Part shown: positions 1 through 64,000 of the stretch, in pieces
Numbering within the stretch: position 1 is the first letter of the stretch
How the letters are laid out: every line of letters starts with the position of its first letter
Assembly: GCA_964465375.1 (NCBI GenBank)
Contig: CAYXIJ010000007.1
Coordinates: forward strand, 2,212 to 66,211
Reading direction: 5' to 3'
Length of the DNA stretch: 64,000 nucleotides
DNA from: an uncultured Gammaproteobacteria bacterium
Lineage (GTDB): Bacteria > Pseudomonadota > Gammaproteobacteria > Steroidobacterales > Rariloculaceae
The notes under the pieces: generated by a model
Databases searched by the model: none
What the model was told of the DNA's origin: nothing
The model's input: only the letters and a program-made list of their open reading frames with translations
Program-made: the position numbers and the translations under genes

Positions 1-855
1 GTAAGAGACCTGTAAAAATTCTGCGATCAAAAAAGCAGAAGCGCCCATCACCGGTGGAGCCACCTGACCACCATTGGAGGCCACCGCCTCGATAGCGGCC
101 GCAAAGTGGGCCTTAAAGCCAGATTTTTTCATCAAGGGTATGGTGACAATGCCCGTAGACATAATATTTCCAACAGTAGTGCCGTTGATAGAACCAAATA
201 CACTCGAGGCAACTACTGCAACCTTGGCCGGACCGCCACGCCGATGACCCATGGTGCCAAGAGCGATATCAGTGAAAAATTTCGTGGCACCACTTACCTC
301 CATTAATTTACCCAGAAGAATAAAAGCCAGAACCAAAGTGCCCATGATGGTCACCACGAGACCTGGAATGCCATTTGTGTCGGCATAAATGTACATAACA
401 AGGCGTGATACCGGTAGTTGCTCGGATTGAAAGGGCTGAGGAAAAATCCACCCAAAGAGACCGTAGGCAATCAGTACCCATACCAGAATAGTAATGGGCA
501 AGCCTGCTGATTTTCGCATGGCCTCCATTAATAACAGAATGGCAAAAATACCGGGAACGAACTTCTGGGGTGTCTGGCCAGCCAAATCGATAACCCAATC
601 ACTGTAGTTCAACGACATCCACAACCAACAGCCCAACGCCGTAAAGCCGAGAAATAATTCCAGCACTCCTGCTTGCTTTTGGTAGGGATGGCGTAAAAAA
701 GCCGCGGCAATCCCCACCGAAAGAAATGCCCCAATCCATTCAGCGGATATGAGAGAAAAACCAAAGTACTGAGGAACATTAACAACCCAGGCGACACCGA
801 TGAAGATTATCGAGCCCAGATAGATTTTTTCGAGAAAAGCTATAAAGCCCCTCAT
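1..855 (-). CDS. TRAP transporter fused (4TM/12TM-type) permease, N-terminal part; the gene runs off the left edge
   Basis: Absent from the ORF track because no stop codon lies in the window. The minus strand from ATG (853-855) is open for 285 codons down to position 1: MRGFIAFLEKIYLGSIIFIGVAWVV...GTMGHRRGGPAKVAVVASSVFGSINGTTVGNIMSTGIVTIPLMKKSGF... It is polytopic. It parallels the 629-aa permease at 7609-9498 (GWSRGGPAKAAVLASAMFGSISGSPSGNSATTGVFTIPLMKRIGY). It starts 20 nt after the TAXI binding-protein gene. Confidence 0.8.
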   Translation of the reverse strand, partial: MRGFIAFLEKIYLGSIIFIGVAWVVNVPQYFGFSLISAEWIGAFLSVGIAAAFLRHPYQKQAGVLELFLGFTALGCWLWMSLNYSDWVIDLAGQTPQKFVPGIFAILLLMEAMRKSAGLPITILVWVLIAYGLFGWIFPQPFQSEQLPVSRLVMYIYADTNGIPGLVVTIMGTLVLAFILLGKLMEVSGATKFFTDIALGTMGHRRGGPAKVAVVASSVFGSINGTTVGNIMSTGIVTIPLMKKSGFKAHFAAAIEAVASNGGQVAPPVMGASAFLIAEFLQVSY

Positions 856-875
856 GGTAATCGTATGTCCATATC

Positions 876-1973
876 TTATCTGTGCACAGCTATGAGCTTT
901 GCTTGATTGTCCTCATGGGCCTCATTCCACAAACCCACCTCCCTAAAATATCTAATTGCTCCTGGGTGGTAAGGATGGGGCGTGTTAGCAGGTGCAAGGC
1001 TGTCGGCCGGAATAGCCGCTAAGATAGGATAGTCATTCTGGAGACTCTCCCAATTGCCATGAATGGTCTTCACGATAATGTAGGCATCGTTCTCTGGGAG
1101 ATGAACACCAGTATTGATAAAGCTGTTGAAGTTAGCAATCCGAGTTGGCTTGTCGAGTGCGACGGTCACTGGACCGGGAATTGCCGTAGCTACCCAGGAG
1201 CCCGGCATGAGCTCCGAAAGCTTTTGCTCATCCTGGCCCATTTCAAGAAAGCGGATACCGCCCGGTATTGCAGCGTGGGCCTGTCTGGCGAGAGCAAGAT
1301 CAATGGCTGCTGACACCGCGTCTACCCTACCCTCAGTAAGCAGACGGAGACCTTCAGGCAGACCGGAGACGGTAATGGGTACAACGCTCTCTTCTGTCAA
1401 TCCGCCCGTCGCGAGAATGGCCCTGTGTAGGCTCGCCAACGATGTGTTCGCCCGCATGGTAATGACGACTCGCTTGCCCAGCAGTTCCTCGATTCGGTGT
1501 ACGCCTGAATCGGCCCTCACCACGTACATGAGCCCAACCGTCCAAAGGGACATCAGCGCTCGCAAATTTGACATGGGGCTTACATAAGGCCCGGCCCCCC
1601 GATACGAAAGGTAAGAATCCATGGAAGAATTTATGCCTAGCGTAATCTCTCCGCGGTGCAGCATGGGAACATATACTGAAGATCCGCCGAACGGGCGTAC
1701 TGTGGAGGCAACACCAAGTCTTTCCTGAAGCAGTTTGGCAATCCCCCCACCCAGCAAGTTGTAGTTAGTTCCAGGGGGATTACTGCCAATGGTAACCCGG
1801 CTAAGTTGATCGTCGACTTCGCCATGACAGCCCGAAATGCCCGCAGCCAGAAATAGAAAAGTGAATACTGCGACGGCACGGTTCAGGTGATTCACCACCC
1901 ATGGCGACTGAATAAGCAGACCAGCCCAACTGCCTGCCACCCTTGTCCGTCGATGGTGAATCCGGCAAATCAC
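876..1973 (-). CDS. TAXI-family TRAP transporter solute-binding protein
   Basis: 365-aa ORF whose true start is probably internal. Hydrophobic leader AVAVFTFLFLAAGISGC. The body (TIGSNPPGTNYNLLGGGIAKLLQE, GEITLGINS, PYHPGAIRYFRE) is typical of TAXI-type receptors. A fused permease gene follows immediately. Confidence 0.8.
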   Translation of the reverse strand: MICRIHHRRTRVAGSWAGLLIQSPWVVNHLNRAVAVFTFLFLAAGISGCHGEVDDQLSRVTIGSNPPGTNYNLLGGGIAKLLQERLGVASTVRPFGGSSVYVPMLHRGEITLGINSSMDSYLSYRGAGPYVSPMSNLRALMSLWTVGLMYVVRADSGVHRIEELLGKRVVITMRANTSLASLHRAILATGGLTEESVVPITVSGLPEGLRLLTEGRVDAVSAAIDLALARQAHAAIPGGIRFLEMGQDEQKLSELMPGSWVATAIPGPVTVALDKPTRIANFNSFINTGVHLPENDAYIIVKTIHGNWESLQNDYPILAAIPADSLAPANTPHPYHPGAIRYFREVGLWNEAHEDNQAKLIAVHR

Positions 1974-2002
1974 GAGTAAATCGATTCGTCCTGAGTGCCG
2001 AG

Positions 2003-3193
2003 CTAGTTAGTTGTCGCTGGTAAAAATTTCTGAACGCGCTTACCGGTATTGACCTCAGCAGTATAAAGATTGCCGCGGGAATCTGAAGCAATATTGTGGA
2101 CCCACTCAAATTGGCCTGCTTGACGACCGCCTTGTCCGAAGGATCCGATGACCGCTAAATCTTCACGGCTAATGATCCAGACCTTCTTGTTGTGTCCATC
2201 GGCCATAAATAGCCAAGCTTGTGCTGGGTCTGAAGAAAGTGCTAAATCCCAAGCCGAGCCCTGACCAAGGGTCTGGGGTGCAACAATCGCCTCGCGCACA
2301 AAGGTACCATCCCGGAGAAAAACCTGAATCCGGTTGCTGGTTCGATCCGTCATGTAAAGCAAACCGTCAACGGAAAGCCGAACGGTATGCACAGGGTTAC
2401 GGTAACCGCGGAACTGTTCAGCCTCCGGATCATATTCCGGCCAGGGCTCATCATCGGGCCGTTCGCCGTAAGCACCCCAATGACGCTTGTACTCACCAGT
2501 ATCTGCATCAAACACTACAATCCGGTGATTCAGGTAACCATCTGCCACGAAAACCTCCCTGGTCTCGGGGTCCACAGCAATGTCTGCTGGTCGTCCCAGT
2601 CGCTGCGGATCATTACTGCCGCCTGTCTCGTACCAATAACCAATGGTCAGCAAACGTTCGCCACTGGGGCTCATTTTCAGGACCACGTGGTCATCCATCC
2701 CATTACCACCCATCCACAGGTTATCCTCGTGATCTACGAAAAGACCGTGTTCAGCCGCCGGCCAACCATCCTCTGGATCCACCCATTCACCCAAGTCCTG
2801 GTTCCATGTGGGACCACCCCACGCTTGGACAACATTCCCCTCCGGGTCGAACTCAACAATTGAAGGTGCGGGTACACAACAGTCCGCCGTGGGCGGGTCT
2901 TGCACCGCCGCTGCCTCATGAGCGGTAAGGCTGCGGGGGCGATGAACAATCCAAATGTGGTCATGAAGATCGACCGCCAAACCCGAAACCTGCCCAATAA
3001 TCCAATTATTAGGTAACGGCTTAGGCCAAAAAGGATCAATCTTGTACTGAGGAGCCGCCGACGAAGACCGCAATTCAGGTTGGCTGGCGGGTTCAGTATC
3101 GGTTGCCTGCTGGCCACAAGCGCCTAGTGTGAATGCTAAGACGGGGCTCAGCGCAACGGTAACGATTCGCCACAGAATTCGGTCTATTTTCAT
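2003..3193 (-). CDS. NHL-repeat / six-bladed beta-propeller lipoprotein (peptidyl-alpha-hydroxyglycine lyase-like)
   Basis: 396 aa. Lipoprotein signal (LAFTLGAC). Repeated blade motifs NHRIVVFD, SNRIQVF and GQFEWVHNIASDSRGNLYTAEV. Confidence 0.65.
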   Translation of the reverse strand: MKIDRILWRIVTVALSPVLAFTLGACGQQATDTEPASQPELRSSSAAPQYKIDPFWPKPLPNNWIIGQVSGLAVDLHDHIWIVHRPRSLTAHEAAAVQDPPTADCCVPAPSIVEFDPEGNVVQAWGGPTWNQDLGEWVDPEDGWPAAEHGLFVDHEDNLWMGGNGMDDHVVLKMSPSGERLLTIGYWYETGGSNDPQRLGRPADIAVDPETREVFVADGYLNHRIVVFDADTGEYKRHWGAYGERPDDEPWPEYDPEAEQFRGYRNPVHTVRLSVDGLLYMTDRTSNRIQVFLRDGTFVREAIVAPQTLGQGSAWDLALSSDPAQAWLFMADGHNKKVWIISREDLAVIGSFGQGGRQAGQFEWVHNIASDSRGNLYTAEVNTGKRVQKFLPATTN

Positions 3194-3244
3194 CTTGATA
3201 CTCCTTCTCCGGGAGGTGCGGCAATATTATGCACAGCACTAACC

Positions 3245-4093
3245 TCAGGGTGCAAAGAAAGCCCCTATCCTCTCGGCAATAAGTGTTTGTGCACCTTCCA
3301 GATGGAGATGGTGGCCACCAGGTACAGCAACCTTTTCTAGATGGGTGAAATCAGAAATTATGTCCTCGAAAAACAGCTGGCTCTGAATTGGTGAATCCTG
3401 GGCAAGAAAGAGTAATACGGGGGCACTCACACGCGAGACAAATGCCCTAAGTTGATCATGGGTCAATAGAAATTCTGATTTACCCTTTAGTCTCTGATCA
3501 AATTGCCACTGAAATCCCTCTTTCACCTGGCGAAGCGATCTCACCGCCAAAATCTTGGCGGCCTCTTCGCTCAGCATAGACCAACCGTCCCTGCGCCCTG
3601 CGATCGCCTCATCTCTATTGGCAAAAATCCGGCCAGATCTCTGAGCCAACTTCACTCTGTCCCGAAACGACTGAGCGAGATTTTCTGGCGCATCTTCCGT
3701 GTTACCAATTGTCGCAACACCACCCTCAATAAGTATCAGCTTACTGACTCGTTCAGGAAAAGTTCCCGCGATCAAGGTAGCTACGTTAGCACCCCTCGAA
3801 TGCCCTACAAGTGCAAACTGCTCCCAGCCCATTTGATCCGCAATCTGGGTAATGTCACCGACTTCTTGCCAGATATTGTAGGCAGAATCTTTAGAACGAT
3901 TGGCGCTGAGGCCATGGCCAGCGGAATCTACGGCAAGGGAATGGCAACTCTCGAGCAACGGAGCGAGGCGATCAAAACTCCCTGCATTGTCAAGCCAGCC
4001 ATGCAAGAAAATGACTGGCCTCCCACTCCGGTCACCCCACTCCCGGGCTGCTAGTGTAAGACCTGGTAATTGAAACTCTCGCTCTTCAGGCAT
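3245..4093 (-). CDS. alpha/beta-fold hydrolase
   Basis: 282 aa. HGWLDNAGSF region, GHSRGA nucleophile elbow (G-x-S-x-G), C-terminal GGHHLH. Confidence 0.8.
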   Translation of the reverse strand: MPEEREFQLPGLTLAAREWGDRSGRPVIFLHGWLDNAGSFDRLAPLLESCHSLAVDSAGHGLSANRSKDSAYNIWQEVGDITQIADQMGWEQFALVGHSRGANVATLIAGTFPERVSKLILIEGGVATIGNTEDAPENLAQSFRDRVKLAQRSGRIFANRDEAIAGRRDGWSMLSEEAAKILAVRSLRQVKEGFQWQFDQRLKGKSEFLLTHDQLRAFVSRVSAPVLLFLAQDSPIQSQLFFEDIISDFTHLEKVAVPGGHHLHLEGAQTLIAERIGAFFAP

Positions 4094-4167
4094 GATTCAA
4101 ATATTCTGCTGACCGGTGTTGATTGATTTACCCCGATTTTTTCTATTTTGTTGACCGCTTAAAATTT

Positions 4168-4791
4168 TTATAAAAGTCGCTTTAGAATTTCCTCTGCCTC
4201 CTCAAACGTTACCTCCCCCGGCTTCTGGACGTAACGAACATTGCCGTCTCGGTCGATGAAAACATTAAAAGGAAGTCCGCCGTAATTATTCCCATAACCG
4301 GCTGAAATACCCATAACCTCGAAAACATCGCCAAAGAGGACCGGAAAATCCACCTGAACCTCCGAAAGAAATTTCTCTACATTCTCTGCGTTATCTGCGG
4401 CAACACCAATAACTTCAAAATCCTGTCCAAGATACTTGGCTCTCAATTCATTGAATGCGGGCATTTCCTTTCGGCAGGGAATGCACCAACTTGCCCAGAA
4501 ATCGATCAACAGAACCCGTCCATCCCATTCTGCGATGGAATGCAAGCCACCATCTAAGTCAGTAAGTTGAAAATCTGGGCGCTTAAATTCAGTCACCACT
4601 GAAACAAATCTAGTCGTCTCCCCCCCTTGAGCTAGAGTTAGCCCCTGAGGAACTCCAATCATCACTAACAAAAAGCTACCCACTAGAATATTTTTAAAGG
4701 TTGCTGTTTTTATGACCAAGTACCAGTTTCCTTTTTTAGCTGCAAAAAACTTCCATGCTGATAATGAAGTATTGTCTTTGAGTTTATCCAA
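4168..4791 (-). CDS. TlpA/ResA-like thiol:disulfide oxidoreductase (membrane anchored)
   Basis: 207 aa. N-terminal hydrophobic anchor and a thioredoxin fold with WASWCIPC (CxxC). Confidence 0.8.
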   Translation of the reverse strand: MDKLKDNTSLSAWKFFAAKKGNWYLVIKTATFKNILVGSFLLVMIGVPQGLTLAQGGETTRFVSVVTEFKRPDFQLTDLDGGLHSIAEWDGRVLLIDFWASWCIPCRKEMPAFNELRAKYLGQDFEVIGVAADNAENVEKFLSEVQVDFPVLFGDVFEVMGISAGYGNNYGGLPFNVFIDRDGNVRYVQKPGEVTFEEAEEILKRLL

Positions 4792-4997
4792 ATTATAACT
4801 ACCCCCAATTTTTCCTAGAAACCAAAAAATCTTTCACTGCTCACTCCTACTACTTTCTAGCCGAGATAAGTACCAGTAAATACTCTGACCGTCAATGTAT
4901 CGTGACTTAGTCTAATATTTTTTTCTTAGCTCACTCTCAACTTGACATGAAACGTATAGCGTGTGAATTTCTTCTCCGCTGCGCGGGAGGTCGGCAT

Positions 4998-5990
4998 ATG
5001 AAACTAGGAACGGTCAATTACCACGAAAAAGAGACTGTCATCGCCCAAATAGATGGCGGAAAGATAACGACGCTAGCAAATGCTTATTCCGCTGCTAACT
5101 TCGGCGAAGCTCCAAATAACATGCTCGCACTCATTAAGGGAGGAAGAAAAGAATTAAGTAGGGCGCAAGAGGCGGTTCAGAGCGTAACCTCAAAAGCTAT
5201 CAATCCGATAGATGAAAAAAACTTTGACTGGCTGGCACCGCAGCCTCATCCGAGTAAAATTTTTGGAGTTGCATTCAACAACAAGCGGTTAATGGAGACA
5301 GCGCACAAAGATCCTCAGGTGCCCAATTTTTTCCTAAAGCCGCCTTCGTGTCTGACCGGACACCTAAAGCCGATAGAAATCCGCAGTTTTTATGGGGCAA
5401 CTATCCCAGAATGCGAGCTTGCCGCCATTATTGGGCGCCGAGCTAAAAACATTTCAGCTGAAAAAGCACTGGATTATATTTTCGGTTATAGCATCATGAA
5501 CGATGTCACATCTCACCAAATGAAATTCTCAATGGACAGTGTCGCCGTAACAAGGCCAAAGGAAATTTGGGCACCCTATATGTCGGAATGGCGACATATA
5601 CACCGAAAAGATGACAGAGATCTGTATTTTGTTTATCACTCCCGCTCAAAAGGAGCAGACACTTTCGGGCCTTGCGGTCCCTGGATCACCACTGCAGATG
5701 AAGTCATAGACCCAAATGATCTTCAGGTGAAAGCATGGATTGATGGAGAACAGTTTGCTGATGACCACACGTCTAGCTACCGTTTCAAGATCCAAGAAGT
5801 AATCGCAGAGGCTAGCCGGTTCTTTACTCTAGAGCCGGGCGATATGTTCTCTTTTGGCACCACAGCTAAGGGCGTTGGACGCTTTCCTCATGCTCACCGA
5901 AACATAGACCTCTCGAAAATGACCGGGATTATCAAGATTAAAATTTCTGGTCTGGGATGTCTTGCAAACCCTATATCTCATATCAAATAG
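4998..5990 (+). CDS. fumarylacetoacetate hydrolase (FAH) family protein
   Basis: Start moved from ORF-track position 4947 to ATG 4998, which has GGGAGG 8 nt upstream. FGYSIMNDVTS and FTLEPGDMFSFGT are FAH-family blocks. Confidence 0.8.
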   Translation: MKLGTVNYHEKETVIAQIDGGKITTLANAYSAANFGEAPNNMLALIKGGRKELSRAQEAVQSVTSKAINPIDEKNFDWLAPQPHPSKIFGVAFNNKRLMETAHKDPQVPNFFLKPPSCLTGHLKPIEIRSFYGATIPECELAAIIGRRAKNISAEKALDYIFGYSIMNDVTSHQMKFSMDSVAVTRPKEIWAPYMSEWRHIHRKDDRDLYFVYHSRSKGADTFGPCGPWITTADEVIDPNDLQVKAWIDGEQFADDHTSSYRFKIQEVIAEASRFFTLEPGDMFSFGTTAKGVGRFPHAHRNIDLSKMTGIIKIKISGLGCLANPISHIK

Positions 5991-6017
5991 GTCTATGCAG
6001 AAAAAATTGGCATCAGA

Positions 6018-6938
6018 ATGATTGGGTGGCTCGAAAAACTAAATGCGGGTGAAATTCTGCTTATTGACGGCGGTACCGGTAGTGAGCTGCAACGTCGGGG
6101 TGTCACTATGGATAGAAATGCGTGGAGCGGGCCTGCCGCCTACACCCACAAAGAGGTACTTCGGAAAATTCACACGGACTACATTAGAGCTGGAGCACAA
6201 ATTATTACCACTAACACCTTTGGAACAACGCGCTTCGTCCTAGAAGCCGCAGGACTTGGAGATGAATTCCGTAAAATCAACAAGTCCACAATTGATGCAG
6301 CCCAAGAAGGGCGCGAAGACGCTAATGGTGAGTATGTTGCCATCGCTGGATCTCTCTCCTGCTTGCCGCCTGGCTTGAATGCGGACACCTATCCTAGTAA
6401 GCGCAAAGAAAAAGACGACTACCAAGAATTGGCAGAGCTCCTTGCAGAAAGTGGCGTTGATTTGATTGCACTGGAAATGATGGAGGACAACTATCACTCA
6501 TTGATGGCTATGGAAGCTGCTCAGGAAGTAGGGTTGCCTCTCTGGCTCGGGGTCAGCTCCCGATTAGGCACGGACGGCAAATCACTTGTGGCATTTGATT
6601 TTCCAGATACATCCTTTTCAAGTGTCCTGCAATCTTTAGTTCCCTTAGGCCCTTTGGTTGTAAATATTATGCACACAGAGCCAGATGTCGTGCCAAGTGC
6701 TCTAAAAAATCTGAGGCAACACTGGGCCGGACCAATTGGAGTCTATCCAGAATTAGGAGATTTCTCTGCGCCCAATTGGGTTTTTAATAATTTGATGGAG
6801 CCAAAGCGTTTTGCAGAACATGCACTGGAATGGGTCCGGGGCGGTGCTCGGCTACTCGGGGGTTGCTGTGGAACCACACCGAAACATATTCAAATTCTCA
6901 AAAGAAAAATGCCTGACTTGCTCGCTGCGCGTGCTTAG
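6018..6938 (+). CDS. homocysteine S-methyltransferase family protein
   Basis: 306 aa. LLIDGGTGSEL, ITTNTFG and the C-terminal zinc-ligand block [11 protein letters not shown]. The same block recurs in the MetH N-terminal domain at 45014. Confidence 0.85.
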   Translation: MIGWLEKLNAGEILLIDGGTGSELQRRGVTMDRNAWSGPAAYTHKEVLRKIHTDYIRAGAQIITTNTFGTTRFVLEAAGLGDEFRKINKSTIDAAQEGREDANGEYVAIAGSLSCLPPGLNADTYPSKRKEKDDYQELAELLAESGVDLIALEMMEDNYHSLMAMEAAQEVGLPLWLGVSSRLGTDGKSLVAFDFPDTSFSSVLQSLVPLGPLVVNIMHTEPDVVPSALKNLRQHWAGPIGVYPELGDFSAPNWVFNNLMEPKRFAEHALEWVRGGARLLGGCCGTTPKHIQILKRKMPDLLAARA

Positions 6939-6946
6939 TCACAAAG

Positions 6947-7579
6947 TTAATCTGGAATAGGAATGTCCTCGGCTTTTTTGGGGATGTCATATCCCCTTTG
7001 CACGGCCGGTCGCTCAGCAATCTGCAGGTACCAGCGCCTTAGGTTAGGAAAACTAGGCCAATGTACTTTCTGCCTTTCGTAACGGGCAATCCAAGGCCAA
7101 GTGGCGATATCTGCTATGGAGTATTCCCCTGCTAGAAAGTTGGATTGCTCCAGGCGCTTGTCTAGAACACCGTAGATTCTCGCATTCTCATTTAAGTAGC
7201 GCTCCTCTGCATATTCGGATTTGCCCGGATTGAAATAATGAAAATGATGGGTCTGACCCAGCATGGGACCTACGGTTGCCATCTGCATCATCAGCCACTC
7301 AAGTACTGCCCAGTTGGTTGGCTCGGATTGGGGCATGAACTGCCCAGTTTTCTTTGCCAGATACAGAAGAATGGCCCCAGACTCCATCATAGAAATACCT
7401 GTATCGTGATCGACGATAGCGGGAATTTTGTTATTCGGGCTGATTTTGAGGAATTCGGGTTCGTGCTGCTCCCCCTCGCGGATGTTGATTGGAATAGTCT
7501 TGTAAGGCAGTCCAACCTCCTCGAGCATAATAGAGATCTTTCGGCCATTGGGAGTAGTCCAGGTATACAGATCAATCAT
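6947..7579 (-). CDS. glutathione S-transferase family protein (YfcG/YghU-like)
   Basis: 210 aa. MIDLYTWTTPNGRKISIMLEEVGLPY thioredoxin-like N-domain, NNKIPAIVD, ESGAILLYLA. Confidence 0.85.
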   Translation of the reverse strand: MIDLYTWTTPNGRKISIMLEEVGLPYKTIPINIREGEQHEPEFLKISPNNKIPAIVDHDTGISMMESGAILLYLAKKTGQFMPQSEPTNWAVLEWLMMQMATVGPMLGQTHHFHYFNPGKSEYAEERYLNENARIYGVLDKRLEQSNFLAGEYSIADIATWPWIARYERQKVHWPSFPNLRRWYLQIAERPAVQRGYDIPKKAEDIPIPD

Positions 7580-7608
7580 AATGTTCCCTACGCGTTTAAG
7601 CTTGATGC

Positions 7609-9498
7609 TCAGGCGGTGCGTGTTCTACCAATAACCCACTGTGGAAGCAAGATGGCACCACCTAATGCCAATCCAGCAAACGGAATAAACAAGCCAGGAG
7701 CAATCGCAAGACACGCTGCCGCAAAAATAGTCAGACGCTGGGTGCGATTAAGTGCAAAAAAAGCGTATCCCCGAATACCCATAGCAAAGAATGCTGCACC
7801 AAAAACGGCTGTGATAATTGCAAAAACCATATCAATTAACTCACCCTGCAAAAGAAGACCTGGATTAAATACAAAAGCAAATGGGATCACGAAAGCAGCG
7901 ATACCAAGACGAACCGCCTCTCCCCCTGTTTCCCAAACCTTGCTTCCAGCAATGCTGGATGTGACAAAAACTGCAATACAGGTGGGTGGGGTGAAAAATG
8001 AAGCCAATCCCCAATAGATAACAAAAAGGTGTGCGGCTATATCTGAAACACCCATCCGAATCAATGCTGGCGCCATCAGGGTTGCAAGGGTTATATAGGC
8101 TGGTGTGGCATCAAGTCCCATGCCAACAAATAGGCTAACCACACCTACGAAAAGCATGGCTAAAACCAAATGGCCTCCAGCTAGATCAATAATAAAACGT
8201 GAAAACTTAAGACCCACTCCACTCAATTCTATGGCCCCAATCATCATCCCTACCCCGCCGGTAATCACTGCAATCACCACCCAACGGGTCACTCCTTCCT
8301 CCAGTGCCTGCAAGAACAAACGTGGCAATAACCAATTAGAGCGATCTTTGGACAAAAAACTGGCGCCCAACACAAACAGGCAAGCATAAACACCAGCTAT
8401 TCCCGGTGGCAGTGCAGCGACAATGAGAAAATAAAACAACCCAAGCATGGGAACTAGGTAGTACCACCCCCGAATAAATACGGCTTTGAAGCTTGGCAAG
8501 TCACTCGCTGACAAAGGAGCAACGCCATCCTTTTTTGCCTGCAGATGAACAGAAAAAAAGACAATAAAAAAATAAAGTACAGCTGGTATGGCAGCTGCAA
8601 ATACAATCTCTACGTAAGGTACGTTGATCCACTCGGCCATTAGAAATGCAATCGCGCCCATTACGGGAGGAAGAATCATTCCGCCACTAGACGCTACTGC
8701 TTCTACAGCTGCTGCAAAAGCCCCTGTGTAACCAATACGCTTCATGAGGGGTATCGTGAAAACACCGGTAGTGGCTGAGTTGCCCGATGGCGAACCCGAT
8801 ATAGACCCGAACATAGCACTTGCCAGTACCGCGGCTTTAGCGGGCCCGCCCCGAGACCAGCCTGTGAGTGCCAATGCCATGTCCATGAACCAGTGACTCG
8901 CACCACACCTATGCATCAGGGCACCAAAAATTAGATAAACGATGACGATGTTAGCCGCCACATCCAAGGGACGACCAAAAATACCAGCATCACCTACGTA
9001 CACGCTGAACAACAACTGCTCTATCGGAAAACCGATGCCCCGCAAAACGCCGGGCAGGAACTGCTGAAACATCGTGACACAAATAAAAAACAATATGATG
9101 GCGGGTAAAACCCAGCCTGTTACGCGCCGAATCGCAACTAAAAGTGAAATAACAAGCAGCGAAGAAGCAATGATTCCTGGCCTATCAAGAAAACCAAATA
9201 ACGTATAACCAAGAATGCGGTCATGGAAAAAAATTACAAAGCCCCCGCCTGCTAGTGCTAAAAGCAGAAAACAAAAATCTAACGAATGCCTAAATCGACT
9301 TGAGATGGCTTCTTGACGATGACGATCTGGAGGCATGAATAGAAAAAGGACGAATAGTGCGCTACAAAGACTTACAGCCTTATGTACTTGATCCGGGACG
9401 AAAACCCCAAACCATGTCGGCAATTGGGAAACCACACAAAGATGATAGACAGCAATAATTCCCGCGGCCCAACGCAAAAGATATACTCCCATTAGCAC
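7609..9498 (-). CDS. TRAP transporter fused 4TM/12TM permease
   Basis: 629 aa and highly hydrophobic throughout. GWSRGGPAKAAVLASAMFGSISGS and VMGAIAFLMAEW blocks are typical of DctM-like fused permeases. Confidence 0.85.
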   Translation of the reverse strand: MLMGVYLLRWAAGIIAVYHLCVVSQLPTWFGVFVPDQVHKAVSLCSALFVLFLFMPPDRHRQEAISSRFRHSLDFCFLLLALAGGGFVIFFHDRILGYTLFGFLDRPGIIASSLLVISLLVAIRRVTGWVLPAIILFFICVTMFQQFLPGVLRGIGFPIEQLLFSVYVGDAGIFGRPLDVAANIVIVYLIFGALMHRCGASHWFMDMALALTGWSRGGPAKAAVLASAMFGSISGSPSGNSATTGVFTIPLMKRIGYTGAFAAAVEAVASSGGMILPPVMGAIAFLMAEWINVPYVEIVFAAAIPAVLYFFIVFFSVHLQAKKDGVAPLSASDLPSFKAVFIRGWYYLVPMLGLFYFLIVAALPPGIAGVYACLFVLGASFLSKDRSNWLLPRLFLQALEEGVTRWVVIAVITGGVGMMIGAIELSGVGLKFSRFIIDLAGGHLVLAMLFVGVVSLFVGMGLDATPAYITLATLMAPALIRMGVSDIAAHLFVIYWGLASFFTPPTCIAVFVTSSIAGSKVWETGGEAVRLGIAAFVIPFAFVFNPGLLLQGELIDMVFAIITAVFGAAFFAMGIRGYAFFALNRTQRLTIFAAACLAIAPGLFIPFAGLALGGAILLPQWVIGRTRTA

Positions 9499-9668
9499 AT
9501 CATAACTGGAAGTAAAAAATCTTTGAGGCGAAAACTCATAGAAAATTCAATGATCCGATGCCAATCACTTCGGTTCTCCCGAAATAATGCCAAATCCTGA
9601 TACCAAATTGACACTGCTATCCATTTTTCAACACTCCCGTTAAAAATAGAACGGGAATAGCGAACATA

Positions 9669-11054
9669 GTGAATATGACTGACATTGCAGAAACCCTTAT
9701 ACATGAACTTGGCCAACAAGCAGTGCTAACTGGTCCAGAGATTAGCGAAAAATATTTTGTCGACTACACGGGTGATAAACCATGCATGCCACTAGCGGTA
9801 ATACGGCCTGCTTCTACAGAGGAAGTCTCCAGAATTCTCAAGCTATGCTCTCAGATGGACCAAAAAGTGGTCGTCCAAGGTGGGCTCAGTGGGCTTGCGG
9901 GTGGCGCAACCCCGCAACATAACGAGATCGCTATTTCACTTGAAAGAATGTCGGGTATTGAAACGATTGATCCTACCTCAATGACCCTGACAGCCCTAGC
10001 AGGTACACCACTTCAGGCTATTCAGGAAGCGGCTGAGGATGCTGGACTCCTTTTTCCGCTAGACCTGGGTGCCCGTGGCTCATGCAACGTCGGTGGCAAC
10101 ATTGCAACTAACGCCGGTGGCAATCAAGTAATCCGTTTTGGCATGATGCGTAATCTGGTCTTGGGCTTAGAGGCGGTGCTGGCAGACGGGACTGTTCTGA
10201 CCTCGATGAATACCATGCTAAAAAATAACGCTGGCTATGACCTCAAGCAGCTCTTTATTGGAACTGAGGGCACGCTGGGGGTCATTACCCGAGCCGTTTT
10301 GCGGCTTTACCCAAAGCTAACCAGCAGATCAACAGCCCTTTGTGCGCTAAATGATTTTTCTAGTGCTATCAAGCTACTCAATCAAGCACGAATCGGTTTG
10401 GGCAGCTCACTCAGCACATTCGAAGCCATGTGGGCATCTTATTATGATTATGTTCTGGATCACATTAAAGCGCTGCGCTCACCCTTCGATGAGCGATACC
10501 CACTCTACGTGCTCGTAGAATCCGAAGGTACCGATACGGAAAGAGATCAGCAACTTTTCGAAGCTACGTTGAACGAGGCACTAGATACTGGAATCATAAA
10601 AGACGCTGTTGTTGCTCAATCCCAGAAAGACACACGCCTTTTCTGGAATATCCGCGATGGTATCGGTGAGGTCACCCAATATTTAATACCTTACGCCACA
10701 TTTGATATTAGTCTACCCATTGGAGAAATGTCAGGGTTTTTAGATCGGGTACATGAATCACTCACAGCTAAATTTACTAACGCCACAAAGCTGGTTTTCG
10801 GTCACATAGGCGACAACAATTTGCATTTGGTTGTTACTACCGGGACTAGTGAAGATGTAAAGAAGATCTTTGATCTGATCTATCGACTAACGGGCGCGCA
10901 CAAAGGGTCAGTATCTGCCGAACACGGCATAGGCACTCAAAAACTCGACTATCTACACTATTCACGAAGTGCTGAAGAAATCGAAGTGATGCAAAGACTG
11001 AAAAACACCCTTGACCCGGGAGGAATTCTAAATCCGGGCCGAGTGTTACCTTAA
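9669..11054 (+). CDS. FAD-linked oxidase (GlcD / D-lactate or D-2-hydroxyacid dehydrogenase family)
   Basis: 461 aa. FAD_binding_4-type VVVQGGLSGLAGGATP and GGNIATNAGG. C-terminal SAEHGIGTQK...LKNTLDPGGILNPG. Start is GTG 9669 or ATG 9675. Confidence 0.85.
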   Translation: MNMTDIAETLIHELGQQAVLTGPEISEKYFVDYTGDKPCMPLAVIRPASTEEVSRILKLCSQMDQKVVVQGGLSGLAGGATPQHNEIAISLERMSGIETIDPTSMTLTALAGTPLQAIQEAAEDAGLLFPLDLGARGSCNVGGNIATNAGGNQVIRFGMMRNLVLGLEAVLADGTVLTSMNTMLKNNAGYDLKQLFIGTEGTLGVITRAVLRLYPKLTSRSTALCALNDFSSAIKLLNQARIGLGSSLSTFEAMWASYYDYVLDHIKALRSPFDERYPLYVLVESEGTDTERDQQLFEATLNEALDTGIIKDAVVAQSQKDTRLFWNIRDGIGEVTQYLIPYATFDISLPIGEMSGFLDRVHESLTAKFTNATKLVFGHIGDNNLHLVVTTGTSEDVKKIFDLIYRLTGAHKGSVSAEHGIGTQKLDYLHYSRSAEEIEVMQRLKNTLDPGGILNPGRVLP

Positions 11055-11176
11055 TTTCGCCAAAGAGCTCATTATCGACACTACGAAAACTAACCATCCT
11101 TACCTCAAGGGAAATCTCCTCTGAGGCGGAGAAAAAGACATGTCACTATCGCCTTTATCGGCGACAACAGATTGTT

Positions 11177-11551
11177 CTAGTTTCTATTCGGATAAAGATT
11201 GTAGAGCTGATCCCCAACCTTGAGGCGCTCGGTTTTCATCTCGAAATTCGTTGCCTCAGCATGACGGTGCCCATACGCCGTAACAGTCTCGCCCACTTCT
11301 ATCTCATCTTGACCAAAACCGGCACGCCGGCTCCGGAAAGGAGTTGAAAGTACCACATTCCACTGCTGACCACCGGCTTCAATCGTAAGCCGATCGTGGG
11401 GAGCCCCAAAATGCTTCTCAACAACAACGCCCTCTAGAGAAAAATCGCTTCCCGTATACCACGACCACCCATGATGAGCAGATGCCAATCCCGAAAGAAC
11501 TAGGAAAAACCCTGGAACTATCAAAAACATAGCTTTTTTAATCAAGTACAT
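11177..11551 (-). CDS. small exported protein, DUF6152-like (family assignment tentative); paralog of 60859-61263
   Basis: Start moved to ATG 11551, which has AAGGGGA upstream. Signal peptide MYLIKKAMFLIVPGFFLVLSGLASA followed by HHGWSWY. About 100-aa mature protein with the same layout as the ORF at 60859-61263. Confidence 0.55.
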   Translation of the reverse strand: MYLIKKAMFLIVPGFFLVLSGLASAHHGWSWYTGSDFSLEGVVVEKHFGAPHDRLTIEAGGQQWNVVLSTPFRSRRAGFGQDEIEVGETVTAYGHRHAEATNFEMKTERLKVGDQLYNLYPNRN

Positions 11552-11693
11552 ACTATCCCCTTCGACTATGCACATGCAGCCTGTAGTCTAGCACCATCAG
11601 TTGGCAAAAATCTGTCATAAGTTTGGTAACACATTGAGTAGGCTGTGGTAGCTATTAGTAATACTTGTAGATTAGAGCCAGATAGCTAGTGTG

Positions 11694-13319
11694 TTAGTCA
11701 TCCCAATCCAGATCTCCGCTTGGTAGTGCCGTCAATAGCCTACCTTCGCGCAACAGGTTTGATATGTCAGAGATATAGTCGCCAAGCGCTTCATCATGAT
11801 CTAGGTATGGAACTAGCTCACGCACCATTTCATAGATGGACCGAGTGACGGAGCTTAGTGCGGCCGCTCCTTCGTCGCGCTGGTCTACCGCCTGACAGGC
11901 ACATATCAATTCAAAAGCTGGAATGTAGTAGGCATTATCAACAATATCCCGGGCACGCCGGGCAGCCACGAGACCCATCGAAACATGATCTTGAAAATCT
12001 CCGGTAGTAGTTAATGTTTGGATCGAGACCGGATGACACAGTGAGCGCATGTCCGCCATAATGGAAGCTGCGCAGTACTGGCCACCCATCAATCCATGAC
12101 GCAATCCTGGATCCTCTTTGCATAAGAATGGAGGTAACCCGTTGTTGTGGTGAGGATCTAGGTATCGATCTATGCGTCGGTCAGATAAATTGCACATATT
12201 TACAACGGCAATAGAAAGATGATCCATGGCCTGACTTACATATTGGCCATGGAAATGAGCATTATGGAATGCATCACCCTCTTCCACAATGACCAGTGGA
12301 TTGTCATTGGTAGAGTTGATCTCTATTTTGAGTGTCTGATCTGCAGACCAGATAGCATCAAGACTTGGACCCAGAATCTGCGGCGTTGCACGCATTGAAT
12401 AGGCATCCTCGATTTGCTGATCCATCCCCTGGGGTTCTCCACTCCTCATACTGGAGAGCCAACGGTCCACCTCTTCATCCTGAACCACCATCTTGCTGTC
12501 AGCCAAGGTTGACCAAATTGCACCCGCGACTTTGATCTGTCCCGGATGAGGCTTATTTTTGTGAACAGTGGGATGGTAAGGCATGATCTTGCCCTTTAGC
12601 GCCTCAAGACTAATGGCAGAAACCAGACAGAATTGTTTCACCAGTCTTTTGGCCCCATAAAGCAATGGCGCAGCTACCCCTACCATCATGGAGGTGCCAT
12701 TAATCATGGCAAGACCCTCCTTGTAGCTTAGACGTGCGGCTTCAAGCCCAGCGCGCTTAAGCGCTTCCTCGCCTGACATAATCTCACCTTGATATTTAGC
12801 CCGCCATGCGCCTGTAGCAACAAGCGCAATGTAGGCCAGTGGCCCTAAATCACCACTTGCCCCTAAGGATCCCTTCTCCGGCACACAGGGAATGATGCCA
12901 GCGTTGTACATATCCACATATTTTTTGAAATTCTCCAGTGAAATCGCCGATATACCGCGGCCCATAGAGTTAATCCGGCATAACATAGCCGCACGTACGT
13001 AGATGTCTTCTAGGTCCGGTCCAACGTTCGAAGAAACACCGCGCAGTATGTTGTTCTGAAGCTTTTCAGCAAGATTTTCTGGGATTAGCCAGTTGACGAA
13101 GCCACCTACTGCAGTAGTCACACCGTAGATAGTGCGACCTGATTTCACAAAGCCGTCCAACAAATCCCTCGATGCTTTAATCCGGACTTCCTGTTCCGGA
13201 AAAATTTTTACCCTCGCATGACTTTTAGCCGCAAGAACCAACTCATCAACGGTCAGAGTTTCCCCATCCAGTTCAATTGTCGGTATATTTGCACCGGTGT
13301 TCTTTTGAGATTTTTTCAC
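11694..13319 (-). CDS. MIO-dependent aromatic/histidine ammonia-lyase or aminomutase family enzyme
   Basis: 541 aa, GTG start with GGAG upstream. GSLGASGDLGPLA contains the Ala-Ser-Gly triad that forms the MIO prosthetic group. Other family blocks: YGVTTAVGGF, NDNPLV, HFHGQYVS, GDFQDHVSMG. Confidence 0.85.
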   Translation of the reverse strand: MKKSQKNTGANIPTIELDGETLTVDELVLAAKSHARVKIFPEQEVRIKASRDLLDGFVKSGRTIYGVTTAVGGFVNWLIPENLAEKLQNNILRGVSSNVGPDLEDIYVRAAMLCRINSMGRGISAISLENFKKYVDMYNAGIIPCVPEKGSLGASGDLGPLAYIALVATGAWRAKYQGEIMSGEEALKRAGLEAARLSYKEGLAMINGTSMMVGVAAPLLYGAKRLVKQFCLVSAISLEALKGKIMPYHPTVHKNKPHPGQIKVAGAIWSTLADSKMVVQDEEVDRWLSSMRSGEPQGMDQQIEDAYSMRATPQILGPSLDAIWSADQTLKIEINSTNDNPLVIVEEGDAFHNAHFHGQYVSQAMDHLSIAVVNMCNLSDRRIDRYLDPHHNNGLPPFLCKEDPGLRHGLMGGQYCAASIMADMRSLCHPVSIQTLTTTGDFQDHVSMGLVAARRARDIVDNAYYIPAFELICACQAVDQRDEGAAALSSVTRSIYEMVRELVPYLDHDEALGDYISDISNLLREGRLLTALPSGDLDWDD

Positions 13320-13434
13320 TCTATTTCTCCAGTATCAAAAATTGGTAGTTGATTGATCGGGATAACGCAGCGGCATTGCTGTGGGCATTCAACATCTACT
13401 GCTGCGGGAACAAATCCCGGTGGCATCGGCTGTT

Positions 13435-14649
13435 TCATCCTGTCGGGCGATTGTCTACAGCTAGGACCAGAGCCATGGCGGAATCGCCAGCCGCACAGCC
13501 CGTAAAAAGTCCGTTTCCGCCACCACGCATAACCAATTCTTCAATTAGTTCAATGACCGACCGCATCGCGGTGGGCGCCTGAGGGTGTCCCCAAATCAAG
13601 GAGCAACCGAAATTGTTGAAATCCTCCACCCGCACACCGGTATCCCGAGCAAAGATGATGTCATTCACTGCAAAAGGGTTGTGAGTTTTAATCACATCTA
13701 TGTCCTCGAATGACAAATTAGCGTGCCGCAGAGCTGCACGGGCCGCATTGGTTGGTGCCTCCGGCATGTATGCGAGTTCCACCCGAGATTGCCCAGCACT
13801 CAAGATGCGGATCTGCACGGTGGAGTCCGCCGACAGCTCTCGGGTCCTGTCCAGACCCGAAACCACGATAGCCGCATTACCGTCTGCCGGATGAGTTTGC
13901 CCACCAAATGTGACTGTACCGCCCTCGACAACAGGCTTAAGCTGCGCAAGACCATCAGCCGTGGACTTAACCACTCCCTGATCGCCGTCAATTTCCTCTG
14001 CCTTTTTTCGGAATCGCGGGTCCGGAACGGCAAACGGTAAGTCCATATATTGCTTCTGAAATGCTTTGTCCTCCGATAAGGCCTCTTGGTATTGTGCATA
14101 ACGCAGTAATACAACCTCATGTTGCTCGGCTGTTGAAATGGAGTGCTTTGCAGCAACATTCTCAGCCGTCTGCAACATCGAATGCTTACCGAGTGGATCA
14201 CAGTTAAAGCTATCCAAGACAACATCCTCGGAGACACCGGTCCCACCGGTTACCGTCTGGGCCGGATAATAGGTGTGTGGACCGTTAGAGCAACGATCAG
14301 CAGTAGCGGCAAGCACAGTTTGGGCTAGGCCACTACTAATTTCCTGAGCGGCCATAAGTACGGCCCGAACACCTGATGCGCAGACTTGTGACACGGTGGG
14401 TCCTGGCGCCTGCGGTGCACCGAGCAAGCCCATAAACCAAGGTGTGCCGTAGAACGATTGATGTTGGTAAATACTGAGCCCGAGTACACCGGCGTCAAAA
14501 AACTTTGGGTCAATGCTGCGGCTAGCGAGCTCACGGCGAGCGACGTAGGCGGCAAACTTAACGGCATGGAGATGCTGCATCGATCCTTGCCAACGCGCAA
14601 ACGGTGTAGACCAGTAACAACCATATGGAATTTCAACCTTTTCGAACAT
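13435..14649 (-). CDS. thiolase family protein (acetyl-CoA C-acyltransferase-like)
   Basis: 404 aa. Nucleophile block VSQVCASGVRAV, a GHP block (LIWGHPQAPTAMRS) and a C-terminal Cys block (FTGCAAGDSAMALVL). The start overlaps the upstream aminotransferase by 17 nt. Confidence 0.8.
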   Translation of the reverse strand: MFEKVEIPYGCYWSTPFARWQGSMQHLHAVKFAAYVARRELASRSIDPKFFDAGVLGLSIYQHQSFYGTPWFMGLLGAPQAPGPTVSQVCASGVRAVLMAAQEISSGLAQTVLAATADRCSNGPHTYYPAQTVTGGTGVSEDVVLDSFNCDPLGKHSMLQTAENVAAKHSISTAEQHEVVLLRYAQYQEALSEDKAFQKQYMDLPFAVPDPRFRKKAEEIDGDQGVVKSTADGLAQLKPVVEGGTVTFGGQTHPADGNAAIVVSGLDRTRELSADSTVQIRILSAGQSRVELAYMPEAPTNAARAALRHANLSFEDIDVIKTHNPFAVNDIIFARDTGVRVEDFNNFGCSLIWGHPQAPTAMRSVIELIEELVMRGGGNGLFTGCAAGDSAMALVLAVDNRPTG

Positions 14650-16009
14650 TGTCGCCCCCCATCTCCATCACTACATCACGCATTGCCATGTCGGCACGTT
14701 CTACAGCCTCCGCGATATCTTTCTCCGTAATAACAGTTGATAAAGCAATCATGCCCCGTGGCGCGATGAATAACCCATGATTCATGCAGGCAATATGAAA
14801 TTTCTCAATCAACTCTCCATCCTCGCGGACGTTAGAAGACCGGGGAGCCGCTTCGCTGAAGTAGAGATTCAAACAGGACCCATGATGGTTTACCGACAAA
14901 GGCAATCCATGCTTGTTCGAAGCACGGATCAACCCCGCCTGTAGTAATCCCCGCAGCTGGTCCATCTGCTCGATACGCTTTACGGTTAGCTCCCGCAAGG
15001 ATACCTCGCCCGCAGCCATTGTTACTGGGTTCCCGTTAAAAGTGCCGGTGTGAAAAATTTTCATGTCATAAGGATTAAAAATTTGTAGCAGTTCTGCGCG
15101 ACCACCCACCGCACCGACAGGGAACCCTCCCCCAATGATCTTGCCCAGCATGGTCAGGTCTGGCTCAATACCAATGGCTCCCTGGCACCCGCCAACTGCG
15201 AATCGCAGGGTGAGCACTTCGTCGAGAACGAATAGTGCACCAACCTTGTGTGCGGCCGCCCTGACTTCGTGGAGAAAATCCGGTTCACCGCGAATGACCC
15301 CGCTAGCACCCAGTACCGGTTCTAGGAACACAGCCGCAATGTCATTTCCGTGTTCGCCCAGCACGGCCGCAAAGTCTGCTGGGTCATTGTAGGTTGCCAG
15401 GTGAGTAAGTGGCCCTTCCTTGCCAAAGAAACCAATTCCGAACTCGAGTGCCGACCCATGGTAGCCCCACCGTGCCATTAACAGTTTGTTTCTACCGGTA
15501 ATGATCCGGGCAATGGTAAATGCGAGTACGCCAGCTTCGGACCCTGAATTCGTAAAGCGGACCTGCTCAATGGCAGGCACCCGATCGATGATCAGCTCAG
15601 CAAGGCGGTTCTGAGGTTCGTTAGCGGCAGCCCACCCGGTACCGTCGCTGATTTGTCTGCGCGCTGCCTCTACGATGGGAGGATATGCGTGTCCATGGAC
15701 CATTGCCGTGTAATTATTGATCAGATCAAGATATTCATGACCATCGAGATCCCAAAAGCGAGGGCCCGTGCCACGCTTGATCGTGAGGGGGTAGGGTTCC
15801 CAGTAGGATGCCTGCCGCGACGTTCCACTCGGCATCAGATTAGTTGCCTTTTTGTATAAGTCAGCACTTGACCGGGTGCGCTCGAAATACGCTGCGCGAA
15901 TCGCAGACATAAAGCCAGTTCCTCTACCAGTTATAGGCGCATCCCCTTGTGGCGACGCCTGAAGAAGCTCTCCGCTCGCGGACATGGCCACAGCTGATTT
16001 AATGAGCAC
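14633..16009 (-). CDS. class-III (fold type I) aminotransferase, glutamate-1-semialdehyde aminomutase-like subfamily
   Basis: 458 aa. FWDLDGHEYLDLINNYTAMVHGH, FTNSGSEAG, FVLDEV and the PLP-lysine block MLGKIIGGGFPVGAVGG. Confidence 0.85.
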   Translation of the reverse strand: MLIKSAVAMSASGELLQASPQGDAPITGRGTGFMSAIRAAYFERTRSSADLYKKATNLMPSGTSRQASYWEPYPLTIKRGTGPRFWDLDGHEYLDLINNYTAMVHGHAYPPIVEAARRQISDGTGWAAANEPQNRLAELIIDRVPAIEQVRFTNSGSEAGVLAFTIARIITGRNKLLMARWGYHGSALEFGIGFFGKEGPLTHLATYNDPADFAAVLGEHGNDIAAVFLEPVLGASGVIRGEPDFLHEVRAAAHKVGALFVLDEVLTLRFAVGGCQGAIGIEPDLTMLGKIIGGGFPVGAVGGRAELLQIFNPYDMKIFHTGTFNGNPVTMAAGEVSLRELTVKRIEQMDQLRGLLQAGLIRASNKHGLPLSVNHHGSCLNLYFSEAAPRSSNVREDGELIEKFHIACMNHGLFIAPRGMIALSTVITEKDIAEAVERADMAMRDVVMEMGGDNVRKG

Positions 16010-16043
16010 TTACAAACAATATATCACTACAAAGATAAATATG

Positions 16044-16081
16044 TTGATATTCTTATTTTAATAGTCCATTATTTTGATATT
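16044..16081. promoter_or_regulatory. two copies of TTGATATT spaced 30 bp apart in the AT-rich divergent promoter; candidate Lrp/AsnC operator
   Basis: TTGATATT occurs at 16044-16051 and again at 16074-16081. Their contexts are similar (ATGTTGATATTCTTATTTT and ATTTTGATATTTTATTGCT). They lie between the aminotransferase start (16009) and the regulator start (16116). Confidence 0.3.
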
Positions 16082-16115
16082 TTATTGCTTATTTATAAAT
16101 CTTTTTGAAATTATA

Positions 16116-16574
16116 ATGCTAAATAATCTGGATAACACCGATCGTAAAATTCTGGTAAAGCTTCAAAAAGAAGGAAGGCTGCCCATCGTAGACCTAGCGC
16201 AGCAAGTCGGTCTGTCACCTTCGCCTTGCCTCAGACGGGTAAGACGACTGGAACAACAGGGTGTGATCAAAGGCTACGGCGCATACATTGATCACCATAA
16301 AGTAGACATGGATATCGTTGGTTATATCGAAGTCAACCTAGATCAAGCAGACGCAGAAGGTTTCCATGAGGCAGTACTGAAAGAACCTGCAATCGTTGAA
16401 TGCTACGCGCTATCAGGTAGCTTTGACTGTCTTCTTAAGGTGGCGGTTTCGGATCTTGAGGCGTTTGGGAAACTAACAATGCAGGAAATTCTAAGATACC
16501 CCGGAGTGAAGAGTATTACTTCAAGTTTGATCCTGCGGTCTTTAAAAGAGCAAGTTGGATTCCCGATCCCTTAG
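16116..16574 (+). CDS. Lrp/AsnC family transcriptional regulator
   Basis: Start moved to ATG 16116 (MLNNLDNTDRKILVKLQKEGRLPIVDLAQQVGLSPSPCLRRVRRLEQQGVIKGY). An HTH domain is followed by a RAM/AsnC-type ligand domain. It is divergent from the aminotransferase operon. Confidence 0.85.
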   Translation: MLNNLDNTDRKILVKLQKEGRLPIVDLAQQVGLSPSPCLRRVRRLEQQGVIKGYGAYIDHHKVDMDIVGYIEVNLDQADAEGFHEAVLKEPAIVECYALSGSFDCLLKVAVSDLEAFGKLTMQEILRYPGVKSITSSLILRSLKEQVGFPIP

Positions 16575-16656
16575 GCTCGCCAGACTTATCGTGAATTCTA
16601 TTTAAGAATGCCGCTCGATCTTTCTGGGATGGTAGTTACTAAAAAAGAAAGTATCC

Positions 16657-17508
16657 CTAGAAACAACCCGCCTGATAATCGGCAAATGCCTGACGAATTT
16701 CCTCCTCAGTATTCATCACGAAAGGCCCGTACCTCGCAACCGGCTCATTGCAAGGCCTCCCAGCTACCAAAATTATTCGGGCTCCAGTAGAGCCACCACT
16801 GAGATCAATATGTGAGCCGGAACCGAGGACAGCTAACTGGTTTTGCTTCGCCCTGGGAGATTTCAATCCCAGCTGGATGGAGCCTTCGTAAACGTATATG
16901 AAAGCGTTGTATTTTATTGGTAATGGAATCAGTACTGATTTGGCAGCCTCAAGCGTCAGGTCAAGAAAAATAGGATCGGTACTGATACCCTGGACGGGAC
17001 CTGTAGCTCCACTAAATTCACCAGCTACGACACGTGCACGCACTCCTGGTTCTGGAACGACTTCAGGTATTTCTTGGGCTGGAATATCCTGATAGCGAGG
17101 CTCAGTTAATTTCTTGCTAGCCGGAAGGTTCACCCAGAGCTGGAACCCCCACATTAATCCGTTCTCCTGTTCGGGCAACTCTGAATGTACAATACCGCGC
17201 CCTGCTGTCATCCACTGCACACTACCCGGACCCAAGAGACCGCTGTTGCCCTTATTATCTGCATGCCTCATGCGACCGGCCAACATGTAAGTTACCGTTT
17301 CAAAACCACGGTGCGGGTGGTCAGGAAAACCCGCAATATAATCATTAGGGTCGTCAGATCTAATTTCATCCAGAAGAAGAAACGGATCTAGATAGGATAG
17401 CTCACTGGTTCCCAACAACCGAGTTAAATGAACCCCAGCACCGTCACTGGTCGCGTGACCATTAACAACCTTTACTATTTGCCGACCGTTTACATTATCT
17501 GATGTCAT
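16657..17508 (-). CDS. pirin family protein
   Basis: 283 aa. Bicupin with HPHRGFETVTYML and GSVQWMTAGRGIVHSE. Confidence 0.85.
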   Translation of the reverse strand: MTSDNVNGRQIVKVVNGHATSDGAGVHLTRLLGTSELSYLDPFLLLDEIRSDDPNDYIAGFPDHPHRGFETVTYMLAGRMRHADNKGNSGLLGPGSVQWMTAGRGIVHSELPEQENGLMWGFQLWVNLPASKKLTEPRYQDIPAQEIPEVVPEPGVRARVVAGEFSGATGPVQGISTDPIFLDLTLEAAKSVLIPLPIKYNAFIYVYEGSIQLGLKSPRAKQNQLAVLGSGSHIDLSGGSTGARIILVAGRPCNEPVARYGPFVMNTEEEIRQAFADYQAGCF

Positions 17509-17593
17509 TACAATTTTTGGTTGAAGACTCGATAGCTGCCCAAGATAATTACAAAATAGACCGGCCTAACTATAGAAATATCCGCATCAGGGA

Positions 17594-19123
17594 CTACGCA
17601 TTCTGAGCGATATCTGGTTGCTGTCGCGCATATCCCGTCGCTTGCTCAAATGCGTAAGCCAACTGTAACACCTCAAAATCCCGATGTCGGCGGCCAACTA
17701 TCTGCAGGCCAATTGGTAACCCATCAGGTGTGAACCCACAAGGTACGGAGATGGCGGGCAATCCAGTGCAAGTGATGGCATAACAAGTCGCCATCCAATC
17801 GATATAGGTTTCCATGGGAATACCATTGATCTCTCTTATCCAATCAATTTCCACTGAGAACGGCGCAACCTGGGAAACGGGCAGAACCAGAAAATCATAT
17901 TTTTCCAGGAAGGATGCAACACGCCTGTAAAGTTCGGTGCGCTGGGCCTCTGCTTCAGCAATATCCCGACTTGTGAGATTGAGCCCTTGCTCTATATTCC
18001 AAACGACGGTGTCTTTGAGGAGACCCTGATGCTGTTTATATTCATCGCGTAAATTTGAAGCGTAACTAGCTGCTCGTAGCGTTTGAAAAATTTTATCCGC
18101 TCCCGAAAAATCTGGCTCGCCATTTTCTGTTCGACAACCAAGATCTTCAAATGTACTACGGGAAGCATTACAGACTTCATTAACTGCGGGCTCCACGCTA
18201 TAGAGACCTAAATTCTCACTCCAAGCAATTGTCGTACCTTGAAAGTCCCTTGCTAAAGGACTGAGAAATTCATCTCCTGGTTCCAGGAGAGAAATAGGAT
18301 CACGAAAATCGGGGCCTGCCATTACCGACATCAGCAAAGCCACATCAAGTACTGTCCTCGCCATGGGACCTTGTACCGGCAAGGTATTCCATGCCCGGGT
18401 GGCCAAGCGCGGTATTCGTCCTGGAGAAGGCCGAAACCCGACAACATTACAAAAACTTGCAGGATTGCGCAGGGAACCACCAAGATCACTCCCGTCAGCA
18501 AGAGGTACCATCCCGCAAGCCAAAGCTACCGCTGCACCACCACTACTTCCACCGCAGGTCTTGGAAAGATCATAGGGATTGCGCGTCACTCCAAAAACCT
18601 CGTTGTATGTCTGGGAACCCGCGCCGAATTCGGGTGTGTTGGTTTTGCCAATAATTATCGCGCCAGCTTTCTTCAGTCTCTCCACAAACAACTCATCGGT
18701 TTCAGGCACAAAATTTTTATAGATTGGAGAGCCGAAGGTTGTACGTATTCCGCTGGTCAGAGCCAAGTCTTTAACCGCAAAGGGAAATCCATGCAAAAGT
18801 CCTGGCACTTGTCCTTTATTGAGCAAGCTGTCTGCATTGCGAGCTTCTGTAAGCAACTCATGTCTAGGCCGTAGTGTTGGAATTGCATTGACCAGCGGAT
18901 TCAACCGTTCAATCTGATCAAGAAAAAACTCCATGACCTCGACTGCAGTCACCTCTCGGCTGCGGAGCATGCGCGCCAATATATTCGCATCAACAAAGTT
19001 CAAATTGTTCAATTCTTGAGCTCTCGCTTCTCCGCCAGTCATACCACCCACCATTACCGCTGACAATCCTGACAAAAAACGCCGCCGTGACAAGTTTCTC
19101 TGTGGTTTTATAGTAGCTTCCAC
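17594..19123 (-). CDS. amidase-signature family amidase with a twin-arginine (Tat) signal
   Basis: 509 aa, GTG start. NLSRRRFLSGLSAVMVGG...ARAQ Tat leader. Amidase signature GGSSGGAAVALACG...GSDLGGSLRNPASFCNVVGF. Confidence 0.85.
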   Translation of the reverse strand: MEATIKPQRNLSRRRFLSGLSAVMVGGMTGGEARAQELNNLNFVDANILARMLRSREVTAVEVMEFFLDQIERLNPLVNAIPTLRPRHELLTEARNADSLLNKGQVPGLLHGFPFAVKDLALTSGIRTTFGSPIYKNFVPETDELFVERLKKAGAIIIGKTNTPEFGAGSQTYNEVFGVTRNPYDLSKTCGGSSGGAAVALACGMVPLADGSDLGGSLRNPASFCNVVGFRPSPGRIPRLATRAWNTLPVQGPMARTVLDVALLMSVMAGPDFRDPISLLEPGDEFLSPLARDFQGTTIAWSENLGLYSVEPAVNEVCNASRSTFEDLGCRTENGEPDFSGADKIFQTLRAASYASNLRDEYKQHQGLLKDTVVWNIEQGLNLTSRDIAEAEAQRTELYRRVASFLEKYDFLVLPVSQVAPFSVEIDWIREINGIPMETYIDWMATCYAITCTGLPAISVPCGFTPDGLPIGLQIVGRRHRDFEVLQLAYAFEQATGYARQQPDIAQNA

Positions 19124-19152
19124 GGAACCAACAGGCCCTCCCCCTCTCCCAT

Positions 19153-19386
19153 CTAAGGTATATCTGGTAGCTCGCCTAAGAGAGTAAAAATCTCTGAAGT
19201 CTCTGGAAAGCGGTTTTCCTTATGTTTAGAGAATATCAGCTGACCATTTGCAACAACGTCAAACACCCCGCCCCCACCCCTGATGAGCTCAATATCGGCC
19301 CCAAGTTGGCCTGCGAGCTCAGCCTCCAAACTGGAAGCCCTAGGTAGGTAATTTCACTTTTCACAGTATTTGATCAAAATCTTCAT
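19153..19386 (-). CDS. SelW-like (Rdx-fold) selenoprotein; in-frame UGA (19354-19356) read as selenocysteine
   Basis: Hand translation of the minus strand gives MKILIKYCEK-U-NYLPRASSLEAELAGQLGADIELIRGGGGVFDVVANGQLIFSKHKENRFPETSEIFTLLGELPDIP, then TAG at 19153-19155. The UGA is the second redox position of a C-x-x-U motif. The blocks YLPRA, GGGGVFDV, LIFSK and RFPE match my recollection of the Rdx/SelW family. The ORF track misses it because of the TGA. Confidence 0.75.
19321..19339 (-). promoter_or_regulatory. candidate bacterial SECIS hairpin downstream of the UGA
   Basis: The mRNA reads GGCUUCCA-GUU-UGGAGGCU, forming 7-8 bp including G.U pairs. The stem starts 14 nt after the UGA. The apical loop contains GU. 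Position and loop content fit the SelB-binding element model. No folding energy was calculated. Confidence 0.45.
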
Positions 19387-19513
19387 ATAGATCTTCTCTC
19401 GTCTTCCCTAACCTTAACTCTGCGCAAGTAGAAAAACCAACTAACTAAACTCACCATTTATTCCAGTTTAATTTCAATGCACACCACTCCTAACCATTAG
19501 CGGCGGTGGACAC

Positions 19514-19849
19514 CTAATCCGAGTCGGGGCCTCGGGGCCCACCAAAGTGCCTAGAACTATTTCCCTCGGCTGATTTAAGCGGCATTGTATGCTTATATAA
19601 TACAAACACAGCAATCCCCACCAGCAAAGGTATTGGATTGAGTATTGTAATGGCGCCCAGCACAGAGCCGAGTATCAAAAATGCCTCGATAAGCCCATGT
19701 ATTCCAGGAAATTTCCTGGAGCGCCCAACTAGAGTACCGCAAGAAATACACCGGACAACAAAGAGTAAACTCAGAAACCTATTAATACTCTGCTCTGAAC
19801 AGGCTGGACAAATACATTTCAAAACACTCATAGTCGCGTATGATGTCAC
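19514..19849 (-). CDS. hypothetical membrane protein with an N-terminal zinc-ribbon-like CPxC...CxxC
   Basis: 111-aa ORF. CPACSEQ...CISCGT is followed by two hydrophobic segments. No family recognised. Confidence 0.35.
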   Translation of the reverse strand: MTSYATMSVLKCICPACSEQSINRFLSLLFVVRCISCGTLVGRSRKFPGIHGLIEAFLILGSVLGAITILNPIPLLVGIAVFVLYKHTMPLKSAEGNSSRHFGGPRGPDSD

Positions 19850-19985
19850 CTGAAAACAAGCAAGCCAAACAAAATAGTTATAATGATGCGGTCCTAACTG
19901 TGATTAAGTGGGGCCTACTCAGATAACTTGAGACTTGCCGCTCATAGGAAAAATTGATGTTTTGGTTTTTTTGGGAGCAAAGTAC

Positions 19986-20195
19986 ATGACATTGTGGAAA
20001 ATTATTTCAGTATCAACCATCTCGGCAATACTGCTATTGGGATCAATTTTTGCTAACGCCCAAGGAGTTGCAGATCAATTAACTGACAGTATGACTTCAG
20101 GCATTAATCTCGCTGCCTTAAGCTTTCTGATCTCAACTGGATCATACCTTATGGCCATCTACATCCTTTCGAAAGTACTGAAACGGTTTGTTTAA
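19986..20195 (+). CDS. hypothetical small exported/membrane protein
   Basis: Start taken at ATG 19986 (MTLWKIISVSTISAILLLGSIFANAQG signal-like leader) plus one C-terminal hydrophobic segment. 69 aa. No family recognised. Confidence 0.3.
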   Translation: MTLWKIISVSTISAILLLGSIFANAQGVADQLTDSMTSGINLAALSFLISTGSYLMAIYILSKVLKRFV

Positions 20196-20552
20196 AAAAA
20201 TTTCCAAGCCAATCAATTTCATAAATGCATGCTCTTCTTTGTCTTTGAAAGAAACTTAACCAGTCAGGCTTTACTTTTCGCACTTAAAGGAACGGTGCCA
20301 ACGTAACAGAAAACACTAAAGGAGAGGGAGTTGGCTACCGGATCTATGCCACTGAGTCAGAGGCGCCGAAGACGGCATTGATTTTGGGGCGGATTAGGAA
20401 GACTCGGCCAAGCTAAAGCATAAGCACCGTTACTTCTCGGTCAGAACGATAGACTCTTCCACCAGCTCAATAGCACATTCCTTTTCTTCTCTTTCTCTTT
20501 GCTCATCCGAAGACAGCAGATGTTATCACCGCTGGTATTGTTGTGGTGGGTG

Positions 20553-21407
20553 TTATGTTGGTGAGAACAGACTCGTCATCAAGGCAGTCAGCGTCAATAC
20601 ACTCACAATAAGACACCATTCCACGGCAACGGATCGGCGAAATGAAATCAGAGAGGCGCCCCTTCCGGCCGCGATCGCTGGACTAAAGCGCCATTTGTTA
20701 AGGGCAGCGAGACCCATCAGCAAACCGAATCCTGCCACCTTAGCGACGAGTGAGAGGCCGTATGCCGTCCACAGATTGTTCAGCTCCTCCAATAGGAAAA
20801 TCGACATTACCAATCCGGCGATGAAGATAATTGGCACCAGCCATGCAGCGATCGACGAAAACTCCTCTATAACTAATGCAATCTCCTTGGCTGACTCTCG
20901 TGCCGATGCCATATAGAGAGGTAGGAGAGCACCAAACCAAAAAGCGATGATCAGCAAATGGATGACTAATAACGCGACTAAAACCCAGCGTTGATCGTGC
21001 GCGGCCGTGTGCCCCATTACCCCAAAGGAAACAACAACGAGCGTCGCACCAATAAGGCTGACTGCCTCTCCCAAACGATTCAGCTTTAACAATCCGAGTA
21101 CCAGCATCACGAGCCCAAGGATCCTGATAGCGTTTGTCGCGCCAACGTCTGAGGTCAAGAGCATTACCTGCAAAGAACCATCGAACATCCCGGAAAAAGA
21201 CCCTGTCATTCGTGCGGGCTGCATCAAATGATGGGCGACCGTAAAAAATCCACCCACGACTGCAACATCTGTGCCAAGCGAACGAACGGCGTTCGTGGAT
21301 CTTACGAGGCTCCCTCCGAAAAGCCACAGAAACATTGCCACGCCAGCCGCCTGCAAGACAGTTACAAAACTGACAGCGCGCAAGCCGATTGCAACAATAT
21401 CAACCAT
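20553..21407 (-). CDS. copD: copper resistance protein CopD family (inner membrane)
   Basis: Start moved to ATG 21407, because the long ORF-track version would overlap copC by 70 nt. It has multiple transmembrane segments and lies directly downstream of copC. Confidence 0.75.
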   Translation of the reverse strand: MVDIVAIGLRAVSFVTVLQAAGVAMFLWLFGGSLVRSTNAVRSLGTDVAVVGGFFTVAHHLMQPARMTGSFSGMFDGSLQVMLLTSDVGATNAIRILGLVMLVLGLLKLNRLGEAVSLIGATLVVVSFGVMGHTAAHDQRWVLVALLVIHLLIIAFWFGALLPLYMASARESAKEIALVIEEFSSIAAWLVPIIFIAGLVMSIFLLEELNNLWTAYGLSLVAKVAGFGLLMGLAALNKWRFSPAIAAGRGASLISFRRSVAVEWCLIVSVLTLTALMTSLFSPT

Positions 21408-21448
21408 CACGCTCCAAAAGCATTTCAACCATCGGCTGGCTAATACTT

Positions 21449-21796
21449 CTAGGCGTCGGCAACAGTGAAACGGAATTCGCCCGAGACGATGTGGGTATCT
21501 GCCCCGACAGCACGCCAACTCACGATGTACTCTCCGGGTGATAGGTCTGAAACACCGACCGCAAACCGTTCGTCTGGCTCACCCGGCAATTCCAACGCTT
21601 GTTCTGCGCCTCCGCCTTCACGAATAGACACCGCCGTTAGTGTGACAGCCTCGGAAAAACCTAAAACGATCTCCTCCGGCGCAACTGTTACTACAACCCC
21701 ATCAGCTGGAATAGACTCCGACAGATAAGTGTGCGCCTGGCCCTGGAGGGCGAACAGCCCAACAGTACTGAGTAAGACCAACTTTAATTTTCTCAT
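21449..21796 (-). CDS. copC: periplasmic copper-binding protein CopC
   Basis: 115 aa. Signal peptide ending QGQA, then a mature N-terminus HTYLSESIPADG. C-terminal VSWRAVGADTHIVSGEFRFTV is typical of CopC. Confidence 0.85.
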   Translation of the reverse strand: MRKLKLVLLSTVGLFALQGQAHTYLSESIPADGVVVTVAPEEIVLGFSEAVTLTAVSIREGGGAEQALELPGEPDERFAVGVSDLSPGEYIVSWRAVGADTHIVSGEFRFTVADA

Positions 21797-21937
21797 ACGA
21801 GTCTCCTATCCATAAGATTGCTACTTTGTAGTATCTGTATGTATACCCTTGCCCAACCAATTCTTCGCCATTCTCGTGTTCCTCAGTCAATATTGTCTAG
21901 AACCAAACCCGAAACCCAACGAAAAAGAGACTAATAA

Positions 21938-22059
21938 TCAGCGATCGAAAAATACGGTGCGAAACCTCGAATAGAGAGGACTGCCCAATCCTCGTCACAA
22001 ATATCACGAATACGCTAATGATTCGCATAGGCAATATACGTGGATTTTTCGATCGCTGA
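21938..22059. repeat. 122-bp intergenic element bounded by perfect 16-bp inverted repeats
   Basis: TCAGCGATCGAAAAAT (21938-21953) and its exact reverse complement ATTTTTCGATCGCTGA (22044-22059) are separated by 90 bp. The element lies in the 355-bp gap upstream of copC. Confidence 0.6.
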
Positions 22060-22151
22060 GCGCAAATTAGAGGCAAATGTCCTTAATTCGGTATCCTTCG
22101 AAAATGATAGTTAAAGGGTGTTCACAAAGAACGAGCATTTCCCCAAATAAG

Positions 22152-22799
22152 CTACAAACCCTCCACAACATGAGCGTATCGAATTGGGCCAAGATCAACC
22201 GCCTCCAGTCCCATGCCTTCGATAATTGCCACTACTGTATCTTTTGCACCTTGATCACTGCCCACCAAGGGTACGGTAACGGGACCACCTGAAGAAGCGG
22301 GATCGACCATCGTCTCCCAGCTCATCGTATTAAATGCCTTTACAACCTTGGCTTCGGGCACCATGGCCTGAATTATCTCTGCATTGGATGACGCAACGGC
22401 ATAGTCTCGCAAACCATCGCTTGATATCACCCTTGGATTAGTAGGATCAATAACGATCTTGCCTGAAAGATCGCCCAGGTTGGGCAATACCTCCTGAACG
22501 GCATTCCATGGTACCGCGAGAACAACTATGTCGGCTTGGGCTGATGCTGTCGCTTGGTCTGTCGCCAAAGCATCATTACCAGTACGTAACAACAGTTCTC
22601 TTACTGCAGGTCGATCTGGGTTACGAGAGCCATATATAATTCGATGTCCCAATGCTGCAAATTCTGGTCCCAGCGCACTAGCCACTTTACCAGTACCAAT
22701 CATTGCCACAGTCTCTGCGACTACCGGTGCCACACCAACACTTCCTATCGCAACAAGTGAGCTAATAATCAGTGCCAGAAAACTTCTAGAAAATAACAT
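22152..22799 (-). CDS. NADP-dependent oxidoreductase of the F420H2:NADP+ oxidoreductase (FNO/NpdG)-like family, with a hydrophobic N-terminal leader
   Basis: The ORF extends to 22907; a likely start is ATG 22799 (MLFSRSFLALIISSLVAIGSVGVAP...). Rossmann MIGTGKVASALG, then DIVVLAVPWNAV and KIVIDPTNP. Confidence 0.65.
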   Translation of the reverse strand: MLFSRSFLALIISSLVAIGSVGVAPVVAETVAMIGTGKVASALGPEFAALGHRIIYGSRNPDRPAVRELLLRTGNDALATDQATASAQADIVVLAVPWNAVQEVLPNLGDLSGKIVIDPTNPRVISSDGLRDYAVASSNAEIIQAMVPEAKVVKAFNTMSWETMVDPASSGGPVTVPLVGSDQGAKDTVVAIIEGMGLEAVDLGPIRYAHVVEGL

Positions 22800-22972
22800 G
22801 ACGTTCAATCCGATAGCTACCAGAGGAAAAGTCATTATGCCAAATGAGGTTACAGGAAAATAGAAACTCCCCAAAATCACCGCGGATCTTGGGCTCAAAG
22901 GTAACATCAGTTCTAAATATAAATACCCCTAGGTAAACTAGGTGTACTAGTGCTGAGTAGAATTTGATATCC

Positions 22973-23866
22973 ATGAATCACACCCACCACGCTGGCATAG
23001 AAAACGACAGGCGATTACTTGCCGCTGTTAGCGTCAATGTCTTATTAACACTGGCACAAGTGATTGGGGGAATCATTTCGGGTAGCTTATCTTTGATTGC
23101 TGATGCCCTTCACAACTTTAGTGACGCCGCATCCTTGGGTATTGCGCTGTTCGCACGAAAAATTAGTCGTAAACCCCCTGATGAATTCAAAACTTTCGGT
23201 TACAAACGAGCCGAAATTGTTGCTGCCCTTATAAACCTTACTCTATTAGTTGTTATTAGTCTCTACTTAATCTATGAAGCGGCTTGGAGGCTGCTAGAAC
23301 CGCAAACAATAACAGCCTGGATTGTTATTTTTGTGGCTACTGTTGCTTTAATTGTGGATACCTTTACCGCGTTAATTACCTACAGCATGTCAAAAGGTAG
23401 TATGAATATGAAGGCGGCATTTCTACACAATCTCTCAGATGCCTTAGTTTCAGTCGGAGTAATTATTTCTGGTGGGTTAATCCTACTCTACAGTTGGTAC
23501 TGGGTAGACACATTGTTGACGTTTGCGATTGCTGGTTTTGTGCTGTGGCAGGGCTTACTTATGCTGCCAAAAACCATCCATTTACTAATGGAAGGTACTC
23601 CAGAAAACTTATCCATAGAAACCATTAAAAAAAGACTAGAAACTGAAGATGGTGTACAAAATGTCCACCACATTCATCTTTGGCATTTGGATGAGAGTCG
23701 CATCGCCCTGGAGGCTCATGTTGTGGTCACCGCACAGAACTTGGAGGATGTCGAGATCCTTAAAGGAGCTCTAAAACAAATGCTAAAGGAAGATTTTGCG
23801 ATCAGTCACTCCACCCTAGAATTTGAAGCCTCGACAGGTGGCAGTTGCGCTGAAACTAGCGCTTAA
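22973..23866 (+). CDS. cation diffusion facilitator (CzcD/ZitB-like) metal efflux transporter
   Basis: ATG 22973 (a TTG at 22964 is also possible). His-rich N-terminus, SLIADALHNFSDA and FLHNLSDALVSVGV transmembrane metal-site motifs, and a C-terminal cytoplasmic domain (HHIHLWHLDESRIALEAHV). Confidence 0.85.
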   Translation: MNHTHHAGIENDRRLLAAVSVNVLLTLAQVIGGIISGSLSLIADALHNFSDAASLGIALFARKISRKPPDEFKTFGYKRAEIVAALINLTLLVVISLYLIYEAAWRLLEPQTITAWIVIFVATVALIVDTFTALITYSMSKGSMNMKAAFLHNLSDALVSVGVIISGGLILLYSWYWVDTLLTFAIAGFVLWQGLLMLPKTIHLLMEGTPENLSIETIKKRLETEDGVQNVHHIHLWHLDESRIALEAHVVVTAQNLEDVEILKGALKQMLKEDFAISHSTLEFEASTGGSCAETSA

Positions 23867-23953
23867 GTATTTATGAGATGATAGGACCGCGAGTGCCGTA
23901 TATATACAATTTGTGTAATATCTTTCAACGAAATCAAAAAACGGAGCAGAGCC

Positions 23954-24928
23954 GTGTACGAAAAATTTCTTAGTATTGCTACCCTTGCGACAATATTTAT
24001 TTTGCCTGTGACAACAAACGCTCAAGGAGGCTTTCTGCTTGGCACAGAAACCATTGCGGACTCGGACTTTCCGGTTGCGTATTACATGGTTGAGACCGTT
24101 GATGGTCTTTACGTTCCCGTGGGTTTACGCAAGCCCAGCGGTAGCGGTCCATTTCCTATTGTTGTTTTCGCTTCCGGCAATGGCGGGGGTGGCCTGGGTT
24201 GGGTAAAAAACTCAAGTCATAACAGGGGCTGGACCCTGGACCGCTTCCTTGATGCCGGTTATGCAGTGGTTTGGATGCGCTACCGCGCGGAAGTTGAACT
24301 CGGATTCAACAAAAATGAGCGGCTAATTAAGGGTGGCCGACAGGGCATGCAAATGTTCAACCGTGGGCCCCTCGAGATCGATGACGAAATTTCAATTGTT
24401 GAATTCTTGAAGACCCTGCCTTTTGTAAATCCGAATCAGGTTGTCCATGTGGGTATGAGTCACGGCGGAGAGATGGCCATGAAGATTACCTCCCAATACC
24501 ACGGACTAGCAGCTGCTGTCGCTAATGAGCCCGCCTCCCATGAATTTCTCGGCCTCACTCCGGACGAAACAGCGTTCATCACTGAAGACACTGGGATGTG
24601 GAACATTGAAGAAATGCAGATGCGCGATGCTGAAGCAACCCGTAACCGGATTAATCTGGATCTCGCACTGGAACGCGTAAGTACAATTACCACACCGATC
24701 CTCGTACATGGTCGCCATGATGATCACCTGCAGGGTATCTTCCGCCTCACCTACGAAGTATTAACCGAGGCGGGCAAAGAAACCGCCTGGAAATCCTATG
24801 ATCATGATGCACACGGGTTCATATATGTAAGCCGAAACGAGGATGGTCAATACCGCCCGGATCCAATTCAAGTTGAAGTGGTGGAAGACACTATCGCGTG
24901 GCTTGATAATCAACTAAAAACTAAATAA
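23954..24928 (+). CDS. exported alpha/beta hydrolase (dienelactone hydrolase / S9 peptidase-like)
   Basis: 324 aa, GTG start, signal peptide ending TNAQ. GMSHGG nucleophile elbow, late HGRHDD and a HDAHGF His. Confidence 0.75.
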   Translation: MYEKFLSIATLATIFILPVTTNAQGGFLLGTETIADSDFPVAYYMVETVDGLYVPVGLRKPSGSGPFPIVVFASGNGGGGLGWVKNSSHNRGWTLDRFLDAGYAVVWMRYRAEVELGFNKNERLIKGGRQGMQMFNRGPLEIDDEISIVEFLKTLPFVNPNQVVHVGMSHGGEMAMKITSQYHGLAAAVANEPASHEFLGLTPDETAFITEDTGMWNIEEMQMRDAEATRNRINLDLALERVSTITTPILVHGRHDDHLQGIFRLTYEVLTEAGKETAWKSYDHDAHGFIYVSRNEDGQYRPDPIQVEVVEDTIAWLDNQLKTK

Positions 24929-25036
24929 ATGAAAAAATAGCCGGAGGGATACTCTCTAGTGCTCTACTGGAACAGAAAAATTACTTTCAGCTGGTTTCCA
25001 GAGGAAAATTAGATGTAGGTTTTTGTTTTACATGTT

Positions 25037-25113
25037 GCGCCCGTAGCTCAGTTGGATAGAGTGTGCGGCTACGAACCGCAAGGTCGGGAGTTCGAATCTC
25101 TCCGGGCGCGCCA
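25037..25113 (+). tRNA. tRNA-Arg (anticodon ACG)
   Basis: Cloverleaf read by hand: acceptor GCGCCCG/CGGGCGC, D arm GCTC-AGTTGGATA-GAGT, anticodon arm TGCGG-CTACGAA-CCGCA, T arm GGGAG-TTCGAAT-CTCTC, discriminator G, encoded CCA. Confidence 0.9.
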
Positions 25114-25201
25114 ACTGAAGCAGGATGTCCCACATATATTGTTGTTTCATGCGCTGCGCATTTCCTATTTAGATACAGACATGAGGCATAGGAGACTACC
25201 C

Positions 25202-25696
25202 ATGACCAAGGTTCAATACGCATTCATCGCCCTAGCGTTAGCTGCAACGGCTTGCTCGCCGCCCGCCCCCGAAACAACGCAACCAGAAACCGCTGCGTCC
25301 TCCGTCCTCGGAGATGCCTCGGCAGTGGCTTCGGCCGCTGCGCCCGGCGTCACCATCACGAGTGGGGAGTTCAATACCAGCGGTGACCAATACGAGGTCA
25401 CCGGTACGTTGCCAAACGGCGATGAGATTGAGATTGATATGGTGCAGTCGAACGGAGCATGGACGGCGATTGAGATCCAACGTGATGTCGCGTGGTCATC
25501 CGTACCGGAGTTGGTCCGCGCCACGGCTGCCGCCGCGCCGGATCTGTTCGAACCGATCCGCGTCATTGAAAGCACACAGACTGCAGACGGCTCGATTGTC
25601 TATGAATTGTTCCGGGCAGCTGAGGATGGAGTTCCTTCTAGAGGGCCGGACATGGAAGTGCGCTGGCATGAAGGAAAAGCAGAAGTGATTCCTTGA
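25202..25696 (+). CDS. lipoprotein, PepSY-like (tentative)
   Basis: Start moved to ATG 25202, which has GGAGA upstream; the ORF-track version reads through the tRNA. Lipobox LAATAC, an Ala/Pro-rich linker, then [22 protein letters not shown] and a second similar half. Distinctly more GC-rich than its surroundings. Confidence 0.55.
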
Positions 25697-25946
25697 AAAT
25701 CGATACACACATCGTTTGGATAGACCTGAAAAGTAAAGCTTGAGCTAATCAAGCCATTGATAGTAAACCTCTCAGGATGGTGAACCATAAAAAGAGCATG
25801 GTCATGCACTAACCTTCGCTTGTTCACGTGGTACTTTGTTCTGCTTTGTGTGGCTGTCTCCATCGGGGGTGGCAGTGGTAGATCAACACCGGCTCCAACA
25901 CCAACACCTATCAATCAACCACCAATTTTTTCAAACTTGATTGCAA

Positions 25947-27980
25947 CTATTGACCGTCTGTGACAAGAAAATCCCAGTGACTCCCTGCATTTTCTAGGAT
26001 CAAAGGCAGATCCCCTCCAAGAAGATAGCCTTGCTTGATCAGAGTTAGTGCTGCCTCAGTGACGAGTCCTAAATAATGCTGGCGATTCTCGTACCGGGCG
26101 TCGATCGGGAGCCGCACATCCCCGCCTTTCTCCCGTTCAGATTGTGTCCTTGGGAAGGGCATATAAGAACCCTGGCTCGCGATAGGACTGTAGGGATTCC
26201 ATCCTGTGTAGGTGGCCAGGGGTACCGCAAGATCCGGGCTTTGCAAACCAGCCAGTTCGTTCCCGGAATCATCCACCTGCGGTACTAGAAACGGAAAAAC
26301 TGACAGGATGCTTGGCGGCTCCCTAGTAATGATACCGTTTGCCTCAAATTGGCTCCCATAATCGAGCCGGTAGGCTCTACTGACATCTCTTGGTAGAACA
26401 ATTCCTCTGATATTCGGAAACTGCACTTGCTCAAGAGGGACTAAGGTGCCGTCAGAAATTCTCGGATAACGGCTTGGTGGCGGCAAAATGCCAGGATCAA
26501 CAATCCAGTTATTCATCGAAACCAATAGTGATCGGAGAAACCACCTGTAATCGTTCGGATTCCCTATGTGTAAACTTTGCGGGCGCACTCTTGGTAGCTG
26601 TGCCGGCACATGTTGCGTCCCTGCGAAAAGATAGATACGGGATGTTTCCGCATGCTGGACATCTTGAGCGCCATCCACACTGGTATGAATCAAAGCCGTC
26701 GGTAACCGCCAATATTCGGTCGAGGAGTTCGTATAAAACACTTTTGGGATGGTCTCCGGGTTCAATCCCTCCAGCAAACCGTCTTTCAAGCCGGTAACTG
26801 GATCAATCTGCGCCACATCGGAAAAAGGAAACTGGTCCCCGGGATAAAAATAGCTCCTGTCGATGGCACGGGATGGCTGAGCAAAACGATGGTTAAAGCT
26901 TCCGCGAGCATTCGACCCTGTGTGTGCGATAAGGCCATCAAAGACCTTTCTGTGCTGCTCGTCCTCATTGAAACCGTCCCGCAGAAAAGTGCGCAAATAG
27001 CGACCACTTTGCGAATCCCCAAATGCTATGGCTCGATTGATGCTGCCCGCAGGAACCGAAAGCGGATCAGCTGACTCATATTTGAGTCGGGAAACAAAAT
27101 CACGCATAGCGGCTAGCCCAAGTCCAGCAATTGGTGGGTCCTCAGAGACAAAAACCACCTCGTAAATCTTCTGAGGTTCAAAGCCACTCGAAAGATAAAC
27201 GCTTGTAGAATCTGCGACCATCCGGCCATCTTCCAGCCGTCCAAATTGCCATTGGTCCCTGCCTATGACCATCCGATTACCCGATGCTGCGTCCCGGATC
27301 GTAAGTACGTTACGAGGATCACTCGGATCCGCTACCCGGTAGGCCACATGACCCCGATCACCTAGGGAATGATCGTGTACCAGCTCCTGAACCACGAAAT
27401 CACTTCTGACAAGCCCACGAATTGGGGAGCCGTTTTCGGTTGCTACCGGGGTATAAACCCGCATCAAGCCCCTTTGATGAGGCACATCAAACTGCCAACC
27501 CACATACAACAGGGAAAATCCCTGATCTAACAAAAACCCGTCACCCATGTCCATCTCGGATTCAGGTTCCAGTTGGGCCGATGCAAAATTGTAATAGTGG
27601 AGCACTCGTTTTCTGCCCCGGTTCATGACGTCAACCAATACCGTTCCGTTACCAGCCTCGACATCCTTCGGCTTGATGAGGTAGAAGTCAGAGGAAAACT
27701 CCACCCGACCGAGCTCATTTAAGGGAGCATATTGAATATCGATGATAGATTCGTTGACGTTATTTCGGGGATCTACCTCAAAATAAACCCGGCCCACCAA
27801 ACGTTCATACGGTCCTGCAAGACCGTAGGCCCGGCCTGCAGCTATATCACTCCTTGAGTGCACATCGATTCGAACAACCTCAGCCACTACTGCAGAGGAC
27901 AGCAGAAAGACCAAGATAACAAACCAACCCTTAAAATATTGGGCGTACCGATGACCGGCATCAGAGCAAAGCCTGCGCAT
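25947..27980 (-). CDS. large exported protein of unknown function (possibly alpha/beta-hydrolase-like)
   Basis: 677 aa with an N-terminal hydrophobic leader (WFVILVFLLSSAVVAEV). FGDSQSGRYLRTFLRDGFNEDE resembles a nucleophile-elbow region. I cannot name the family with confidence. Confidence 0.6.
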   Translation of the reverse strand: MRRLCSDAGHRYAQYFKGWFVILVFLLSSAVVAEVVRIDVHSRSDIAAGRAYGLAGPYERLVGRVYFEVDPRNNVNESIIDIQYAPLNELGRVEFSSDFYLIKPKDVEAGNGTVLVDVMNRGRKRVLHYYNFASAQLEPESEMDMGDGFLLDQGFSLLYVGWQFDVPHQRGLMRVYTPVATENGSPIRGLVRSDFVVQELVHDHSLGDRGHVAYRVADPSDPRNVLTIRDAASGNRMVIGRDQWQFGRLEDGRMVADSTSVYLSSGFEPQKIYEVVFVSEDPPIAGLGLAAMRDFVSRLKYESADPLSVPAGSINRAIAFGDSQSGRYLRTFLRDGFNEDEQHRKVFDGLIAHTGSNARGSFNHRFAQPSRAIDRSYFYPGDQFPFSDVAQIDPVTGLKDGLLEGLNPETIPKVFYTNSSTEYWRLPTALIHTSVDGAQDVQHAETSRIYLFAGTQHVPAQLPRVRPQSLHIGNPNDYRWFLRSLLVSMNNWIVDPGILPPPSRYPRISDGTLVPLEQVQFPNIRGIVLPRDVSRAYRLDYGSQFEANGIITREPPSILSVFPFLVPQVDDSGNELAGLQSPDLAVPLATYTGWNPYSPIASQGSYMPFPRTQSEREKGGDVRLPIDARYENRQHYLGLVTEAALTLIKQGYLLGGDLPLILENAGSHWDFLVTDGQ

Positions 27981-28161
27981 AACTCGATGATCCTATGACC
28001 AGATTGCAGCTGGTGATTCTAGCAGGGTCTGCTAGGGTCAATGGTAAAAACTGGCTACCGCAGACCATCCTAGACGCACACTGGCTAGGGTGTTAAAAAG
28101 TGCAAGGAGCAGCAAAAACTAAACAGGATGCTGCCATAGAAAAAGCTGCGGGAGCATAGAT

Positions 28162-30282
28162 ATGGGAATCGAAAAAAAGGCGGGCCAAAGTATCGTCACC
28201 GTTACAATCACCTTGTCACTCAGCTTAGGCTTCACTGAGATCTCTGGACAAGAAACAACCATTCAAATTGACAAGGATGACATCGGCGGTGTCGTTACTA
28301 GCTCAGAAGGACCGGAGGCCGGTGTCTGGGTAATTGCAGAAACCGATCAATTTCAGACCCGATTCTCCAAAATTGTAGTGACCGACGAAAATGGCCAGTA
28401 TGTGATTCCAGATCTCCCGGACGCGGACTACGAGTTATGGGTCCGCGGCTACGGACTCGCGGACTCTTCAAAAATAACTGCAGAACCCGGAGAAATTGCG
28501 AACCTGACCGCAATAATTGCGCCTAGCGAAGCGGTGGCGGCTGAAGTGTATCCGGCAGCCTATTGGTACTCAATGATGAATCTGCCCGACCAAGCTGAAG
28601 TAGCTGACATTCCCGGTGGATTGAACAGGTATCTTGCGATCATGAAAAACCAATCCTGTGTAGGCTGCCACCAGCTCGGTCAATTGGCGACCCGGACTAT
28701 CCCAGAGAATCTGGGTAAATTTGAATCGTCTGAGACTGCCTGGGTTCGACGCGTACAGTCAGGGCAAGCGGGGCATCAAATGATTCGGCCACTGGCCTCC
28801 GTACTGCGTGGCGTTCCTTTCAAATACCTCGCCAATTGGACCGATCGCATCGCGGCAGGAGAGCTGCCGCATTCCAAGCCGGAACGTCCTATCGGGCTTG
28901 AGCGCAACGTAGTCGTCACAGTCCGAGACTGGTCAGACCCGAAAGCCTATTTACACGATCTCTCAGGCACAGACAGACGGGATCCCACAGTCAATGGATA
29001 TGGGCCTCTTTATGGATCACCAGAGCTCAGCACAGATTTCTTTCCAATACTTGATCCCGTAAAAAATGTATCGACGACTTTCGTTGCACCAGTACGCGAC
29101 ACGGATACCCCAACTACAAACAACGATCCAGTCCTCCAAGCCTCATCATACTGGGGAAATGAAGCAATTTGGGACAGCAAAGCTAATTCACATAATCCTA
29201 TGCTCGATCACAGAGGGCTTGTGTGGTACACCGCGCGCATCCGTGACTCGGAAAATCCAAGCTTCTGTAGAGAGGGTTCCGAGCATCCCTCTGCCCAATT
29301 GACCCCAACAGAAAGCGCCGGGCGTCATCTTGCAGTACGCAATCCCACAACCGGTGAATACACCTTCGTCGATACATGTTATTCGACTCATCATCTGCAG
29401 TTTGCGGAGGATGATGATAATACGCTCTGGACCAGCGGCGGGAGGGATGTAGTCGGGTGGTTAAATACTGATATGTTTCTAAGAACAGGAGACGAAAAAA
29501 AATCCCAAGGGTGGACGGCATTAATTCTTGACACAAACGGTAACGGTAAGCGAGATGATTACGCAGAAGCCGATGAACCCATAGATCCAGATCTGGACAA
29601 ACGCATCATTGCCGGTTACTACGCGATTATGCCCAACCCTGCGGACGGCTCAATATGGGGATCCACAAGCTTTGGCCATCCGGGTTCAGTCGTCCGTCTA
29701 AATCCAGGGTCAAATCCGCCGGAAACTGCACTCGCCGAGCTATACAATGTTCCACTCCCAGGATTTGCTTCACGGGGCGCTGACATCGACCGTAATGGTG
29801 TTATTTGGGTCTCACTCGGAAGTGGCCATCTCGGCCAGTTCGACCGAAAAAAATGCGAAGGACCACTAAACGGTCCTGCAGCCACAGGCGACCATTGCCC
29901 AGAGGGTTGGACCTTCCACCGATTCCCGGGCCCAGGCTTTCCCGGTCTGCCCGAATATAGTGTGGAATCCAGTTACTACACCTGGGTCGACCAGAGAAAT
30001 ACACTGGGACTTGGCGCTAATACCCCAATAGCAACCGGTAACCTGTTTGATGGCGTGCATGCTCTCGTGAATGATGAATTCGTCACCCTGCGCGTACCTT
30101 ACCCCCTCGGGTTTTACAGCAAGGGCTTCGAAGGACGTATCGATGACCCTTCAATTGGGTGGAAAGGGCGCGGACTGTGGGTCCCGAGCGGCGACCGAAC
30201 ACCATGGCTCAAAGAAAATGGTGTAGGAAGTAAGCCTCTGGTCGTACACTTTCAAATGAGGCCAAGCCCACTCGCAAAATGA
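28162..30282 (+). CDS. large exported protein: carboxypeptidase-regulatory-like N-domain, a single CxxCH heme-c motif, and a propeller-like C-terminal region
   Basis: 706 aa with a signal-like leader. GVWVIAETDQFQTRFSKIVVTDENGQYVIPDLPDADYELWVRGYGL is CarboxypepD_reg-like. NQSCVGCHQLG provides the CxxCH. Later segments such as GADIDRNGVIWVSLGSGHLGQFD look like propeller blades. Confidence 0.6.
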   Translation: MGIEKKAGQSIVTVTITLSLSLGFTEISGQETTIQIDKDDIGGVVTSSEGPEAGVWVIAETDQFQTRFSKIVVTDENGQYVIPDLPDADYELWVRGYGLADSSKITAEPGEIANLTAIIAPSEAVAAEVYPAAYWYSMMNLPDQAEVADIPGGLNRYLAIMKNQSCVGCHQLGQLATRTIPENLGKFESSETAWVRRVQSGQAGHQMIRPLASVLRGVPFKYLANWTDRIAAGELPHSKPERPIGLERNVVVTVRDWSDPKAYLHDLSGTDRRDPTVNGYGPLYGSPELSTDFFPILDPVKNVSTTFVAPVRDTDTPTTNNDPVLQASSYWGNEAIWDSKANSHNPMLDHRGLVWYTARIRDSENPSFCREGSEHPSAQLTPTESAGRHLAVRNPTTGEYTFVDTCYSTHHLQFAEDDDNTLWTSGGRDVVGWLNTDMFLRTGDEKKSQGWTALILDTNGNGKRDDYAEADEPIDPDLDKRIIAGYYAIMPNPADGSIWGSTSFGHPGSVVRLNPGSNPPETALAELYNVPLPGFASRGADIDRNGVIWVSLGSGHLGQFDRKKCEGPLNGPAATGDHCPEGWTFHRFPGPGFPGLPEYSVESSYYTWVDQRNTLGLGANTPIATGNLFDGVHALVNDEFVTLRVPYPLGFYSKGFEGRIDDPSIGWKGRGLWVPSGDRTPWLKENGVGSKPLVVHFQMRPSPLAK

Positions 30283-30349
30283 CGGGCATGTAGAGATGTT
30301 CAACCGATCGCAATTTCTACCTACTGTAGGAATTGCGATCGTTCTGCCA

Positions 30350-31381
30350 TCAAAATAGCGAAAAATGTGCGTGCTCCTGAAGGTACTTATCCACATGCAT
30401 CCTGTAGTAGGAAAGTACTTGACGCGTCAACTCGCCTCCTCCCTCGGGAAACTCCACCATATGCCCATCGTCTACCCTAATGCTCAATACCGGCATAACC
30501 TCCCGAGTCGCACTTGTAACAAAACACTCGGTCGCGCTCGCCAGTTCACTAACCGTAATTTCGCATTCCCCCGTTTGAAGACCATTCTCAAGACAGGCCT
30601 TATGCACGGCAGCTTTAGTAATTCCCATGAGATTCCCAGTGCTCTGGGAGGGCGTGACCAACTTGCCATCGATAACAAAAAAGATGTTGCTGTTGGATGC
30701 CTCGGTAATAAATTCTGATGCGTTTAGCATCAGGCAATCATCAGCCCCAAATTCCCGTGCCTCTATTACGCCCAATACATTGTTTAGATAATTTCCTCCC
30801 TTAATATTGGGATCAAGCGCATTAATGGAATTTCGACGAGTCTCCGAAATTGCTACTGATAAGCCCCGACTGTAGAAATCCGAGCTCCAGGGAAGTAGCT
30901 CTCTTACAAGGATCACGTAACGAGTAGATAACGCCGGGCTTGGGAAGAGATCAATTGGGCCTTCGCCGCGGGTTACTACATAGCGCACGTATACATCCTG
31001 ACCAAGATCAGGTGCGTATGTCATTTTAACAGTTTCTTTAATTTTCTGAGTTAGCTGCTTTTTAGAAAACCCAAGTTTCATATGGACTCGCTCTGCAGAT
31101 CTTTGAAGACGATCCCAATGCTCATCAAAAAACAGTGGTATGCCTTGATAGGTTCTTAGAACTTCGTATATTGAATCACCGTAAAGGAAACCCCGGTCCA
31201 TAACAGGCACCCGCGCATCGGCAGCGGACGTAATCAAACCATCTACATTGATTTTACTTTCAAACTTCTTCACTTTGCGATTCTTACTCCCTGAGTACCT
31301 AACATTACCTTGACGAAAAGACGCTGAAAATTCTAAGGATGCCGTCGAATCCGTGTCTGTTACCTCGGTAGGCTCATCCAA
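30350..31381 (-). CDS. class-IV (fold type IV) aminotransferase (D-amino-acid / branched-chain aminotransferase-like)
   Basis: INVDGLITSAADARVPVMDRGFLYGDSIYEV and NIKGGNYLNNVL blocks. The ORF-track start is a TTG at 31381, giving a roughly 40-aa low-complexity N-extension. An internal GTG near 31273 is an alternative start. Confidence 0.8.
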   Translation of the reverse strand: MDEPTEVTDTDSTASLEFSASFRQGNVRYSGSKNRKVKKFESKINVDGLITSAADARVPVMDRGFLYGDSIYEVLRTYQGIPLFFDEHWDRLQRSAERVHMKLGFSKKQLTQKIKETVKMTYAPDLGQDVYVRYVVTRGEGPIDLFPSPALSTRYVILVRELLPWSSDFYSRGLSVAISETRRNSINALDPNIKGGNYLNNVLGVIEAREFGADDCLMLNASEFITEASNSNIFFVIDGKLVTPSQSTGNLMGITKAAVHKACLENGLQTGECEITVSELASATECFVTSATREVMPVLSIRVDDGHMVEFPEGGGELTRQVLSYYRMHVDKYLQEHAHFSLF

Positions 31382-31428
31382 ACAGCATTAGGTATTTATC
31401 AATTCGTGCAATAAATAGAAAGTCTACA

Positions 31429-32067
31429 TTAATGAAATCTACGAACTAAGTGTGATCTCAAGGACGGCTCAAGATCCTGCCTCACCTGCACCAAATTATT
31501 TGTAGTGCTCAACGCACTCAACTGTGTGACCTCCAAGTCATCAAACCCGCAGGGATTGATTCGCTTGAACGGCTCTAGCTCCATATCTACATTGATTGCG
31601 AAACCATGGTATGAACAGTGACGACGCACCCTCAAGCCAACTGCAGCAAGCTTACGACCCTGCACATATACCCCCGGTGCATCACGACGTCCGTAGGCCT
31701 TAACCCCATAAGCAGATACGGTTTCTATTACAGCTCCCTCCAGGGCCTCAACTAAGGACCGAACGCCCATATTGAGTCGTTTAAGGTCGAGCATTACATA
31801 GACCACCAGTTGTCCTGGTCCGTGGTAGGTAACCTGCCCTCCCCGATCAATCCTGACAACGGGAATGTCTCCGGGCGAAAGAAGGTGAGATGGGTCCGCA
31901 CTTAAACCAAGAGTAAAAACCTTGGGATGCTGTACAAACCAAACTTCATCTGCGGATCCGGGTAAGCGTTCATCGGTAAAGCGCTGCATCTTAGTCCAAA
32001 CGTCCGGCAGCGGACGCAAACCCAAATCCCTGCCTACAAAAGGTTTCACAGCGACACTGCTAGACAT
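31429..32067 (-). CDS. lipB: octanoyltransferase (lipoyl(octanoyl) transferase)
   Basis: 212 aa. VWFVQHPKVFTLG, RIDRGGQVTYHGPGQLVVY, KLAAVGLRVRRHCSYHGFAINV. Confidence 0.9.
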   Translation of the reverse strand: MSSSVAVKPFVGRDLGLRPLPDVWTKMQRFTDERLPGSADEVWFVQHPKVFTLGLSADPSHLLSPGDIPVVRIDRGGQVTYHGPGQLVVYVMLDLKRLNMGVRSLVEALEGAVIETVSAYGVKAYGRRDAPGVYVQGRKLAAVGLRVRRHCSYHGFAINVDMELEPFKRINPCGFDDLEVTQLSALSTTNNLVQVRQDLEPSLRSHLVRRFH

Positions 32068-32100
32068 TGATATGGGAAGGGTCTTCGTGGAATTCCCTGT

Positions 32101-33261
32101 TCACCGAAGCCAGAGGGTCAGCTCATCTTTCAGTCGGGTCCAGAAACTTCCCTGTTCAACTGGATCCAGGGTAATCAGAGGGACATCAAGCAATGTATCC
32201 TTACCCAGGGAAACCCGAATCTGGCCGACAGCTACCTCCCCGGCAAGGGGTGCAATGAGATCAGCCTCTACCTCTAGATCTGTTGACAAGGTGTCATAGC
32301 TTCCCCGAGGAATTGTGACAAAAAGATCCTCTGCAATGCCCAAAGCAGCCGTTTCTTGGTTTCCGCCCCATACCCGGGCACTGGTAATTTGCTCACCTGA
32401 TGTATAAAGCCTATGGGTCTCATAAAATCGGAATCCGTAATTAAGCAAGGCTTGACTACCGCTAGCCCTCGCTTCCGCAGTTGGCATCCCCATAACGACT
32501 GAAATGAGTCGCATTCCAGAACGCTCGGCAGAAGTGACCAAACAGTAACCTGCGTCTTCCGTGTATCCTGTTTTCATGCCGTCTACGGATGTGTCCCGCC
32601 AGAGCAAAGAATTGCGGTTGTGTTGTGTGATTTCGTTGTAGGTGAATTCACGCTCTGAGTACCAAGAATAGTAATCAGGAAACTCTGTGACAATGGCTCG
32701 TGCAAGAATAGCCACGTCCCGAGCCGAAGTGTAATGGTCTAAAGAGGAAAGGCCAGTGGAGTTTCGGTAAGAAGTCCCCGTCATACCCAGTATCTGTGCA
32801 TACTCATTCATGAGCACTGAAAAAGTATCTTCATCTCCCGCAATATGCTCCGCCAAAGCGACACTCGCATCATTACCGGATTGAATAATCATACCTCTTA
32901 TTAAATCCTCAACCCGAACGCGGGTATTCACCTCAATAAACATTCGCGAACCTTCCGTTCTCCAAGCCTTTTCGCTCACGGTAACTTGATCATCTAAACC
33001 GATCTGCCCTTGATCAAGAGCATGAAAAACTACATAAGCCGTCATCAATTTTGTCAAGCTTGCTGGATCTAGCCTGAGATCTGGAGTACGTTCTGCCAAC
33101 ACTTTGCCGCTAGCAAAATCCAACAAAACAAAACTCTCTGCTCTTAGCTGGGGTGGTTGTGGTATAGGAATTTGGGCGACACTACCCGAGCACACAAACA
33201 AGGATAAAATAAAAACCCGAAATTGAATCACAAACCAAAATTTATGAGGGGAGCTTGTCAT
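32101..33261 (-). CDS. D-alanyl-D-alanine carboxypeptidase (PBP5/6 family)
   Basis: 386 aa with a signal peptide. SxxK motif (PASLTKLMTAY), SGN (IIQSGNDAS) and KTG (MKTGYT). Confidence 0.9.
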   Translation of the reverse strand: MTSSPHKFWFVIQFRVFILSLFVCSGSVAQIPIPQPPQLRAESFVLLDFASGKVLAERTPDLRLDPASLTKLMTAYVVFHALDQGQIGLDDQVTVSEKAWRTEGSRMFIEVNTRVRVEDLIRGMIIQSGNDASVALAEHIAGDEDTFSVLMNEYAQILGMTGTSYRNSTGLSSLDHYTSARDVAILARAIVTEFPDYYSWYSEREFTYNEITQHNRNSLLWRDTSVDGMKTGYTEDAGYCLVTSAERSGMRLISVVMGMPTAEARASGSQALLNYGFRFYETHRLYTSGEQITSARVWGGNQETAALGIAEDLFVTIPRGSYDTLSTDLEVEADLIAPLAGEVAVGQIRVSLGKDTLLDVPLITLDPVEQGSFWTRLKDELTLWLR

Positions 33262-34269
33262 CTACAATCGACTCTCCTTCGCCATCTGTATGGCCTGTCC
33301 CAGCTGATAGATTGCTAGGGCATATTTGACACTTCGATTGTAACGAGTAATAACCCGAAAATTATGGTGCCCCACCCAGTACTCAAGTCCAGCTTCACCA
33401 TCCAGAGCAAGCACGGTCGCAGGCGAGGACTCGGGCAACGTGGTCGAAAAAACATAGCCCATATCAGCTAGCGATCCAACTGTATCATTGAGATTCATGC
33501 TGTTGCTTGGCTCCGAACCTGACCAAGACGATGGACGTGTAGCCCAATCTACCACCGGAGCCCCCTCGATCCAGCCATGTACTTTGAAATAGTTGGCAAT
33601 ACTCCCGAGGATATCCTGCCAACTACCCCACAAATCACGCTGTCCATCACCGTCTCCGTCAACCGCATAAGCCCGATAACTTGAAGGAATAAATTGACCC
33701 GCACCCATTGCGCCAGCATATGAGCCAAGCAACTCATCTGGTTCGACTCCCTCTTCTCGAATCAGTAAAAAAAATGCTTCAAGCTCAGAGGTAAAAAAAG
33801 ACGAACGGGGCGGATAGGCAAAAGCCAGAGTGGCAAGAGAATCCAACACGCGATAGCGTCCGGTACGCTGCCCGAAAAAGCTCTCAATACCAAGAATTGC
33901 GAGTAATAGTTCCGGCTCAACGCCATAGTTTGCGCTAGCTTCTTGAATTTCTTCATTGTGAGCAGACCAAAACTCAACTGCCGCGTTGATCCGTGCTTCG
34001 CTCAAGAACAGTTGTTGGTATTCATGCCAGGTAAGCACTCGCTCCGCAGGCCTTGAGATTGCCTCCAATACCCCTTGGTTAATGCTTGCATTACCAAGAA
34101 CTTCCGCTAAAACCTCACGATCAAAATTATGATCAGACACCATATGATCGATGAACGCCTCGCGAGCAAGGCGAACGGCCTCATCGTCTACCTCAACGGT
34201 TCTTCCGGCTACAATCAAACTGAAAAAAACTACAACCCCAACAACAATCTTCCGAGTCTTCCTATTCAT
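33262..34269 (-). CDS. mltB: lytic murein transglycosylase B-like
   Basis: 335 aa. ILGIESFFGQRTG (catalytic Glu context), GAMGAGQFIPSSY and a C-terminal YNRSVKYALAIYQLG. Confidence 0.85.
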   Translation of the reverse strand: MNRKTRKIVVGVVVFFSLIVAGRTVEVDDEAVRLAREAFIDHMVSDHNFDREVLAEVLGNASINQGVLEAISRPAERVLTWHEYQQLFLSEARINAAVEFWSAHNEEIQEASANYGVEPELLLAILGIESFFGQRTGRYRVLDSLATLAFAYPPRSSFFTSELEAFFLLIREEGVEPDELLGSYAGAMGAGQFIPSSYRAYAVDGDGDGQRDLWGSWQDILGSIANYFKVHGWIEGAPVVDWATRPSSWSGSEPSNSMNLNDTVGSLADMGYVFSTTLPESSPATVLALDGEAGLEYWVGHHNFRVITRYNRSVKYALAIYQLGQAIQMAKESRL

Positions 34270-35384
34270 GGTGCTAATAACTTTCTGTGTCCATTAATCG
34301 CAGCCAGCATACCGAATCCTACCATCAGGGTCACCATGGAGGTGCCCCCCGCGCTCACGAGTGGTAGCGGAACACCAACCACCGGCAGTAAGCCGCATAC
34401 CATACCGGCATTAACAAAGACATAGAAAAAAAATGTCAAACTCAACCCACCGGCTAACAGTCGTGTGAACGTGTCCTGAGCCTGGGAAGAAATGTAGAGC
34501 CCTCGCGCAACCAAGGCCAAATAAAGAATCAGCAAGAACAATAACCCCAGTAAGCCGAATTCCTCTCCCATGACAGCAAAAATAAAATCGGTGGAACTTT
34601 CTGGTAGAAATTCTAGATGTGCCTGAGTTCCGTTCAACCAGCCCTTTCCAAAAAGCCCACCCGAACCCAGAGCAATTTTGGACTGGATAATGTTATAGCC
34701 TGCGCCCAAAGGATCAGATTCAGGATTAAAAAAAGTAAATACTCGGGAACGTTGATAAGGCAGCATGTAGTTCCATAATAAAGGCACCGATACAGCAGCA
34801 GCAAAAACTGCGCCCAAAAGTACCCGGAGACCGATTCCTGCCAACACAATAGTCAAAGTCCCTGCCGCTAACACCAACACAGCGGTTCCAAGGTCCGGTT
34901 GGTCTGCGATTATCAGCGTGGGTACCAACACTATTGAAAGTAAAACAAGAAGCTGACCAAGAGTAGGCGGCAAACGCCTCTCACTCATAAACCATGCTAC
35001 TGCCATGGGTACAGCTAACTTCATAAGCTCTGAAGGCTGAAACTGAAAGACACCGAAATCCAGCCAACGATTTGCACCCTGGCTAGCAGAGCCCATGGCC
35101 ATTAATAACAAAAGTAACCCCAATGCCAAACAGAAAATCCAAGGTGCCCAAAGCCTAAGAGAATCAGGAGAAACTTGAGAAGCCATAAGAAAAGCAATAA
35201 ACGCAACCGCAAAACGCACGGATTGTCGAGCCAGAAGTGCATCGCTTTCATTGGTTGCGCTGTAAAGGACAACCAAACCAATACAACAAACTGTCACTGT
35301 CAACAGTAATAGCGATGGGTCTATAACTACCCGACTTAAGCCTAAGGATTTCGGCGAAATACCCAAATTTGACTTAAATGTCAC
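34266..35384 (-). CDS. rodA: rod shape-determining peptidoglycan polymerase RodA (SEDS family)
   Basis: 372 aa, polytopic. FQPSELMKLA, TDFIFAVMGEEFGLLG, PLPLVSAGGTS. It overlaps mrdA and mltB by 4 nt each. Confidence 0.9.
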   Translation of the reverse strand: MTFKSNLGISPKSLGLSRVVIDPSLLLLTVTVCCIGLVVLYSATNESDALLARQSVRFAVAFIAFLMASQVSPDSLRLWAPWIFCLALGLLLLLMAMGSASQGANRWLDFGVFQFQPSELMKLAVPMAVAWFMSERRLPPTLGQLLVLLSIVLVPTLIIADQPDLGTAVLVLAAGTLTIVLAGIGLRVLLGAVFAAAVSVPLLWNYMLPYQRSRVFTFFNPESDPLGAGYNIIQSKIALGSGGLFGKGWLNGTQAHLEFLPESSTDFIFAVMGEEFGLLGLLFLLILYLALVARGLYISSQAQDTFTRLLAGGLSLTFFFYVFVNAGMVCGLLPVVGVPLPLVSAGGTSMVTLMVGFGMLAAINGHRKLLAP

Positions 35385-37300
35385 GGCTGCCTGGGAGCAC
35401 GATCCACCCCAAGTAGAAAGGCATCTAGCATTTTCCGGGCAACTGTTGCAGCGGTCCCACTATTGCCACCGTTTTCTACCACTACAGCCACTGCAATTTC
35501 GGGGTCCTCGGCAGGTGCAAACGCAACAAATAAAGCATGGTCACGTAATCGTTCATCAATGCTTTCCTCGTCATATTCCTCTTCCTGCGCCAAGGAAAAG
35601 ACCTGCGCAGTTCCCGTCTTCCCAGCAACACGATAGGGCGTGCCCAGCATAGCATTGTGCCCAGTACCAGCAGTCTCTTCCGTTACTCCAAGCATTGCCT
35701 GATGAATTTTCTGATAATATTCAGACTCAACATCTGCTGGACCTTTGAGTTCCTCAGGCTCAAACCAGACGCTCTGCCCATTGACGCCCTCCTGGGTCCC
35801 GATCACAAGCCGCGGCTTGAATCTCTTTCCATGCGTGCCCAAAACTGCGCTTGCGTGAGCAAGTTGTAGAGGGGTCACAAGTGCAAAGCCTTGGCCAATG
35901 CCAGTAATCAATGTTTCTCCTGGGAACCAAACTTGATCCTCTCTCCGTGAAAAATTTTTTTTCTTCCATTCTCTAGAAGGCACAATACCGCGCCCCTCCC
36001 CCACGACATCAAGACCGGTGGTGGAGCCAAAACCGAAATTTTCTAAAGACTCACCCAGGCGATCAATTCCTAGACTTAAGGCCACCTGATAGAAAAAAAC
36101 ATCACAAGATTGAACAAGAGCATCATGCAGATCCATGGGTCCATGACCCTCGATTTTCCAGTCACGATATCGGTGTGTATCCCCCGGCAAACTGAAAAAC
36201 CCTGGACACATCTCGCGATGTACCGGATCAATTGCCTTTTCTTTAAGGGCTGCAATTCCAAAAAACGGTTTTACCGTAGACCCAGGTGGGTAAGTACCGG
36301 CGATAGCTCGATTGAATAAAGGATGATCAGGATCGCTATCTAATATAGTGAAATCAGCGCGGCTCAGACCTACAGTAAATCGATTAGGATCAAAGGAAGG
36401 CACACTAACCAGTGTTAATACATCACCAGTTTTTGGTTCTATGGCAATCGCAGCACCCCGAAATCCAACCATTGCCTCTTGCGCAACTAACTGCAACCTG
36501 ACATCTAAACCCAATATCAAATTGTCTCCAGGGACTGGCCATTTTGTTTCCAGATTATTTTGGCTGAGTTCTGTGGTTGACTCCAGTCTGCTAGATGTTG
36601 GATCCAGCAGTATACGACCTTGGGCATTTACCACTTGCTGACGATAGCCAACTTCGCCATGAAGAGATTGCTCATAGCTTCGCTCAATGCCGCTTCTACC
36701 AATTTGAGATGTCCCTGCATAGTTGCTGCGATCAATCCTTTTTAAATCTTCCGGGCTGATGCTTCCCACATACCCAATGGTATGGGCGCCAATCGCTCCA
36801 AAGGGGTAATACCTAATTAGACCCTCTTGAATATCAACCCCAGGAAACTGATGTCTACGAACTGCAAACCGTGAGGCATCTGCTTCGCTCAAATTGCGCA
36901 ACTGAACTCGTTCAAAATCCCTCCGTGACCGCACAAGGTCAATTATTTCTTGATGCTCAATAAAATTTGTGAGGCCCAAGGCCTCTAATCCAACGAGGGT
37001 ATTTTCGAGGTCTTCTATCTCCTCTGGAATCATGACCAACTGCCAAGTCGGAAGATTTTCTGCCAGAAGTACCCCATTGCGATCAAACACTAAACCTCGA
37101 GTAGGAGGTAGGGGCTCAATACGCAACCGGTTTCCTTGGGACAGTTCACTGAAACGCTGATAATCTATGATCTGCAACTGAATCAGACGCCCAATCAACA
37201 AGACCATTAGCATTAAAACGAAAAAAGCGGCAATCATTAGTCGCGAAAGAAACAGCCGTGTCTCACTTTGATGGTCCTTGAGCAGAATATTAGAATCCAT
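35381..37300 (-). CDS. mrdA: penicillin-binding protein 2 (elongasome transpeptidase)
   Basis: 639 aa. N-terminal anchor, STVKPF (SxxK), and KTGTAQ near the C-terminus. Confidence 0.9.
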   Translation of the reverse strand: MDSNILLKDHQSETRLFLSRLMIAAFFVLMLMVLLIGRLIQLQIIDYQRFSELSQGNRLRIEPLPPTRGLVFDRNGVLLAENLPTWQLVMIPEEIEDLENTLVGLEALGLTNFIEHQEIIDLVRSRRDFERVQLRNLSEADASRFAVRRHQFPGVDIQEGLIRYYPFGAIGAHTIGYVGSISPEDLKRIDRSNYAGTSQIGRSGIERSYEQSLHGEVGYRQQVVNAQGRILLDPTSSRLESTTELSQNNLETKWPVPGDNLILGLDVRLQLVAQEAMVGFRGAAIAIEPKTGDVLTLVSVPSFDPNRFTVGLSRADFTILDSDPDHPLFNRAIAGTYPPGSTVKPFFGIAALKEKAIDPVHREMCPGFFSLPGDTHRYRDWKIEGHGPMDLHDALVQSCDVFFYQVALSLGIDRLGESLENFGFGSTTGLDVVGEGRGIVPSREWKKKNFSRREDQVWFPGETLITGIGQGFALVTPLQLAHASAVLGTHGKRFKPRLVIGTQEGVNGQSVWFEPEELKGPADVESEYYQKIHQAMLGVTEETAGTGHNAMLGTPYRVAGKTGTAQVFSLAQEEEYDEESIDERLRDHALFVAFAPAEDPEIAVAVVVENGGNSGTAATVARKMLDAFLLGVDRAPRQP

Positions 37301-37302
37301 TC

Positions 37303-37791
37303 CTAAATTTCCCTTTCCTTGGCACCCAGCAATCTACCCATAGAAACAAAAACTAACGGCCATAACAATGCGCCGATTGCAACAGGCGCCCAACGATCTA
37401 CGGCTGGAACTGTGCGGGCTGCTACTCCATCAGCCCAGAATAAAAGAAATTTGTAGAGTGCTAGTAATACCAATATGGTTACACTCATTTGCCAGATTGG
37501 AAATACCCGAATCCGAAGATGAAAATGGCGAGCAATGTAGGTTACAGCCAAAAGAGCCAGCGCATGTTGCCCAAGCAAAGAGCCATATAAAGTATCCAAG
37601 ACTAAACCCAGCCAGAAAGCGGTTAAAAACCCAAAATGGCCTGGTTTAAATAATGACCAATAGACCAGTACTATAGCCACCCAATCAGGGCGAAGGAACA
37701 CAATAACCTCGGGCAGCGGTAGGATAGAAAGCAAAAGTGCAATAATTAGGGTACCCAAAGGTAGAAGGGTTTCTGACCAAGAGCTTCCCAT
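37303..37791 (-). CDS. mreD: rod shape-determining protein MreD
   Basis: 162 aa and hydrophobic. Positioned between mreC and mrdA. Confidence 0.85.
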   Translation of the reverse strand: MGSSWSETLLPLGTLIIALLLSILPLPEVIVFLRPDWVAIVLVYWSLFKPGHFGFLTAFWLGLVLDTLYGSLLGQHALALLAVTYIARHFHLRIRVFPIWQMSVTILVLLALYKFLLFWADGVAARTVPAVDRWAPVAIGALLWPLVFVSMGRLLGAKEREI

Positions 37792-38672
37792 TATTGAACT
37801 TCCACCGCAAGGTCAGTAACTTTCTGAGAATCCTCAGCCGTCCAGACCAACATAACTTCACGATCATGATCCAACTCTGACACGGGCTCTGCAAACACCT
37901 CAGCAAAAAACTGTCCAGGCTGAGGTATCACCTGAAGCACACGGGCCACTGGATAACCAGAGGGAAATACACCACCAAGCCCCGAAGAAACCAACAAATC
38001 GTTCACCTGAATATCAGCGCTGTTTGTAAGATAAGGTAATCGCAATCTCTTAGAATCGCCTGTGCCTACAACGAAAGTGCGCAACCCGTTGCGAACCACG
38101 CTCACTGGTACAGAATGATCTGCATCACTAATGAGTACAACCTCTGCTGAAAAAGGATCTGCTCGCACAATTTGGCCGACGACGCCATCAGCATCCAAAA
38201 GTGCCTGGCCCACATAAACACTATTATTGGTACCACGATTGATAATAAAACGCTGGCGGTAAGGATTTAGATCTACAGAAAGTATCTCAGCGATTAATAC
38301 CCGCTCCTCGACCCGAGCACTTGAATCAAGCATGGCGCGCAACCGAACATTCTCAGCCTCAAGAGTAGCAAGTCGCTGAAGACGAACACTTGCATTAAGT
38401 AGTGCTGAGTTGAGACGTTGATTTTCTGCCAGCATCGCTGAACGAGTTTCGAGATTGCTACTGGCCCAGCTCCAAGTTTTAAATGGCAAATCAACCAGAG
38501 TTCGCACTGGATATACCACTATACTAAGCGTCTGCCTAACTAAAGACAGATGATCCTTCTGGTAATCAACAAACATAAGAGTAAGGCAAATTATTACCAG
38601 CCCCAGAAAACGCAGCCCGAGGTAAACCTGCCCATGCTCAAGGCTACCGCTAGATTCTCCTGGGGAACTCAT
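37791..38672 (-). CDS. mreC: rod shape-determining protein MreC
   Basis: 293 aa. Transmembrane anchor, coiled-coil (LEAENVRLRAML), then beta-barrel domains (GQALLDADGVVGQIV, VSSGLGGVFPSGYPVARV). Confidence 0.9.
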   Translation of the reverse strand: MSSPGESSGSLEHGQVYLGLRFLGLVIICLTLMFVDYQKDHLSLVRQTLSIVVYPVRTLVDLPFKTWSWASSNLETRSAMLAENQRLNSALLNASVRLQRLATLEAENVRLRAMLDSSARVEERVLIAEILSVDLNPYRQRFIINRGTNNSVYVGQALLDADGVVGQIVRADPFSAEVVLISDADHSVPVSVVRNGLRTFVVGTGDSKRLRLPYLTNSADIQVNDLLVSSGLGGVFPSGYPVARVLQVIPQPGQFFAEVFAEPVSELDHDREVMLVWTAEDSQKVTDLAVEVQ

Positions 38673-38714
38673 CGCGTATGCCTACTCCCTTGAATCTAAG
38701 CGCTTCTCAATTGA

Positions 38715-39776
<1,062 letters not shown>

Positions 39777-39868
39777 CTAATAAAAAAAAGTTAGTCACTT
39801 TAGCAATGGGTAGGACAATGGGCAAGACGAGGTGTATAGTTATCGTGCATTGACCTACGGCAGACATT

Positions 39869-40156
39869 GTGTCACTCACCCGAGAAGACGTTCAAAAACT
39901 TTGTGTACTTGCTCGACTGGAGATCACGCCTGACGAGATGGCGGATGTCTTGACGAAACTTTCAGACATAGTAGATCTGGTAAGTCAACTGGAAGCTGAA
40001 GATACCACTGATGTGGTCCCGATGGCGCATCCTCTGGATCAGACACAGAAACTGCGCCCCGACCAAATAACCGAGACAGACAAACACCAGCTTTACCAGA
40101 AAAATGCGCCATTAGTTGAGGAAGACCTCTACCTTGTACCCAAGGTCATCGAATAA
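39869..40156 (+). CDS. gatC: Asp/Glu-tRNA amidotransferase subunit C
   Basis: 95 aa, GTG start. [16 protein letters not shown]...[11 protein letters not shown]. Followed by gatA and gatB. Confidence 0.9.
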
Positions 40157-40163
40157 TTCAGAG

Positions 40164-41633
40164 ATGGAAAAAGAAATTAATAAAAAAACCCTCACCCAGC
40201 TAGCTGAAGGCCTAAGGCAGGGCCAGTTTTCCTCTGAAGAATTGACCCAATACTATCTAGAACGCATTGATCTGTTTGATGAGAAAATAAATGCCTTTAT
40301 CACTGTCACTCGTGAGGAGGCAATTCAACAGGCTCGTGCAGCAGACAAAGCACTTGCTGCAGGAAAATCAGGGGCACTCACGGGTGTACCCATCGCCCAC
40401 AAGGATATATTTTGCACCCGTGGCATTAAAACTTCCTGTGGATCTAAGATGCTCGATAACTTCATATCACCTTACGACGCTACAGTGGTTAAACGACTTA
40501 AAGATGCCGGCGCTATCATGATTGGCAAAACTAATATGGACGAATTCGCTATGGGCTCATCTAATGAGACGAGCTTTTATGGTCCGGTGCACAACCCATG
40601 GGACCATGACCGAGTACCTGGAGGCTCTTCCGGCGGCTCTGCAGCGGCAGTAGCAAGCAAATTGGTAAGTGCGGCTACTGGCACAGATACAGGGGGCTCA
40701 ATTCGTCAGCCCGCGGCATTTTCTGGTGTCACTGGACTAAAGCCCACTTATGGGCGGGTCTCTCGCTACGGCATGGTAGCTTTCGCTTCAAGTCTGGACC
40801 AGGCTGGCACACTTACCCAAACAGCAGAGGATGCTGCATTACTCCTAGAATCCATGGCAGGTTTTGATAGCCGGGACTCCACTTCATTAAATGAGCCAGT
40901 GCCTGCCTACCATGATGCGATACATGAGCCTTGGCAAAATCTTACTATCGGCATACCTGACAATTTTTTTGATGAAGGACTAGATCCTGACAATGCTCAA
41001 GCAGTAAAGAATGCACTCAAAGTCTTTGAGAAACTTGGAGCTAAAATTAAAGATGTACACTTGGATCATCTAGATCTCTCGGTCCCAGTTTACTATGTGG
41101 TAGCGCCTGCAGAAGCATCATCAAACCTGTCACGGTTTGATGGGATCCGGTTCGGTCACCGATCCAAAAATGTCAAAAATCTTAACGAATTCTACATGCA
41201 AACACGTGGCGAAGGTTTTGGTGCAGAGGTTAAGCGGCGGATTCTCACCGGCACCTACGTACTATCCGCCGGTTATTATGATGCCTACTACCTGCAAGCC
41301 CAAAAGGTTCGCAAACTCATAAGTAATGAATTCATGCGCATTTTTTCTGAAGTCGATTTGCTTGCGGGTCCAACCACTCCGACCCCAGCATTCAAGATCG
41401 GCCAAAAAACAGAAAACCCAGTCGAGATGTATTTGAATGACATCTATACCATAGGTGCACCTCTTGCGGGGCTACCTGCGTTGTCTGTGCCCTGTGGTTT
41501 AGTACAAGGGCTACCTGTTGGTCTGCAATTAATCGCCACTCATCTCGATGAGGCGCGACTTCTAAAAGCAGCCCACTACTTCCAAAAAGAAACGGACTGG
41601 CATCTACATCTACCGCCCGGGTACGACGAATAG
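40164..41633 (+). CDS. gatA: Asp/Glu-tRNA amidotransferase subunit A
   Basis: Start moved to ATG 40164; the ORF-track start at 40116 overlaps gatC. Amidase signature [13 protein letters not shown]...[25 protein letters not shown]. Confidence 0.95.
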
Positions 41634-41643
41634 GAGCGTTAAT

Positions 41644-43083
41644 ATGGAATGGGAAGTGGTTGTTGGACTGGAAATTCACGCTCAGCTTTCCACCGAGAGC
41701 AAAATTTTCTCAGGATCATCAACCCATTACGGCGCACCAGCTAACACACAGGCCAACTTAGTGGACCTAGGTTACCCAGGGGTACTACCAGTACTTAATC
41801 AACAGGCAGTGCATATGGCAATAAAATTCGGCCTTGCCACTCAGAGTGAGATATCAGCTCGCTCAGTATTTGCCCGCAAAAACTACTTTTATCCAGATCT
41901 ACCAAAGGGGTATCAAATTAGTCAATACGAATTACCTATCGTGAGAGGCGGACATATTAATATTTCACTAGACGATGGTAGCAGCAAAACCATAAGAATC
42001 ACACGGGCTCATCTTGAAGAAGATGCGGGAAAAAGCTTGCATGACGACTTCCATGGGCTCTCGGGCATTGACTTAAACCGGGCCGGGACACCATTAATAG
42101 AAATCGTATCAGAACCAGATATGCGCTCGGCGTCAGAAGCTGGTAGTTACATGCGCAAAATACACACATTGGTTCGGTATCTTGGAATTTCTGACGGTAA
42201 CATGCAGGAAGGTTCTTTCAGGTGTGATGCAAATGTATCGGTTCGGCCTAAAAACGAAGACAAACTCGGCGTACGAACAGAATTAAAAAATTTAAACTCG
42301 TTTCGTTTTGTTGAAAAAGCCATTGATTTTGAAGTGGAACGACAAATATCGGTACTCGAAGACAATGGACAAGTTGTACAAGAAACGCGCTTGTACGATT
42401 CCGAGAAAAACGAAACGCGGCCTATGCGCGGCAAAGAAGAAGCTAACGACTACCGATATTTTCCTGACCCAGACCTTCTTCCCGTTTTTATCGACAAAAA
42501 TCTTATTGATCAACTACGACGGGAACTACCCGAATTACCCGATGACAAATTGGAACGCTTTGTAGCAGAGTATAAACTTTCACCCTCTGAGGCCAGCATA
42601 CTCATATCGAACCAAGCCTCAGCAGACTATTTTGAAGCAGTGGTCGAGGCGTCATCTGGGAGTGCCAAGAATGTATTGAATTGGATGACGGGCAGTCTGG
42701 CAGCGGCGCTAAATCGGGAAGATTTAGTTATTGAAAAATCTAAAGTAAATCCAATCAACCTAGCAACATTAATCAACCGCACTGAAGACGGCACTTTATC
42801 AAGTAAGTTAGCAAAAGTTGTCTTTGAAGCCCTTTGGGAGGGGGAAGGTACAGCAGATGAGATTATCCAAAAAAGGCAACTTCAACAAATAACTGACTCG
42901 AATGCCATTGAGAGCCTAGTTGAAAAGGTGATCGCAGCCCATCCTGAGCAGGTAGAACAGTTCCGGAACGGGAAACACAAGGTACTGGGATTTTTTGTAG
43001 GGCAAGTGATGAAGGCGTGCGAAGGTAAAGCCAATCCAGAGCAAGTGAATAACATTGTACGTAGCATACTGAACGCACAATGA
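41644..43083 (+). CDS. gatB: Asp/Glu-tRNA amidotransferase subunit B
   Basis: 479 aa. [50 protein letters not shown]. Confidence 0.95.
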
Positions 43084-43175
43084 ATGAGCGACTCCAGGAT
43101 ATTTCTAGACCATTCCCATCCTGAAAGAATGACCAGAACACCAAAAGTCGTTTGACTTTAGGCGTTTAGAAAGGT

Positions 43176-43203
43176 ATATAACATAATCTTTATATTGTTA
43201 TAT
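43176..43203. promoter_or_regulatory. inverted repeat ATATAACA-N12-TGTTATAT just upstream of the regulator gene; candidate operator
   Basis: ATATAACA (43176-43183) and its reverse complement TGTTATAT (43196-43203) end 5 nt before the ATG at 43208. I do not remember the published SahR motif well enough to compare. Confidence 0.3.
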
Positions 43204-43207
43204 TCTT

Positions 43208-48691
<5,484 letters not shown>

Positions 48692-48709
48692 AAAACTATC
48701 GGAAATTTC

Positions 48710-49441
48710 TCATGCCTGACAAAGCGGGCAATCCGATTTAGGCCTAAGACCTACTTCCTGCCACCGACCGATTGCGGCATCCCACAACAGCAAACGATTT
48801 TTCAGTCCTGACTCTATGCCCATCAGCAATTTCAAAGTTTCCACCGCCATTAATGCACCAACCACACCTGTTACAGGCGACAGCACACCGTTCCCCTCAC
48901 AATTTCCAAGCCATTCATCCTCGTCCCCGTAAATACACCGATAACAGGGCCCCTTACCTTTGTTTGTAAAAACCGCCAGCTGACCCTCCAAACGCACGGC
49001 TGCACCAGACACTAATGGCACCCCCATTTTGACGCACGCCTCATTCACCGCCAAACGGGCAGTAAAGTTATCAGTACCGTCAAGAACCACAGACGCCTGC
49101 GCAATGTGAGCTTCAAGAGCTTCTAGGTTAAGACGTTGGGGTACGCATTCAATTGCAACACTGGAATTCATGGCAAGTAATCGATCTCGCGCCACCTCCA
49201 CCTTTAGCTTCCCTACATCTTCTGTCCTATAGAGAATCTGGCGAGCCAAATTGCTCTCATCTATACGATCAAAATCATTCAGCACCAAACATCCGACGCC
49301 GCTGGCAGCTAAATATTGTGCCGCGGGACAACCAAGACCTCCTAGTCCAACTATGAAAGTTCTTGCTAAAGCCAGCTGCGCCTGACCATCTTCGCCCACT
49401 CCTGGAAGAATTAAATGCCGACTATACCGAGTGCTATCCAC
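48710..49441 (-). CDS. moeB: ThiF/MoeB-family adenylyltransferase (molybdopterin-synthase adenylyltransferase-like)
   Basis: 243 aa. RYSRHLILPGVGEDGQ, VGLGGLGCPAAQYLAASGVG, and paired CxxC motifs (CYRC, CPLC). Confidence 0.8.
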   Translation of the reverse strand: MDSTRYSRHLILPGVGEDGQAQLALARTFIVGLGGLGCPAAQYLAASGVGCLVLNDFDRIDESNLARQILYRTEDVGKLKVEVARDRLLAMNSSVAIECVPQRLNLEALEAHIAQASVVLDGTDNFTARLAVNEACVKMGVPLVSGAAVRLEGQLAVFTNKGKGPCYRCIYGDEDEWLGNCEGNGVLSPVTGVVGALMAVETLKLLMGIESGLKNRLLLWDAAIGRWQEVGLRPKSDCPLCQA

Positions 49442-49531
49442 TAAACCACCGCCACAGCTGATATGTAAGTCAAAAGTATTGCAGTTCTTTTAAGCATGCG
49501 CTGAGCTACAAGCTATCAAAATCTACTCTCT

Positions 49532-50395
49532 TTATGATGTAACCACCTGTGCACCTAAAACGCGAGGATGGCCGGCCAGATCACAATATGATCCTATCAC
49601 TTCTAAGGAGTTAGCCTGCAGAAGCTCAGTGACCACACCAAGTTGACCAAGGCCATGCTCTACTAACAAGCGCCCACCAGAAGAAAGATGTTTTTTTGCA
49701 CCCACTACAATAACGCGGATGATATCTAAGCCATCAGCACCACCATCTAAGGCCAGCCGCGGCTCAAAACAGATATCATCCAGCAGACAAGGATCCCCCC
49801 TTTCTACGTAGGGTGGATTTGTCACAATCAGATCAAATTGCTCCCCGGAAAGAGCACTGTAGGCGCTCGATCTGAGCCAACGCACATTAAGGTCCAAGGC
49901 TAAACCATTGCTCTTTGCTACCAAAAGTGCCGCTTCACTTACATCGATCCCAGTTACGCAAGCACGAGGCCGATGCTTCTTGATAGCCAGCGCAATGGCC
50001 CCCGTACCCGTACCAATGTCTAAGATGGATATTTTGACTTTCTCAGGAATCCAGGCAAGAGCCTTCTCAACAAGAAGCTCTGTCTCTGGGCGAGGAACAA
50101 GGGTATCTGCAGTCACCGCAAACTCTAGGGAATAAAATTCCTTTTTTCCAACAAGTTGGGCAACTGGGATTCCATTAACACGCTTGGCAATTAAATCAAG
50201 ATACCGGTATTTAATCTCTAGGCGAGCAGTACGCTCGGGAAAGGCGAACACCACGCTTCGGGAAATACCAGCGGCGTGGGCGAGCAGTACCTCTGCATCC
50301 AAACGGGGTGAAACACTGGCCCCTCGGAGCGCCTGATAACCCTGTGCTGCAAGATATCCGAGACTCGCGCTGTGATCAGAAATCTGTGTGCTCAC
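49532..50395 (-). CDS. prmC: release-factor glutamine N5-methyltransferase
   Basis: 287 aa. ILDIGTGTGAIALA and the NPPY motif (IVTNPPYV). Downstream of prfA. Confidence 0.9.
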   Translation of the reverse strand: MSTQISDHSASLGYLAAQGYQALRGASVSPRLDAEVLLAHAAGISRSVVFAFPERTARLEIKYRYLDLIAKRVNGIPVAQLVGKKEFYSLEFAVTADTLVPRPETELLVEKALAWIPEKVKISILDIGTGTGAIALAIKKHRPRACVTGIDVSEAALLVAKSNGLALDLNVRWLRSSAYSALSGEQFDLIVTNPPYVERGDPCLLDDICFEPRLALDGGADGLDIIRVIVVGAKKHLSSGGRLLVEHGLGQLGVVTELLQANSLEVIGSYCDLAGHPRVLGAQVVTS

Positions 50396-50410
50396 GAATA
50401 GCCCCGATGC

Positions 50411-51496
50411 TTACTGATCAACCAACGCAGCCAACTGATCCGCCTGATGCTCATTAGTTAGCGATTCAATGACTTTATCCAAGCTACCTTCCAGGATATC
50501 TCCTAAATTGTATAAAGTGAGATCTATTCGATGGTCGGTCACACGGCCCTGAGGAAAATTATAAGTGCGAATTCGCTCTGAGCGATCGCCAGAACCCACT
50601 AAGTCGCGACGACGTTCAGCAGTTTCCATGCGCCGCTTCGTAACTTGAATGTCCTTCAATTTAGACGCCATCAGTGACATAGCTCGAGCCCGATTTTTAT
50701 GCTGAGACCGCTCATCCTGACACTCGACAACGATTCCAGTTGGTAGGTGCGTTAATCTTACAGCGGAGTCCGTCTTGTTCACATGCTGACCACCTGCCCC
50801 TGATGCTCGATAGGTGTCTACCCGTAAATCACTGGTATTGACTTCAACCTCTTCTGTTTCAGGCAACTCCGGCAGGACAGCTACTGTGCACGCGGAAGTA
50901 TGAATGCGTCCTTGAGATTCCGTATCTGGAACGCGTTGGACACGGTGAACGCCGGATTCAAACTTCAAATGTGCGTAGGCCCCTTTGCCTACCACCCGGC
51001 TAATAATTTCCTTAAAACCACCATGGTCGCCTTCACTGGTACTTAATACCTCTACACTCCAACCATTTTGCTCTGCATACCTGTGGTACATGCGAGAAAG
51101 GTCTCCCGCAAATAATGCTGCTTCATCTCCGCCCGTACCCGCGCGTATCTCAAGATAAAGATTAGCGTCATCGTCCGGATCACGCGCAATTAAATGCAAA
51201 GATAAGCGACTTTCCTGCATTACCCGTTGATCGAGCAGGCGCTTTAACTCCTCTTCACCTAAGGCCTTTAGCTCCACATCATCGCCAGTACGCATCTCCT
51301 CTGCAGCCTGAATGTCCTTCTCTAAAATTTGGAAGGTCTCGATATCCTTTACGATCGGATTCAGTCGAGCATATTCCCTTGAAAGATCACGGAAACGATG
51401 CTGATCAGCAATCACCTCAGGATCAGCCAACAATTGACTAATTTCTTCGAACCGCTCAGTCATCAGGATCAATTTTTCTTGTATAGAAGTTTTCAC
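50411..51496 (-). CDS. prfA: peptide chain release factor 1
   Basis: 361 aa. [25 protein letters not shown] (GGQ) and a PET tripeptide (PELPET) where RF1 normally carries P-x-T. The frame is uninterrupted. Confidence 0.95.
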
Positions 51497-52341
51497 GTGC
51501 CTGTTTGGATATGATCAATTACATGCAAATCACGCTGAGGATACGGCATAGACAAACCATTTTTTTCGATTGCGCTTTTAATGGATTCCAGTAAGTCACC
51601 ACGAACCGACCAATAATCAGCGGTACGCACCCAAGGCCGCACCCCAAAATTGACACTGCTCTCACCTAGCTCCAATAAGAACACAGCAGCAGGAGGTTCC
51701 TCTAAAAGTCGACTTTCTTGCATTAGCACGCCCTGAATCAGAGCCTTAGCCTTCCCTATTTCATCGTTATAGCTGATCCCTATCACAAGATCGATACGAC
51801 GCTTTTCCTCGGCAGAATAGTTAGTGATGGTGTCAGCGTAAATTAGTCCGTTAGGAACTGTGATAACACGATTATCCGGCGTTTTGAGAATCGTATTGAA
51901 AATGCTGATGCTCTCCACACTACCGCTAATGCCGGCAGTGTCAACAAAATCACCTACCTTAAATGGCCGGAACAACACTAACATTACACCCGCCGCAAAA
52001 TTTGCCAGCGAGTCTCGCAATGCCAGACCAACAGCCAAACCAGCAGCCCCGATGACCGCAAGAAAAGAAGTAGTGGGAATCCCAAGCACCCCCAAAGCAC
52101 TAACTACCACAACAACCATCAACACTACATAGGTGATACTGGACAAAAACTGTACTAGAGTTGAGTCCACTTTAGCCTTACTAACAGCCTTTCTTATCCA
52201 AGAAATCACTGCCTTAGCAACCCATCTTCCAGCTACAACTATTAAGGCAGCAGCCAACAGCTTGCCGCTCCAGCTAAGCAGCATTGCCCCCAGCATGACC
52301 GGATCTAGTGAATCGCTAAATATCTCTAAAAGATTCTTCAT
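51493..52341 (-). CDS. small-conductance mechanosensitive channel (MscS family)
   Basis: 282 aa. Three N-terminal transmembrane segments, then [42 protein letters not shown]. The stop overlaps the prfA start by 4 nt. Confidence 0.85.
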
Positions 52342-52440
52342 TCCTACCCCCCCTCATGTGCTCCCTCAATTATCATAGACAAATACTCACCCAAATTGTC
52401 AGGGTATCCCACAGGGATCACAAGGTAATAAGACTATCCG

Positions 52441-54276
52441 GTGAGTCGGGGGCTTTGTGATCAGGTATCATTCACATTCCTAAAATGGAGTAGCTCGATC
52501 AGACTCACTCTCCTTATAGTCATCACCGGCCTGGTAGCTTGCGCATCAGTACCAGCCCAAAATCAATCCGCCCGAAAACGCGTGGATGTTGATTCCCATG
52601 TGCTTCTGGCGGAAATTGCATGGAATCGGCAACAATTTGAGGAGGCTGTAGGGCATTATCTAGCAGGCTCTAACATTTCTGAAGACCCCGCATTGGCAGA
52701 ACGCACCTCACTCGCAGCCCACCAATTTAACCTTAACAACATCGGCCTCCAAGCCGCTAATCGTTGGCTCAATCTGAGCCCGACGGATCCCCGGGCACAT
52801 CAATTTCTTGGAATATTTGAATTTCGTTCAGGAAATTTGGAAAGGACCCATGAATTGTTCACTGACCTGATGAGTTTGGATGAAAATAAAACTGCGGGGC
52901 TTGAGCTAATAGTAGAAGGATTGGTTAATGAGGAGGACACTGAAGACGCTATGGCCGTGCTAGGCCGCGTTGTCGGGGCGCATGCAGATATTGCTACCGG
53001 GCGCTATGGGTTGGCCCAAATAGCTCTGCGTTCTGGTGACTTTGAGAAAACACTGATCAACGCTGAACTGGCGGCAACCTTGGCACCCGATTGGGTCGCT
53101 GCGCAACTTTTGTATGCCCGAACTCTACTCGTTGTTGGGCGTACCGAAGATGCACTAGAGCTTGCAGGGCATTTTGCACAAGAGCAACCAACAGTGGCAG
53201 TGCGCTTGCAATACGCTGAACTCCTAATCTCAGCGGGACACGGAAGTGAAGCCCGAGAAATACTTCACATTATTCTAGAAGAAAATCCTGGTCACACAGC
53301 AGCTGTCAGGGCCTTAGGGTTTCTTTCATTAGCAGAAAACGACCTCGAGACTTCCAGAAATTTCTTCAACGAACTGAGGGCGGAGCCACGCTATCGAAAT
53401 GAAGCATTTTATTACCTAGGGCGTATTGCCGAAAATAATGAAAATTTCCTCCAAGCTATGCGCTCCTACTCACGAGTGACAGAAGGTGTAAATGCTGTCG
53501 AAGCCCAACTTAGGGCCGCTAACTTACTCTTTACGCGACTAGGTGATTCTGAAAGTGCTCTCCAGCATCTAAAGGATTTCGGTGCTGCTAATCCAAACTA
53601 CAATACTGAAATGGTTGTCGCTGGGAGTGAAGTGCTGGCTAGAATGGGTCGAATTGACGACGCAATGAACCTGATTAACAAGGCCCTGGAAGAAGATACG
53701 GAGGATGAAATTCTGCATGATGCCCGTGTCCAGCTCTACATTGCCATGGCCCAAAAAGCCGAGAACCAGCTGAGCCTAGACGAAGCTCAAGCACTGCTCA
53801 GAAAGGGCCTCAGACTTTATTCTAAGAACACGTCGCTTCGCTATGCCCAAGCGCTCATCTATCAGAAGCAGGGCCGTATCCGAAGGGCCATAAACATATT
53901 GAGAAACCTAGTTGAGGAAAACCCCAACGACGCAGGGTTATTGAACGCGCTGGGTTACTTGATAGCAGACCAAGGACGCCAACATCAGGAAGCACGAGCT
54001 TATATACAAAAAGCACTAGCAATAGAACCAGATAACCCAGCCATTATTGATAGTATGGGATGGGTACTTTTTCGTTTAGGTCAATATAAGGCGGCATTAG
54101 ATTATCTAGAGCGTGCATACCGCTTATTTCCTGATCCCGAAATTGCAGCCCATTTGGTAGATGTGTACTGGGTAGAAAACAGAAAAAACCAAGCGTTAAA
54201 ATTACTTGAAGAAGCACTTCAAGATAATCCTGACAATCCACTTCTCATGGAGGTCAAGCGGCGTATTCAGCCATGA
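52441..54276 (+). CDS. TPR-repeat lipoprotein
   Basis: 611 aa, GTG start, lipobox LVAC. Many TPR-like helical repeats. Same position as the TPR gene that precedes lolB in Pseudomonas-type gene order. Confidence 0.75.
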   Translation: MSRGLCDQVSFTFLKWSSSIRLTLLIVITGLVACASVPAQNQSARKRVDVDSHVLLAEIAWNRQQFEEAVGHYLAGSNISEDPALAERTSLAAHQFNLNNIGLQAANRWLNLSPTDPRAHQFLGIFEFRSGNLERTHELFTDLMSLDENKTAGLELIVEGLVNEEDTEDAMAVLGRVVGAHADIATGRYGLAQIALRSGDFEKTLINAELAATLAPDWVAAQLLYARTLLVVGRTEDALELAGHFAQEQPTVAVRLQYAELLISAGHGSEAREILHIILEENPGHTAAVRALGFLSLAENDLETSRNFFNELRAEPRYRNEAFYYLGRIAENNENFLQAMRSYSRVTEGVNAVEAQLRAANLLFTRLGDSESALQHLKDFGAANPNYNTEMVVAGSEVLARMGRIDDAMNLINKALEEDTEDEILHDARVQLYIAMAQKAENQLSLDEAQALLRKGLRLYSKNTSLRYAQALIYQKQGRIRRAINILRNLVEENPNDAGLLNALGYLIADQGRQHQEARAYIQKALAIEPDNPAIIDSMGWVLFRLGQYKAALDYLERAYRLFPDPEIAAHLVDVYWVENRKNQALKLLEEALQDNPDNPLLMEVKRRIQP

Positions 54277-54863
54277 AAATCCGAACAATATGGCCTGCCC
54301 TTGCTGTAGCCTTAGCCGGCTGCGTCCATACTCCTACAGCTGAAGATGGATTGAGTTATGAACAGCACCGAACCCAACTCGAAAACCTTGAAAGCTGGCA
54401 TATGAGCGGTCGAATTGCAGTAGACACAGGCGAACGTGCCTATCAAGGCCGATTCCAATGGCGACAACATGGCGATAGCGTAGAATTCTTAGTTCGGGGC
54501 CCAATTGGTGTAGGCCTGATGCAGATCAAGGGCCCAATGAATTCACTCACCGTAACGAGCAACGGTAAAACTTGGCAACTAGAGGATCCCGAAAAGGATC
54601 TTTCCGAATTAATGGGATGGTGGCTACCAATTAGCAGTCTACGCAACTGGTTAATAGGCATACCAGACCCCAGCTACGCAGGTATTGAGACTTTTGGGCC
54701 AGCGGGTGCTATCGAATCTCTCAATCAACGATTTTGGGAGTTACACTTCAAAAATTATCAATTATCAGCTGGTTTGATGCTTCCAAGTCGCGTCGACCTT
54801 AGTCATAAAACACTACAACTCAGGGTTATTATTGATAACTGGACACCAGACACCTTGAACTGA
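54273..54863 (+). CDS. lolB: outer-membrane lipoprotein insertion protein LolB
   Basis: 196 aa, lipobox LAGC. WHMSGRIAV...QGRFQWRQ pattern. The call rests partly on synteny (TPR-lolB-tRNA-Gln-prs). Confidence 0.75.
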   Translation: MKIRTIWPALAVALAGCVHTPTAEDGLSYEQHRTQLENLESWHMSGRIAVDTGERAYQGRFQWRQHGDSVEFLVRGPIGVGLMQIKGPMNSLTVTSNGKTWQLEDPEKDLSELMGWWLPISSLRNWLIGIPDPSYAGIETFGPAGAIESLNQRFWELHFKNYQLSAGLMLPSRVDLSHKTLQLRVIIDNWTPDTLN

Positions 54864-54899
54864 ATAGCTTACCCGCAGGACAATACGGGGAAAGCCGAA

Positions 54900-54974
54900 T
54901 GGGGTGTAGCCAAGTGGTAAGGCAACGGGTTTTGATCCCGTGATTCGCAGGTTCGAGTCCTGCCACCCCAGCCA
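54900..54974 (+). tRNA. tRNA-Gln (anticodon UUG)
   Basis: Acceptor TGGGGTG/CACCCCA, anticodon arm ACGGG-TTTTGAT-CCCGT, T arm with GGTTCGAGTCC, discriminator G, encoded CCA. Confidence 0.9.
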
Positions 54975-55008
54975 CTTTGTATTTTGTAATTTTTAATAGG
55001 AGACTGCC

Positions 55009-55962
55009 TTGGACCCGGGGACAACAACTGTATTCTCAGGCAATGCCCATCCATCTCTAGCCAGTGACATCGCCCATCACCTACATTTGCCCTTGGGCAA
55101 AATCAGTGTTGGGCGCTTCAGTGATGGTGAAGTAAACGTGGAAATCATGGAGAACATTCGTGGTCGAGACGTTTATCTGGTGCAATCCACATGCCCCCCA
55201 ACGAACGATAATTTGGTGGAGCTACTCGTGATGGCAGATGCCTGCCAGCGGGCATCAGCCGCACGAATCACTGCCCTGATGCCATATTTTGGGTACGCCC
55301 GCCAGGACCGCCGCCCGCGCGCCACTCGCGTACCTATAACAGCTAAACTTATTGCCAACCTGATCGGTTCGTCTGGCATCGGACGAGTTCTTACCGTGGA
55401 TTTACATGCTGATCAGATCCAAGGGTTTTTTGATATCCCAGTGGACAACGTTTACGCCTCACCTGTACTGCTGGGTGATGCGTGGAAACAAGAGTATAAG
55501 GATATGGTAGTAGTATCCCCAGACGTAGGAGGCGTAGTTCGGGCCCGAGCCCTCGCAAAGCGCCTTGATGATGCAGACCTAGCGATCATCGACAAACGGC
55601 GGCCGCAAGCCAATATGGCTCAGGTTATGAACGTGATTGGTGAGGTTTCTGGCAAAACCTGTGTGCTTATTGATGATTTGGTCGATACTGCAGGAACTCT
55701 TTGTGAAGCGGGCCGAATACTAAAAGAACGGGGTGCTGTGCGAGTAGTTGCCTATATAACGCATCCTGTACTATCTGGCCCTGCTGTTAAGCGGATTGAA
55801 AAATCGGAACTAGATGAATTAGTAGTCACCGATACCATTCCTCTCAGCAAAACGGCCAAGGCCTGTACCCGTATCCGCCAACTGAGTGTAGCGGAACTCC
55901 TTGCCGAAACAATTCGACGCATTAGCGATGCAGAATCTGTTAGTTCATTGTATCTGGACTAG
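55009..55962 (+). CDS. prs: ribose-phosphate pyrophosphokinase
   Basis: 317 aa, TTG start with AGGAG 6 nt upstream. [44 protein letters not shown]. Confidence 0.95.
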
Positions 55963-56041
55963 AAACCGTGTTACCACATTGCATTTGGACAAAATCCGAG
56001 TTGCCCTGCTATCATCCCGCGCCCTTAGAGAGGAAAGTGTT

Positions 56042-56746
56042 ATGAATGCCGATTTCGAGCTGGAGGTCAGCTCAAGAGACCTGAAAGGTAAGGGCTCAAG
56101 CCGACGCCTGCGTCGCTCAGGAAAAATACCGGCAGTAATTTATGGCGGTGGCGCAAAGCCCACGCCGATCACGCTAGATGACCATGCCTTAGCAAAACAA
56201 ATGGAACAAGAAGCTTTCTTCACAAGCATTCTGAATATTGTTCTCGACGGTAACCCTCAAGCCGCGGTAATTAAAGAGGTGCAACGTCATCCCTTTAAAA
56301 CACAAGTACTGCACCTTGATTTTCAGCGAATACTGGAAGACGAGAAAATAAATCTGAACGTTCCTATACATTTCCTTGGTGAAGAAACGGCCAAAGGTGT
56401 CACGGAAAGGGACGGAGTGCTTGCTCGACTTGTAACGGAAGTAGAGGTAGCCTGTCTGCCCAAGGATTTACCCGAATTTTTAGAACTAGATGTATCGGAG
56501 CTGGATCTCAATCAAGTTCTACTTTTATCCGACATAACCCCCCCAGAAGGTGTTGAGTTGGTACCACTGTCTCATGACCAAGATGGTCCGGTGGTAGGTA
56601 TCAACCCAGCGCGCCAAGAAGAAGAGGAAGAAATCGAGGTTGAGGAGGATGAGATGTTGGCCGAGGGCGAAGAGGCTGAGGAAAGCTCTGAGGAAGAAGA
56701 AACCGCAAAAGGCGAAGAAACGCCTAAGGAGGATCCCTCTAGTTGA
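56042..56746 (+). CDS. rplY: 50S ribosomal protein L25 / general stress protein Ctc, with an acidic C-terminal tail
   Basis: Start moved to ATG 56042; the ORF-track start overlaps prs. GKGSSRRLRRSGKIPAVIYGG and QRHPFKTQVLHLDF. The C-terminal 40-plus residues are Glu-rich. Confidence 0.9.
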   Translation: MNADFELEVSSRDLKGKGSSRRLRRSGKIPAVIYGGGAKPTPITLDDHALAKQMEQEAFFTSILNIVLDGNPQAAVIKEVQRHPFKTQVLHLDFQRILEDEKINLNVPIHFLGEETAKGVTERDGVLARLVTEVEVACLPKDLPEFLELDVSELDLNQVLLLSDITPPEGVELVPLSHDQDGPVVGINPARQEEEEEIEVEEDEMLAEGEEAEESSEEEETAKGEETPKEDPSS

Positions 56747-56772
56747 ATACATAATATTCCCGAGATTTTTAA

Positions 56773-56795
56773 GGCCGCCCCAGGGCGGCCTTTTT
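56773..56795 (+). terminator. rho-independent terminator after rplY
   Basis: GGCCGCCC-CA-GGGCGGCC perfect GC-rich hairpin followed by TTTTT. Confidence 0.75.
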
Positions 56796-56867
56796 ACTAA
56801 GAAGAAATTACAAAAACTGCTTAACAATAACCACCACACTTACACCTAAATGCTAGGATGGGGTGCA

Positions 56868-57500
56868 ATGAAAACTAAAATCGATTTAATTGTCGGATTG
56901 GGTAACCCAGGGACACAGTACCTCGCTACCCGTCACAATGCAGGATTTTGGTTCATAGACCTACTGTCCCAAAAATACACTGGGATATTCCGCAATGAAA
57001 AAAGGTTTCACGGAGATGTCGCACAAATCAGCATCGACAACCGGCGCATTTGGCTGCTAAAACCTCAGACTTATATGAATGAAAGTGGACGCTCCGTTGA
57101 AGCTATAACAAATTATTACGACATTTCTCTTGAAAGCACGCTCATAGCACACGATGATCTAGACCTTGAACCTGGTAGAACAAAACTTAAATTTTCCGGC
57201 GGCCATGGAGGACATAATGGTTTGCGGGATGTGGCTCGATGCGTTGGAAACGTTTTTTGGCGATTGCGCTTTGGTATCGGGCACCCAGGACCCGGGCAAC
57301 AAAAGATCGTGACCGACTACGTACTAAAACGCGCTTCCGGAGAAGATGAAACAAAAATTCTAGATGCAGTTGGATCTGCTGTGGAGATCATACCCATCTT
57401 TCTACAACACGGAGAAGGCAGAGCAAAGAACCTCCTTCACAAACAAGGTGCTGAAATAAATTTGGGGCAAGAATCGGTCGAATCAAGTACCCAAGAGTAG
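56868..57500 (+). CDS. pth: peptidyl-tRNA hydrolase
   Basis: Start probably ATG 56868 (MKTKIDLIVGLGNPG). TRHNAGF, GGHGGHNGLRD. Confidence 0.9.
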   Translation: MKTKIDLIVGLGNPGTQYLATRHNAGFWFIDLLSQKYTGIFRNEKRFHGDVAQISIDNRRIWLLKPQTYMNESGRSVEAITNYYDISLESTLIAHDDLDLEPGRTKLKFSGGHGGHNGLRDVARCVGNVFWRLRFGIGHPGPGQQKIVTDYVLKRASGEDETKILDAVGSAVEIIPIFLQHGEGRAKNLLHKQGAEINLGQESVESSTQE

Positions 57501-57505
57501 GTTTA

Positions 57506-58597
57506 GTGGGAATTGCTTGTGGAATAGTCGGCTTGCCTAATGTAGGCAAATCAACGCTTTTTAACGCGCTGACCCATTCCCAAGTCCCTGCAGAAAACTA
57601 CCCATTTTGCACTATCAATCCTAATGTAGGCGTAGTCGCCGTTCCAGACCATAGACTAGAAACTATCTCAGCTGTTGTAAAACCCAAGCGTAAGGTGGCC
57701 GCGATAATTGAGTTCGTTGATATCGCGGGTCTCGTGAAAGGTGCCTCCAAGGGCGAGGGCTTAGGCAATCAGTTTCTGACTCACATTCGACAAACTGACG
57801 CTATTGCCTGTCTCACGCGCTGTTTTGACAGCGAGAATATTGTTCATGTATCTGGGCAAATTGATCCGATTCATGACATCCAAGTGATCGACACCGAGCT
57901 CATGCTGGCAGACTTGGAAAGCTTAGAACAGAGTCTGGACAAAGCTGAGCGCCACGTGAGAAGTCAGGAAAAACAAGCGATTGCCAGACGAAACTTTCTA
58001 AAAAAGATTGTCAGCGAGTTAGGGAGAGGGAAACGAGCAAGGGACGTGGAGCTCGCGGTCGGCGAAATTCAATTCATGAAAGAAATGTCTCTATTAACAG
58101 CCAAGCCGATTATGTACCTGGCTAACGTCTCCGAGGAAAAATTAACAAAAAATCCTCTCTTGGAAAAAGTGCAAACTTACGCGAGACACATGAAAACAGA
58201 AATCATTACTGTCAATGCAAAATTGGAGGCTGATCTGGCCCAACTTGAAAATTCTGAGCGGTCGGGCTTTCTTTCCGAGTTCGGCCTTGGGGAGCCAAGT
58301 CTAACCAGAGTAATCCAATCTGCCTATCGTCTCCTGACACTCCAAACTTTCTATACTACTGGACCCAAAGAAGTTCGCGCCTGGACAATAAAGCGTGGCA
58401 CAACCGCTTACGAGGCTGCTGGATTGATTCACAAAGACTTTCAACGTGGGTTCATCCGTGCAGAAGTTACTAATCACAAGGACTTCGTGAAACTAGGCGG
58501 CGAACAAGGTGCCCGGGAAGCAGGAAAGCTTCACATAGAAGGCAAAAATTATGTAGTTCAGGGGGGCGATGTTATTCGATTTAGATTTAATGTTTAG
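57506..58597 (+). CDS. ychF: ribosome-binding ATPase YchF
   Basis: 363 aa, GTG start. GIVGLPNVGKSTLFNALT P-loop, FVDIAGLVKGAS and a C-terminal TGS/YchF domain (RAWTIKRGTTAYEAAGLIHKDFQRGFIRAEV). Confidence 0.95.
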   Translation: MGIACGIVGLPNVGKSTLFNALTHSQVPAENYPFCTINPNVGVVAVPDHRLETISAVVKPKRKVAAIIEFVDIAGLVKGASKGEGLGNQFLTHIRQTDAIACLTRCFDSENIVHVSGQIDPIHDIQVIDTELMLADLESLEQSLDKAERHVRSQEKQAIARRNFLKKIVSELGRGKRARDVELAVGEIQFMKEMSLLTAKPIMYLANVSEEKLTKNPLLEKVQTYARHMKTEIITVNAKLEADLAQLENSERSGFLSEFGLGEPSLTRVIQSAYRLLTLQTFYTTGPKEVRAWTIKRGTTAYEAAGLIHKDFQRGFIRAEVTNHKDFVKLGGEQGAREAGKLHIEGKNYVVQGGDVIRFRFNV

Positions 58598-58631
58598 AAA
58601 AACCTAACCGGACAAGTGTCTTTTTGAATTT

Positions 58632-59993
58632 TTACAAACAAACTGCGTAAGAGGCTTCCGTTTTTTTCTCTATTTCTTTCTGCGTAGCGCCCGGCATCAC
58701 TTGAACCAACGTTAATTGCCCGTCGACAAAACGAAATTTTGCTAGATCAGTAATAACAACTGATACTGCACCGGCAACGGTCAAGGGAAGAGTACACTCT
58801 TTAACAATCTTTGATGCACCGGACCGATTGGTATGCGTCATCGTCACTATTAGCTTTTTAGCACCTGAAGCAAGATCCATTGCACCCCCAACACCCAAAA
58901 GTGGCTTACCAGGCACTGCCCAATTGGCGAGACTTCCGTGTTCATCCACTTGCAGACCACCCATCACTGCCACATCTATATGCCCTCCTCGTATCATGGC
59001 AAAAGAACTTGCGCTATCAAAGTAGCTACTACCAGGCAAAGCGGTAACAGGAATTTTCCCTGCGTTGACCGGGTATTCCATGGCACCCCCTGACTCTGGC
59101 TGTGGTCCCACCCCCAACATTCCATTCTCTGTATGCATGATGATGCCATGCTCCGGGGTGACAAGATTTGCCACTAGCGTAGGAATTCCAATACCTAAAT
59201 TAACGACGTCACCAGATTGAAGTTCCTCCAGTGCTGCTCGCGCCATATTCATGCGTGCTTCGTCAACTTTTTTTAAACTCCCCTCAACAGAAGCAGACAT
59301 TCCTAATTCATTCAAAGTTGTGTGGGCCTGAACAAGATAGTCCACAAAACATCCGGGCGTGTGGATCTCATTCGGATTGAGTTCTCCCACCGACACAATC
59401 TCCTCCGCTTCCGCGATCACAATTTTGCCGGCGGTAGCAGCAGCTTGATTAAAGTTGTTCTCAGTTCTGAGGTAAACAAGATTACCCGCGGTGTCCGCCT
59501 TCCAAGCCCGAAGTAGTGCAACATCTGCCTTCAGTGGAGCCTGAAAAACATGCTCTTTTCCATCCAGCACCTTTGTCTGCCGACCCTTAGCTAGAAGCGT
59601 TCCAGCGGCTGTGGGTGTGTAAAAACCACCAAGGCCCGCACCACCAGCTCGGATGGCTTCAGCCATGGTGCCCTGAGGCAGCACTTCCACTTCAAGGGAA
59701 CCCGCCTGTACTGCTTCAACTACCCCGGGGTTACTTGTGAAGTAAGAACCGATCACTTTGCTGAGTTGGCCGTTGCGCAACAAACGGTCAGCCCCTAGAC
59801 CAGGTTCACCGATGTTATTGCTAATCACTGTAAGATTTTTAATGTTGGTTTCAGTTATGGCATCCAGCAAATGCACTGGTACACCGGTCATACCAAAACC
59901 CCCAACAACCAGCACATCGCCGGATTTGACTTTACAGGCTGCATCTTGGGCAGAGAGTTGTTGTACGGTCTTCACGTTTTCTAGCCTTGCCAA
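58632..59993 (-). CDS. fused A+B subunit 3-oxoacid / acyl-CoA:acid CoA-transferase (family I)
   Basis: 453 aa. The N-terminal half is A-subunit-like ([37 protein letters not shown]). The C-terminal half is B-subunit-like ([22 protein letters not shown] carrying the catalytic Glu motif, GAMDL). Confidence 0.85.
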
Positions 59994-60077
59994 AAGGGTG
60001 CGAAATTATTGTTAAACATTTGGAGAGACGGTTTCATGACTCTCCGACCCGCTTCGCGGGCACCAAAAAATAGCTAT

Positions 60078-60905
60078 CTAGATTGGTTCACAGGGCACAG
60101 GGTGCCACGTCGAATTATCTGGGAGCTGTTTAAAACTTGAGCTTGTTATGAATTCCTGGGTCAGATACTCCGGATCTCGAACTATGGTAGTCACCGTAAT
60201 CCAGTCCTCATCGTAGGCACTGTGCCGGTCGAAATACTCCGTTACGACTGTATGCTCGCTGTAGGGAACCCCATTTCTGCGAAGATACCCTGGGGCTAAA
60301 TGACTTGTTATCACTTTAAGTGTTTGTGCTTTGCCTATCGCCCTCTCGCCACCAAATGATATTCTGTCAATTCCAATTGAGGCCTCACCCCAATGTGCTA
60401 CCGAATCACCCTGCAGTGTGGGTGCAGGCTTCGCCGCAAGAAGAGGATCAAAATGCAGAAGGCGGGTCTGGGCCCCATGATCGGTATCGACACGCAGCGT
60501 CTGGTCATCCTGCCAAGAAATATGTAATCGGGTCGGCATGCGCATAATGCCAGCTGCTCCATAGGGCCTGCAGGTATTTGAGTCAGCTTCAGGATTCCAA
60601 GTGTCCGCAACGCGCCGCCCCTCATCGTTTAGCGGAACACTCATGTAGTCTCCCTTAGGTGGAATCACCATGCGCCAACGCCAATCCTCAGTAACCACGG
60701 ATACCCAATACCCAGTCAAATCAATGGGCGCAACTTCCTGAGGAGAATTAGGATCATCCTGAGCCCAAGCAAATACCCCTACACCGAAACCCAAAAGAAT
60801 GAAAATCCCCCTCACAGCAAATCTGCACAACACATTTATTTTTATTCTCAACAATTTTCTACTCGAACTCACCGCCCCATTCCCAACCATCTGCAGGGCG
60901 CTCAA
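60078..60905 (-). CDS. exported protein of unrecognised family; paralog of 62281-63102
   Basis: ORF-track limits are given. The first 15 or so codons overlap the upstream gene, so the true start is probably an internal TTG or GTG near 60833-60854. Leader GIFILLGFGVGVFAWAQ. It shares blocks with the paralog: YW..V.ED...R, THLxxGxLRRNGxPxS, DPxYLxxxFI. Confidence 0.55.
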   Translation of the reverse strand: MSALQMVGNGAVSSSRKLLRIKINVLCRFAVRGIFILLGFGVGVFAWAQDDPNSPQEVAPIDLTGYWVSVVTEDWRWRMVIPPKGDYMSVPLNDEGRRVADTWNPEADSNTCRPYGAAGIMRMPTRLHISWQDDQTLRVDTDHGAQTRLLHFDPLLAAKPAPTLQGDSVAHWGEASIGIDRISFGGERAIGKAQTLKVITSHLAPGYLRRNGVPYSEHTVVTEYFDRHSAYDEDWITVTTIVRDPEYLTQEFITSSSFKQLPDNSTWHPVPCEPI

Positions 60906-61263
60906 TACTGAGCAGCCGTAGCCTATTATCTGCGGGGTTACGCCCAGGATTACCTATGATAATAACGTGATCACCAGGTTTGAGTGTATCTCGGCCAACG
61001 GACTGCCCTGCGAGTGCAGCAGCACCAGCCCACTCAACAGCCCACCTGCTAGTTTCACCGCCGTCATCCGTTACATTCACATGCACAAACGCATGGGGAT
61101 TCCGGTATAAAAAGGCTATCAATCGGCCTTCTACTGTCATCTGCTCATCGATATGATAGGTAGCGGGGAAAGAATGATGGGCTCCTACTGGCAGCCCGGC
61201 AATTAGTGTCCCCAAAAGAAAAATCACTTTCGATCTGATTCTCATTGCATCACCTTTTTTCAT
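60859..61263 (-). CDS. small exported protein, DUF6152-like (tentative); paralog of 11177-11551
   Basis: 134-aa ORF (alternative ATG at 61245). Signal peptide ...LLGTLIAGLPVGA followed by HHSFPATY. The TAATG junction overlaps the stop of the MBL gene. Confidence 0.6.
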   Translation of the reverse strand: MKKGDAMRIRSKVIFLLGTLIAGLPVGAHHSFPATYHIDEQMTVEGRLIAFLYRNPHAFVHVNVTDDGGETSRWAVEWAGAAALAGQSVGRDTLKPGDHVIIIGNPGRNPADNRLRLLSIERPADGWEWGGEFE

Positions 61264-62276
61264 TAATTGCCCTGATTAAGTCCTACATATACTGCTTCAA
61301 CAAACTGTCCGGTTGTCCAAAAGCCCGATTCTGTTCCATACCGCCCATCATAGTCTAACGTTGGCCGAGCATCTTGAATCTCTCGCAATGACATATCTTG
61401 ATCCACCATATACTGAATACGATCCTGTATGATAGTGAGCATATCCCGGTACTCGACCACATCGGCCTCATCACAAAGCCGCCCGTGACCAGGAATAACC
61501 ATGGTCCCACCTTCTTGTCTATCTGCAGGAACAGTTAACTCAAGGATTTTGTTCAATGCACCGATAACGCCTTGGATGCTACCGCCCCTAGCCAAATCAA
61601 TGTACGGGTAACCTGTAGTTACAAAAAGATCCCCTGTACTGATTACATCCGAACGCCTAAAAAATACAATGCTGTCGCCATCTGTATGGGCCGCAGGTTG
61701 GTGCAATACGCGGACAGCTTCACCATTAAAATAGACCTCTTTGTTGGAATTAAAGAAAGTATCCGTAGGCCACGCCTCAAATGGTGGCGGTGTTTCCTGC
61801 GAACTCATCCGGAACAGTACATTTTCATGAGCAATGATTGTGGCCGTATCAGCTGCGTCATCTATTAGTCCAGCAACATTTCCAGCTGCAAAATTGGTGC
61901 CAGCCTGAGCAAGAACGGCATTGCCACCAATGTGATCTGGATGCACGTGAGTGTTTATTAAATAACGGATGGGCTGATCAGAAAGCTCGCGGATAACATT
62001 CAACACCTTATCCGCTAACTCTGAATACATACTGTCGACTATTAGAACGCCCTCCTCGCCCACCTGAAGAGTAACATTACCGCCGGCGCCCACAAGCATA
62101 TAAACATTGCCTTGCACGTGGAGCACATCAATTTCGATGTCGTCAAAATTTAAGTTCAGCTGTCCATAACCGGTCCGCGGAGAAATCAACGCACTCCCTA
62201 AAAAAATAGGCGCCAAACAGGCAATCAATAACCAAATCGAGCGATTGAGAGGTATTTCAATCATTGCGAATTTCAT
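61263..62276 (-). CDS. exported metallo-beta-lactamase-fold hydrolase
   Basis: Start moved to ATG 62276, 4 nt after the upstream stop. Signal-like leader (IWLLIACLAPIFLGSALIS). HVHPDHIGG (HxHxDH), later AHTDGDS and PGHG. Confidence 0.8.
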   Translation of the reverse strand: MKFAMIEIPLNRSIWLLIACLAPIFLGSALISPRTGYGQLNLNFDDIEIDVLHVQGNVYMLVGAGGNVTLQVGEEGVLIVDSMYSELADKVLNVIRELSDQPIRYLINTHVHPDHIGGNAVLAQAGTNFAAGNVAGLIDDAADTATIIAHENVLFRMSSQETPPPFEAWPTDTFFNSNKEVYFNGEAVRVLHQPAAHTDGDSIVFFRRSDVISTGDLFVTTGYPYIDLARGGSIQGVIGALNKILELTVPADRQEGGTMVIPGHGRLCDEADVVEYRDMLTIIQDRIQYMVDQDMSLREIQDARPTLDYDGRYGTESGFWTTGQFVEAVYVGLNQGN

Positions 62277-62280
62277 TCTG

Positions 62281-63102
62281 TTATTCAATGAAACTGGGAT
62301 ACATGGTTTTAGCTCCCCCCAACGCACCCTCTAGAGGAAGTCCATAGCGTTCAGCATATTCTTCCACAAAGGGATTCATCCCAGGCAAATAATGAGGGAC
62401 GCTACCCTCTGGGCGGTCAATTTCCACCACAATGTCACACAAATATGGATCAATCACTGTGCGCGGATCCAAAACCCAATTGTTGCTCCGAATAAAAGGC
62501 TCGGAAAGATAAACTGGATCTGAGATTACAACAATCTGCGTCAGATAATTTTCATGACGAATAAAGTGTTCAGTCATATGTGCTAAATCACTGCGGGGCA
62601 GACCATTGCGCCTAAGCCAGCCTTGCTTAAGATGCGTGGTAGTGACAACTAAAGTCTCGCCGTCCCATTCCCCCGTCGAAAATCCCTGCCAAGTATGCGC
62701 AGCGTAAGCGGGGGGGTGGGGCCGTCCGTCCATCCATATCGTGCGTTCCGGAGCTTGCCATCGCAATCTAGTATGAATTGCAATCAGTTGCTGAGAATCT
62801 GATTTAAATTCATTCCAAATCCTCATCCTTCCCGGCCCCCGATGGGCATAGTCCGAGGGATGAGGTTTGCATTGGTGTTCAGGTAGCGTAAGCAGCGAAG
62901 GACTCCAACTCAGCCCCCTGAGGCGGGCAGCTTCATTAATGGGAATGCCGTGATATTCAACAAGATCCGGCCCAGGAATTCGCTCAGGCTGATCCTCATG
63001 GTAGCGAGGCGACCATTGGCCGGCAAAATCGATCTGAGCAAACACCGGAAAATTGCAGAAGGTAGCCACAAAAAAACCAAACATGAAAATGAATCGAAAC
63101 AT
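62281..63102 (-). CDS. exported protein of unrecognised family; paralog of 60078-60905
   Basis: 273 aa. Signal peptide MFRFIFMFGFFVATFCNFPVFAQ. Shared blocks with the paralog: DFAGQWSPRYHEDQPERIPGP, TTTHLKQGWLRRNGLPRSD, SDPVYLSEPFIRS. Confidence 0.6.
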   Translation of the reverse strand: MFRFIFMFGFFVATFCNFPVFAQIDFAGQWSPRYHEDQPERIPGPDLVEYHGIPINEAARLRGLSWSPSLLTLPEHQCKPHPSDYAHRGPGRMRIWNEFKSDSQQLIAIHTRLRWQAPERTIWMDGRPHPPAYAAHTWQGFSTGEWDGETLVVTTTHLKQGWLRRNGLPRSDLAHMTEHFIRHENYLTQIVVISDPVYLSEPFIRSNNWVLDPRTVIDPYLCDIVVEIDRPEGSVPHYLPGMNPFVEEYAERYGLPLEGALGGAKTMYPSFIE

Positions 63103-63377
63103 AAATTATTCTGCCGATTTAATCTAAATTATCCTCTGCAATCCTCCTGATGAGCACCGAAAACTTTAAAATATTAGCATATTAATATCGACAAAAAGAT
63201 AATCACCACGTAGCCTAGAGGAATTCTTCGATTGGGCTACGCATGGATAAAGAATTACAAAATACTCAATAACAATAATATCGGGTGATAAATAGCAAGG
63301 GATGAAATTTTTTAAAATAATTGCAACGCATTACTAATTTTACTAATCACATAAGAGAAAAACAGGAACCGAGAATC

Positions 63378-64000
63378 ATGGATTGGAAAGTTGTCGAAGA
63401 TATCGTGGTCCCCAAGAGCACAGGGAAAACGATGAAAATAAAAAAAGGTCAAATGTTTCGTGTAATAGAGCATGAAGGGAAACAGGTAGTAGATCTTACT
63501 TTTTTAAATGCGCAGAATTACAAGGAACATTTCGCTGCTGAATTTTCTGCCATCCTCAACAGTATGCAGGGAATAGGCGGCTATCACAGACTCAAAAAGC
63601 TCTACTCAAAACCTCCATACGAGAATGTTATGGCAATCGTAACTGATGACAAAATCGGCGACGGAGATAGAGGAGGAGAAAGAGCTGGCCACTGGATGAT
63701 GTGTCACTGCTCAAAACGACTAGTGGAACATCTTGGGGCTCCCCCGGGAACTCGGACTTGTAGCGATAATTTTGCTGATGCTTTTCAAGAAATTGGCCTG
63801 AAACAAGAAGATACTTATGATGAAACAATCTTCAATGTTTGGATGCATTCGTGGCTCAGTGAAGATGGCGGCATGAATTTTGCCCAACCCCTTGCCGAAA
63901 CAGGGGACCAAATAGACTTTTTGGCAAATATGGATCTTATTGCTGTGTTCTCAGTGTGTCCGGATGAATCTAGTCCGTGCAACGACTTCAAAGCTAAAGC
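63378..64000 (+). CDS. DUF1989-family protein (urea-carboxylase-associated-like), partial; runs off the right edge
   Basis: Absent from the ORF track because there is no stop in the window. ATG 63378 opens a frame that stays open to 64000: MDWKVVEDIVVPKSTGKTMKIKKGQMFRVIEHEGKQVVDLTFLNAQNYKEHFAAEFS... The N-terminal pattern (hydrophobic, K-G-Q, EG-Q-V-D) matches my recollection of DUF1989. Confidence 0.6.
   Translation, partial: MDWKVVEDIVVPKSTGKTMKIKKGQMFRVIEHEGKQVVDLTFLNAQNYKEHFAAEFSAILNSMQGIGGYHRLKKLYSKPPYENVMAIVTDDKIGDGDRGGERAGHWMMCHCSKRLVEHLGAPPGTRTCSDNFADAFQEIGLKQEDTYDETIFNVWMHSWLSEDGGMNFAQPLAETGDQIDFLANMDLIAVFSVCPDESSPCNDFKAK

Follow-up and report, generated by a model that had tools for sequence, protein, structure and literature searches.

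A candidate route from tyrosine or phenylalanine to benzoyl-CoA encoded by a conserved MIO enzyme, aminotransferase and thiolase gene cassette

Why should an MIO enzyme, a class III aminotransferase and a thiolase be encoded side by side, facing a divergent Lrp/AsnC-family regulator gene? This arrangement lies in the window, by which we mean the whole 64,000-nucleotide stretch of DNA analysed. An earlier note had proposed that an MIO mutase converts an alpha-amino acid into a beta-amino acid, that the aminotransferase turns the latter into a 3-oxo compound, and that the thiolase cleaves off a C2 unit. Family matches and gene co-conservation supported this hypothesis, and we consider it probable that the block is the core of a Tyr/Phe breakdown route that leads from a beta-amino acid through a 3-oxoacyl-CoA to (4-hydroxy)benzoyl-CoA and acetyl-CoA; Tyr, not Phe, may be the actual substrate. 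If true, this would be an undescribed Tyr/Phe catabolic route in marine bacteria that feeds the benzoyl-CoA pathway, and we found no published description of it in the literature.

Reading of the ORFs in the window placed all three genes on the minus strand exactly where the earlier note had put them: the aminotransferase gene at 14633–16009 (458 aa), the thiolase gene at 13435–14649 (404 aa) and the MIO enzyme gene at 11694–13319 (541 aa), with the regulator gene on the plus strand at 16116–16574. The ORF coordinates also confirmed the 17-nt overlap between the end of the aminotransferase gene, with its stop codon, and the thiolase gene, with its ATG. A spacer of 116 nt separates the thiolase gene from the MIO gene, which starts at GTG 13319 behind a GGAG ribosome-binding site. 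The start of the aminotransferase gene is uncertain (GTG 16009 or ATG 15985), since homologs align only from about residue 24–34. As had been observed before, the block contains neither a CoA ligase nor a CoA transferase; in most relatives, a ligase belongs to the cassette.

The MIO enzyme covered the entire Lyase_aromatic profile in the Pfam search (PF00221, 539 bits, profile positions 1–466 of 466). It carries the ASG triad reported previously (A154-S155-G156, within GSLGASGDLGPLA), and both the catalytic loop Tyr (Y65 in IYGV) and the carboxylate-binding Arg (in YSMRATPQ) are conserved, which together with the full-length domain place it among the MIO-dependent class I lyase-like proteins. 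Its top family by a wide margin was TIGR04475 (phenylalanine aminomutase, D-beta-Phe forming), at 736.6 bits against an equivalog cut-off of 800 bits, while hutH, Tyr_2_3_mutase and PAL scored 466.5, 416.6 and 319.7 bits, respectively. The best solved relative was AdmH (PaPAM of Pantoea agglomerans, EC 5.4.3.11, PDB 3UNV, TIGR04475), with 588 bits over ~500 aligned residues, followed by SgTAM (Streptomyces tyrosine aminomutase) with 322 bits; both profiles and solved relatives thus sided with TIGR04475 and AdmH, not HutH. A histidase (HutH) identity was rejected, because the hutH score lies below the TIGR01225 cut-off of 539.15 bits and no hutU (TIGR01228) turned up in the source genome, which is 96% complete. 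No hut genes occurred in any annotated related locus, and the view that this is not a hut operon therefore stood. The source genome holds a single MIO gene.

Comparison with AdmH revealed a common catalytic Tyr (Y65 here, Y78 in AdmH), carboxylate-binding Arg, selectivity Val (V95 here, V108 in AdmH) and MIO-forming triad, although the triad reads TSG in AdmH and ASG in the window enzyme. The aryl pocket, however, differs: that of AdmH, which we take to be V108, L421, M424 and F428, is hydrophobic, whereas the window enzyme (V95, H408, M411 and Y415) has two polar residues in it, H408 where AdmH has L421 and Y415 where it has F428. The AdmH-like L/F pattern was found in a separate clade of relatives, and both MIO paralog types in relatives scored 736–744 bits on TIGR04475. 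On these grounds, the protein is predicted to be an AdmH-like aromatic amino acid 2,3-aminomutase of an H408/Y415 subtype, possibly with lyase activity as well.

The aminotransferase contains an Aminotran_3 domain (180 bits in the Pfam search), and its top PDB matches were VpAT of Variovorax paradoxus (4AO9, 287 bits), MesAT of Mesorhizobium sp. LUK (2YKU, 282 bits) and 6IZ9 (282 bits), all above glutamate-1-semialdehyde aminomutases, in agreement with the suspected kinship to the beta-phenylalanine enzymes of Variovorax and Mesorhizobium. In the alignment with VpAT, R65 corresponds to R41, and the Schiff-base Lys (in LGKIIGGG) and the switch Arg (in APRG) are conserved; these residues are common to VpAT, MesAT and the window enzyme, for which we predict a class III aminotransferase activity of the beta-phenylalanine type. 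HemL (glutamate-1-semialdehyde 2,1-aminomutase) was rejected as an identity, with 292.6 bits on TIGR00713 against a cut-off of 527.3 bits and a separate HemL gene on contig C31 (519 bits). The source genome also encodes two canonical thiolases elsewhere (438 and 373 bits on TIGR01930), which, together with the separate HemL, indicates that the block genes are not the housekeeping copies. Since AdmH produces (S)-beta-Phe (PMC3903478) and bacterial transamination of beta-Phe is (S)-selective (PMC6150868), the stereochemistry of the proposed route fits.

Both Thiolase_N and Thiolase_C (PF00108 and PF02803) were above their cut-offs in the thiolase, and the catalytic blocks described as intact were indeed so: Cys90 (VSQVCASG), His355 (GHP) and Cys385 (GCAAGD), plus Asn324 (HNPF), make up the acyl-Cys, His, second Cys and Asn set of the superfamily. 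Canonical motifs are nevertheless altered, with HNPF for NEAF and CAAGD for CxGGG. The best PDB match reached only 116 bits, and the protein missed the TIGR01930 (acetyl-CoA C-acyltransferase) cut-off with 181.8 against 240.55 bits. We propose that this divergent enzyme is an aroylacetyl-CoA (3-oxo-3-arylpropanoyl-CoA) thiolase.

A survey of gene neighbourhoods, in which all relatives compared were MAGs, revealed that the genes for the MIO enzyme, aminotransferase, thiolase and Lrp protein co-occur in shuffled order in several phyla, so that the set is co-conserved in other genomes. The order was aminotransferase, thiolase, MIO in the window and L001; MIO, thiolase, aminotransferase, ligase in L006, L007 and L037–39; MIO, aminotransferase, thiolase, ligase in L033/34; and MIO, aminotransferase, MIO, thiolase, ligase in L004. 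The most constant neighbour of the MIO gene was the aminotransferase gene (window, L001, L002, L004, L006, L007, L012, L014–L017, L019, L020, L033 and L037), although only 9 of 20 MIO genomes contained an aminotransferase of the window type, and L003 and L023 had MIO and thiolase genes with no aminotransferase gene nearby. In most relatives the cassette includes an acyl-CoA synthetase of ~620 aa that belongs to NF009232 (783–800 bits, above the 777 cut-off), and synthetases of this type were present in 12 of the 20 related genomes. No ortholog of this ligase was found in the source genome, where the best match had 30% identity over only part of the protein, or in the closest relative, G401. 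The window thus holds three of the four members of the proposed cassette (MIO enzyme, beta-type aminotransferase and thiolase), and the NF009232-type synthetase is missing from both block and genome.

The regulator has HTH_AsnC-type (PF13404), HTH_24 (PF13412) and AsnC_trans_reg (PF01037) domains, all above cut-offs, and its N-terminal HTH and C-terminal ligand domain assign it to the Lrp/AsnC family; it is not an equivalog of E. coli Lrp (NF008370, 130 bits against a cut-off of 233). Although the ORF is longest when begun at TTG 16074, ATG 16116 yields the typical N-terminus MLNNLDNTDRKIL, so that 16116–16574, as originally called, is the better choice. The divergent intergenic region (16010–16115) is AT-rich and presumably contains promoter and operator; promoter-like hexamers occur at 16047–16018 on the minus strand and 16044–16072 on the plus strand, and their number in this region shows no excess over shuffles. 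In the related cassettes the Lrp gene is usually divergent, and at least 13 loci have a regulator homolog in this orientation upstream of the MIO gene. To judge from this conserved divergent arrangement alone, the operon may be Lrp-controlled, as originally described.

Neighbouring bcr and box genes suggest that the end product belongs to benzoyl-CoA catabolism, a connection that the earlier note had not made. Two Woeseiaceae contigs have the cassette abutting bcrCBAD: in L003, bcrC, bcrB, bcrA and bcrD adjoin the MIO and thiolase genes, each above its equivalog cut-off, and the same bcr families lie by this gene pair in L023. In another contig, L033, boxB (843 bits) and boxC (881 bits) adjoin the cassette. 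Among the 20 MIO-bearing genomes, BoxB and BcrB were each found in 12 and at least one of them in 16, compared with 18 of 399 (BoxB) and 9 of 400 (BcrB) in the class sample (~2–5% each). The source genome itself has a box operon with boxR, boxC, boxB and a boxD-like gene, and this operon also encodes a 4-hydroxybenzoyl-CoA-reductase-like molybdoenzyme.

In the route that we propose from these assignments, the AdmH-type 2,3-aminomutase would act on L-Tyr and/or L-Phe and shift the amino group from C2 to C3, and the aminotransferase would hand it to a 2-oxo acid, leaving a 3-oxo-3-arylpropanoyl unit. This unit would be needed as a CoA thioester, formed before or after transamination, in most relatives by the ~620-aa synthetase of the same operon and in the source genome by some non-orthologous enzyme. 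The thiolase would then use CoA to cleave the 3-oxoacyl thioester into (4-hydroxy)benzoyl-CoA and acetyl-CoA, and the aromatic CoA ester would enter the box operon for ring breakdown. The flux would accordingly run in the catabolic direction, and an amino acid would act through the divergent Lrp/AsnC protein to turn on expression of the operon.

Alternatively, the thiolase could be merely co-located and serve a later step, on 3-oxoadipyl-CoA (box), on 3-oxopimelyl-CoA (anaerobic) or in general beta-oxidation, with the MIO enzyme and aminotransferase acting as a pair for nitrogen salvage and their 3-oxo acid product being lost by decarboxylation to an aryl methyl ketone. The thiolase family could have such a later beta-oxidation role, because G027, G051 and G387, where the MIO gene is absent, encode thiolases of 57–64% identity at most ~10 kb away from bcr or box genes, and a paralog in G120 adjoins a FadB-like gene (49% identical to that of the source box cluster). 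The box cluster of the source genome has no thiolase of its own, and in beta-Phe-degrading Paraburkholderia the free 3-oxo-3-phenylpropanoate loses CO2 and becomes acetophenone (PMC6150868). However, the thiolases adjoining MIO genes form a separate group (76–94% identity), copies of 77% and 64% identity coexist in G419, pointing to distinct jobs, and the thiolase gene of several cassettes is flanked by those for the MIO enzyme and aminotransferase or overlaps the latter. A dedicated acyl-CoA synthetase would also make little sense if decarboxylation lost the product. We regard this alternative as unlikely, albeit slightly less so than the others.

Slightly less likely still is that the MIO enzyme is an ammonia-lyase like EncP, yielding cinnamate or p-coumarate for conversion to a CoA ester and beta-oxidation by a hydratase and dehydrogenase encoded at other loci; the last cut to (hydroxy)benzoyl-CoA would fall to the thiolase, and the aminotransferase would have an accessory role, such as clearing a beta-amino acid by-product. 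The MIO sequence does not reveal mutase chemistry, because EncP, a relative of AdmH, acts as a lyase, and AdmH too has lyase activity when the temperature is raised (PMC3903478). L033 fits such a lyase route, since genes for a ligase, for two enoyl-CoA hydratases and for two dehydrogenases (one acyl-CoA, one short-chain) lie divergently upstream of the cassette, and so do the MIO–thiolase pairs of L003 and L023. On the other hand, the aminotransferase would be superfluous there, yet is the most constant neighbour; hydratase and dehydrogenase genes are absent from the block and most cassettes; and the carriers are cold-to-temperate marine organisms, whereas AdmH is a mutase at just such temperatures.

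About equally improbable is a different substrate (m-Tyr, DOPA, a halogenated or heteroaromatic analogue, or His) that would give another aroyl-CoA. The pocket differs not only from that of AdmH, as described above, but also from that of SgTAM (V95 for His93); the low hutH score and lack of hutU, however, argue against His, and the benzoyl-CoA gene link best suits plain phenyl or 4-hydroxyphenyl rings. That the block supplies natural-product synthesis with a beta-amino acid or benzoyl-CoA starter, in the manner of AdmH (andrimid) and the enc genes (enterocin), is very improbable: all characterised bacterial MIO aminomutases are, to our knowledge, from secondary metabolism, but neither the window nor the related loci examined contain NRPS or PKS genes, the 2.2-Mb genome is streamlined, the neighbouring genes are those of catabolism (bcr, box, TRAP and TonB transport), and the regulator belongs to the Lrp/AsnC type, which responds to amino acids.

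The preferred route from Tyr/Phe through a beta-amino acid resembles parts of several known systems. Phe is converted to benzoyl-CoA by EncP/EncH/EncI/EncJ of Streptomyces maritimus and in plant benzoate beta-oxidation. In Aromatoleum aromaticum, anaerobic ethylbenzene/acetophenone degradation employs acetophenone carboxylase, benzoylacetate-CoA ligase and a thiolase; as in our scheme, benzoylacetate is ligated to CoA and cleaved to benzoyl-CoA and acetyl-CoA, but it arises by carboxylation of acetophenone, not from an amino acid. The Enc route likewise has an AdmH-clade MIO enzyme (EncP; PMC3903478) and a CoA ligase and ends with a thiolase, but it is biosynthetic and proceeds via cinnamoyl-CoA with a hydratase and dehydrogenase, in place of which the window has an aminotransferase in a catabolic context. 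AdmH, too, functions in biosynthesis, of andrimid (PMC3903478), whereas the window gene lies in a catabolic-looking operon. VpAT and MesAT come from beta-Phe-utilising isolates, with a keto acid that decarboxylates to acetophenone (PMC6150868), and have no described mutase, ligase or thiolase partner, in contrast to the window gene, which is translationally coupled to the thiolase gene. The pathway logic is also that of Kat, the 3-aminobutyryl-CoA aminotransferase of variant lysine fermentation, in which an aminomutase, a beta-amino acyl-CoA, a HemL-like class III aminotransferase, a 3-oxoacyl-CoA and a thiolase follow one another (PMC3149608). The gene for Kat is co-located with a thiolase gene, and the enzyme accepts a beta-Phe thioester but not free beta-Phe; its identity to MesAT is only 24% (PMC3149608), whereas the window enzyme falls into the free-acid VpAT/MesAT group. 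In place of an MIO enzyme, lysine fermentation employs aminomutases of the radical SAM or B12 kind.

Reading of the open reading frames confirmed the four genes of the earlier note, all three enzyme genes lying on the minus strand: an MIO enzyme (11694–13319), a thiolase (13435–14649) and a class III aminotransferase (14633–16009), with a divergent Lrp/AsnC regulator gene whose best start is the ATG at 16116 (to 16574; N-terminus MLNNLDNTDRKIL). The last 17 nt of the aminotransferase gene are shared with the start of the thiolase gene, and a 116-nt spacer then precedes the MIO gene, which has a GTG start after a GGAG ribosome-binding site. The gene of a small DUF6152 protein (11177–11575, minus strand) lies directly downstream of the MIO gene; since this arrangement was kept only in the nearest relative, locus L001, it is probably outside the pathway discussed here. 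The G+C content was 0.50–0.535 in the block (12001–16000) versus 0.46–0.475 in the flanks. An Rfam scan of 10900–16800 revealed no RNA family match, and a promoter and terminator scan gave counts no higher than in shuffled sequence. Matches in RNA libraries were short contigs only (95–99% identity; three marine RNA-type studies) covering parts of the DUF6152, MIO, thiolase and aminotransferase genes, with all thiolase pieces stemming from runs marked as probable DNA; they attest presence in the libraries rather than transcription or an operon transcript, and are weak evidence of expression. Elsewhere in the window, genes for a TAXI-type TRAP solute receptor (NMT1_3; 876–1973, minus strand) and a fused TRAP permease (7609–9498, minus strand) lie 5.6 kb apart, and a link of these transport genes with the pathway is possible because a homolog of the permease gene adjoins the Lrp–MIO pair in the related locus L021.

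The MIO enzyme scored 736.6 bits against TIGR04475, the profile of phenylalanine aminomutases forming D-beta-Phe, below the cut-off of 800, and lower against hutH (466.5), tyrosine 2,3-aminomutase (416.6) and PAL (319.7). Its closest solved relative was AdmH (3UNV; 588 bits), the phenylalanine 2,3-aminomutase of Pantoea agglomerans, followed by the Streptomyces tyrosine aminomutase SgTAM (322 bits). The ASG triad (A154-S155-G156) is present, as are, in the alignment, the catalytic Tyr (Y65) and the carboxylate-binding Arg. The own genome of the window (2.2 Mb, 96% complete) contains this single MIO gene, and hutU was not detected in it. Judged by the profile scores, the single MIO gene and the lack of a detectable hutU, the enzyme is not a histidase, which upholds the earlier view that the block is not a hut operon.

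Among solved structures, the aminotransferase was closest to two beta-phenylalanine aminotransferases, 4AO9 of Variovorax (287 bits) and 2YKU of Mesorhizobium (282 bits), which outscored all glutamate-1-semialdehyde aminomutases. The alignment shows conservation of the Lys and of both Arg residues, and a separate HemL gene is located on contig C31 of the same genome. We considered the conserved Arg65 as an indicator of a free-acid versus a CoA-ester substrate and rejected it because in the beta-Phe aminotransferase MesAT this Arg has a second role, holding glutamate or 2-oxoglutarate by the distal carboxylate. The thiolase is an outlier (TIGR01930, 181.8 bits against a cut-off of 240.55; best PDB match, 116 bits), in which the Cys90, Asn324, His355 and Cys385 set is present and HNPF replaces NEAF and GCAAGD replaces CxGGG; two canonical thiolases are encoded at other places in the genome. 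More than 100 database clusters share over 60% identity with it, and an ESM Atlas search returned generic thiolase clusters only.

Relatives of the MIO enzyme were found at 25 loci in GTDB species genomes, and the following counts refer to 20 MIO-bearing genomes. All but one of the loci (24/25) were in MAGs, the exception being the most distant, in a Crenarchaeota single-cell genome (31% identity); the taxa included Gammaproteobacteria (among them Woeseiaceae), Alphaproteobacteria, SAR324, Myxococcota-type bins, Acidobacteriota and others. The neighbourhood survey called for by the earlier note, covering GTDB loci and metagenome contigs, revealed that four families co-occur in varying order: MIO enzyme, aminotransferase (AT), thiolase (THL) and an acyl-CoA synthetase (X). 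The order was AT-THL-MIO in the window and L001, MIO-THL-AT-X in L006, L007 and L037–39, MIO-AT-THL-X in L033/34, MIO-AT-MIO-THL-X in L004, MIO-THL in L003 and L023, and MIO-AT in L002, L015 and L019. A divergent Lrp/AsnC gene was usual at the related MIO loci. The window thiolase family was present in 15/20 genomes, the synthetase in 12/20 and the window-type aminotransferase in 9/20; the rest of the genomes contained a HemL-like aminotransferase (~34% identity) adjoining the MIO gene. The synthetase is an AMP-binding protein of ~610–627 aa that scored 783–800 bits against NF009232 (cut-off 777) and matched malonyl-CoA ligase in a PDB search (82 bits); one example is encoded at 11212–13095 of L033. 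The earlier note had remarked on the lack of a CoA ligase in the block; none is indeed present there, and the cassettes of most relatives supply one. A ligase search of the own genome yielded only distant AMP-binding paralogs on contigs C47, C26, C4, C10 and C5, together with four family III CoA-transferases, and no ortholog of the synthetase.

Several of these loci lead directly into genes of benzoyl-CoA metabolism. In L003 (Woeseiaceae), bcrC, bcrB, bcrA and bcrD come after MIO-THL, all four exceeding their NCBIfam equivalog cut-offs, and L023 matches L003 in gene families and order; the cassette of L033 gives way to genes for a 4-hydroxybenzoyl-CoA-reductase-like molybdoenzyme, and boxB (843 bits) and boxC (881 bits) come next. 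BoxB and BcrB each exceeded the cut-off in 12/20 MIO-bearing genomes, and at least one of them in 16/20, versus 18/399 (BoxB) and 9/400 (BcrB) in the class sample, a contrast to be read as an indication rather than a statistical test, the genomes being interrelated and from several classes. The box operon of the own genome is distributed over the end of contig C17 (46600–52418) and the start of C47 (1–4918) (loci L040 and L041), with boxR, boxC (891 bits), boxB (truncated at the contig break) and genes for a boxD-like dehydrogenase, a FadB-like protein, a 4HBT-type thioesterase and a 537-aa acyl-CoA ligase; its reductase-like gamma, alpha and beta genes are the same as in L033. No BoxA exceeded the cut-off in this genome (best, 135 bits). 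Within the operon, boxC and boxB are followed by a PnbB-like 155-aa ORF and the three-subunit molybdoenzyme, whose nearest match is 4-hydroxybenzoyl-CoA reductase (alpha 752, beta 255 and gamma 183 bits, all below the cut-offs). Its beta subunit shows the Cys spacing C-x15-C-x7-C-x8-C, which resembles the additional [4Fe-4S] loop in 4-hydroxybenzoyl-CoA reductase. These reductase-like genes also adjoin boxB in L033 and in the genomes G401, G405, G409 and G419.

The simplest chain using every conserved part would have five steps. The MIO aminomutase would convert an aromatic L-alpha-amino acid into the beta-amino acid, the aminotransferase would turn this into a 3-oxo-3-arylpropanoyl unit, the synthetase would make the CoA thioester, the thiolase would split it into aroyl-CoA and acetyl-CoA, and Box or Bcr would attack the ring. 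The stereochemistry of the first two steps is coherent, since AdmH produces (S)-beta-Phe (PMC3903478) and bacterial transamination of beta-Phe is (S)-selective (PMC6150868). Spontaneous decarboxylation of free benzoylacetate to acetophenone (PMC6150868) favours CoA activation before transamination, for which there is a precedent in the 3-aminobutyryl-CoA aminotransferase Kat (CLOAM0809), an enzyme that accepts beta-Phe as a thioester and rejects it in the free form (PMC3149608). The window aminotransferase, however, falls in the free-acid VpAT/MesAT group, and Kat shares just 24% identity with MesAT. As a guess, the box-adjacent ligase at C47:3305–4918 is the obvious candidate for the activating enzyme in the own genome.

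Alignment placed a Val of the MIO enzyme where SgTAM has His93 and AdmH has Val108. Val95 was kept in all MIO relatives, which otherwise fell into two pocket types: H408, Y415 and C416, as in the window, and L408 and F415, matching L421 and F428 of AdmH. Y415 aligned with Tyr415 of SgTAM, which forms a hydrogen bond with the phenol of the substrate. The H/Y label was confined to one side of the MIO tree, and the two-MIO clusters L004, L012 and L016 carried one MIO gene per pocket type (L/F copy of L016 at 13350–14969), a pattern that suggests an old division of labour between paralogs. On these pocket types, the Y415 match and their tree and cluster pattern, we rate Tyr (leading to 4-hydroxybenzoyl-CoA) about as likely as Phe as the substrate of the window enzyme. 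The reductase-like enzyme of the box operon would make the Tyr branch workable; a search for PobA found none. As a marker of Tyr versus Phe carriers, the reductase-like genes were discarded because they occurred with both MIO types (15/20 genomes). We put forward tentatively, granting it somewhat less than an even chance, an undescribed oxygen-independent route of four enzymes (MIO aminomutase, beta-aminotransferase, acyl-CoA synthetase and thiolase) from Tyr or Phe to (4-hydroxy)benzoyl-CoA and acetyl-CoA in marine, mostly uncultured bacteria of several phyla, in which two anciently diverged MIO paralogs would serve Tyr (polar H408/Y415) and Phe (AdmH-like L/F) and the reductase-like enzyme would feed the Tyr branch into aerobic benzoyl-CoA epoxidation.

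Judged from sequence, the MIO enzyme might instead, less probably, be a lyase on a route via cinnamoyl-CoA, as AdmH, like its relative EncP, shows lyase activity at raised temperature (PMC3903478); the constant aminotransferase partner speaks against this. The thiolase could instead act in a later beta-oxidation step: family members of ~60% identity were found near bcr/box genes in MIO-less genomes, usually adjoining a generic 491-aa acyl-CoA ligase and in one genome with a FadB-like neighbour, whereas the MIO-adjacent thiolases form a separate group (76–94% identity), and G419 carries both kinds. Because 7/8 class-sample genomes with the thiolase family also have BoxB or BcrB, the family is tied to benzoyl-CoA metabolism. 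A biosynthetic role of the block is unlikely because no NRPS/PKS was found within the window or the related loci. In the MIO-less loci L047, L048, L049, L043 and L035/L036, the paralogous thiolase clade (~60% identity) was always paired with a generic acyl-CoA ligase of ~491–504 aa, and this pair was ~6.5 kb from bcrCBAD in L047 and L048. Hydantoinase A/B-like genes lie near the pair in L035 and L049, and L035 also contains B12 mutase and molybdoenzyme genes; the best scores of the hydantoinase-like genes were caprolactamase-like and those for acetophenone carboxylase stayed under the cut-offs, so these genes were set aside as evidence.

Bacteria degrade Phe and Tyr through homogentisate, which needs oxygen, through phenylacetyl-CoA, or anaerobically by the long route of phenylpyruvate, phenylacetate and phenylglyoxylate. 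We found no clear description of an aminomutase route to benzoyl-CoA in the literature matches, which were inspected in part; taken singly, the enzymes add new members to known families, and the implied pathway is undescribed. If the aminomutase route is true, four steps would lead to the central intermediate benzoyl-CoA, none of them requiring oxygen or redox chemistry, and the cell would conserve the nitrogen as glutamate and gain acetyl-CoA. To our knowledge, MIO aminomutases have so far been confined to secondary metabolism, and this would be their first catabolic role, in primary catabolism. It would also explain many metagenomic genes labelled histidine ammonia-lyase, glutamate-1-semialdehyde aminomutase or acetyl-CoA acetyltransferase, and the block enzymes are candidate biocatalysts for chiral beta-amino acids.

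The MIO clade was rare (1/399 other genomes in the class sample) and absent from the three same-order genomes sampled. This rarity, together with the mixing of phyla in the tree, points to horizontal spread, and the G+C content of the block above that of its flanks and the same-order genomes without the clade are consistent with horizontal acquisition in the lineage of the window. Two AdmH-like MIO paralogs (H/Y and L/F pockets) flank the aminotransferase in L004, L012, L014, L016 and L020; this aminotransferase is of the window type in L004 (68% identity) and HemL-like (~34%) in the other four, where it could be a Kat-like acyl-CoA beta-transaminase. Database names for the window thiolase and this HemL-like enzyme were generic labels only. 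The L014 and L020 clusters continue with genes for an HbpS-like protein and a DctPQM TRAP transporter; L014, like the single-MIO locus L018, also extends to indolepyruvate-ferredoxin-oxidoreductase-like genes. After the MIO gene, a Lysobacterales MAG (L005:11594–15696) has the cassette ligase gene and then a penicillin-amidase-family gene in two ORFs (302 and 430 aa), which may reflect a frameshift or a natural alpha/beta split. The bins that hold L018 and L020 are assigned to Neomarinimicrobiota and Gammaproteobacteria, yet their MIO genes were nearly identical (tree distance ~0.004), indicating either a very recent transfer or a binning error.

Follow-up and report, generated by a model that had tools for sequence, protein, structure and literature searches.

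Does the stretch between the amidase gene and the next open reading frame of this DNA lack a gene, as it appears to, or does it hold a selenoprotein gene in which an in-frame UGA is read as selenocysteine (Sec)? Within the window (the whole stretch of 64,000 nucleotides that was analysed), the mechanical ORF list contains no ORF of at least 60 aa between 19123 and 19514, a gap flanked by the amidase ORF (17594–19123, minus strand) and by an ORF of 111 aa (19514–19849, also minus). The first-pass annotation had noted this apparent emptiness and had proposed a minus-strand gene interrupted by a single TGA; both statements hold, and the coordinates and translation that it gave match the sequence exactly. 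Read on the minus strand, the frame consists of ATG, nine sense codons, TGA, 66 sense codons and TAG, and apart from the UGA it contains no frameshift and no further stop. The features of the gene are as follows.

19153–19386, minus strand: selenoprotein gene of the SelW-like type (Rdx family), with one Sec codon among its 77 codons, MKILIKYCEK-U-NYLPRASSLEAELAGQLGADIELIRGGGGVFDVVANGQLIFSKHKENRFPETSEIFTLLGELPDIP
19386–19384, minus strand: start codon ATG, read from the sequence
19363–19365, minus strand: TGT, Cys8, first residue of the CxxU motif, invariant in the ortholog protein alignment and in all 93 related loci
19354–19356, minus strand: codon 11, a UGA read as selenocysteine that supplies the second redox residue of C-E-K-U (CxxU); TGA at the homologous codon in 93/93 loci
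19155–19153, minus strand: stop codon TAG, read from the sequence

Very probably, the gene is functional and encodes a cytoplasmic SelW-like selenoprotein of 76 residues (Rdx family, thioredoxin-like fold) in an uncultured marine gammaproteobacterium.

Protein family and predicted fold

With the UGA written as Cys, the translation matches the Pfam Rdx family (PF10262) with 67.4 bits against a cutoff of 22.6 (E = 1.3e-18), and the match covers residues 2–70, equivalent to profile positions 1–72 of 74. The part after the UGA (66 residues) scores 45.2 bits with PF10262 when taken alone, and the N-terminal part adds 22 bits to the score. Two NCBIfam models for SelT/SelW/SelH proteins are also above their cutoffs, TIGR02174 ('CXXU_selWTH') with 51.6 bits vs 34.2 and, marginally, the equivalog model NF041051 (SelTWH_Campy) with 89.9 bits vs 88. 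A profile made from eight full-length orthologs was searched against the PDB and matched 2fa8, 3dex, 2ojl, 2oka, 2p0g, 2obk, MIEN1 (2ljk) and mouse SelW (2npb), with E values down to 2.5e-12. The second Cys of the Y-C-x-x-C motif in these Rdx proteins aligns on the UGA, as seen in the YCtqCnW of 2fa8 and 3dex. The first-pass annotation had assigned the gene to the Rdx family, had placed the TGA at the second redox residue of a CxxC/CxxU motif and had argued that coding conservation continues beyond it; all three points are borne out, the last by the score of the post-UGA part and by orthologs that are collinear across the UGA.

The fold was tested on a proxy, namely an AlphaFold2 model of the full-length relative P0010, which is 67% identical to the window protein. 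The model (pLDDT 89.8) has the order b1-a1-b2-b3-b4-a2, with strands and helices at E2-8, H14-28, E31-37, E42-46, E49-53 and H65-70, and its CxxU lies at the b1/a1 junction. Superposition on 2fa8, 2obk, 2oka, 3dex and 2ojl gave a TM score of 0.92 and an rmsd of about 1 Å (1.0 Å for 2fa8). The properties that define membership in the Rdx (SelT-SelW-SelH) group are thus all present: an HMM score above the cutoff, an N-terminal CxxU at the end of beta1 and, for the P0010 proxy, a thioredoxin-like fold. The SelW-like protein is without a signal peptide.

Conservation of the UGA codon

A scan of one genome per species yielded 506 relatives of the SelW-like gene. The best 80 of these 506 were aligned, using the post-UGA part of the protein as the only query; together with the related loci recovered otherwise, the set comprised 93 loci. 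One of the two scan patterns was back-translated with Cys at the UGA position, a bias that would run against finding TGA there. The homologous codon is TGA in all 93 loci, which are 48–91% identical to the window gene and come from at least eight phyla, and the codons that precede it are conserved throughout as M-K-x-x-I-x-Y-C-x-x. The taxa represented are Gammaproteobacteria, Desulfobulbales (including the complete genome of Desulfosediminicola flagellatus), Myxococcota, Planctomycetota, Acidobacteriota, Verrucomicrobiota, Spirochaetaceae, Zixibacteria, Calditrichaceae and Ignavibacteria. Within the window gene's own clade, the TGA is shared by seven independent assemblies. The best relative in a reference genome is only 58–63% identical. 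Cys is found at this position in more distant homologs, both in the PDB Rdx proteins and in eight Rdx genes of plasmids or chromids (TGC/TGT). The first-pass annotation had proposed to check whether orthologs carry Cys or Sec at the codon, and the outcome favours its reading.

Between the window gene and its close relatives, pS is about 0.31 and pN 0.04–0.05, giving a pN/pS of 0.13–0.17 across the UGA. These values show that purifying selection acts on the frame, which is not that of a decaying pseudogene. TGA is also the terminator of 10 of the 29 Pfam-supported genes in the window, none of which contains an in-frame TGA; a reassigned genetic code is excluded by this normal use of TGA as a stop.

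A SECIS hairpin within the coding sequence

Shortly after the UGA, the transcript can form a hairpin with the position and loop of a bacterial SECIS element.

19321–19339, minus strand: bacterial SECIS hairpin inside the CDS, 8-bp stem GGCUUCCA/UGGAGGCU, apical loop GUU at 19329–19331

The hairpin begins 14 nt past the UGA, its loop starts 22 nt past the UGA, and it spans the codons Ala17-Ser18-Ser19-Leu20-Glu21-Ala22. Folded in isolation, it has a free energy of -9.6 kcal/mol. As a single sequence, the surrounding 71 nt fold no more stably than shuffled versions (z = -0.15), so the support for the hairpin is solely comparative.

For the comparison, 84 distinct segments of 63 nt, each starting 3 nt ahead of the UGA and ending 57 nt past it, were aligned without gaps. 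The stem (columns 21–28 with 32–39) lies in the same register in all 84 orthologs, and 89.4% of its cells are standard pairs; sliding the 3' arm by 1–3 columns lowers pairing to 25–51%. The covariation score is 0.280, against 0.094 or less for the slid registers, and among 500 shuffles, a control that ignores phylogeny, none reached the observed pairing, count of double changes or covariation. Double changes occur in four of the eight stem pairs (51 cells, in sequences that are phylogenetically related), and RNAalifold independently finds the upper five pairs. In a coding region, conservation of the sequence is by itself weak proof of a structure, but pair 24–36 connects two codons at their third positions and occurs as CG (60), UA (8), UG (6), GC (5) and GU (5), and is broken in none of the 84. 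Codon choice within the stem is frozen, with AGT for Ser28 in 60/60 cases, TCC for Ser25 in 38/38 and solely CTG, TTG or CTC for Leu31; for a Leu directly beyond the hairpin, six codons are in use. Stem pair 25–35, the fifth of the stem (19335 and 19325, minus strand), is U-A in the window and mismatched in 26/84 orthologs, mostly as U or A opposite C, which gives many family members a 1x1 internal loop. Judged from this alignment, the hairpin is kept by selection on the RNA itself and not as a by-product of the protein sequence.

Published criteria for bacterial SECIS elements call for a loop of 3–9 nt, an upper stem of 4–16 bp, a G as the first or second loop base (mostly with G or U next), a UGA-to-loop distance of 16–37 nt and an MFE of -7.5 kcal/mol or lower (PMC13188914). 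The window hairpin fits these with its GUU loop, 8 bp, 22-nt spacing and -9.6 kcal/mol. The orthologs have the loop G in 84/84 cases, at a spacing of 21–22 nt, with loops of 3 or 5 nt and stems of 5–8 bp; the MFE criterion is passed by the isolated 19-mer in 71/84 (13/84 miss it) and by the 60-nt segment in 84/84. The first-pass annotation had recognized a SECIS element from its position 14 nt after the UGA and from the GU in its loop, an identification now strengthened by the agreement of the published model with the window and its orthologs and by the covariation. Searches of Rfam matched neither a SECIS nor any other family at the site, either at gathering thresholds for the whole window or with permissive E-values for 19100–19520; bacterial SECIS elements are not usefully modelled in Rfam.

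A negative control was drawn from ten Rdx genes of plasmid and chromid records, of which two are Sec-forms and eight are Cys-forms (TGC/TGT). The eight Cys-forms lack an in-register SECIS hairpin: in the register of the Sec-forms, 2–6 of the 8 positions are paired, with energies of -3.4 to -7.4 kcal/mol. These eight genes are closely related to one another and have in common a 5-bp helix that is shifted and has a loop of 6 nt, and the control therefore carries modest weight.

Alternative readings of the UGA

The in-frame UGA could also mark a pseudogene, i.e. a Cys-form Rdx gene broken by nonsense mutation of TGY to TGA, its host being unable to decode Sec. Cys-forms of the family do exist, and no genes of the Sec machinery were seen in the 64-kb window. 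A broken gene, however, would not be expected to show the same TGA in 93 of 93 relatives from many phyla, the seven independent assemblies of its own clade included, nor a pN/pS of 0.13–0.17 over the whole frame, a hairpin kept by compensatory synonymous changes, and a frame free of frameshifts and further stops; this explanation is effectively refuted. It is very improbable, too, that the UGA is a true stop and that the product is a protein of 58 aa initiated at an internal TTG or ATG (LEAEL...), with the ten upstream codons serving as a leader peptide or remaining untranslated. Public gene calls of the close relatives are exactly such 58-aa products, and the internal start is TTG or ATG in relatives, but the ten codons at issue, which lie in frame, encode strand beta1 and the catalytic Cys, and all 93 loci conserve them as MK-x-x-I-x-Y-C. 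Among the best-conserved residues of the family are the nine that separate the UGA from the internal start (NYLPRASS); the Pfam alignment runs through residues 2–70 and gains its 22 bits from the N-terminal part, and a 58-aa product would be left with neither beta1 nor the redox motif.

Decoding of the UGA as a standard amino acid, such as Trp or Gly, through a reassigned code or near-cognate read-through, has next to no probability. Some database entries do show W at the position, which reflects a choice of the gene caller and is not evidence. Against it stand the regular use of TGA as terminator by ten of the 29 Pfam-supported window genes, none of which carries a TGA in frame, the alignment of the position to a redox Cys, for which Sec is a known functional replacement, and the occurrence of an identical arrangement in phyla with the standard code. 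Moreover, the hairpin fits the consensus for SelB-binding SECIS elements and covaries, and read-through would need no hairpin. Selenocysteine insertion is thus the reading adopted here.

Relation to known selenoproteins and proposed mechanism

Bacterial SelW-like selenoproteins with a CxxU motif were described in the Sargasso Sea selenoproteome by Zhang, Fomenko and Gladyshev in 2005 (PMC1088965). In the GOS selenoproteome (Zhang and Gladyshev 2008), 427 Sec-forms of SelW-like proteins were counted against 56 Cys-forms, and the family ranked first in abundance in the marine samples (PMC2398784), and it is the most abundant prokaryotic selenoprotein family of marine environments (PMC1088965, PMC2398784). 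An analysis of 2006 argued that Sec was the original state of the SelW-like family (PMC1794560), a view that fits the presence of TGA in 93/93 loci. The window gene resembles these marine selenoproteins in HMM family, CxxU motif, length of about 75 aa, marine habitat and an in-ORF SECIS whose small apical loop carries a G. There is no substantive difference, although the window copy lies directly upstream of a Tat-signal amidase gene. It is therefore a known and common kind of selenoprotein, and nothing about it is new in kind biologically.

The solved Cys-form Rdx proteins, Atu0228 (2fa8), SAV_2001 (3dex), the VC SelW-related protein (2p0g), 2obk, 2oka and 2ojl, share the fold and the place of the motif, but have CxxC (TGC/TGT), are about 25–30 residues longer and are 23–33% identical. 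Mammalian selenoprotein W (2npb) and MIEN1 (2ljk) likewise share the Rdx fold and the position of CxxU/CxxC (TM 0.68 and 0.79, identity about 21%). In contrast to eukaryotic SelW, which relies on a 3'-UTR SECIS, SBP2 and eEFSec, the window gene has its SECIS in the ORF right after the UGA, corresponding to the bacterial SelB mechanism. The SECIS elements of E. coli fdhF and fdnG are similarly placed in the ORF just past the UGA and have a small loop beginning with G-U. Compared with the roughly 40-nt fdhF element, the window hairpin is shorter and simpler, with a loop of 3 nt and no bulged U identified; about a third of its orthologs differ further by a 1x1 stem mismatch, which might stand in for the bulged U of the E. 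coli SECIS.

By analogy with the established bacterial pathway, SelB-GTP carrying Sec-tRNA(Sec) would bind the apical G-U loop of the hairpin, and selenocysteine would be delivered when the UGA enters the ribosomal A site, in competition with RF2. The motif and the fold suggest a thiol/selenol oxidoreductase that works by way of a selenenylsulfide between Cys8 and Sec11, and, as a member of its family, the protein would cycle between a selenol/thiol form and a selenenylsulfide form. SelW has been linked with glutathione, and there is no defined bacterial substrate (PMC1088965).

Gene neighbourhood

The nearest gene downstream of the SelW-like gene codes for an amidase.

17594–19123, minus strand: amidase gene, co-oriented with and downstream of the SelW-like gene (Pfam Amidase 337 bits, NF005686 564 bits)

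The amidase starts about 30–60 nt past the SelW stop on the same strand, no terminator-like site was found between the two genes on the minus strand, and they are probably carried by one transcript. The N-terminus of the amidase (18944–19123, minus strand; SRRRFLSGLSAVMVGGMTGGEARA) has a Tat-like (twin-arginine) signal, SRRRFLSGL...ARA, and the enzyme is therefore probably periplasmic. All six close relatives with contigs long enough to show it (L004–L009) keep the order SelW-then-amidase, and their amidases are 94–98% identical. In four Myxococcota or 'Deltaproteobacteria' MAGs (L022, L023, L025, L051), an amidase gene is also found beside the SelW-like gene, but about 1–2 kb upstream and on the opposite strand, and its product is 30–33% identical to the window amidase. 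In an enzyme family of this great size, such adjacency in a distant clade could be due to chance, or it could reflect an association that recurs. The sole lead that is mildly new is the conserved position of the selenoprotein gene next to that of a Tat-signal amidase. A real functional coupling of the selenoprotein to the amidase is unlikely; if true, it would give the long-orphan bacterial SelW-like family its first concrete physiological partner or pathway.

Other neighbours include genes for a thiolase, a class-III aminotransferase, an AsnC regulator, a pirin, CopD and a CDF transporter. The 111-aa ORF on the other side of the gap (19514–19849, minus strand) has no Pfam or NCBIfam match. 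Its product is Cys-rich at the N-terminus (CICPAC...CISC) and hydrophobic in the C-terminal half. With 84% identity to its counterparts in L004 and L005, it is probably genuine, a small membrane protein or zinc-ribbon protein. Between the homolog of this ORF and the SelW-like gene, both of these relatives carry a gene for a 279-aa protein of the metallo-beta-lactamase fold (L004 1407–2246, L005 768–1607), where the window has merely a 128-nt spacer (19387–19513), indicating a gene-sized indel within the clade. Elsewhere in the window (43208–44131, plus strand) is a gene for a 307-aa protein with an ArsR/SmtB-type HTH at its N-terminus and, in addition, a class-I SAM-dependent methyltransferase domain; the gene directly precedes metF (44037–45017) and metH (44960–48691).

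Source organism and selenocysteine machinery

The PBP2 encoded in the window is about 64% identical to proteins of 'Candidatus Rariloculaceae bacterium' and 'Gammaproteobacteria bacterium' MAGs, and the close SelW relatives come from marine metagenomes. The source is therefore taken to be an uncultured marine gammaproteobacterium. Bacterial insertion of Sec requires selA, selB, selC and selD; in Gammaproteobacteria, selC may lie embedded within selB (PMC13188914). None of these four genes was found within the 64-kb window; SelA, SelB and SelD were absent from the 39 larger window ORFs that were scanned, and the tRNAs of the window are solely Arg-ACG and Gln-UUG. Of the proteins at the window ends, one has no database record and the other is found solely on contigs of 2–4 kb, and the scan of one genome per species yielded no closely related reference genome. 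We infer that the organism decodes Sec, because selection keeps both the UGA and the SECIS element and because the four sel genes are required for such decoding. Its genome would accordingly carry all four, as the first-pass annotation had implied.

The window was also scanned for other UGA-interrupted ORFs with a nearby Cys. The one intergenic candidate, at 4755–4910 on the plus strand ('MKYCL-U-VYPNYN'), superficially looks like another small CxU gene but is AT-rich and of low complexity, has no coding character and was rejected as a chance match; the remaining ORFs of this type lie inside or antisense to established genes.

Annotation of related genes

The first-pass annotation had predicted that standard gene callers would miss genes of this kind, and public records of the relatives agree. 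The eight closest database relatives (P0001–P0008, 84–90% identical) are all 58-aa proteins that start just past the UGA, yet the DNA of these entries has an in-frame MKILIKYCGK-TGA upstream in every case, as do two longer contigs. Three entries of lower similarity are full-length (P0009, P0010 and P0011; L001 892–1113, L002 349–564 and L003 597–821), but show C-x-x-W, the W being encoded by TGA in each. Relatives that are 90% identical bear the JGI name 'selT/selW/selH-like putative selenoprotein'. Similar cases occur in two cultured organisms, whose genes are the two Sec-forms among the ten drawn for the negative control. Thermomicrobium roseum (L096, NC_011961.1, 408170–408409) has a Sec-form Rdx gene with a TGA (CTS-TGA-GY) and a hairpin, and the corresponding RefSeq CDS, TRD_RS11105 ('Rdx family protein'), starts past the in-frame TGA and is truncated. 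In Cytobacillus spongiae (L101, NZ_CP089998.1, 370650–370871), a Sec-form Rdx gene with CMR-TGA-NY and the hairpin GCCGCGA-GUU-UCGCGG is unannotated.

The main value of the finding lies in annotation, as a real gene that ordinary gene callers miss or truncate. By its presence, the gene would also flag this uncultured marine gammaproteobacterium as a user of selenocysteine, and the genome therefore probably holds other UGA-interrupted genes.
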